Shown here: piece by piece, positions 1 through 64,000 of the stretch
How the letters are laid out: each line of letters begins with the position of its first letter
Position numbering within the stretch: the first letter of the stretch is position 1
Assembly: GCA_964016885.1 (NCBI GenBank)
Contig: OZ024757.1
Coordinates: forward strand, 38,068,001-38,132,000
Length of the DNA: 64,000 bases
Reading direction: 5' to 3'
Source of the DNA: Eledone cirrhosa
Taxonomy: Eukaryota
The notes under the pieces: generated by a model
What the model was told of the DNA's origin: nothing
Seen by the model: the letters and a program-made list of their open reading frames with translations, nothing else
Database searches by the model: none
Position numbers and translations under genes: made by a program

Positions 1-262
1 TTATGTAAATATATATATGTATGTAAATATATATATATTTATGTAAATATATATATGTATGTAAATATATATATATGTAAATATATATATATATATGTGT
101 ATGTATATATATATATAAATATATATGTATGTATATATGTCTGTATATATATGTATGTATATATGTCTATATATGTATGTATATATGTCTATATATGTAT
201 GTATATATGTCTATATATGTATATGTATATATATGTATGTATATATGTCTATATTCATATAT
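1..262. repeat. interrupted (TA)n/(TATG)n microsatellite
   Basis: TA runs punctuated by G or C, read directly. Confidence 0.95.
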
Positions 263-407
263 TTTAATGTTTCTCTCCTGTATCTATTTGTCGATTATTT
301 CAATGTTTGCACCCCCCCCCCTCACTACACATCATTTCACAGAATCTCCCTACTTCTTGCTTTTTCACTGATTCCCAAATAATTCGTCCATTTTATATTA
401 TTGAATT

Positions 408-915
408 CATGCTGTTGTTGTTGTCGTTGGTCTTGTTGTTGTTGTTGATCTTGTTGTTGCTCTTATTTTTGCGCATGTTGGTGGTGTTGTTGTTCTTGTT
501 GTGGTTCTTGTTATTGCTATTGTTGCTGCTCTTGCTAGTTTTGTTGTTGTTGGTGATGTTGTTGTTGCTGCTGTTATTGCTGCTATTGTTGTTGTTGCTG
601 CTGTTGTTTTTGTTGTTGTTGCTGAGTTGCTGTTGCTGACGTTGTTGTGGTTGTTGTTGCTGTTCGTGTTGTTGGTGTTTGATTTATAGTATTTATTTTT
701 CTTTTGTTTTCTTGTGTCTGACTGTGTGTATGTTTGTGTGTGTGTTTGTGTGGGTGTGTGTGTTTGTGCGTGTTTGTGTGTGTTTCTGTATGCTTGTGTA
801 TGTTTGTGTAAGTGTGTGTGTTTGTGTGTGTGTGTTTGTGTATGTTTGTGTATGTTTGTGTGTGTTTGTGTATGTTTGTGTGTTTGTTTGTGTGTATGTG
901 TTTGTGTGTGTGTGT
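408..915. repeat. (TTG)n trinucleotide tract followed by a (TG)n/TGTTTG tract
   Basis: direct reading; explains the poly-L/V/T ORFs. Confidence 0.95.
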
Positions 916-1097
916 TTCTCATTCTATTGGTCGCCAACATCATCATCATCATCAACGTTATAATTAGTCTTAACCTTGTCATCGTCGCCGCCACCATCGC
1001 CCTCTCCGTCGTCATCAGAATTATCATAATCTTAATTTGCATTCATTCATACTCTACTTGGTAGTAATAATAATTATTGACAAAATTATTTGCATAC

Positions 1098-1570
1098 ACA
1101 TCATCATCATTATCACCATCACCACCACCATCACCACTATCACCATCATCACCATCACCACCACCATCACCACTATCACCATCATCACCAGCATCACAAC
1201 CTTCACCACTATCACCATTATCACCACCATCACCATCTTCACCACTACCACCATCATCACCACCTTCACCACTATCATCACTATCACCACCTTCACCACT
1301 ATCACCATTATCACCACCATCGCCACCGCCATCACCATCAGCACCACCTTCACCATTATCACTACCATCACGACCATCAACCCCATCACCAACATCAACA
1401 CCACCTTCACCACCATCACCACCATCAACATCATCACCACTATCACCATTATCACCATTAACACCACCACCATCATCATCAGCACCACCATCACTATCAC
1501 CACCATCATCATCAGCACCACCATCACTATCACCACTACCATCAACATAACATTCACCAACACTATCAAA
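1098..1570. repeat. (CAC/CAT)n trinucleotide tract
   Basis: direct reading; explains the poly-H, S/P and T/I ORFs. Confidence 0.95.
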
Positions 1571-2010
1571 CATTACTGTCATGACAACCACCGATAACTC
1601 TCTCCGGTTCACTCCCACCATTCCTTAATCTAGTTATTGCCCTTCCTCATACTACTACCTTTAATTCTTTCAAAGTCTACAAAAAAATGTAACACTCCAG
1701 TCTGGGATCTATCTTTCCTCTTCTATATCTCCTTCTCACCTCCTTCATTTCTTTCACGGCTTCTCTCAAAGAAATCTGGTCTGTTCTTCTCTGTAGAAAG
1801 GAAGGTTTCCATAACATCTAAAACACACAAGATAAACCACATATGCCGCAGACATCCCCACGATTCCATCGAATGTTACAGTTCTCTCGATACATACAAC
1901 TAAGTGTTATAATTGATTAGGTAGGTGAGCAAAGGTGTTCAAAATGTAGCTATCCGGTGATTTTGTAAACCAGGTACTACAGAATAGTGCAACGTTATAA
2001 CTTCCATATA

Positions 2011-2491
2011 AGGGCAGTAGATTATCAGTATCGGTAAAACCTTGGACACCATGCTTCGCTGTATATTACGGATCTTTACGTTCTAAGTTCAAACCACGCT
2101 GGGGTTAGCTTTGCCCTTAATCTTCACGTTGTCGATAAAATAAAGTACCAGTAATGTACTGGTGTAGATTTAATCATGGCATCTTTAGAACACCACTTTG
2201 CCTTTCATCCTGACGGGGTCGATAAATAAAGTACAAGTGATGCACTGGGGTAAATTTAATCGTGCCATACCTTCGTTAGCAATCATTATTACATCCATAC
2301 AGCGGATTGGCAGTATCGGTAGAGGGTAGGACGCCATGCTTTGCTGCATAGAGTTACGATCCTTTACGGTCTGAATTACAATCCCGCCGAGGTTAATTTA
2401 ACTTTCATCCTCACGTGGTCTATAAAATAAAGCAACAGTAATGCACTGGGATAATTGCTGGCCTGGTGCTAAAAGTAGAAAGAATTATTAC
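2011..2491 (+). mobile_element. three SINE family A copies or fragments (about 2011-2176, 2196-2262, 2302-2491)
   Basis: A-box-like TGGCAGTATCGG, B-box-like GTTCAAAT, body ACTTTGCCTTTCATCC..GGGGTCGATAAAATAAAGTACCAGT (resembles the Nin/Deu-type SINE domain; inference), tail GCTGGCCTTGTGCCAAAAGTAGAAACAATTATT. Confidence 0.85.
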
Positions 2492-2889
2492 GTCCATATT
2501 TAATTAGCATGTCATACGATCATTACACGATGGAATTTTATGATTTAGCGGGTACTCGACTATTATTTTTAGCAGAACAAGTAAATAGGTAAACTGAACA
2601 AAAAAGAGGGGTTCGGCTTATGAACCTAATGGTGTATTTTATCACAATAAAAGCTTAAATAACGGGAAAACTCTAGAAGCAGGGAAGACGTCAAGTATAG
2701 AAAAGCAAAACTTGAAAGAATATGGAAAAGAAACATGAAAGAAAATTAGAAATATGGATGTAAATAATATGGAAGGGTAGAATTAATCTTGTACTAAATA
2801 TTGAGTTGATGGATGAATGAATAGCTACATATTACCATGTAATTATACATATTGTCATGTAATTATACATATTGTGTGTGTGTTTGAAT

Positions 2890-4412
<1,523 letters not shown>

Positions 4413-4783
4413 ACTTAGAAGAGCCTATTCAATTCCTGAATGCTACTTAGGCAAGAATTATCATGTTGTCAGTCATTGGATCTGTGGATGATTACATGGG
4501 AAATGCACTAATGGATAAAAATATTCCTTAAAATATAAATATATCGATATTATAATTTGAAAACGACACCTCAAAAATATCTAAATGTGAATATATTTAT
4601 TGACACTAATAGATATTGACAAACATATATATACGTATCTGAATATATAAGCTACGTAAACACACGTACAGAGGTATTGTTGAGATGAGTTTAACGTGTA
4701 AGTTAAACGTTCGTACCGTGTTGCATTAATGCCCTTGTTTGAGGCCAAGCTGTGTATAATATTAGTTCAACATTTGTGAGTTT

Positions 4784-4985
4784 GAAGCTCGTGGCCTAGT
4801 GATGAGGATGTAGGACTTACGATCATAATGTCATGTGTTCGTTTCTTTGGCCGAGTTGTGTTGTGTTCTTGTAGAGAAAACATTTCATTTCACGTTGCTC
4901 CAATATACTTAAGCTGAAAATGAGTACCAGCGTTAGCTGGGTCTTTAAGTCTGCGTTGGGCTGGTGACCTTCCCAGGGGAGAACC
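4784..4985 (+). mobile_element. SINE family B copy (tRNA head plus CORE/Meta-like domain)
   Basis: GAAGCTCGTGGCCTAGTG head; TGTGTTCTTG..ACATTTCATTTCACGTTGCTCCA..AGCTGAAAATGAGTACC matches the copies at 9225, 11687, 16892, 39345 and 62634. Confidence 0.75.
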
Positions 4986-6032
4986 TGATTCTCTGTCTCT
5001 TAACATCGGTACTGTGTTTGTCCCAATTTACGTGGAAACTGTGACAAACAGTACCGATGAATCTCCGGGCTCAAAAGAGACTAAGCAATTTGGAAGATTT
5101 AAGCATCATTAGGTTTGTGATTTCAACGAATATTATTGGTATAAGTCAACATTTAATATATTTAACGTGGGATGGAACGACATAAATGAGATGAATGTGG
5201 ATTAATGCTAACATATTTGTGTTGTGGTCTGTCACAATGACTTTGGTGTAGTTACTCAACGGATCATTATGGTCGAGGTCAAATTGTGGGGTCGTAAATT
5301 AAAGTACCAATCAAGTACTGGGGTCAATTCTATCGAGATTCGACTCTACAATTCGCTTTCTTTGCGGTTGAAGTAGCGACTAAGATTGCTAACGTGAAGG
5401 ATGCTTTAAATTGACAACAGAAACACATCAAAGCAAAAGACAGCATAATGCAAATCCCAAGAATTATATACACACTGTTGATTTCGTTTTTGTTTTGGTT
5501 TCAACAATCATTGCTTGAGTTGTTCTAGAAATTGGTATATTTAAAATGAAAATAACTATTAATTCTTGAGGATATATAACTTAATGAGAATTTTAATTAG
5601 TAAATATCAAGTCATAAATATGATGAATTGTCAAAATTAAAAAAATGTAACCGTAATACGTAATCAGAGATGTTGAAATATTATCTAAGGCTATATGTTT
5701 CAAAACATGTACAGATTTTAAATTGCACTCATAAATCAGAACAGACTTTAAGGCAACTGACATAAACGATGCGTTGCCATATCGCCGAGATAAATTTTAA
5801 TTTTCCTTCTTTCGTGTTGGCAAAATGAAATACCAATTTAATTGTGGTGTGTTGACGGAGTTGTTAGAGGCTCGGTATCAAAATCCTTTCTCTGCAGTCA
5901 TTGTTCGAATTTCGCCCTTTTCTAACAGCATTTGGGGCGGTACATGTGGTTGCAGAACATGTAATCGTAGTGTGCATAGTGCTTGTACCACTTTACAAAA
6001 GAAAATACTGAAGTTCTATACTATAAACACAT

Positions 6033-6083
<51 letters not shown>

Positions 6084-6157
6084 GTGTGTGTGCATTATGT
6101 GTGTATATATATATATATATTTACACACGTGTATGTCTGTGTGTATATATATATATA

Positions 6158-6290
6158 TAACGGAGGAAGTGTGGTAAGGAACTAGGTGGACCATAACGCA
6201 CCAGAGTACTCGATACATTGGGTAGTAGCGTGGGTTATAGGAAAAGAGTCAAGAACTCGACGGCCGTCGGGGTTTTGACTCCTTTCCTAT
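6158..6290 (+). mobile_element. short TA-embedded dispersed repeat, family C1
   Basis: AACGGAGGAAGTGTGGTAAGGAAC..GGACCATAACGCACCAGAGTACTC..GCCGTCGGGGT..TTCCTA; homologous to 18229, 28519 and 33695(-); (TA)n on both sides. Confidence 0.85.
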
Positions 6291-6345
6291 ATATATATAT
6301 ATATATATATATATAAGATCAAAAGATGGTTAAAAGAGTTCCATG

Positions 6346-6416
6346 TATTTTATTATGCGCATTTCAAAAACAAATATCATCATGGGATGATATTTGTGTT
6401 CTCATCAGATAAAATA
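6346..6416 (-). ncRNA. type I hammerhead ribozyme motif (family E, copy 1; element about 6317-6460)
   Basis: minus strand reads TATTTTAT CTGATGA GAACACAAATATCATC-CCAT-GATGATATTTGTTTTT GAAA TGCGCA TA ATAAAATA: 8-bp stem I, complete core, long stem II, palindromic stem III. Confidence 0.85.
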
Positions 6417-6502
6417 GGGAGAGGGAGACATGATATGAAGCTTAAAAAACACTTGCGAACAGTGAAGTGTTAAATATCTCTCTATATATAGTGAAGTGTT
6501 AA

Positions 6503-6535
<33 letters not shown>

Positions 6536-7914
6536 AACAGCTCCAATGAAACTGTTTATATTACTTTTATTTCCATTTAATTAACCATTTTCATTTCACG
6601 TTGTTCCACTATATTCAACTGATAAATGAATACAAGTAGGAACTGGTGGTGACCCGAGATATATTGATATCATGTACTGTATCAGATCATGCTAATGGCG
6701 CTGCTGATTAAAAATTGTAAATTTTGATGAAAATATACTGATGCTAATGATTACGAACGAAGAGATTAATTTGAACGTAAATTCCTAAAATTAATAATCG
6801 TAATAACTGATATGAAATGATTAAATAATACTTTAATATTTATATAACACCAATAAGAAATACATCGCAAACAATGATGCTTAAAACAACACTGCATACG
6901 TAAATATACTCTAAAAGTTACTGTAATATAATTAAACATTTATATCTATTTACATTGAAGGGTTTATAAATAGTATGAGGTATATTAAAGTGTCTTTGCT
7001 CAAGATGTTTGTTTTGTCAATTAGAAATATTTAGGTAAAGAATGTATGGTTGCCTCTACGAAATATGAATGAATGTGTGTATGAATGTGTGTGCGTGTGT
7101 GTATATGGATATGAGAGCGTGTATGTGTTTGCGTGTGTTTGGATCAGAATACAATTGATTTAATTTGATTCTAATTCATAGATTTGTAAATATTATATAT
7201 ATACACACACATACACAATTATATATAAATATATATATATAGGTTTGTAAATGTATATATATACGTATATATATATATATATATAAATACACACATAGTA
7301 AACATACATAGATACTCGTATATATATATATATATACACATATAAATCCACATGTCACATAATTAAATAAACATATACGTACACATGGACTTGTATACAC
7401 ATGTATTCACTCAAACACAGCCCCCCCCCCCCACACATACACACTTATATATGTATGTGTGTACAGGTGCGTGGCTGAGTGTATATAATTGTTTAATCAG
7501 GTATGTATATATATGTATGTGTATGTATATATATATATATATATATATATACGTACACATACATATATATACATACCTGATTACACAAATATATCTATAT
7601 ATATATATATATGTATGTATGCATATTTAGTATGTCTATATTTACATATATAGGTTCTCATATAATCAAGTAATTGAGGAATAAGGGAGAATCGAATCTG
7701 CAATAACAAGGAAATATAGGGAGTGTAGAATGTATAAACACGTGATTCATATATATATGTATGTATATATACACTGTACCACAACTCCCTAAAAATGAAA
7801 GCAGGAGTGTAGATGAAGTAAAAACAGTTTGAAATAAACGCAAGGAAAATGGGAGATGACAGAGAAGTATTGTTAATTATATATACTGTTGTGAGAATAC
7901 ATTGGAGAATGTTA

Positions 7915-8034
7915 TATATGTGTGTGTGTATGTATGTATATAGTTATATATGTGTGTTTGTTTTTGTGTATATATATATATATACATAAACACACACACG
8001 TATGTGTATGTATTTATATTTGCACTGTCTTTGT

Positions 8035-8124
<90 letters not shown>

Positions 8125-8586
8125 ATATAAATATATATATATGTATATAAATATATATATATATGTGTATATATATATATGTATATAAATATATATATAT
8201 ATATATGTGTATATAAATATATATATATGTGTGTATATAAATATATATATATGTGTGTATATAAATATATATATATGTGTATATATAAATATATATGTGT
8301 GTATATAAATATATATATGTGTGTATATAAATATATATATATGTATATAAATATATATATATATATATGTGTGTATATAAATATATATATATATATGTGT
8401 GTATATAAATATATATATATATGTGTGTATATAAATATATATATATATATGTGTATATAAAAATATATATATATATGTGTATATAAAAATATATATATTT
8501 TTATATACACACACATATATATATATATTTATATACACACATATATATATATTTATATACACACATATATATATATATGTATATGA

Positions 8587-8640
<54 letters not shown>
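7915..8640. repeat. interrupted (TA)n array with a GTGTATATAAAT higher-order unit
   Basis: direct reading. Confidence 0.95.
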
Positions 8641-8642
<2 letters not shown>

Positions 8643-8934
8643 GAGTAATACCTGTGTTAAATAAAAAATAGAGTTATATTATGATAGTAAAGAGTAGTAT
8701 TTGAACAATTTCGATTTCCATGTAACACGTATTATACCTGAAAGGATTTTAAGTAAATTTAGCTTAATATTTCTTACTTGTTAATACATATCTTATTAAG
8801 TTTGTTAATGGACGACTGATCATTAGCTTGAAATGTAATGGAAATAGCAGTTCGACATATTGGCAGCCAGGCTGCGTCAAGAAACATTATAACGCAATAG
8901 AAAATTGAGAATGTAATCTCAAAACCTGAAATAA

Positions 8935-9228
8935 TAATGTGGTGGTTGTTGGAATACGTTGGGGGAATTCTTAATAAGTAGGGGCTCTTGAATAAGAAGG
9001 TGTTGTAATTAGCTGGTGGTTGTTGTAATGAGCTAATAGGGGTTGGAATAAGCTGTTTAGGGGTTGGAATAAGTTGGTGGTTGTTGGAATACGTTGGAAT
9101 AAATCTTAATAATCTAGAATGAGAAGAAGGGTGTTGTAATGAGCGGGCGAAGGTGGAATAATAGGTTTGTTTTAATAAGCAAGGTGGTTGTTGTAGTAAG
9201 ATGTGTAGGGGTTGGAATAAATTGGTGG
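8935..9228. repeat. degenerate minisatellite of about 20 bp (GGTGGTTGTTGGAATAAGCT-like)
   Basis: GGTTGTTG and GGAATAAG motifs recur; the repeat resumes near 9480-9535 after a SINE B copy. Confidence 0.7.
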
Positions 9229-9375
9229 CTATGTCTTAATGGTTAGAGCATTGGGCTTGCAATCGAAAGGTTGTGAGTTCAATTCTCAGACCGGGTGATG
9301 TGTTGTTTCCACGAGCAAGACACTTTATTTCATGTTGCTCGAATTTACTCAGCTGTAGAAATGAGATGATAGGAC
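9225..9375 (+). mobile_element. SINE family B copy
   Basis: GGTTGTGAGTTCAATTCTCAGACCGGGTGATGTG..GAGCAAGACACTTTATTTCA..ACTCAGCTGTAGAAATGAG. Confidence 0.85.
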
Positions 9376-9650
9376 TGGGGTCCCTATCATTAAATTATCC
9401 AAGACACCTCCGACCTTGGAGGTGGCCAGCTATACCTGCATAGGCTTGAGCCGTCACACACAGACACACACATCATAAACTGGTGGTTGTTATAATAAGC
9501 AGGGGGTATTGGAATACACGGAGGTGGGTTTGAATATATAGACAGAAACTGGGAGACAAACAGACAGATAGAAACAGTGAGAGAGAGGGAGACATAGATC
9601 GTTGGTCACTTTTGTACTAGCAAATATTTATAGCGATTGACCGATACATA

Positions 9651-9696
<46 letters not shown>

Positions 9697-9753
9697 ACAC
9701 AATCTGTACAGTATATGGAAGCAATATATTAGGTTAACGCTTGATATAGCAGG

Positions 9754-9865
9754 AAGGTTATCTGTCGGATAGGTTGGAAACGTGTCCTCCGCTGTTCGTT
9801 GTTTTGAATATTCAAAACAACGAACAGCGGAGGACACGTTTCCAACCTCTCCGACAGATAACCTT
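9754..9865. repeat. 112-bp near-perfect palindrome with one mismatch and no spacer
   Basis: AAGGTTATCTGTCGGA..TTTTGAAT|ATTCAAAA..TCCGACAGATAACCTT. Confidence 0.95.
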
Positions 9866-10811
9866 GTCCCGGAAAAAAAACCCAGTTGATGGATGTGAAT
9901 ACGAAATATATACGGACATTTAAATCTCTCCCAAGGTAACTCTATCTCGTGTTATTATTTTTAGTTTTTACGCTCTTTCCTACGTTCTTCTACGCGCTAT
10001 ACGAGCATCTCATTCTACATTCACTTACATCTCTCTCTTCACCACCGGATCTTGTTACCCGGAGAATTACCCATCTGCATAGTTGAGGCTTCCAAAACGA
10101 CCTAAATATATATATATATATATATATATTGAGTAAGAATATTTTTCGAAACAGCGAGCGGGTTTGAAATTATTATAAATGTAAGCTATCGCCGTATTTT
10201 GACTAAAGAAATTAAAGAAATTATTTAGCCTGGTAGTGGTGTTAAGAACCCTCGGAGAAATGGAAAAAGATGAGTATTGACCTACATGGGATTAGTTATA
10301 TATATATATATATATATAACTAAACTCTCTCGCACTCTCATTATGTTATGTATGTACTTATATCCTAGCTTCACATTCTTCATCTTATCTTCACTTCATA
10401 TATATATATTTCTTTAAGTCATCTTTCTCCTATATTTCGTACATTCTAAATAATATAAAATATTTAAATAGAACTTACTAAACTTAATATTCTATTGTAT
10501 TCCAATAAATATCAGGCTAGCCATTCAATCCATAATTATTCCTGAAAGGAAGCTTTCATTAATAAGCGAATTATCATGGAAGCACATATCCCGGTTGTAC
10601 CCTTGTCGTTATCAATTATGTAGTACACTAGATCAACATTGTATCGTTGCTGTCTTGTTGTTTTATTTAATTCAATTTAAATTGTATTTTATTTTTAGTT
10701 ATTGAATGCCATTGCATTTACGTTCTTCAATTTCAATTAATTGCAGTTAAAATTTGACACCGTTAACCCACTGGTGGTCAGGAGTATTTCTATTACTTTT
10801 TACTAATGGCA

Positions 10812-10903
10812 AGGGCGGTGGATTGGCAGTGGAATCGGCAGAGCGTCGGTCATCGTGCTTTGTGGCAGAGAGTTACGGTCTTTTATGATCTGAGTTCAAA
10901 TCT
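10812..10903 (+). mobile_element. SINE family A head fragment
   Basis: AGGGCGGTGGATTGGCAG..CTGAGTTCAAATC. Confidence 0.8.
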
Positions 10904-10919
10904 TTCACACTCAATCAAT

Positions 10920-11420
10920 ATATAGGACCAATAAGGTTGTTACGAAAGAGCCAGCAAATTGACAAGTCGACCCTAAATATGACTCATAACTCTAGGAAAA
11001 CCATGAACGACATGACACCTTTGGTTATGGAAGTAGGTTTATAATTATTAATTTCCATTATACTTTTGTAGCTTTCTTGGCGGCTTAGTTAGAGTAATCA
11101 TAGACGGTGGTGATCCTGGTCTGAAGTTCGATCCTGGTCGGGAGTAGGGTTACGTTAAACCTTTTCATTTTTTTTTCTATGGATTGTAAAATAAAAACTG
11201 AAAAAGACTATATGTACCGCTTGACCAGGATTGAAACCAAGACTAGGAACTCCAACGTCTCTAGTACCTACCACTGAGACAACTACGAACATCTACTGAA
11301 CATCTATACTTATAAACCTACTTTCAAAATGTACAATACAAAATGATGTGGTGGCCTTCATGTCTTAATGTTATTGCTCCTACTTAAGGTCGACTTCTAA
11401 ATTATTTGGGTGTTCTATAA
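10920..11420. repeat. diverged foldback element of about 500 bp with tRNA-like arms
   Basis: inverted pairs AAGTCGACCCTAA/TTAAGGTCGACTT, AGTAGGTTTATAA/TTATAAACCTACT and ATCCTGGTCG/TGACCAGGAT. Confidence 0.7.
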
Positions 11421-11686
11421 ACTACATCCTCGTTTTGTTTCTCCTCTACCTTGACTATATTTTAACCTGTAATCCATGTTTCATTTCTGTTGCACCTCAT
11501 CCCCCCCCCTTCTCTCTGTGGTATTTGAATCTACTATGATTTGATCTTACCTTATCCATATATATATATTGTGCATGTCAGTTGGACTCAAACTTACAAT
11601 GATTGGCATTATATATATATATATATATATATATATAGATATATATATATATATATAGATATATATATATATAGAGAGAGAGAGAG

Positions 11687-11883
11687 AAGGCGCGTGGCTG
11701 AGTGGTAAGAGATTTTGATTCTACGATTCCCGGACAGTGTGATGCATTATGTCCTTGAGCAAGACACTTTATTTCACATTGTTCCTTCTACTTGGAGTTG
11801 CGACCGGATAGATAGTATTAGCAATTGGAAATACCTATCAAAACATTGTTTCCTCGGTCCGATTTGACGAAAGTCGATCGACT
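11687..11883 (+). mobile_element. SINE family B, subfamily B2 (distinct 3' tail)
   Basis: B head and core plus tail TAGCAATTGGAAA..AAACATTGTTTCCTCGGTCC..GAAAGTCGATCGAC shared with 28181(-) and 62634. Confidence 0.85.
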
Positions 11884-11889
11884 GTCGAT

Positions 11890-11925
<36 letters not shown>

Positions 11926-11934
11926 GACAGCAGA

Positions 11935-12100
11935 AGAATTAACCCCATGTAGTGGATTAAATTGATACCATTTTATCGAGCAGGATAAGATGTTAAGAAA
12001 AGTTCCATCTCCGAAGGATTTGAACTCACAGTACAAAGAGCCGGAATAACTGTGACATCACATTTTATCCGGCATTCCAAAGACTCTGTCAATTTACTAC
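11935..12100 (-). mobile_element. diverged SINE A-related copy
   Basis: TTTTATCGA..GGATTTGAACTCA is the reverse complement of the body and B-box. Confidence 0.6.
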
Positions 12101-12283
12101 TGTATAATAGCTGTTTAATAACATTATAATAACTGTATAACAACATTTACATGGAGTGTACCATATATATGTCAAGTCGTTTTAGGATGAAGTCAAAACC
12201 TCAAAAGACGTCCGCATTGTATACATGTATATATATACATACTTGCTCACAAGTGTTTTTTTAAGCTTCATATCATGTCTCCC

Positions 12284-12354
12284 TATTTTATCTGATGAGA
12301 ACGCAAATATCGTCCCAGGATGATATTTGTTTTTGAAATGCGCATAATAAAATA
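12284..12354 (+). ncRNA. type I hammerhead ribozyme motif (family E, copy 2; element about 12248-12375)
   Basis: TATTTTAT CTGATGA(12292-12298) GAACGCAAATATCGTC-CCAG-GATGATATTTGTTTTT GAAA(12335-12338) TGCGCA TA ATAAAATA; predicted cut after A12346. Confidence 0.85.
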
Positions 12355-12494
12355 CATGGAACTTTTTTAACCATCATTTAATTTCTTCTTATATACATAT
12401 ATATATACAACGGAATATATAATTTGTTGGTAATTCAAGCAATATATATATTTATAACAGATTCGACAAGATTTTCTGGAGTATAATATCATTG

Positions 12495-12518
<24 letters not shown>

Positions 12519-12527
<9 letters not shown>

Positions 12528-12704
12528 GAAACACACAGATACATGCGGACACACACATATATACATGAATGCATCCGCACCCAACTGTGAGTTAAGGGTG
12601 CCAACTTCACCGGTGAAGTTGGCACCCTTAACTCACAGTTGGGTGCGGATGCATTCATGTATATATGTGTGTGTCCGCATGTATCTGTGTGTTTCTAAAT
12701 ATAT
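12519..12704. repeat. 186-bp perfect palindrome centred on CACC|GGTG (12611/12612)
   Basis: arms are reverse complements by eye; the ORF track shows mirrored MCVSACICVFLNI ORFs on both strands. Confidence 0.95.
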
Positions 12705-12967
12705 TAATAACTCCCTCTGGTCGGGCAATCTTTGAAGTGTGGGGACAACTGGAAAGCTTCCATTACTCATACTTCTCGCCTTCTTCACTACCTCTTCTGC
12801 GGCCTCGATATGAATACCCCCTCCGCCTCCGTGGTATTTTCTTCGTGGTTATAAGAGGCTTAGCTCTGTTTCTCGACCGTTATATCGCGTGACTATCTCC
12901 CCCTCCGCCTTTTGGGATTCTTTCTCACGTCGTGTAGACGCGTTCCTGAGACTAGTAAAATGAGGTA

Positions 12968-13055
12968 TCCTCTTGATAAGTCGGCAGACCTCGCAAGGAC
13001 TCTATATCTTTGATATATTGTTTTTGTTTATGCCACGAAACTACGTAGTCGAGGA
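12968..13055 (+). ncRNA. degenerate hammerhead-like motif
   Basis: TCCTC TTGATAA GTCGGCA..TGCCAC GAAA CTACGTAG TC GAGGA; two substitutions relative to CTGATGA; palindromic stem III ACTACGTAGT. Confidence 0.55.
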
Positions 13056-13124
13056 ATTTAGGAACAGTTTAGGTATGATACATTTTATTACTAATTATAT
13101 CTAAATGTTTCTTCTCTCTTCATA

Positions 13125-13389
13125 ATGTATATATATATATATGTATATCTGTGTGTGTATGTATATCTGTGTATGTATATATGTATATCTGTGTGTGTAT
13201 GTATATCTGTGTATGTATATATGTATATCTGTGTGTGTATGTATATCTGTGTATGTATATATGTATATCTGTGTGTGTATGTATATCTCTGTATGTATAT
13301 ATGTATATCTGTGTGTATGTATATATGTATATCTGTGTGTATGTATATATATATATCTGTCTGTATGTATATATATGTGTGGGTGTGTG

Positions 13390-13442
<53 letters not shown>

Positions 13443-13617
13443 ATGTATGTCTGTGTGTATGTATGCATGTGTGTGCATATATATGTGTGTCTCTGTGTGT
13501 GTATGTGCGTGTATATATATATGTGTGTGTGTATATGTGTGTGTGCGTATATATGTGTCTGCGTATATATGTGTGTGCATGTGTGTATATATATATAATG
13601 TGCGTGTATATATATGG

Positions 13618-13655
<38 letters not shown>

Positions 13656-14180
13656 GTGTGCATATATATATATATATATCTGTGAACATATATATATATA
13701 TATATGTGTGTGTATGTATGTATAAACATAACAGATGAACACATTGATTTGCCTGCTTTTGTAATTTAAGCGACAATAAACAATTTGTTTGGAAGAATGA
13801 AAGACTTGTAAACATATCCACAGAGAAGGATAAATGGCATATTTATTCTGCATGAAATACACCAATATATCTACTGTAATGTTCGTATGAGGAAACATTT
13901 AAAAATAATGTCATATATATATATATATATATATATTGTGTGTGTGTCTGTATGTGTATATGTATGTATGTCTATACGTATGTATCTGTATAGATATGTA
14001 AATATGTATGTATATATATGTATGTGTATGTATATATATATATATATGTATGCGTATGTGTATGTATATATATATATATTTGTATGCGTATGTATATATA
14101 TATATATATATGTGTATATATGTATGTATATGTATATTTGTATTTATACATGTTTATGTATATATATATATATATGTGTG

Positions 14181-14213
<33 letters not shown>

Positions 14214-14345
14214 TTACGTTAATGTATGTATATATGAATGTGTGTGTGTGTGTGTCTATGTACGAATATGCAGATGTGTTAATATGTACATGTATATAAA
14301 TGCATATAAATATATGTATATTATATATATATATATATACAGATA
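13125..14345. repeat. TA/TG/TATG microsatellite blocks, including a tandem unit of about 40 bp at 13140-13340
   Basis: direct reading. Confidence 0.9.
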
Positions 14346-14527
14346 TCAGTAAAAGAAACACTGTAAGCATACATATGTTACATTGAACGATTTTTAAATG
14401 CTAAGGATGCACTTTAAATGTTATTTAAACATAATAAACCGTAAGAATTATACTTGTGACATTCCATTGCGAAGTAAATCTGTCAGAAACATATATTAAA
14501 ACACCAGCAAGTATCGAAAGATGAATA

Positions 14528-14982
14528 CTTAACTTTGCCTTTCATCCTTACGGGGTCGATAAAATAAAGTACCAGTAATGTACTGGCTATTTGCTGGGAT
14601 TGTGCCAAATGTCGAAACAATTAAATAATATTATCAGGAGGAAATATATTTCTTGAAATCCCTCGAGCGAAATAAACGCAGGCCTCTGTACAACACATAC
14701 ATTCTTATACCTTGTGAGGATCGTGTTCACCATACAATCACACGCACTAGATGTATAATTCGGTTCGGTTGTATCATTATCAGTTTATATAGGGTGGTGG
14801 ATTGGCCGTATCGGTAGAGGGTCGGACGCCATGCTTTGCAACATAGAGTTACGCACTTTGACGGTCTGAGTTCAAATCCCGGCGAGGTTAACTTTGCCTT
14901 TCATCCTGACGGGGTCAATAAATAAAGTACCAGTAATATATTAGGGTCGATGTAATCAATTTTCCTCTCCCCTTTAAATTGT
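14528..14982 (+). mobile_element. SINE family A: 3' fragment 14528-14625 and near-full copy 14791-14982
   Basis: family A motifs as at 2011. Confidence 0.9.
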
Positions 14983-15224
14983 CATATATTTAGATATCTC
15001 TCTCCCTTTCTCTGTCTCTCCCCCTTTCTCTGTCTCTCCCCCTTTCTCTGTTTCTCTCCCTTTCTCTCTCTCTCACACTCTCTCTCTCTCGCTCTCTCTC
15101 TCACTCTCACTCTCTGTCTCTCTCTCACTCCCTCTCACTCTCTCCGTCTCTTTCTCAAAGTTCAGTTGCTCTGGTACTGTAGATTTCGAAGGAGGAATGA
15201 AATTCCACTATTCCCATTTCCTAC

Positions 15225-15520
15225 ACAGGCAGCCGTGTGTATATTCACAAGCCCCTGGCTGACGAAATGTGTCATGGACTGGTTCCCATTACGAGGTAGG
15301 ATGTGCATGTTGAAGCTGAGACTGAATGACAGGTCTCTGCAGGTGCTGCAAATCTATGAGCCAAACAGTGCGTCCCAATACATATCCCTTCCTGATGAAG
15401 TCTCTAGCAGCGTTAGTTGTTGTCACGACTGAGTCATGTATATATATCCTGATGGGAGACTTCAATGCACATATTGTCACGTATTACTTGGAGTGATTGA
15501 AAGGAACGGAGATCTCTAAC
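15225..15520 (+). mobile_element. decayed LINE AP-endonuclease fragment (RTE-like)
   Basis: AAVCIFTSP..RMCMLKLRL..LQVLQIYEPNS, then after a frame change CTGATGGGAGACTTCAATGCACATATT = LMGDFNAHI, the APE GDFN motif. Confidence 0.8.
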
Positions 15521-16722
15521 TTATAAACTGAGATACTTTATTAGATTTCTGTTCTGGTAATGTGTTCTCTAGTTCCATACATATTGAATCTAATTTACTA
15601 TATTAGAAATTAAGTAAAAGAAGTGTCTATACAGAAAGGAATTTTCAAACTCTGAATCGTAACAGCATAGAGCACAGAACGATAGAGATGCTTAAACAAA
15701 GCATGATAGTATATAGAAAACATGCAGCTATCCTCTTTATTAAGAAAATAGGGCAGTGGACCTCAGAAACACTTAGAGACTATTAAGGAATGATGCTTTT
15801 ACGAACAAGTCCTACAAGTATTATAATAAAAGATCATACTGAAGCACAACCATGTTTAATACACACAAACACACACACACACACTCAAGGTCAAATATAT
15901 CTGTGCATGCCTACACACACACATATATAGAGATATAGATAGAGAGAGAGAGATATGAATATATATATATGTATATAGACACGAACATGCCCTATATACA
16001 TATATATTTTCAAATATCAGTGTGCGTGTCTGTGTATATGTAGTGCGCACATTTATGTACACATGTAGCTAGCTGTTGAGAGAGAAGCAGAGAGTTACGG
16101 ATACGTGCAAGGTTAAAATGTTCCTTAAATACGAACAGTTCTCGGAACCAAATCAAATTTATACGGATGTAATAACACGCATTCAACTTGAAAAATAGAA
16201 ATGACAATTTAGTGTAGAAAACAAAACTTGTAAAATGTGTTAGCACTGTAATTGTAAAACCAATGGAGGAAATGATAATTTGAAATAAACACATGAATTT
16301 CTAAAACAAATCTCCGAAACAAGGTAACTAACGAAACGACAAGACGTAAATTATTCACTGGTTAAAATAAAATAAAATGATGCTAGAGTTGAATTGAAGT
16401 GGGGTTATTAAATAACAAGGACAACAACAACAGAAAGGCTTATAAGAATACGAGACATGTTTTGTGCAATGAATGATGTGTGATAAAGAAATTGATTGGT
16501 GAAAATGTAAGATGGTGGATCGGAGTATCTCTAAGGGAATGTATTTTTGTCATCACGCTTTGTTATAATATTCCACGAACTACAAAATCCATAATAATTG
16601 TGTACATAATTCTCCGTTGTAGAGATCATACAGCTACAGACATGTATATATATATATATATATATATATAATAAAATAAAATAAAACAAGGACGAGTGGT
16701 TACTCCTTCATTACGTGTATTG

Positions 16723-16812
16723 GTGATGACGCGCGTTTCGCCACTAATCAGCTGAAGGTTCGATCTGTATCGATATAGCCCGACTCTGTAATCCACGGCT
16801 CGTCAGACCCCT
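16723..16812 (-). ncRNA. hammerhead-like motif with a long stem II
   Basis: minus strand reads GGGGT CTGACGA GCC..GGC GAAA CGCGCG TC ATCAC; complete core, palindromic stem III ACGCGCGT, imperfect stem I. Confidence 0.7.
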
Positions 16813-16891
16813 TATAATGGGAAAGAAAAATAATTATATCTAGCGCTGAGTACTTATGTGTATGTATATATGCATACACGTATGTGTGTAG

Positions 16892-17228
16892 TGAAAGCTC
16901 ATGGTTTAGTGGTAAGGGTGTTGGGCTTACAATTGCGAGGTTCTGAGTTTGTTTGCAGGAGCGGTAGCTGCGTTGTGTTCTTGAGCAAGACACTTTATAT
17001 CACGTTGCTCCAGTTTACTCAGTTGTAGAAATGAGTTGCGATGTCACGGGTGCCAAGTTGTATCAACCATTGCTTTTGCCTTGCACAACATTATTGTCCT
17101 AGTGAGGGGGAGCCTCTTGTACACGTTTGACCGCTGGTCTTCCACACACTACCTTTCCCGGGCTTGTGTCTCGAAGAGGAATATTCTAGATACAAACCCA
17201 TGCTCATTAGTGACCAAATGAGGCCTTC
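16892..17228 (+). mobile_element. SINE family B, long copy
   Basis: TGGTTTAGTGGTAAGG head; TGTGTTCTTGAGCAAGACACTTTAT..ACTCAGTTGTAGAAATGAGTTGCG; tail start shared with 39345. Confidence 0.85.
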
Positions 17229-17339
17229 TATATGTGTGTGTATATGTATATATAAACATGCATATATATATATATATATATAAATAGTGGTAGGTAATAT
17301 CCGTAGTGGTAAAGCACTCAGTCCATGTGACGAGTTAGG

Positions 17340-17489
17340 TAGAAGTGGTTACACAACAGGTAGTTCACCATGATGTCCATTACGAGCTGAGGATCCGCTA
17401 AGGGAAAACTATTGTTCTCGGTATGGTGAACTAACTGTTGTTTAACCACTTCTATATATATTGGCAACATGACCCTCACAAAGTATGAC
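17340..17489 (+). mobile_element. family D element end: inverted repeat of about 32 bp (17340-17454) enclosing a hammerhead-like motif (17383-17420), then terminus TTGGCAACATGACCCTCACAAAGTATGACA
   Basis: terminus is the reverse complement of TGTTATGCTTTGGGAGGGTCATGTTGCCAA at 33883 and 58737; motif CGAG CTGAGGA TCCGCTAAGG GAAAAC TATT GTT CTCG. Confidence 0.65.
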
Positions 17490-17531
17490 AATATATATAT
17501 ATATCTATATATATGCATATAGATATATATA

Positions 17532-17589
<58 letters not shown>

Positions 17590-17690
17590 TATATATATAT
17601 ATATATATGCATATATATATATATATGCATATATAGATATATATATGCATATATAGATATATATATGCATATATAGATATATATATATAT

Positions 17691-17735
<45 letters not shown>

Positions 17736-17774
17736 TATAGATATATATATCCATATATATATATATATATATAG

Positions 17775-17805
<31 letters not shown>

Positions 17806-18073
17806 TATAGATATATATATATATATATATATGCATATAGATATATATATCCATATATAGATATATATAGATATATATATGCATATATATATATATATGC
17901 ATATAGATATATATATCCATATATATATATAGATATATATATGCATATATATATATATGCATATAAATATATATATGCATATATATATATATATAGATAT
18001 ATATATGCATATATATATATATATATATATATGCATATAAATATATATATGCATATATATATAAATATATATA

Positions 18074-18121
<48 letters not shown>

Positions 18122-18176
18122 TATAGATATATATATGCATATAGATATATATATATAGATATATATATATGCATAT

Positions 18177-18228
<52 letters not shown>

Positions 18229-18230
<2 letters not shown>

Positions 18231-18306
18231 CGAAGGAAATGTGGTATGTCCAGAATTAGCCGTCGAAACGGCTTGAGCTCAGCCGTCGGGGTCTTACTTG
18301 TTCCTA
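18229..18306 (+). mobile_element. family C1 short copy carrying a hammerhead 3' half
   Basis: GTC GAAA CGGCTTGAGCTCAGCCG TC GGGGTC; homologous to 6158 and 28519. Confidence 0.75.
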
Positions 18307-18336
18307 TATATATATATGCATATATATATCTATATA

Positions 18337-18560
18337 GGCGATTTAGAAAAATAACCAATAATATATTCTATAAAAATGTCAAAACAACAGATGGGAATCT
18401 AATTACTCACTGCCACCAAAAATTCTCACTGCTATCAAAAAACCACTCCCTCAACTATTCTTCTAACTATTCTCTATAAAAAACCAAACAGGTCCTCAGT
18501 AATTATTATTCTGATGAAATGACAGTAAATAACAACATTGAAATATTGAATGTCTGCATA
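18337..18560 (+). mobile_element. probable Penelope-like element 3' remnant: ORF C-terminus plus degenerate hammerhead (18511-18554)
   Basis: frameshifted DLEK*PIIYS..NNRWE..LITHCHQKFSLL recalls the PLE C-terminal EK..LNKRSEL..CRH.NKF pattern; followed by CTGATGA AATG..CATT GAAA TATTGAATG TC with a poor stem I. Confidence 0.5.
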
Positions 18561-18773
18561 ACTAATACTTTGTAGATTGCAGCTGTTTTCAGGTTATGTA
18601 ACTGTTATAGAAACACGTGTCAATAAATTCATTTCAACTAAACTGTATCCATTCAAATCTTTCTATTTTTCTCCGGATTACTTTTGGAACTACAACTGGA
18701 ACCGTCGAGCAAACTCTACGTGAGCTGTCAATCTACTGTGTGTAATATTTTATTACAACACAACAGAAAATAC

Positions 18774-18864
<91 letters not shown>

Positions 18865-18867
18865 GCA

Positions 18868-18915
<48 letters not shown>

Positions 18916-19029
18916 TATATGTATATATATATATATGCATATATATATATATATATATATATCTATATCTATATATCTATATATGCATATATATATATAT
19001 ATATGCATATATATATATATATCTATATT

Positions 19030-19071
<42 letters not shown>

Positions 19072-19135
19072 TATATATATATATGCATATATATATATAT
19101 ATATGCATATATATATATATATATATATCTATATT

Positions 19136-19201
<66 letters not shown>

Positions 19202-19231
19202 TATATATGTATATATATATATATATGCATA

Positions 19232-19359
<128 letters not shown>

Positions 19360-19383
19360 TATATATATATATATATATATATA

Positions 19384-19425
<42 letters not shown>

Positions 19426-19658
19426 TATATATATATATATATATATATATGCATATATATATATATATATATATATATGCATATATATATATATATATAT
19501 ATATATGCATATATATATATATATATATATATATGCATATATATATATATATATATATATATGCATATATATATATATATATATATGCATATATATATAT
19601 ATGCATATATATATATATATATATATATGCATATATATATATATATATATATATATGC

Positions 19659-19692
<34 letters not shown>

Positions 19693-19694
19693 GC

Positions 19695-19728
<34 letters not shown>

Positions 19729-19792
19729 GTATATATATATGTATATATATATGTATATATATATGTATATATGCATATATATGTATATATGC

Positions 19793-19826
<34 letters not shown>

Positions 19827-19840
19827 GTATATATATATGC

Positions 19841-19892
<52 letters not shown>

Positions 19893-20058
19893 GTATATAT
19901 ATATGCATATATATGTATATATATATATATATATGCATATATATGTATATATATATATATGTATATATATATATGTATATATATATGCATATATATATAT
20001 ATATATGCATATATATATATATATATGTATATATATATGCATATATATATATATATGC

Positions 20059-20097
<39 letters not shown>

Positions 20098-20158
20098 TAT
20101 ATGCATATATATATATGCATATATATATATATATATATGCATATATATATATATATGC

Positions 20159-20189
<31 letters not shown>

Positions 20190-20194
20190 TATGC

Positions 20195-20225
<31 letters not shown>

Positions 20226-20228
20226 TGC

Positions 20229-20259
<31 letters not shown>

Positions 20260-20288
20260 TGCATATATATATATATATATATATATGC

Positions 20289-20319
<31 letters not shown>

Positions 20320-20421
20320 TGCATATATACATATATATATATATATGTGCATATATATGCATATATATATATATGCATATATATATATGCATATATATAT
20401 ATGCATATATATAGGCTAACG

Positions 20422-20476
<55 letters not shown>

Positions 20477-21444
20477 CCATTTATATGCATGTACATGTGC
20501 ATACTAACGGTGTTAATAAGTAAAACCTAGATACATTTATATAGGTCATGATACGAAAACACGTGACGTTTATTATACACAAAATAGGAGGAGGGCAGCC
20601 TAGCTTATGATAAGAACCGGATGGAATGAAGAAAGATAACTGACACAGCATTGAGAATATGTAAGTCTTCATTAAAATTAGAAAGATCATTAACACTCAT
20701 AACATAAGCACAGCAAAGCCATATTAAGAACACCATAACATCAACAAATGATATCCGCCATTGATGTGACAGGAGTAAGCTCGCCTCAAGACAAGAACAT
20801 CTGTTTTTCGTTGACAAATACGCGATAATATTTATGAATATTCAATACCTTTTTTGTCATATTTTCCTCACTGAATAACAAAAAAAATAAAAAAGAAGCG
20901 TTTTTTACACTAATGTATACAACACCGTCAGTATAATCATTTGTCTTGCTACAATTATTAATATATATCATTTTTTGTATTTTTTATGTGTCAGCCTTTA
21001 TTCTTTGCTGATTATTTATTTTTCGTTTTCATTCTTTTTCGTTTCATTTCTTATTGTTATTTCTATATTTTTTAGTAACGTGATAAATTTCTTTGAATGA
21101 GAATTATTTATTTTCACAGCTTAATTTCTTTGAATTTCTTTTTGTATTTATATTTATATATCTTTTTTAACACTATCGACTCGATTGCTGCTGCTATTCT
21201 TATTGAAGTTGTTGTAGTTGTTGTTGTTATTGTTGCAGCATATTGTTTCAATGGCGGCTGTGGGGGGTTGCAATGCTTTTGATATTGCTGTAGACAATTT
21301 CATGGAATAAAGACTTATGAAATTACAACTTGACAGCTTTAGTATATTTTAGTGGTATTGTTTCTGTTTTTTTTAATTTATTTCATTGGTGATATGTTTT
21401 GGTGTTTAGTAACCTAGGTCTGTATCTTCTGTTAGTAGTTTCAT

Positions 21445-21900
21445 GATAGCGAATTAGCAGAGTCGTTAGAACGTCGGATAGAATGGTAGAGTCGTTAGAA
21501 CGTCGGATAGAATGGTAGAGTCGTTAGAACGTCGGATAGAATGCTTTATGGTATTCGTTCCGGTTCTCTGCTCTCGGAGTTCGAATCATGCCGAGGTCAA
21601 CTTTGATCATCATCCTTTCGATGTCAATATAAAAAGTACCAGTCTACTACTGGGGTCGATTCTTCCTCTATATATCTTTCTCACTTCGTTTCTCTCGCTG
21701 TTCTTGCTGAGGTCAACCTTACATTCCATCCTTCAGTAGTGGATATAAAAAGTACCAGTCAAGTACTGGGGTCGATTCTTACTCTATATCTCTTTCTCAT
21801 TTCTGCTCTCTTACTGTCTTTCTCTGGAAGAAATCTGCTGTATTCAGACCTGGGGAGGGATGGGCTCCGCTAGGCTCAAAATGCCCAAGAAACGCCGTAT
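21445..21900 (+). mobile_element. SINE A-related composite with a triplicated 29-bp head segment (21459-21543)
   Basis: AGAGTCGTTAGAACGTCGGATAGAATGGT about three times; two bodies, then CTCTGGAAGAAATCT..GTATTCAGA shared with 42750-43150. Confidence 0.8.
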
Positions 21901-22769
21901 GTCAATACGGCGTCTCTTCGACTCTACCAGGAGTAACGGGACAAAGAGCGGGTGTAGTTTGTTAGTAAATCACCTGACATTAATATATTTTCTCATCATC
22001 AGGCGTTATGGAATACAATCATGTTTTGATTAGACCTGTGAAAACTCTAGTGAATAATCACGAATCTTTACGATTATTTCTAAGTGTGATAGAATTATCG
22101 CAAATGTTTTAATCAGTCAGGTGGAAGGAATGTATAAATTATATATCAAATAATCTTATAAACTGCAGATAGCCATCGTGTTGTTTGTTTTGAAAATATA
22201 AGCATCGCATCACTAACTACAAATCTTTAAATTCGTTTTTCTTTACAACAGCAAGGGGATTTAGTTGTGGCAGATGTGTCTCCTTTTTCTAGGTAATTAA
22301 ACGGCACCAGAGAGCCTCTATCGTTAGTTTGCACTTTAACAGGTTTTGCAAGCTGTTGGACAGCTTTTACTCTCATTAGTACTTATTGACGATCCTGTGC
22401 GCCTCGTAAGTCACCATAGAACCTGCTGTTACTTTAAAAAGCAATTGATTGATTTTCTTGTAAAATTAAGGGAATCGCAGTAACTGTAGGCGCCGAATTT
22501 TAAAGTGTCTGTAGACAAGGTATTTTATTTGACAACTCTAGAAATATATAGTGTTAATTAGCAGCATTCTGCGTAGTTGGTAATCAGTGCTTGTTAGTGA
22601 ACCGTCAGCAGCTTATTATCCTTATTGATGCCAAGAAAACGAGGAAAACATGTGATTTGTGACCTCTATTCATTTATTCGTGTCAAATTAATGATGCGAA
22701 TAGCTTGTAGTCGAGAACAAACTAACCGGAGACGTAAACTCGGTCACAATATAAACCATACAGCAACAG

Positions 22770-23330
22770 TGACAACTAAACAGTGTCTAATGTAAATATA
22801 TCAGAGTTCATTGAACTAAGTGTTGTACAAACCTGTGACTAAAGTCAATCCAAACATGCCTATATCGATTAGTTAGTAAATATCAACTAAAACTATGTCC
22901 ATTGTAAATATATATGAGAGTTCATTGAACTAAAAGTGTTAGAGGAAATCCAAACATGCCCATCTTGATTTGTATGTAAATATCAACTAACACTGTCTAT
23001 TGTAAATATATATATATTACAGTTCATTGAACTAAACGTGTTGTACAGATATCAGATTAAAGGATATCCAAACATGGCCATCTCGATGAGTAGGTTAATA
23101 TCAACTAAAACCCTGTCCAATGTAAATATAAGAGTTCAGTGAACTAAAAGTGTTGTACAGACCATTGATTGGAGGAAATCCAAACATGCCCATCTCGATG
23201 AGTAGGTAAATATAGACAACACAGCTACAATATCTTTTGTAAATATATATCAAAGTTCCTTGAACGAAAAGTGTTAATACAGAATCGTACAGACCTGTGT
23301 TTTAAAGGATAACCATCCATGCCAACCTCG
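22770..23330. repeat. diverged tandem repeat, five units of about 100-120 bp
   Basis: CAACTAA..TGTAAATATA..AGTTCATTGAACTAA..GTGTT..ATCCAAACATGCC recurs in each unit. Confidence 0.9.
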
Positions 23331-24120
23331 ATAAAATAAAGTACCAGTAATGTACTGAAGTAATTACTGGCCTTGTGCCAAAAGTAGAAACACGTATTTA
23401 AGGGTGGTGGATTGGCAGTATCGGTAGAGAGTTGGACGCCTTGCTTTGCAGCATAGAGTTAGATCTGAGTTCAAATCCCGCCAAGGTTAACTTTGCCTTT
23501 CATCATTACGGGGTCGATAAAATAAAGTACCAGTAACGCACTGGGGTATATTTAATCAACTTGCACCTCCCGCAAAATTGTTGGTATTGTGCCTATATTA
23601 GTAGTGCGGTGGATTGGCAGAATCGGTAGGGCGTCGGACAAAATGTTTTTCAGTATCTAGTTATGGCCATTTATCTTCTAAGTCCAAATCGTACCAAGTA
23701 ACGTACTGAGGTCGATTTAATCGATCGTCTCCAGCCCCAAATTTATTGGCCTTTTGCCTAAACCAGAAACCATTATTAACTGAGACATTTACGGTCTGAG
23801 TTCAAATCCCGCCGAGGTTAACTTTGCCTTTCATCCTGACGGGGTCGATAAAATAAAGTACCAGTAATGTACTGGGGTAATTGTTGGCCGTGTACCAAAA
23901 GTAGAAACAATTATAACATTCACAATGATATAATTGTTTTTACCTTTGGCACAAGGCCAGCAGATATATCAGTACATTACTGGTACTTTACTTCATCGAC
24001 CCCGTAAGGATGAAAGGCAAAGTTAACCTCGGCGGTATTTAAACTCAGACCGTAAAGGGCCGTAACACTATGCTGCAAAGCATGGCGTATGACCCTCTAC
24101 CGATACTACCAATCCACCAT
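23326..24120. mobile_element. cluster of five SINE A copies: four plus-strand (23326-23393, 23401-23600, 23604-23778, 23786-23914) and one minus-strand (23930-24120)
   Basis: family A motifs; the last copy is the reverse complement. Confidence 0.9.
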
Positions 24121-24351
24121 AATAATAATTCAATTTTTTTCTTTCCCACTTTAGTTGTTGTCCTACATTTCTCTTTCATATTTCCGCAACCTTCATATAT
24201 TTATTCAGAATCTCTAAAAGACAAAACATAGTTTTTTTTAACTTCTTCCAATATAAAATATAAATAAATGAAAAAAAAGCAATAAAAATGCAGACATTAC
24301 AACTTGTAAATTCTACTTTACATATCTAACTTTCACTTCAGTATAATTTAT

Positions 24352-28180
<3,829 letters not shown>

Positions 28181-28181
<1 letters not shown>

Positions 28182-28320
28182 GTCCATCGACTTTCGTCAA
28201 ATTGGACGGAGGAAACAATGTTTCCATTGGTCTTTCCAATTGCTAATACTATCTACCGGTCTCAACTCCAGGTAGAAGGAGCAACGTGAAATAAAGTGTC
28301 TTGTCTAAGGACATAACGCA
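28181..28320 (-). mobile_element. SINE subfamily B2, 5'-truncated
   Basis: reverse complement of about 11744-11883. Confidence 0.85.
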
Positions 28321-28518
28321 TATACAGACATATATATAAACATATATATATACATATATATGTTTATATATATGCATATATATGTTTATATATAAATATA
28401 CATATATATGTTATATATATATATATGTTTATATATATATGTATATATATGTTTATATATATATATATATATATGTTTATATATATATGTATATATATGT
28501 TTATATATATATATATAT

Positions 28519-28682
28519 AACAAAGGAATTGTGGTAAGGAACCAGATGGACCATAACGCACCAGAGTACTCAATAATTAGGGTAGTAGTGTGGGAAATAG
28601 GAAAAAGTATGACCCCGACGGCAGAGCTAAAATAGACGTCGAAACGGCTTGAGCTCTGCCGTCGGGGTCATACTTTTTCCTA
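28519..28682 (+). mobile_element. family C1 copy with a 31-bp perfect inverted repeat (28598-28682)
   Basis: TAGGAAAAAGTATGACCCCGACGGCAGAGCT / AGCTCTGCCGTCGGGGTCATACTTTTTCCTA. Confidence 0.9.
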
Positions 28683-28747
28683 TATATATTTATATATATA
28701 TGTGTGTATATATATGTTTTTATATGTGTGTATATGTTTATATATGT

Positions 28748-28794
<47 letters not shown>

Positions 28795-29273
28795 AAAACC
28801 CATTATATTTAAAATGTTCTGAACTTGGTGTAAACTTGAACACAGATGTTCACCTGTCTTTTGCCTATGTAACAAAAAATAATTTTTGTCGACAAATCTT
28901 TTTCTTTTCCCCTCCATTCATCTTATTTACATGAAACATTCTACTAAACACATTACTACATATTTTTCATTCCTGTCTCTTGAACGTGATTCATGGCGGA
29001 ATAGTCTGTCTGATACACATCATGAGTCTGTGTTTTTTTTTTTCCAATAGCAAATTTAAATTCTTATCACAGTATTTATAGAATTGTGTCAAAAATGTTT
29101 GATGTCCTAACTGATAACAAATGGGGTTAATATTAGTCATAAGAATTACAAGAGGATTTTCTGTTGATGATGATAAATGGAAATGGTATGGACACGCACG
29201 CACGCACGCACGCACGCACGCACATATCATTTTGCGAGGTTTTTGATATAAAATTGTGTGTCGAAACAAATAT

Positions 29274-29724
29274 TGTTATACTTGGGGAGAGTCGTATTTG
29301 TGTAATATTGCCACAATTAATAACAGAACACACTCACTGTTTGGTTGGTGTTCGCTTTTCGCTTCTGTGTCTTTTATATCGGTTAATTTAATTCATTCGG
29401 TCCTCAATGTTGCCATTGACTGGCCAAATAAAAATAAAGATGGCGTAGAAAATACAATTCAACGGGAGGAAACAATAGGACCACTGACGATGTTGCAGAT
29501 GTGCAACGAAAGAAATTTGATAAACTATATATATGTGTTTGTGTCTATATTGTATCTGTATTTTTGACCGTTGGTCAGTCAATGGCAACATTGAGGACCG
29601 AATAAATTAAATTAACCGATATAAAAGACACAGAAGCGAAAAGCGAAAACCAACCAAACAGTAAGTGTGTTCTGTTATTAAATCTGGCAATATTACACAG
29701 ATATGACCCTCCCAAAGTATAACA
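29274..29724. mobile_element. family D foldback element: imperfect inverted arms of about 155 bp, TGT...ACA termini, ATAT on both flanks
   Basis: 29274-29428 is the reverse complement of about 29571-29724; terminus shared with 17489, 33883 and 58737. Confidence 0.9.
29480..29521 (+). ncRNA. hammerhead-like motif in the spacer of the foldback element
   Basis: ACCA CTGACGA T GTTGCA-GATG-TGCAAC GAAA GAAA TT TGAT; 6-bp stem II, one extra nucleotide after A9, imperfect stems I and III. Confidence 0.7.
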
Positions 29725-30020
29725 ATATATATATATAGATATATAAGCGCCGAAACATCTTGAACTCGGTTTTACAGCGGATGAAGGATTTCTTTTCTTC
29801 TCTTGTTTCGTCCATACTACCATCTTAAACTTTGTTTACAGTAACCACGCAGCTTCTTTCGTTTCTTATAATTTCGTATATATCTACAAATATAATTTCA
29901 GCGAGATCGTATTTCGACGGGGGCCAAAAACAAAACAAAAGGCAATCTTAGAGATACCCGGCAAGCGCTCAATGGACTAAAAGAAGACCAGAGCAATTAA
30001 CACACTTTATAAAAGCCAGA

Positions 30021-30199
30021 TATTGGCAGCATCGGTAGAGAGTGGGACGCCATGCTTTCCAGCATAGTTACGTCCCTTTACGGCCTGAGTTCAAATCCCG
30101 CCGAGGTTCACTTTGCCTTTCATCCGTACGAGGTCGATAAAATAAAATACCAGTAATGTACTGTGTACTTGCTGGCCTTGTGCCAAAAGTAGAAACAGT
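30021..30199 (+). mobile_element. SINE family A copy
   Basis: family A head, body and tail. Confidence 0.9.
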
Positions 30200-30280
30200 T
30201 GTAAAGGCCAGATAAAATGAAAACAGTGGTCGTTAAGCCATCACCCACCGGAGCCAAAAAAACTAAGCAAGCTAAACAGG

Positions 30281-30343
<63 letters not shown>

Positions 30344-30444
30344 TAGAGAGAGAGATAGGTTGATGTCTGTGAAGAAGTGGTACAGGGTTAGTTTAAAAAA
30401 AAAGAGACAGCCGTTAATTTCCCATCGAAATTGGCGGACAATGT

Positions 30445-31291
30445 AGTAGATGGTGATGATGATGTAGATGATGATAATTATGGTTGATGTTATTGTTGTG
30501 GTCTGTTCGATGATAATGAATTAGGATAAGGATGCTGATAACGACGATAAAGATAATGTTGATTATCTTATTTACGATAATGATGACGACGTTGATGATC
30601 ATGGCAATTAACACGACGATGATAAGGAGGAAAAACGATGGCGATGATTATCTATAAACATGATTATGATGATGATGGTTATGATTATGGCAATTGACAG
30701 GACGATGATAACGATGATGATGATAACAATGGCGATGATGGTCACGATTATCTATAAACATGATAATGATGATGGTAATGATGATAAGGAAGGCGAGGTT
30801 TGGGATGTTGATGATGATGATGATGATGGTCAATATCATAACGATTATTATAACCATGGTAGCGGTGATGATAGCGATGATGATGATAACGATGATGACG
30901 ATAGTGATGGTGATATGGTATTGGTGATAGTGATGCTAATGAGGGTGAGGCTAGTGATGATAATGATGATGATGCTGCTAATGAGGAAGATGAGGATGGT
31001 GATGATGGTTACATTATTTCTAGAGGAGGCCCAATACTCTGGTAGAGAATATAATTCATCTGAATGAAGTATTGCTAATTATTGATGTTATCAGGACAAT
31101 AATATCGATTATATCGATACTGGTATCGATGAAAATGAGGATGATATAATAACTGTTTTTAGTTTTGGCACAAGGCCAGCAATACCCCAGTGCATTACTG
31201 GTACTTTATTTTATCGACCCCCCCCGTAAGGATGAAAGTGAAAGTTAACCTCGACGGGATGATGATATAATAATGACGGTATTGTTGGTCT

Positions 31292-31326
<35 letters not shown>

Positions 31327-31850
31327 CTGCTATTCATGGGGATGGTGTTATTGATGATGATGTTGATGATGATGATGACGATACTGATGCAATTGAATAC
31401 GGTTGATGATGATAATGATGATGATGATCGTATCATTGACGGTAATTTTGATGGTGGTGATCATGTTATTGATGATGGTAATGAAGACAATGATGATGAT
31501 GATGATATTGATGAAGATAACGATGATGATGATTATGGTGAAGATAACGATGATGATGATGGTGAAGATAACGATGATGATGATGGTGGTGGTATTGATG
31601 ATGTTATTGCAGATAAGAGACAGTACTGATAATGACGGATGATCTGATAGTTTTATTAGCAATAATTGTTGGAAGAGAGACTCAGATTGTGAAGACTATC
31701 GACTGTGTAACGGTGATGGATGTGAGATTGCTCCACCGATTATTACAGCTACAATGAGGATTATCTGGAGAGGAGACTTTGTGATGATGACGGTGATGAT
31801 GATGATGACGATGGTGACGATGGTGACGATGATGGTGATGATGGGTATGA
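30445..31850. repeat. degenerate (GAT)n trinucleotide region with a SINE A 3' fragment on the minus strand (about 31151-31261)
   Basis: direct reading; GGCACAAGGCCAGCAA..CTGGTACTTTATTTTATCGACCC. Confidence 0.9.
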
Positions 31851-31919
31851 CTACAGTGACGAGGATGGGGAGTCAGATGCTTTCTTCCATTCAATTAGCA
31901 GCTAGTTAAACATCGCAGG

Positions 31920-31924
31920 TATAT

Positions 31925-31970
<46 letters not shown>

Positions 31971-32064
31971 TATATACACATATATATATATATAATATAT
32001 ATATATATACATATATATATATAATATATATATATAATATATATATATATACATATATATATAT

Positions 32065-32098
<34 letters not shown>

Positions 32099-32420
32099 AT
32101 ATATATATATATAAACACATATATATACACACATATATATACACACATATATATACACACATATATATACACATATATACACACATATATATATACACAC
32201 ACATATATATATACACACATATATATATATACACACATATATATATATATACACATATATATATATATATACACACATATATATATATATACACACATAT
32301 ATATATATACACACATATATATATACACACACATATATATATACACACACATATATATATACACACACATATATATATATATACACACATATATATATAC
32401 ACACACATATATATATATAT

Positions 32421-32500
<80 letters not shown>
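31920..32500. repeat. (TA)n/(CA)n compound microsatellite
   Basis: direct reading. Confidence 0.95.
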
Positions 32501-32505
<5 letters not shown>

Positions 32506-32508
32506 CAG

Positions 32509-32559
32509 GGCTTCCTGATGATTTCTCCCGAATGAAACAGTTCTAGTCCCGTAGAAGCC
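32509..32559 (+). ncRNA. type I hammerhead motif (family C2)
   Basis: GGCTTC CTGATGA TTTCTCCCGAAT GAA ACAG-TTCTAGTC-CCGT A GAAGCC; 6-bp stem I; other copies have CTGT, giving a perfect 4-bp stem III; predicted cut after GUA at 32553. Confidence 0.75.
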
Positions 32560-33119
32560 TTTATATATATATATATATCTTTAAAGACGCAAAGGTGTAA
32601 TGGTGACACATTGGTCCAGCAAACTAAATCTGTGATTTCGTGTCCCATATACATCAATATTCATCCTTTTTCCCATTTAGAGGTTTTTTTAATCCCAACT
32701 AACAGACTAATAGTATGCAGTGAAATACGGCGTAAGCACATGTTACTACATATTTTTCAAATTCAGTAGCTATATCTAAACAAAGCTGGCTTCGTGTCTT
32801 CATATTTATATACATATACGTAAAGATAAACTTCTGTGTGTATATATATTTATATACACGCAAACGAATACATCTATGTATGAACCTGTATGTATATACG
32901 CACGCAGATACACTCACACACATATATACACATAGATCCACCGAGTAACAAACACAGTTAAATATTCAGACAGAGAGTGTTTATATCATATGGAGAAACT
33001 TCTAGAGTTTAATTCTTTTAACATTTAAATGGAAGTAAACATAACTAGAACGAGAAACACCAGGCGTAACATTTCGACGGTTTCTCAGGATTTTTTTAAA
33101 CATCGCCTGTATTTTTTAG

Positions 33120-33162
<43 letters not shown>

Positions 33163-33694
33163 TATAATTACTACCTATTATGTTATACCACACACGCATC
33201 TGAAATTATGAATATGTACAAACACATACGTATATATATATATATATATATTCATACACACATTTATGTAAACACAAAAAACATTTATATATATTCAAAT
33301 AAATATACACACGTATTTGTACCGGCACGCATACACACACGCACGCACACGCACACACACGCACACACACACACATATATAGATATAGATATATACATGT
33401 GTTTTTATACACACACACAAATCTATCTATATATATATATATATTGCAATGTGAATTTTTTAGAGACAATATACACACACATACACACTACACACACATA
33501 CACACTTATTTTTCAATTTAAATGTTACAGCAGAAATATCAGACACGCGCACGTAAAAGACTACCTACCCCCCACCTCACACACTTAAACATAGACTAAT
33601 ACTACGTCTAGAAACCTCGTATTTACGGACGCTAATAGGAATACATAACACTTCTGAATGTACGTATCATTTGGGTTGGTGTGTATATATATGT

Positions 33695-33787
33695 ATAGGA
33701 AAAGAGTCAGGATTTCGACGGATATTTCTGGATGAGTACTCGGGTGCGTTATGGTCCACCTGGTTCCTTACCACACTTCCTTCGTTA
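33695..33787 (-). mobile_element. family C1 copy
   Basis: reverse complement of the 6158/28519 head (GAGTACTCGGGTGCGTTATGGTCCACCTGGTTCCTTACCACACTTCCTTCGTT). Confidence 0.85.
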
Positions 33788-33882
33788 TATATATATAGAT
33801 ATAGATATAGATAGATATAGATAGATGAGATTCTACAGGACTAGAACTGTTTCATTCTTTAGAATAACGTATATATATATAT

Positions 33883-33940
33883 TGTTATGCTTTGGGAGGG
33901 TCATGTTGCCAATAAGAAACACACATTCAGAAACGAAATA
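33883..33940 (+). mobile_element. family D mini-copy, an internal deletion derivative of 58737-58998
   Basis: TGTTATGCTTTGGGAGGGTCATGTTGCCAATAAGAAACACAC joined to ATTCAGAAACGAAATA. Confidence 0.85.
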
Positions 33941-33964
33941 TATATATATATATAAATATATATA

Positions 33965-34143
33965 AAGTTATTCCGGGGTCAATCGACGTAGCCACAGAAA
34001 GTAAGGTACCCAATACATAGCAGAGTATAGATGTTTTAATATAGAAAAGCTTCTACAGGACCTGAACTATTTTATTCGTGAGAAATCATCAGGAATCTAC
34101 CTTGTGACTTCTCACGAATGAAACAGTTCTAGTCCTATAGTAG

Positions 34144-34145
<2 letters not shown>
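33965..34145 (-). mobile_element. family C2 element with an inverted duplication of its hammerhead region (34048-34145)
   Basis: 33965-34075 is the reverse complement of 58583-58693; left arm reads AGATTC CTGATGA TTTCTCACGAAT AAAA..CTGT A GAAGC on the minus strand; another fragment at 33828-33858. Confidence 0.8.
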
Positions 34146-34182
<37 letters not shown>

Positions 34183-34185
34183 AAA

Positions 34186-34685
34186 AATAACAGATTTCGC
34201 TGCTTTCACACTTAACGGGATCTTCAGAAACTAAAAAAAATCAATCTGTGAACGCAGAAGAAAATATTTCGAAAAACGTTGCAACCGAAGGAAGACAGGA
34301 AGACTACTTTGGTTCGTGGAGACATTCGCTGGCAAAGAACGGAAAAATACAAAGATAATACGTCATAGACTAATAATCTATTTAGGTTGTTCGTGGAAAC
34401 GTAAATAGAATATTAGTCTACGACTTCTTTTATACGATAAACGTGGTTTTGTCTTTGCGTGTAATTGTTCTCAACGGTCCAAATAATGACGTATTATCTT
34501 CGTTTTTTTTCGTTCTTTGCCAGGGAACGTCTCCACGAACCAAAGTATCGTCTTCCTCTCTTCCTTCGGTTGCAACGCTTTTCTAAATATTTACTTCTGC
34601 CTCCACAGTTTGATTTTTTTTTACTTTTAGAAGATCCCGTTAAGGCTGAAAGCAGCGATTCTTTGCTTAAACTTTAATCTGTTAT
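34186..34685. repeat. foldback element with imperfect arms of about 180-200 bp (34186-34366 / 34486-34685)
   Basis: AAGATAATACGTCAT/ATGACGTATTATCTT; CTTTGGTTCGTGGAGAC/GTCTCCACGAACCAAAG; CTTAACGGGATCTTC/GAAGATCCCGTTAAG. Confidence 0.9.
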
Positions 34686-34770
34686 GTTAATAAATATTTG
34701 CTCTACGGTTCTTATATTGATCCTTATCGAGCCTTCTTTGGATTTTAGTCTTCAAATTTATTATTATTAC

Positions 34771-34816
<46 letters not shown>

Positions 34817-35179
34817 TTATATTAACGCTAAATAGGGGGACTTCTTAATCTGGAGTTTCAGCTGTTTTACACTGGGAACTATGTGATAAACAGCTATAAA
34901 TTTATAAAAGGAAGTATGCTTGTGTCTTCTATTCTCTGTCTTCATTGAGAAGTTTCCTGAGGATTAATAACATTATTATTATTCGGCGACAACAGTCGGG
35001 ACACCAAAGTAAGCAGCTAAAAGATTTGTTTCTTATCTTGTTTAGTGTTCCCAAATATATATATATATATATATACACACACACGCACGCATAAGTTTGT
35101 GTAAATATATATATTTATATATACACACACACACGCATAAGTTTGTATAAATATATATATATATATACGTATAAGTTTG

Positions 35180-35230
<51 letters not shown>

Positions 35231-35779
35231 GTATGAATGTGTGTATATGTGTATATATATTATATATGAATGTGTGTACGATGAAATTATCACCTCTGAT
35301 TGAATGATTAGTATATATGTGTATAAATAGATTGTTAGATAGACAGATACATATATAGATATCGATAAAAATTCGATTTGATTAGTTCTGTACAATTAAA
35401 ACTTACTGAATGCCGCTCGTTTATCAAAACATTCAACATTTCATGAATGGCTAGATCGGAATTATACAGAGATATCAATCAAATTTATATTTAGATATTC
35501 ACCAGAATTATCTAAATTTAAATGACAAAAACACCCACACCACACATGAGCACATAATTACACATTTACACAAGCATATATACTTACACAAGAGTACATA
35601 TATATATATATACACATATACGTACACACCCAATTTGTTTAAAAAAGGATGATAAATAGATCGAGTTATGAGACTGAAATGAGAAGTGTAACAATGTACA
35701 ACACTTTAAGATTATTAAAATATAAAGAAAAGGTATGTGTGAGTGTGTGTATGTATACACAGACACACACAGACACACA

Positions 35780-35789
35780 CAACACACAC

Positions 35790-35840
<51 letters not shown>

Positions 35841-35843
35841 CAC

Positions 35844-35884
<41 letters not shown>

Positions 35885-35887
35885 TAT

Positions 35888-35924
<37 letters not shown>

Positions 35925-35935
35925 TATACATATAC

Positions 35936-35985
<50 letters not shown>

Positions 35986-36007
35986 GTATCTATATATACA
36001 TATATAC

Positions 36008-36062
<55 letters not shown>

Positions 36063-36065
36063 CAC

Positions 36066-36158
<93 letters not shown>

Positions 36159-36163
36159 CACAC

Positions 36164-36194
<31 letters not shown>

Positions 36195-36197
36195 CAC

Positions 36198-36230
<33 letters not shown>

Positions 36231-36233
36231 CAC

Positions 36234-36284
<51 letters not shown>

Positions 36285-36401
36285 CATATATATACATATA
36301 TATATATATTTGATATATATATATATATATGTATATATATACATATATATATATACATATATATGTATATGTATGTATGTATATATATATATGTATGTAT
36401 G

Positions 36402-36436
<35 letters not shown>

Positions 36437-36500
36437 TTATGTTTATATATATAAGTATATATATATAATGTATATATGTATGTATATATATGTATGTATG

Positions 36501-36531
<31 letters not shown>

Positions 36532-36571
36532 TTATGTTTATACATATAAGTATATATATATATATATAATG

Positions 36572-36607
<36 letters not shown>

Positions 36608-36752
36608 TATATTTATATATATATATATATAATGTATATATGTATGTATATATATGTATATGTATATATGTATGTATATATATATATGTATATATGTATG
36701 TATATATGTATATATGTATGTATATATATATATATATATATGTGTATATATG

Positions 36753-36790
<38 letters not shown>

Positions 36791-36840
36791 TGTGTATATA
36801 TATATATATGTCTATATATATATATATGTATGTATATATA

Positions 36841-36883
<43 letters not shown>

Positions 36884-36942
36884 ATATGTATGTATGTATA
36901 TATGTATGTATGTATATATGTATGTATATATATATGTGTATG

Positions 36943-36975
<33 letters not shown>

Positions 36976-36979
36976 AAAA

Positions 36980-37019
<40 letters not shown>

Positions 37020-37372
37020 GTATGTATAAATAATATATATAAATATATATATGTATGTATAAATATATATATATATATATGAATATATATATGTATGTAT
37101 AAATATATATATATATATATTTAAATATATATATGCATATATATATATATATATAAATATATATATGCATATATATATATAAATATATATATGCATATAT
37201 ATATATATATGCATGTACGTATGTACCGTATGTATGAGCGTATAATTAAATATAACTTCACAAGCACACACAGTTTATTCATATTCACTTAATACAAACA
37301 CTCACTCACTCCTTCACACACTCACTCACTCCTTCACACACTCACTCACTCCTTCACACACTCACTCACTCC

Positions 37373-37440
<68 letters not shown>
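35780..37440. repeat. interrupted (TA)n array and a 20-bp minisatellite (ACACTCACTCACTCCTTCAC four times, about 37298-37380)
   Basis: direct reading. Confidence 0.95.
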
Positions 37441-37442
<2 letters not shown>

Positions 37443-38078
37443 GAAATATTATTTTCAAAATCTTAAGATATCAAATGTGAAAACTATTTAGAGATATTTC
37501 ATTTGATAACGTTTGTGAACATTTCTTATGTCATTTATATTCAAATATATTTCTGTGTAACTCACCCACACACACATTATATATAGGTATGTATATATAT
37601 ATATATACACGTATACGTGTGTGTGTACATGTATGCGTAGGTATATATATATATATACGTTTTTAAAGTCTGTCCGTAAAATGTGGTAGTAAAACACACT
37701 TATTCACTCATACACATTCCTTCATATTCTCATACACACACACTCTCTCACTCGCACTCACACACTCGCACTCGCACTCTCTCACTCTCACTCGCACTCA
37801 CACACTCTCACTCGCACGCACACACTGTCACTCGCACTCACACACTCTCACTCGCACTCACACACTCTCACTCGCACTCACACACTCTCACTCGCACTCA
37901 CACTCTCACTCGCCCACGCACCCTGTGAGAACCAATCTTCTTTCCAAGTCTTTATACAGAAGATCTTTTCTCCAAAAAGATGGAAAATTAGAGAAAAAGA
38001 AAGGGCATTTGAAACAGATATACAGGGATAACTGACCCGAGTTATTGACCGGTACTTTTTATGAACCTTTAAATTGAT

Positions 38079-38335
38079 TCTTCTTCGCTGACTTATTCCT
38101 GAGATGGTGGCGGAGGCAGAGCCCTCAAAGACTTCCTTAAGCGGGACCTGACAGAAGCAATCGTCTCCAACTCATCCGGATGGTTCCCCAGGCATGTCTA
38201 GCCAAGCTCATGGATATTATGCAACAATGTTGCTCGGGGTCTACCCCTGGGTCTCCTACCTGTAAGTGTTGCCATTAAAATGACTGCACAAGCAGGAGTA
38301 GGGATACTCTACTCTGTCCTGTTAACATCCTCATA
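38079..38335 (-). mobile_element. RTE-clade LINE 3' remnant
   Basis: minus-strand translation ATLTGRRPRGRPRATLLHNIHELG*..LRALPP contains the RTE C-terminal GRRPRGRP motif; ends in a GAA repeat. Confidence 0.75.
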
Positions 38336-39048
38336 TAATTATATATATATTTTCTATATTCCTTAGTTTCAGAATTAAGTTGATGTTGCTTTCCCTAAAT
38401 CTTTATCTTGTACTACATTGTTTGTCAATCAATTCATTCAATTGGAACCTAAGTATCGAAGGATACGTTAGATTTGCTAGTTTACTTTTCAAGACAAGTA
38501 AATACGTAATTCTCACTCGACGTAGGAAATTGCTAATTAAAGTCCTTCATGTAGTCTCATTTATTTCCTTGTAATATGTATTTCTCTTTGTCTTCAAAAT
38601 ATCCTGATCTCTCTTCCTACATATCTTTTGATTTCCTACAAACTTTATATTCTCTTGCCTTCATCATATTTATGTTTGCATTATTTAAATAGCTTTCTCG
38701 TTATTATTTATATTTTCCCTGTACATCAATTTCTTGCTCTTAGCTTTCAAATATTTATATCTGTAATCATTTTGTAAAGATTTCCGTGTCAGCTCACGAG
38801 TAAAATCATCACTAAACATTTTTCTACATTTACCTCATAGTGGTGTAAAATGAATTTAAGCGAAATTTTAACTAAAGATATTCTTTCTCTAGATATTAAA
38901 TAAATATATATATATATATATTTATATATATTTATATATATATATATATATGTTTCTGTGTATATATATATATATATATATTTTTTTTTATGTGTATATA
39001 TGTATATATTTATATATATATATGTATGTATGTAGGTATATATATATA

Positions 39049-39098
<50 letters not shown>

Positions 39099-39344
39099 TA
39101 ATCATTCAATATTCGAAAGGAAAAGTTCAATAAATGTTATATTTATTGGATAGTATGACATAGAGCCGTCAGATAAACAAGAATATTACGAAGAACGATG
39201 CTTAATATTTTCTAAGATGAGTATGTTATGACAAGCATTCTTCGATTTTTAAATTAATTTCGATATATGAGTTAAGGCTACCATCACTATTTTGTATTAG
39301 CCTCTCTGTACTCGATCTTGTATGTATGTATGTATGTGTGTATA

Positions 39345-39690
39345 TGAAGACATATGGCTTAGTGGGTAGAGCGTTGTTCTTGCAATTGAGAGGTTGTGAG
39401 TTCGATTCTCAGACCGGGTGATGTATTGTGTCCTTGAGAAAGACACTTCATTTCAAGCTGCTGTTTATTTCACTTCACGTGGCTGTAGAAATTAGTTGCG
39501 AAGGCAATGGTGCCGTGTTGTTTCAGCCATTGCTTTTCGATGGTAGATAAATATAGAGAGGAAGAATTGACCCCAGTGCCTGACTGGTACTTTTTATCGA
39601 GCTTGATATGAAAGGCAAATTTAAGAGTTGGATTTGAATGATGACAGCAGGGAGCTGGAACAAATACCGCATAGCATGTTATCTAACATT
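39345..39690. mobile_element. SINE B copy (+, 39345-39537) followed by a SINE A-related copy (-, about 39555-39690)
   Basis: family motifs. Confidence 0.8.
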
Positions 39691-40184
39691 CGAATTAATG
39701 TATTAGATATTGTGTATATTGTGTATTAGACATGGTGCATTGTAGTGTTTTATATTATTGACCCTGAATAAATACATGAAAGGTCTGCTAAACTAAAGGG
39801 ATTTATTGATAGCTAATAGTTTGTGTCAACCTCGGCGGGATTAAAACACAATACGTATAGAGCTGTCTATACTGGAGCAAATTTAAGCAACTGAGAGTGC
39901 AAGACTACACCCTGGAAAGTATTCCAGTCCATCGCTGAGTAAAAGACCTAGCTATTGCTGCTACTCGTTTCCTGCTGTATATCCTGGGCAACATGCTCAT
40001 CCCTGTTCCTGTGTCCATAACCTACTGAGAATGCAAGACTACCCTCTGAACTCCAGTCTATTGTAGTTATAAACAACTAATTATGGCTGGTAATCAGATA
40101 TAAGTTGGTCTCGAAATCTGGAGACGCCAGATTCTACTTTAATATTTCAGAAAGCCGATGTCCTACATACAGTATGTATAAAAT

Positions 40185-40376
40185 ATAATTGTTTCTACCT
40201 TTGGCCTAAGGCCAGTAAATGACCCAGTACATTACTAGTACTTTATTTTATCGACCCCGTAAGGATGAAAGGCAAAGTTAACATCGACGGGATTTGAACT
40301 CAGATCGTAATGGGACGTAACTATGCTAGAAAACATGGCGTCCAACCCTCTACGGATACTACCAATTCACTGCCCT
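40185..40376 (-). mobile_element. SINE family A full copy
   Basis: reverse complement of the family A pattern. Confidence 0.9.
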
Positions 40377-41264
40377 ATATATAAAATATAATACAATATT
40401 CTATGCAGTAAACTATATAATTAGCTAGGAAAACATTAGCCAAACAAGATGAAAACTTTTCCAGTTTGAGGATTTTCTCACCAAGTTGTTCTAGTAAAAC
40501 AAAATATTTGTACGCTTGTACGAGATTATTCGATATATTTTTCTTTGTATACACAGTGGAAAGGAATCCTCAATAGTGTACGGATTAAGTGTATAAATGG
40601 AAGTGACAAATGAATGACAAGAAACTGTTTTTAAATTTCAATGCAACCTTACTAGTTCACTGAGAAAAGCTATTGTTAGTTTAACGTATCATCTCATATT
40701 TCAAAACGTTTTTCTCTATTTGGACATATCCCAAGGTTTTTGCTGTCTTCTACATAAAAGTGTTGTTGTTTGTAATGATATTTCTGTTTTCTTATGCCAA
40801 TCTTCTGATATAATTATGACATTGTCAACCTTTAGTAGATAACGACGATGGATGACTTTAACCAGTAACCTCCATATATCAAACAACTTTCTCTGAGATG
40901 AGCTGATCAGAGTGACCTATTTTAAATACTAATATAGATATATATATAATGTGTTTGTTTATTTATATATACATATATATGTGTGTGTAATGTATGTTTG
41001 TGTGTTTGTTTAAATTATGTATATATATTTATATGTGTGTGTGTCTGTGTAATGTATGTTTGTGTGTTTGTTTAAATTATGTATATATATTTATACTTGT
41101 TATTTTTATATCATGTATGTGTGTATATATTTGTGTGTGTATATTTATTTTGTATATTTATATATATGTAAATGTGTGTTTAGATTTTGTATGCATATAT
41201 GTGTGTGTGTGTTTATATGTATATATGGGTATACGTGTGTTTAATTATGTTATGTATGTAAAAT

Positions 41265-41434
41265 TTCTTCTCTCAGTAAGTATATACATAAATGAATAAA
41301 CAATTATATATATGTATATATATAAATATTGACATATACATATATACCATTGTATATATGTATATGTCAATATTTATATATATACATATATATAATTGTT
41401 TATTCATTTATGTATATACTTACTGAGAGAAGAA
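41265..41434. repeat. palindrome of about 170 bp with a 4-nt CATT loop
   Basis: TTCTTCTCTCAGTAAG..TATATAC-CATT-GTATATA..CTTACTGAGAGAAGAA. Confidence 0.95.
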
Positions 41435-41738
41435 TTTTTTTCTCGAAGTATTATATATATTTAATACATTCGTTCAATTAATCCCCTTAGTGATAAGATC
41501 TAAAGATTTGTTGTAGTTTGCAACCTTTTTACTGTATTTCTAGCCCTTTCCAGAAATACTGTGTTCTATTTTGGATATCACGGAAATACACAAACAACCC
41601 TCGGCTTACGGAAATATACATAAACATACATAAATATATTCCTATAATCCTTCGGAAATAACTTTTTTGAAAATGTATATATATATTTATAATAAATGTG
41701 TTTTATATATATATATATTTAAAATGTATATATATGAT

Positions 41739-41788
<50 letters not shown>

Positions 41789-41895
41789 AATGTATATGCA
41801 TACACACACACACATATATATATATATATGTATGAATATATATATATATATATATACATACGCGTGTAAACCATAATCTGTGTACAAAAAATACG

Positions 41896-42316
41896 AGGTT
41901 GGTATATTGGCAGTATCGGTAGAGAGTTGGACACCATGCTTTGCAGCATAGAGTTAAGACCCTTTATGATCTGAGTTCAAATCTTGCCGTGGTTAACTTT
42001 GCGTTTCATCGTTACGGGGTCGATAAAATAAAGTACCAGTAATGTACTGGTGTTATGTAATCGACTTTCCTCTACCCTTTAAATTGCTGGCCTTGTGCCT
42101 ATAGTATAAATTATTATTAATATTATTACAAAGGGCGGTGAATTGGCAGTATCGGTAGAGGGTCGGATGCCTTGCTTTCCAGCATAGTTACGTCCCTTTA
42201 CGGTCTGAGTTCGAATCCTGTCGAGGTTAACTTTGCCTTTCTTCCTTAAAATAAAGTACCAGTAATGTACTGAGTAATTGCTGGCCTTGTGCCCAAAGTA
42301 GAAACAACTATTATTA
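41896..42316 (+). mobile_element. two tandem SINE family A copies (41896-42120, 42132-42316)
   Basis: family A motifs. Confidence 0.9.
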
Positions 42317-42749
42317 CAACCATTGCCTCATAATTATCCAATAGACTGTACGATAATCTACCTTGCGGCATTAAAACTTTTCTATTCTGAATGTTCAATT
42401 AAGTTGATGTACATCCCTCTAGCTAGAGACGTGTTGATTTCCTGTTTGATAATTGTAAAATTCGCATTCACTACACACATTTATGTATTTTTTTTTTTTT
42501 TTTTTTGTTTGTTTGCTTGTTTGTTGTTTGTTTTTATTTTCTTCCGTACCACAAGAGGATGTGAAATTCCATTAAACACCGGTTATTATCGTAATACACA
42601 ACCTTTTCTCTCAAGTTGGATTGTTATTTCCGATTTCTTGCTAAACAACACTCTTGCCATCCAGTCTGTGTCAGACAAGCAACTCTTTCCTATTGTCACT
42701 CCTACTATCACTCTCATTGTTCCATTAACATATTCACTTGCGGGTAGAG

Positions 42750-43150
42750 TTGTCTCTCTGCTCTCTGAGTTCAAATTCCGCCGAGTACAACTTTGCCTTT
42801 CATCAATTTAAGGCCATTCATTAAGCATACATACTTGCCGATAGACGGCAAATTCGAAGAGTTGTTCTGATTCTCCGATCTCTTAGTTTAAATTCCACAG
42901 AGGAAAACTTTGCCTTTCATCCATTCAAGGCCATTAGGAAAGAAAGTACCAGTCTAGTACTATGTACGATTCTTCCTCTATATGTCATTCTCATTTCTAT
43001 TCTCTCTCTGCCTTCCTAAGATGTGCTCTCTCTCTCTTTAACCTTTCTGCTCTTTCTACCTTTTTGTCATTCTCTGGAAGAAATCTTCTGTATTCAGAGC
43101 TGGAGAGGATTCGTCTTCACCAGATTTGAACACCAGGCCTAAAATGCTAA
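42750..43150 (+). mobile_element. SINE A-related composite homologous to 21560-21900
   Basis: two partial bodies plus AAAGTACCAGTC..GATTCTTCCTCTATA..CTCTGGAAGAAATCT. Confidence 0.7.
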
Positions 43151-43489
43151 TACCCCTATTACCCCAAAACCTCTAATACCATTACGTCGCTTCTACGATT
43201 GCCTCAGATGTTAGCGCATAAAAAATAATATACTTGCAGGATTATTCCTAATTTCTGAGATTCTCAGAAACCGGAACTACATTAATGGAACGCTAAATAT
43301 TTAACCACAGAAGCCATGCCTGTACTTATCATTAACTCCGTCTTATAACTATATCATTATCCCTTTTTCTCTCCCTTCTTTCCCAATCAATCTGTCTTTT
43401 ATTTAGTTATTTATATTCTCTCTCACTTTTTCTCGCTCATTGTCTCAATCACTCAGGCTTTCTATCTCTCGCTTTCTCCCCCCCCCCCA

Positions 43490-49235
<5,746 letters not shown>

Positions 49236-49964
49236 CGAGAGAGAGAGAGAGGTATATGCATACATGGCATCGTCCATTTATCTTTAATAGTTCCATGAAC
49301 CTGTAAAACAGTCCACTGAAGCATGCAACATTTCCGGCGTCTGTGTCACCGATCAGACGAGATAACAATTTTGCCCCTTGGGAAGATCTTTGTGTGTTAA
49401 TTGTATATTTATGCCTTGTGGCATAATTAGAACTCGACATTGCAAGCTACCGACGCAGTTGATATGTTTCCTGACCAACAAGAATCTATACGCCGAATTA
49501 CACAACCATATTCTACTTAAGAGAACAAGCCATGTAGTATGAAAGAATTCATACATAGTTTCGTGACCTGCTACATATAACATTCACTACTTCCTCAAAT
49601 TAGATTCGAATTGGCTTCAGAAAAATAAATAATACTATGTATTCTTACACTGAAGCAACGTAATTTGAAGGCTGCTGTTTGAAAAAAATTCCCTCCACCT
49701 CAAACTCATTCAGATCGGGGAAGGGATTGGGAAATTGTTTATGACGACCGAGATAAGGATTACTGAGAATGTCTTGTTACGGAGGAGGTGTGTTCTCCAC
49801 GGTCTGAGGACGCATGTGGGCTCGACGGCAACAGGCACTCCTCAAGAGCTGGGGGTGGTTAATCAGGCTTCCAATCTTCCAATCTTTGACATTTTGTCTA
49901 AATTATGTATCAATATTGGCTTCTGATTTAGACACAAGCTCAACAATTTCACAGAAGGGGAAAT

Positions 49965-63590: not shown

Positions 63591-64000
63591 CTATATATGT
63601 TTGTATGGGTGTATTTACATAGATATGTAAACACATTTGTTTATATAGAATGAAAGCATCTTCTTACGTACCTCTGTCCGTGTCTGCTTGTAATCTCCTG
63701 TGGTTTCCAGAATTTCTTTCCTCTTTTCCATAAAATAACTCCAAAGATATGGAAAAATAAATTCCTCTAAATTTATAAGTCCCACGACTACAACCAGGCT
63801 TACCTCTCTCACCAAGGAATTTTCTTAAATGCTTTCTGTCAAAAACGATCGATATATACATTTTGCATACATCAAGTAATTGGTCTCAAACATAGAATGG
63901 ACTCGAAGACAAACATTTGGAGATTAACGAGGGTGAAAAGTAATAAAAATATGTAAAGTTTGAATTCTGCAAATTTAATGCCTATAAATAGTAAAACATT

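What the first reader, a model, noticed from the sequence alone, without database searches (positions are those of the whole stretch)
12284..12354. Intact-looking hammerhead present twice in opposite orientation (12284-12354 + and 6346-6416 -)
Both copies keep all core nucleotides, an 8-bp stem I, a stem II of about 16 bp and the ATGCGCAT stem III. Differences between the two motifs fall in the loop or are A/G changes that keep pairing through G-U. The first stem II pair is G-U rather than the usual G-C. This is the best candidate for an active ribozyme, with an AUA site cut after 12346. The homologous element is only about 130-140 bp and has no ORF.
Basis: partly seen in the sequence, partly recalled or inferred. 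Interest (0 to 1): 0.75.

Follow-up and report, generated by a model that had tools for sequence, protein, structure and literature searches.

The report
Hammerhead stubs of a Penelope-like retrotransposon
The two motifs are leftover end-pieces of an abundant jumping gene, each carrying a predicted self-cutting RNA that likely works only in pairs, and the ends of sampled genomic copies suggest that the element's RNA was mostly copied into DNA without having been cut.

Summary
They are not a retrozyme pair. Each is a 150-165-bp 5'-truncated stub, sitting in TA repeats, of a 3.9-kb Hydra-clade Penelope-like retrotransposon (reverse transcriptase plus C-terminal GIY-YIG; at least 14,238 3' ends in the genome). 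Hammerheads in this clade are published, with an octopus family among them. The palindromic stem III is predicted to form only in a dimer. Two points go further. First, a pyrimidine·pyrimidine mismatch at stem II pair 4 is kept in 7 of 7 sequence clusters while the flanking pairs covary, and 93,446 of 103,288 genome matches carry it. The scan noted this before on other DNA of this genome. Second, copy ends map a sharp 5' boundary 124 nt upstream of the cut site (likely the transcription start) and two 3' ends (+36 to +59; +130 to +136). Only 1 of 78 copies begins at the cut site, so templates were mostly uncut or re-ligated. Cleavage is untested and no RNA data were available.

The parts
12242..12395 (+). 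Stub A: 3' end (pseudo-LTR piece) of a Hydra-clade Penelope-like element, from 105 nt before the cut site to the first 3' end at the TA repeat
   Evidence: 98% over 154 nt to the 3' end of the near-full-length copy L036
12284..12354 (+). Type I hammerhead, copy A
   Evidence: sequence, folds
12292..12298 (+). Core CUGAUGA
12299..12334 (+). Stem II: G-U first pair, 3 bp, C·U mismatch (12302 x 12331), 12 bp, 4-nt loop
12338..12345 (+). Self-complementary stem III strand; predicted 8-bp duplex between two hammerheads
   Evidence: self-duplex -10.5 kcal/mol; cofold -43.1 vs -32.2 for two monomers
12346..12347 (+). Predicted cut site (after A17 of AUA)
   Evidence: position in the hammerhead consensus; not tested
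12273..12359 (+). Possible 5-bp extension of stem I (12273-12277 with 12355-12359) beyond a 6-nt bulge
   Evidence: 94% of cells paired in 7 family members, no change on both sides; weak
12391..12407 (+). TA-rich target DNA at the 3' end of stub A
6309..6475 (-). Stub B: independent stub of a sister subfamily, from about 120 nt before the cut site (at or near the 5' boundary) to the TA repeat
6346..6416 (-). Type I hammerhead, copy B; mismatch 6398 x 6369; palindrome 6362-6355; predicted cut between 6354 and 6353
6288..6315 (.). (TA)14 target repeat at the 3' end of stub B

Best explanation
The two motifs are hammerhead copies in short, independent 3'-end stubs of a Hydra-clade Penelope-like retrotransposon, likely made when the element's reverse transcriptase copied the uncut 5' end of its RNA into TA repeats, and each is predicted to cut only when paired with a second hammerhead. 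Shown: the parent unit is hammerhead - tail - 800-codon RT/GIY-YIG frame - 3' UTR - hammerhead, 3,864 nt from cut site to cut site; copies end at two sites past the cut site and pile up at a 5' boundary 124 nt before it. Inferred: the boundary is a transcription start in the pseudo-LTR; the two 3' ends are internal priming sites; reverse transcription runs through an uncut hammerhead; the palindromic stem III keeps a lone motif nearly off and lets two motifs (the two ends of a tandem RNA, or two RNAs) form a double hammerhead, probably helped by the element's protein; the invariant C·Y mismatch at stem II pair 4 is likely a contact point for that step. The two window stubs are likely passengers without a role.
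For: ORF about 1 kb upstream on the same strand in longer copies. Hammerhead-ORF-hammerhead tandems L053 and L055. Hydra motifs in the 800-aa protein: DKT, YRDD, CxCX5C, CxxC..E, CxH, and by-eye agreement with Hydra-1_Obim. 14,238 exact 31-mers of the 3' end, control 0. 3' ends in 83 sampled copies: 45 at +36 to +59, 35 at +130 to +136, 3 run on into the next unit. 5' ends in the 78 of 83 with the end inside the fetched DNA: 25 at -128 to -119 (14 exactly at -124), 1 within 5 nt of the cut. Genome-wide: 10,051 matches from -121, 8,829 from -124, 3,768 from -127, a 12% drop and then a 57% drop. Monomer stem III probability 0.001; the cofold minimum-energy structure is the double hammerhead, 10.9 and 11.5 kcal/mol below two monomers. 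Published parallels: promoter inside the pseudo-LTR (PMC2377424, passages); two internal priming sites, uncut RNA as main substrate and a protein-assisted hammerhead in the anole element (PMC11167929, parts 1-2 of 4); dimer-only, low activity (PMC4209133, parts 1-2 of 4).
Against: No cleavage or RNA-end data. An axolotl hammerhead with a 2-bp stem III and tetraloop cut 22% in 1 h as a monomer (PMC7229834, passage), so low monomer activity is possible. With flanks included, stem I is mostly not formed (inner-pair probability 0.001 for stub A and 0.03 for L053), and the L053 and L057 motifs fold no better than shuffles (z -0.44, +0.77). Within the family no pair changes on both sides; covariation appears only between families. 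29 of 53 copies that reach -120 continue past -124, and 5 long copies carry upstream pseudo-LTR to -368 or further; a circular or read-through template fits these as well. Cut RNA may simply integrate poorly, which would hide cleavage. The sample is the first 83 of 14,238 matches, all on the first 39 Mb of one contig; paired arms are not independent, and ends were mapped on one subfamily's reference. The Hydra RWK motif reads RWT in L053.
Confidence: 0.72

Rival explanations
1. Double-hammerhead cleavage releases a 3,864-nt unit RNA that is ligated to a circle, and the circle is the main template of long and more-than-unit copies; only the stubs come from linear uncut RNA.
For: No ends at the cut site is also what re-ligation gives (1 of 78; 0 of 15 long copies that reach the start codon or beyond). 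L053, L055, L059, L063 and L066 run upstream well past -124. Proposed in PMC4209133.
Against: A circle has no end at -124, where 24 of 53 copies stop. Read-through transcripts explain the longer copies as well.
Confidence: 0.25
2. The fold is kept as a protein-binding or folding element and no longer cuts to any useful degree.
For: Templates look uncut. Hammerhead mutants did not affect insertion in vitro in the anole element (PMC11167929). The usual G10.1-C11.1 pair is A-U in 55 of 59 and G-U in 4 of 59 sampled copies.
Against: Core, U-H cut site and a self-complementary stem III strand are all kept in 7 of 7 clusters (the pattern required core and cut site), next to ORFs only 39-58% alike; a palindrome suits dimer cleavage. 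U·U and G-U at this pair occur in published Hydra motifs.
Confidence: 0.13
3. The stubs are a non-autonomous, self-propagating SINE-like or retrozyme-like element that starts at -124 and borrows the Hydra protein.
For: A stub from -124 to +134 would hold the presumed promoter, the hammerhead and both priming sites; about half of the copies that reach -124 stop there.
Against: Stubs and longer copies share subfamily marks in like proportions (stop/continue 12/14, 9/14, 3/1), so no stub-only lineage is seen in 53 copies; no 150-450-nt tandem among 100 listed places.
Confidence: 0.08
4. Each copy is an efficient monomeric ribozyme that cuts host transcripts passing through it.
For: Core intact, stems I and II form in the isolated 71-mer; axolotl precedent for weak monomer activity (PMC7229834).
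Against: Closing the 2-bp stem III costs 3.5 kcal/mol, probability 0.001; flanks compete with stem I; copy ends show almost no cut templates.
Confidence: 0.07

Closest known systems
Hydra-clade Penelope-like elements and their hammerheads, incl. Hydra-1_Obim (Craig et al. 2021, PMC8557442; section 11, passages, and parts of supplementary files S1, S2 and S4 read)
   Same: RT then C-terminal GIY-YIG, DKT, CxCX5C linker, CxxC and CxH around E and N, (TA)n targets, sense-strand type I hammerhead near the 3' end, self-complementary short stem III, variable first pair of stem II, tandem and inverted copies.
   Different: A different family: the unit is 3.9 kb (listed Hydra elements are 1.1-3.0 kb), stem II is 16 pairs with a C·U mismatch at pair 4 (3-7 listed pairs, none broken, in the 26 Hydra rows of File S2), the stem III strand is 8 nt, the tail is about 85-90 nt (30-40 bp in the paper), and RWK reads RWT.
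Minimal hammerheads of metazoan PLEs (Cervera and de la Pena 2014, PMC4209133; parts 1-2 of 4 read, supplements not seen)
   Same: Location in pseudo-LTRs, palindromic helix III, predicted dimer activity, mostly single truncated copies, opposite-strand pairs 100-700 bp apart.
   Different: Helix II there is 6-8 bp, G10.1-C11.1 is conserved, and a nucleotide is inserted after position 9; here helix II is longer, has an internal Y·Y mismatch, no inserted nucleotide and no fixed G-C.
PAc (Poseidon of Anolis carolinensis; Frangieh et al. 2024, PMC11167929; parts 1-2 of 4 read)
   Same: Two internal priming sites that define a tail, AT-rich targets, uncut RNA as main template, no read ends at the cut site.
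   Different: Poseidon clade; there the hammerhead overlaps the start codon and priming lies inside the ORF, here the cut site is 212 nt before the first Met and both 3' ends are upstream of it.
Metazoan non-LTR retrozymes (Cervera and de la Pena 2020, PMC7229834; passages read)
   Same: Type I hammerhead, weak helix III, up to about 100,000 motifs per genome.
   Different: Retrozymes are ORF-less tandem units of 150-450 nt; this unit is 3,864 nt with an ORF and shows no short tandems.

Membership tests
Type I hammerhead ribozyme | Core CUGANGA / GAAA / UH with three helices, open at helix I | tested here: met
   helix III only 2 bp in a monomer
Type I hammerhead ribozyme | Score above an Rfam hammerhead model threshold | tested here: not met
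   no hammerhead family listed at E up to 10 on either region; long stem II and AT-rich stems are the likely reason (inference)
Type I hammerhead ribozyme | Covariation in helices | tested here: met
   between 7 clusters, stem II pairs 2, 3, 5 and 6 switch among A-U, G-C, U-A and C-G; within the family only one-sided changes
Type I hammerhead ribozyme | Self-cleavage 3' of H17 | not testable with these tools
   no RNA holder listed
Hydra-clade PLE | Single ORF, RT followed by C-terminal GIY-YIG | tested here: met
   800 aa in L053; YRDD at 357, YFG..LY at 693; atlas hits with GIY-YIG and RVT_1 families, score 0.96-0.98; Pfam and PDB sequence scans gave nothing significant
Hydra-clade PLE | DKT motif | tested here: met
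   residue 123
Hydra-clade PLE | RWK motif | tested here: inconclusive
   RWT in L053, RWK in the related family L174; Hydra-1_Crog in the paper has RWR
Hydra-clade PLE | CxCX5C linker; CxxC and CxH around E and N; no CCHH motif | tested here: met
   residues 659, 759 and 787; one Cys only inside the GIY-YIG core, read by eye
Hydra-clade PLE | Insertion into (TA)n | tested here: met
   both window stubs; nearly all of the 35 tail-end copies are followed by TA repeats
Hydra-clade PLE | RT groups with Hydra in a tree | not tested
   published Hydra proteins were compared by eye only
PLE (general) | Pseudo-LTRs, inverted 5'-truncated copies, tail at one end | tested here: met
   L053 and L055; 30 of 100 listed places are in divergent pairs within 500 bp; tail end at +130 to +136 in 35 of 83
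Naiad-clade PLE | N-terminal GIY-YIG, no canonical hammerhead | tested here: not met
   nuclease is C-terminal
Non-LTR retrozyme | Head-to-tail units of 150-450 nt | tested here: not met
   0 of 100 listed places; unit 3,864 nt
Non-LTR retrozyme | No coding capacity in the unit | tested here: not met
Non-LTR retrozyme | Abundant small circular RNA | not testable with these tools

The most novel reading that the evidence does not exclude
About 90,000 hammerheads of a radiation of Hydra-clade retrotransposons form a distinct structural variant, a long stem II broken by an invariant C·Y mismatch at pair 4 with a palindromic 8-nt stem III, that is a protein-gated switch: off while the RNA is reverse-transcribed, as the copy ends record (start at -124, two priming sites, almost no cut templates), and on only when the element's protein binds the mismatch and pairs two motifs.
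Probability: 0.3. Interest if true: 0.62.

Novelty: new variant of a known kind. Interest (0 to 1): 0.38.

Why it matters
What hammerheads do in Penelope-like elements is stated as open in PMC8557442. This family offers young copies with open frames, a full hammerhead-ORF-hammerhead unit, and thousands of copy ends that map the RNA start, the two priming sites and the near absence of cut templates. That is a genome-scale counterpart to the single in vitro result in the anole element, and it gives a defined residue pair (the C·Y mismatch) to mutate. The two window copies themselves are ordinary debris. If lone copies did cut, tens of thousands of them would be a burden on host transcripts; the predicted dimer requirement would remove it.

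Tried and rejected
Rfam scans: the whole window gave microsatellite-driven microRNA hits and the two regions gave no hammerhead family. Pfam and PDB sequence searches of the ORF gave nothing significant. Sequencing runs: no RNA holder listed. Contigs of 4 runs of unknown kind were laid; they show the family and the same two 3' ends but say nothing on expression or cleavage. G-U at the first stem II pair as CpG decay of G-C: rejected, since the youngest subfamily with open frames has A-U there. The two window copies as arms of one insertion: rejected. Two family motifs in one 64-kb window is unremarkable: Poisson P 0.04 with 14,238 copies and 0.14 with a rough 31,000 (the latter extrapolates 33 of the 100 rows). 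Stub-only lineage: not seen. A genome-wide count across the cut site was not obtained, so that test rests on the 83-copy sample. One search used a misregistered structure and is replaced. Lunse et al. 2017 on dimeric PLE hammerheads is not held and is known here only through a review passage (PMC6765202); one search fetched an unrelated paper. Searches for a description of the pair-4 mismatch listed none, but supplementary figures of PMC4209133 and the Lunse paper were not seen and may show it.

Full report
Observation. Both motifs are present as described. Copy A has stem I at 12284-12291/12347-12354, core CUGAUGA at 12292-12298, stem II at 12299-12334, GAAA at 12335-12338, a self-complementary 8-mer at 12338-12345 and an AUA triplet ending at 12346. 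Copy B is the same on the minus strand (6416-6346). They differ at three positions, two G/A changes that keep pairing and one in loop II. The isolated 71-mers fold better than shuffles (z -2.8 and -3.2). Rfam lists no hammerhead family on these regions. The window is microsatellite-rich, repeat-derived DNA of a 3.0-Gb genome; that it is an octopus-type genome is my inference from these features and from the elements found.

What the element is. A DNA search of the own genome gave 1,787 first-look candidates, 40 scored. An exact 31-mer just past the cut site occurs 14,238 times, control 0. Longer copies continue upstream into an A/T-rich 3' UTR of about 1 kb and then an ORF on the same strand. 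A protein search gave 150 scored matches, several with 821-codon open frames. In L053 and L055 the order is hammerhead - ORF - hammerhead, 3,864 nt from cut site to cut site in L053. The 800-aa protein has RWT, DKT, YRDD, a CxCX5C linker, a GIY-YIG-type YFG..LY, CxxC..E and CxH. These are the marks that Craig et al. 2021 give for the Hydra clade of Penelope-like elements (PMC8557442, section 11), except that RWK reads RWT. It agrees by eye with Hydra-1_Obim but is a different family with a different hammerhead. The window holds no ORF or UTR of it: only 12242-12395 and 6309-6475 match. The two stubs are 87.6% alike, carry different subfamily marks and each ends in TA repeats, so they are independent insertions.

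The hammerhead variant. Of 64 sampled copies that reach the motif, 60 keep the core. The first stem II pair is A-U in the youngest subfamily (55 of 59), G-U in the window's subfamilies and G-C in L062; published Hydra motifs show G-C, G-U and U·U there, so the G-U is not a defect of these copies. A loose pattern (core, 18-48 nt, GAAA, a 6-nt stem III insert, UH) has 103,288 matches against 788 for the control; requiring pyrimidines on both sides of pair 4 keeps 93,446, or 90.5%. Copies are not independent, so I clustered the 108 distinct motifs in the fetched loci: 7 clusters, all 108 with Y·Y at pair 4 (C·C in 6 cluster representatives, C·U in this family), while neighbouring pairs switch among A-U, G-C, U-A and C-G, and the stem III strand is self-complementary in all 7. 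Thirty of the loci came from the pyrimidine-constrained search, but every cluster also has members from other loci. Related motifs lie downstream of Hydra-type ORFs only 39-58% identical to the L053 protein in 9 loci. Within the family no pair changes on both sides. My paper searches listed no description of it; the Lunse 2017 paper and the supplements of PMC4209133 were not seen.

How it likely works. As a monomer stem III is 2 bp plus a tetraloop: it costs 3.5 kcal/mol and has probability 0.001, whereas cofolding two copies gives the double hammerhead with an 8-bp stem III at -43.1 against -32.2 kcal/mol (copy A) and -41.1 against -29.6 (copy B). With flanks, stem I is largely lost in the prediction. 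This fits the published dimer-only, low activity of PLE hammerheads (PMC4209133) and the protein-assisted cleavage of the anole element (PMC11167929); an axolotl motif with a like stem III still cut 22% as a monomer (PMC7229834). The two window copies cannot pair this way in one transcript, since one would be antisense; they would anneal instead (duplex -197.5 kcal/mol).

Copy ends. I took the first 83 of the 14,238 matches (first 39 Mb of contig C1). 3' ends: 45 at +36 to +59 from the cut site, 35 at +130 to +136, 3 run on into the next unit. These match the two internal priming sites that define the PLE tail (PMC11167929). 5' ends, for the 78 not cut by the fetched stretch: 25 at -128 to -119, 14 exactly at -124, and 1 within 5 nt of the cut site (ends of diverged copies, such as -129 and -1104, are artefacts of the single reference). 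Of 53 copies that reach -120, 24 stop at the boundary and 29 continue. Genome-wide the count falls 12% from -121 to -124 and 57% from -124 to -127 (10,051; 8,829; 3,768). The boundary is an A after a pyrimidine run, and several short arms of a second family begin at a like site at about -138 (read by eye). I read it as the transcription start of a promoter in the pseudo-LTR, as shown for Drosophila Penelope (PMC2377424); a stall or processing site is not excluded. None of 15 long copies that reach the start codon or beyond begins at the upstream cut site. So the stubs, the two in the window among them (-105 and about -120 to the TA repeat), were likely copied from linear RNA that was uncut at the hammerhead. 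For long copies a re-ligated circle remains possible, and cut RNA may integrate poorly, so this does not show that the ribozyme is dead.

Verdict. A real hammerhead of a known kind of host element: Hydra-clade PLE, not a retrozyme; identity of the element about 0.95, dimer-gated activity about 0.65. The long stem II with an invariant C·Y mismatch makes it a variant that I did not find in print, already noted elsewhere in this scan; the mapped RNA start and the near absence of cut templates add a testable picture of the ribozyme's place in the cycle. The window copies are passive. Interest 0.38.

Noticed in passing
window 12523-12704: A perfect 182-bp palindrome (100% match to its own reverse complement) between TA runs; perhaps a two-armed insertion or a MITE.
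   Followed up: no
window 16720-16815 (-): Another hammerhead-like motif: CUGACGA, a stem II region of about 60 nt, GAAA, self-complementary stem III strand, GUC site; stem I imperfect, fold no better than shuffles.
   Followed up: partly
window 58870-58925 (-), 17375-17430 (+), 32500-32560 (+), 34040-34110 (-): Decayed copies of three other hammerhead families that also occur, better kept, in fetched loci.
   Followed up: partly
window 6160-6285 (-): Next to stub B, a different abundant repeat with a G+C-rich hairpin, similar to L036:4850-5040; not identified.
   Followed up: no
window 57060-57647 (+): 196-codon frame with an RPD..WD motif that recalls the restriction-like endonuclease of non-LTR retrotransposons (recalled; Pfam gave no hit); the opposite strand is open too.
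   Followed up: partly
L051:2115 and L057:4956: Two of 15 long copies begin at +135 and +133, the place of the second 3' end, as if one arm stopped where another had primed on the same RNA.
   Followed up: no
L053:1937-2042, run X4: Contigs of one run of unknown kind show more T>C (7) and A>G (3) variant places than the other three runs; may be A-to-I editing of fold-back arms or other subfamilies.
   Followed up: no
L031:1998-3319 (-): A second, unrelated RT and GIY-YIG element of canonical PLE type (with Cys and His motifs) lies 2 kb from a Hydra copy.
   Followed up: no

What the first reader, a model, noticed from the sequence alone, without database searches (positions are those of the whole stretch)
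29274..29724. MITE-like foldback element with TGT...ACA ends carrying a hammerhead in its spacer (family D)
Seen: arms of about 155 bp, ATAT flanks and a hammerhead-like motif at 29480-29521. The same terminus occurs at 17489, 33883 and 58737, always beside (TA)n. In the 17489 and 58737 copies a hammerhead motif also lies inside and reads toward that terminus. TGT/ACA ends with a 4-bp duplication would suggest a Ginger-type DNA transposon, while the ribozyme suggests a Penelope 3' end copied in inverted orientation. It is either a retro-derived element mimicking a MITE or a hybrid ribozyme-bearing TIR element. Caveat: ATAT is self-complementary and may not be a true target duplication.
Basis: partly seen in the sequence, partly recalled or inferred. 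Interest (0 to 1): 0.75.

Follow-up and report, generated by a model that had tools for sequence, protein, structure and literature searches.

The report
Head-to-head Penelope retrotransposon ends
This hairpin is two cut-short ends of a very common Penelope-type jumping gene joined back to back, one still carrying a hammerhead-ribozyme-shaped motif, and was likely pasted in once by that element's own enzymes; it is an ordinary, already described layout and not a DNA-transposon hybrid.

Summary
The 155-bp arms (144 of 155 bases complementary) and the hammerhead motif are real; the boundaries are not. The left arm runs about 45 bp past 29274, so ATAT is element sequence, not a target duplication. 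Longer copies lead upstream into one ORF with reverse transcriptase, a CX4CxxC linker and a GIY-YIG endonuclease: a Penelope-like element (PLE) of Neptune/Nematis type. The exact end word occurs 10,175 times: 6,083 stop at ATAT plus (TA)n, 4,092 continue into the tail. Inverted pairs span 100-3,763 bp, and 25 of 25 in an unselected 68-Mb stretch join one short end to one tailed end. Inverted 5'-truncated arms, a one-sided tail, a pLTR hammerhead and (TA)n targeting are published PLE features (PMC8557442, PMC3846280, PMC4209133). Ginger, MITE and Gypsy-LTR readings fail. The ends at 33883 and 58737 belong to a sister PLE family; the hammerhead near 17489 belongs to a third family, not to that terminus. 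The scan noted this layout before on other DNA, also in this genome.

The parts
29226..29273 (-). Tail of the left arm (+1 to about +48 past the ACA end); reads as codons 8-23 of the PLE ORF on the minus strand; the ATAT 'TSD' is its first four bases
   Evidence: ref to +44 at 29230; translation TTLPKYNNICFDTQFYIKNLAK; tail runs on into the ORF in L005 and L016
29274..29428 (-). Left arm: inverted, 5'-truncated pLTR copy, cut downstream of the hammerhead (so without it); start codon reads ACG
29429..29431 (.). Inversion junction with about 3 bases that fit neither arm cleanly; differs from the nearest similar junction (L016)
29432..29728 (+). Right arm: direct 5'-truncated pLTR copy (ref -291..+4), 96% to L005, ending at the short end point before (TA)n
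29480..29521 (+). Minimal type I hammerhead motif: stem I ACCA/TGAT, CTGACGA, extra U, 6-bp stem II, GAAA, predicted cleavage after 29517; base 29515 is A where most copies have C, which breaks the stem III G-C pair
   Evidence: definition from PMC4209133
29703..29728 (+). First codons of the PLE ORF inside the pLTR end (MTLPKYNN); this is the conserved 'terminus'
29729..29745 (.). (TA)-rich flank, likely the insertion target
   Evidence: 83 of 104 family ends are followed by at least two TA units
58733..58998 (-). Sister family B copy: 5'-truncated pLTR with hammerhead (core at 58910-58882), short end at 58733, and an inverted remnant of B's tail end at its 5' junction
33879..33940 (-). Sister family B stub: 46 bp of the end plus an inverted remnant of B's tail end
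17469..17496 (+). About 30-bp end fragment of family B type, separate from the hammerhead upstream
17282..17461 (+). Family C mini foldback with its own hammerhead (about 17383-17424); a different, likely Hydra-type PLE

Best explanation
The element is two 5'-truncated ends (pseudo-LTRs) of a high-copy Penelope-like retrotransposon joined head to head, likely laid down in one insertion at a TA-rich site by the element's own reverse transcriptase and GIY-YIG endonuclease. Shown: the parent ORF, the two arms, the discrete end points (+4, +47 to +53, +61 to +63), variable 5' cuts, and one short plus one tailed end per inverted insertion. Inferred: the endonuclease nicks both strands at (TA)n; reverse transcription starts inside the RNA at two nearby sites in the ORF start, one site per strand; both cDNAs stop early and are joined at their 5'-cut ends. 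The hammerhead is the normal pLTR motif, kept in the longer arm only because that arm was cut further upstream. This copy would be inert: it codes for 8 to 23 codons, and its hammerhead has lost the stem III G-C pair.
For: Parent: upstream of the right arm, natural copies hold an ORF of up to 767 aa (L035) with RT motifs, then CX4CxxC, then GIY-YIG. Pfam RVT_1 at E 1e-5 to 4e-4, below cut-off, in 3 of 3; GIY-YIG in 8 of 53 aligned relatives; model pLDDT 81.7, residues 383-482 match I-TevI GIY-YIG at Z 10.5, rmsd 2.1, 88 aligned. Copies: 38 of the 40 best places match only one arm plus the 'spacer'. Of 107 arms reaching the end, 65 stop at -3..+13, 39 at +44..+63, 3 run on into the ORF; 5' ends range from -23 to -1546. 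20 of 30 copies picked by the last 125 bp have an adjacent inverted partner; 16 of 17 pairs with both ends seen are short + tail (p 5e-5). Unselected: 25 of 25 head-to-head pairs in C1:0-67.8 Mb are short + tail, spans 100-3,763 bp (23 of 23 after collapsing one tandem cluster, p 8e-8). Hammerhead core kept in 70 of 87 arms that span it; three pairs change on both sides between families A and B. Sister family B (46-62% amino-acid identity) has the same two end points. Literature.
Against: The partner's own GIY-YIG region gets no Pfam hit (0 of 3 pieces), and the telomerase-core matches of the RT part are in the noise band (Z 6.1-6.3). Rfam does not recognise the hammerhead, its fold is not unusually stable (z -1.4), stem I has a C-A mismatch in family A, and the covariation rests on two families only. 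One of 17 pairs has tails on both arms (L057), and 10 of 30 copies show no inverted partner. The two arms differ by 7%, as much as unrelated copies do, which fits age or two template RNAs equally. Loci were top-scoring hits, not a random sample, except. No tree against named PLE clades was built. The priming order is inferred from DNA alone.
Confidence: 0.95

Rival explanations
1. Non-autonomous Ginger2-type DNA transposon (MITE) with 155-bp TIRs and a 4-bp TSD that captured a hammerhead.
For: Ends fit TGTNR; Ginger2 has 50-180-bp TIRs, 4-bp TSDs and prefers RTATAY targets (PMC2836005, passages).
Against: The left arm continues 45 bp beyond the supposed TIR; 4,092 of 10,175 exact ends continue the same way; 38 of 40 best copies have one arm only; pair spans vary 100-3,763 bp; the partner codes RT + GIY-YIG, with no integrase family among the Pfam hits.
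Confidence: 0.01
2. A PLE-derived foldback that now spreads as a unit (non-autonomous, retrozyme-like mini element).
For: Many family members are short; 13 of 30 have 5' ends between -282 and -335; inverted structures are frequent.
Against: No second copy with this junction among the 40 best hits to the whole element; the closest (L016) differs at the junction; all 17 pairs have different arm lengths; the window copy is not in a tandem array.
Confidence: 0.03
3. The inversion arises by self-priming or fold-back of one cDNA (or an antisense template), not by priming of both target strands.
For: Arkhipova et al. 2013 favour self-priming from palindromic junctions (PMC3846280, passages); several junctions here are perfect or near-perfect palindromes (L004, L007; L154/L155, 61 bp). 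This changes the mechanism, not the identity.
Against: Simple fold-back copying should give the same end on both arms, yet 25 of 25 and 16 of 17 pairs have different ends; the window junction is not a palindrome (arms start at about -155 and -291). A fold-back that later resolves at the second site remains possible.
Confidence: 0.3
4. The terminus is the LTR end of a Gypsy element.
For: TGT...ACA is the usual LTR end.
Against: Upstream lies a GIY-YIG domain and the end is the start of the ORF; 5' ends are ragged.
Confidence: 0.005

Closest known systems
Insertion units of C-terminal-endonuclease Penelope-like elements, Neptune/Nematis type (Craig et al. 2021, PMC8557442; Arkhipova et al. 2013, PMC3846280)
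   Same: RT followed by CX2-5CxxC linker and GIY-YIG with CCHH; heavy 5' truncation; partial tandems; inverted 5'-truncated copy; tail at one end; pLTR holding the first codons of the ORF; (TA)n targets; Asn-rich stretch in the ORF.
   Different: Tail is 47-62 bp with more than one stop, against the 30-40 bp reported; DKG motif reads DKSG; long insert between RT motifs A and B; this copy is only the two arms, with no ORF body. Clade not placed by tree.
[quoted passage not shown]
   Same: CUGANGA and GAAA core, extra base before stem II, G10.1-C11.1, long stem II, short stem I, almost no stem III.
   Different: Loop III is not palindromic; family A stem I has a mismatch; this copy has lost the stem III G-C pair. 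No activity tested.
Poseidon element PAc of Anolis in vitro (Frangieh et al. 2024, PMC11167929)
   Same: Two adjacent internal start sites of reverse transcription inside the ORF start define the tail; AT-rich cleavage; both strands cut and extended.
   Different: Other clade; start sites 111-118 nt into the ORF there, about 27 and 70-85 nt here; that work does not count end types in inverted pairs in the parts read.
Ginger2/Tdd DNA transposons (Bao et al. 2010, PMC2836005)
   Same: TGTNR-like end, AT-rich target, inverted arms of similar length.
   Different: No fixed TIRs, no 4-bp TSD, no DDE integrase.

Membership tests
EN+ Penelope-like elements | One ORF with RT and C-terminal GIY-YIG endonuclease in the autonomous partner | tested here: met
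EN+ Penelope-like elements | 5' truncation with fixed 3' end points | tested here: met
EN+ Penelope-like elements | pLTR and partial tandems: the end runs on into the ORF start | tested here: met
   L005, L016, L044
EN+ Penelope-like elements | Inverted 5'-truncated copy and one-sided tail | tested here: met
EN+ Penelope-like elements | Hammerhead motif in the pLTR | tested here: met
   70 of 87 arms keep the core; covariation with family B; Rfam blank
EN+ Penelope-like elements | RT groups with telomerase RTs | tested here: inconclusive
   telomerase cores at Z 6.1-6.3 only; no tree
Neptune/Nematis clades | CX2-5CxxC linker before GIY-YIG, and CCHH motif | tested here: met
   CTNRKCIIC in L033/L035; C369, C372, C391, H434, H439 invariant in 53 sequences; definition
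Neptune/Nematis clades | Placement by RT phylogeny with named references | not tested
   no reference set of named PLEs was held; paper supplement searched for two motifs only, without a usable answer
Naiad/Chlamys | N-terminal endonuclease | tested here: not met
   EN is C-terminal
Ginger2 / MITE | Fixed-length TIRs at both ends | tested here: not met
Ginger2 / MITE | 4-bp target-site duplication | tested here: not met
   ATAT is element +1..+4
Ginger2 / MITE | DDE integrase partner sharing the ends | tested here: not met
   copies sharing the end code RT + GIY-YIG; the genome was not searched for Ginger elements as such
Non-LTR retrozymes | Head-to-tail tandem units each with a type I hammerhead | tested here: not met
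   single head-to-head unit in the window; definition
Active hammerhead ribozyme | Self-cleavage | not testable with these tools
   no RNA data; the junction-based test was inconclusive

The most novel reading that the evidence does not exclude
In this family an inverted insertion almost always uses both internal priming sites, one per target strand (25 of 25 unselected and 16 of 17 selected pairs are short + tail). The tail would then be an obligate mark of two-strand priming by the RT-endonuclease complex, not an optional extension, and 10,000 ends in one genome offer a direct count to test how Penelope elements finish integration.
Probability: 0.55. Interest if true: 0.4.

Novelty: new member of a known kind. 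Interest (0 to 1): 0.15.

Why it matters
As a locus it matters little: a dead stub of a family with at least 10,175 ends in this genome. It is a clean warning that PLE inversions mimic MITEs, down to TGT/ACA ends and a false 4-bp duplication. The one point of wider use is the near-strict pairing of a short end with a tailed end, which constrains the still open steps of PLE integration; the one-sided tail itself is in print.

Tried and rejected
1) Hammerhead-cleaved RNA as template in vivo. One copy (L065) starts exactly at the predicted cleavage site. A pattern for junctions there gave 26 matches; of 20 fetched, 10 were a subfamily variant, 1 a deletion, 9 arms in 8 insertions true junctions. 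A wider pattern (82 matches, all listed) showed by eye about 26 junctions at offsets 0 to -3 against about 11 at -4 to -12. But a control word 27 bases upstream (211 matches, 100 listed) showed by eye about 14 junctions at its offsets 0 to -3 and about a dozen at -6/-7, a similar or higher density after rough scaling. So no enrichment is shown. In some searches only one of the three filter letters excluded the natural base, so many intact copies passed; the downstream control (322 matches, 100 listed) was swamped by TA-run length variants. Counts are by eye, not scripted. 2) Rfam: nothing at gathering score, four chance hits at E up to 10. 3) repeat finder on the whole window was swamped by (TA)n. 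4) Single-sequence fold of the EN domain failed (pLDDT 36.8); Foldseek on the better model gave no hit at E 0.001 or less, with I-TevI at rank 4. 5) Sequence search of solved structures gave only weak RT hits. 7) Cryptic inverted remnants at 5' junctions of apparently single copies: none of 11 or more bases beyond those already counted, so two-strand priming is not visible in every insertion. 8) One search was a mis-set alignment and is not used; searches had script faults (TA run in the reference; no de-duplication) and were redone; the hammerhead count failed and was redone. 9) Literature: one search for Penelope + octopus + Neptune gave one paper, describing Naiads in Octopus; a search for PLE inversions taken for MITEs listed nothing specific (listing only). 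Repbase and Dfam could not be searched, so the family may already be catalogued.

Full report
Observation. The region 29274-29724 folds back on itself: 29274-29428 and 29570-29724 are complementary at 144 of 155 positions. ATAT lies on both sides, and CTGACGA...GAAA lies at 29484-29511. A 26-28-bp relative of the end occurs at 17469, 33877 and 58731. Rfam reports no family in the window at gathering score and four chance hits here at E up to 10.

Copies. The 451 bp were searched against the window's genome (3.0 Gb; 40 of 2,662 candidates scored). Of the 40 best places one is the window, one (L016) matches bases 1-309 and 38 match only from about base 159 to the end, that is the 'spacer' plus the right arm, at 94-97%. 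The typical copy therefore has one arm. Upstream of base 159 many copies share further sequence that leads into an ORF. A second search with that ORF part gave copies with open frames up to 767 aa (L035). Pfam finds RVT_1 below cut-off in 3 of 3 and nothing in 3 of 3 isolated linker or EN pieces. A protein search gave 82 relatives at E 1e-20 or better; the only one with an organism name is an Octopus vulgaris predicted protein at 67% identity, so the host is likely a cephalopod (inference). In 53 aligned sequences the RT YxDD, the linker cysteines C369 and C372, Y387, C391, Y403, G405, R414, H418, H434 and H439 are invariant; 8 of 53 hit GIY-YIG and 5 of 53 RVT_1 at E up to 0.01. The nearest named Atlas clusters carry GIY-YIG in 15-18% of members. 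A model from that alignment (pLDDT 81.7) matches the I-TevI GIY-YIG domain best (Z 10.5, rmsd 2.1, 88 residues), then T4 EndoII and UvrC; telomerase cores match the RT part weakly (Z 6.1-6.3). Domain order and the CX4CxxC linker fit the Neptune/Nematis type as defined in PMC8557442 (sections 6 and 11 and passages read); no tree was built.

True boundaries. With natural copy L005 as axis (0 = the ACA), the right arm is 29432-29728 (-291 to +4, 96.0%) and the left arm reaches 29230 (+44, 90.7%). The left arm thus passes the supposed end, and ATAT is the element's +1 to +4. In L005, L016 and L044 the extension runs on for hundreds of bases into an ORF start; in L005 the frame opens at an ATG 22 bases inside the end (MILPKYNNICFDTRF...). 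The 'terminus' and tail are the first codons of the ORF, which explains why families share them. PMC3846280 (passages) describes the same: a pLTR with the first 12 codons, a 31-bp tail optionally on one of the inverted pLTRs, TSDs of 8-10 bp or none.

End and pair statistics. Over loci L001-L090, de-duplicated by genome place, 153 arms were found; 107 reach the end: 65 stop at -3 to +13 (52 at +4), 39 at +44 to +63, 3 run on; 83 of the 104 that stop are followed by at least two TA units; 5' ends run from -23 to -1546. Of 30 loci picked only by the last 125 bp, 20 have an adjacent inverted partner. Of 32 head-to-head pairs, 17 show both outer ends: 16 are short + tail, 1 tail + tail (p 5e-5 under independence). 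These loci are top hits, not random. An unselected check: exact 31-base words count 4,092 tailed and 6,083 short ends genome-wide (lower bounds). Among the listed places in the first 67.8 Mb of C1 (77 tailed, 100 short; 23 listed tailed rows beyond that range were left out), all 25 outward-facing pairs within 5 kb are short + tail, spans 100-3,763 bp; 23 of 23 after collapsing one tandem cluster (p 8e-8).

Hammerhead. The motif has the features of the minimal PLE hammerhead in PMC4209133 (parts 1-2 of 4 read): extra base before stem II, G10.1-C11.1, 6-bp stem II, short stem I, vestigial stem III. Of 87 family arms that span it (distinct by sequence), 70 keep CUGANGA and GAAA, 68 also the cleavage dinucleotide, 57 the stem III G-C pair. 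Between this family and sister family B two stem II pairs and one stem I pair change on both sides (6 sequences, two families). Folding alone recovers stem II only (z -1.4). The window copy has A for C at 29515. That paper also reports pairs of such motifs 100-700 bp apart on opposite strands as truncated PLEs, and low activity in vitro.

The other three sites. 58737 and 33883 are family B: 10 of 25 B loci carry RT-EN sequence 46-62% identical to family A protein, 0 of 20 family C loci do. B also ends at +4 or about +62, and both window copies carry an inverted remnant of B's tail end at their 5' junction. At 17489 the hammerhead belongs to family C: other copies match query bases 4-177 or parts of it and never join the terminus. 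One of 8 further C loci (L136) holds a GIY-YIG frame with a CxCX5C linker, the Hydra-clade signature. C also forms variable inversions.

Mechanism. Shown in vitro for an anole PLE (PMC11167929, parts 1-2 of 4 read): AT-rich DNA is cut on both strands, both are extended, reverse transcription starts at two adjacent sites inside the ORF start that bound the tail, and hammerhead cleavage is not needed. Applied here by inference: one strand was primed at the +4 site and copied 291 bases, the other at the +48 site and copied about 155 bases past the end point, and the two 5'-cut ends were joined at 29428-29432. The rival is fold-back self-priming, which some palindromic junctions support but which does not by itself explain unlike ends. 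A test for templates starting at the hammerhead cleavage site showed no enrichment over a control site (see Tried and rejected).

Ginger. It fails on fixed TIRs, on the TSD and on the partner enzyme.

Novelty. Every structural feature is published for PLEs. The family may or may not be catalogued: Repbase and Dfam could not be searched, and one paper search for Penelope + octopus + Neptune returned only the Naiad paper, whose supplement was cut when stored. Earlier notes of this scan reached the same class for similar foldbacks, two of them in this genome; none lies near this window. Verdict: real feature, new member of a known kind, interest 0.15.

Noticed in passing
window 17282-17461; L136 (G000:C4:272523500-272528000): Family C: a separate high-copy mini foldback with a hammerhead whose loop III is palindromic (CAATTG in most copies; damaged in the window). 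One locus carries a GIY-YIG frame with a CxCX5C linker, so likely a Hydra-clade PLE.
   Followed up: partly
L061-L090: 13 of 30 copies have 5' ends between -282 and -335, an A/T-rich stretch; this may mark the pLTR transcription start or only a microhomology hot spot.
   Followed up: no
L087:1175-1192 and 1671-1685: A short + tail inverted pair flanked by the same 12-14 base AT-rich word on both sides, a likely true target duplication.
   Followed up: partly
L144-L162 (10 of 20 loci): A subfamily of family A differs in hammerhead stem III (GAAAGATT.A in place of GAAAGAACTT).
   Followed up: no
G000:C4:279661907-279661958; C6:91389894-91389951; C478:393-450: Three inverted insertions in which both arms begin within a few bases of the predicted hammerhead cleavage site; a control site also shows such a two-arm case, so no weight is put on it.
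   Followed up: partly
G000:C1:42149510-42150393 and C1:34853592-34854882: Small tandem arrays of the PLE end with periods of about 290 and 315 bp.
   Followed up: no
L077, L093, L103, L105, L109, L115, L127, L133: Further unrelated hammerhead-like cores lie within a few hundred bases of these insertions, pointing to many more such families nested in the same TA runs.
   Followed up: no
window 30026-30195: A SINE-like repeat, also present in many fetched loci; resembles octopus tRNA-derived SINEs (recalled, not tested).
   Followed up: no
   Followed up: no
L047:1-250; L005 and L016 ORF start: The family's ORF holds an asparagine-rich stretch before the RT, as reported for rotifer PLEs.
   Followed up: no
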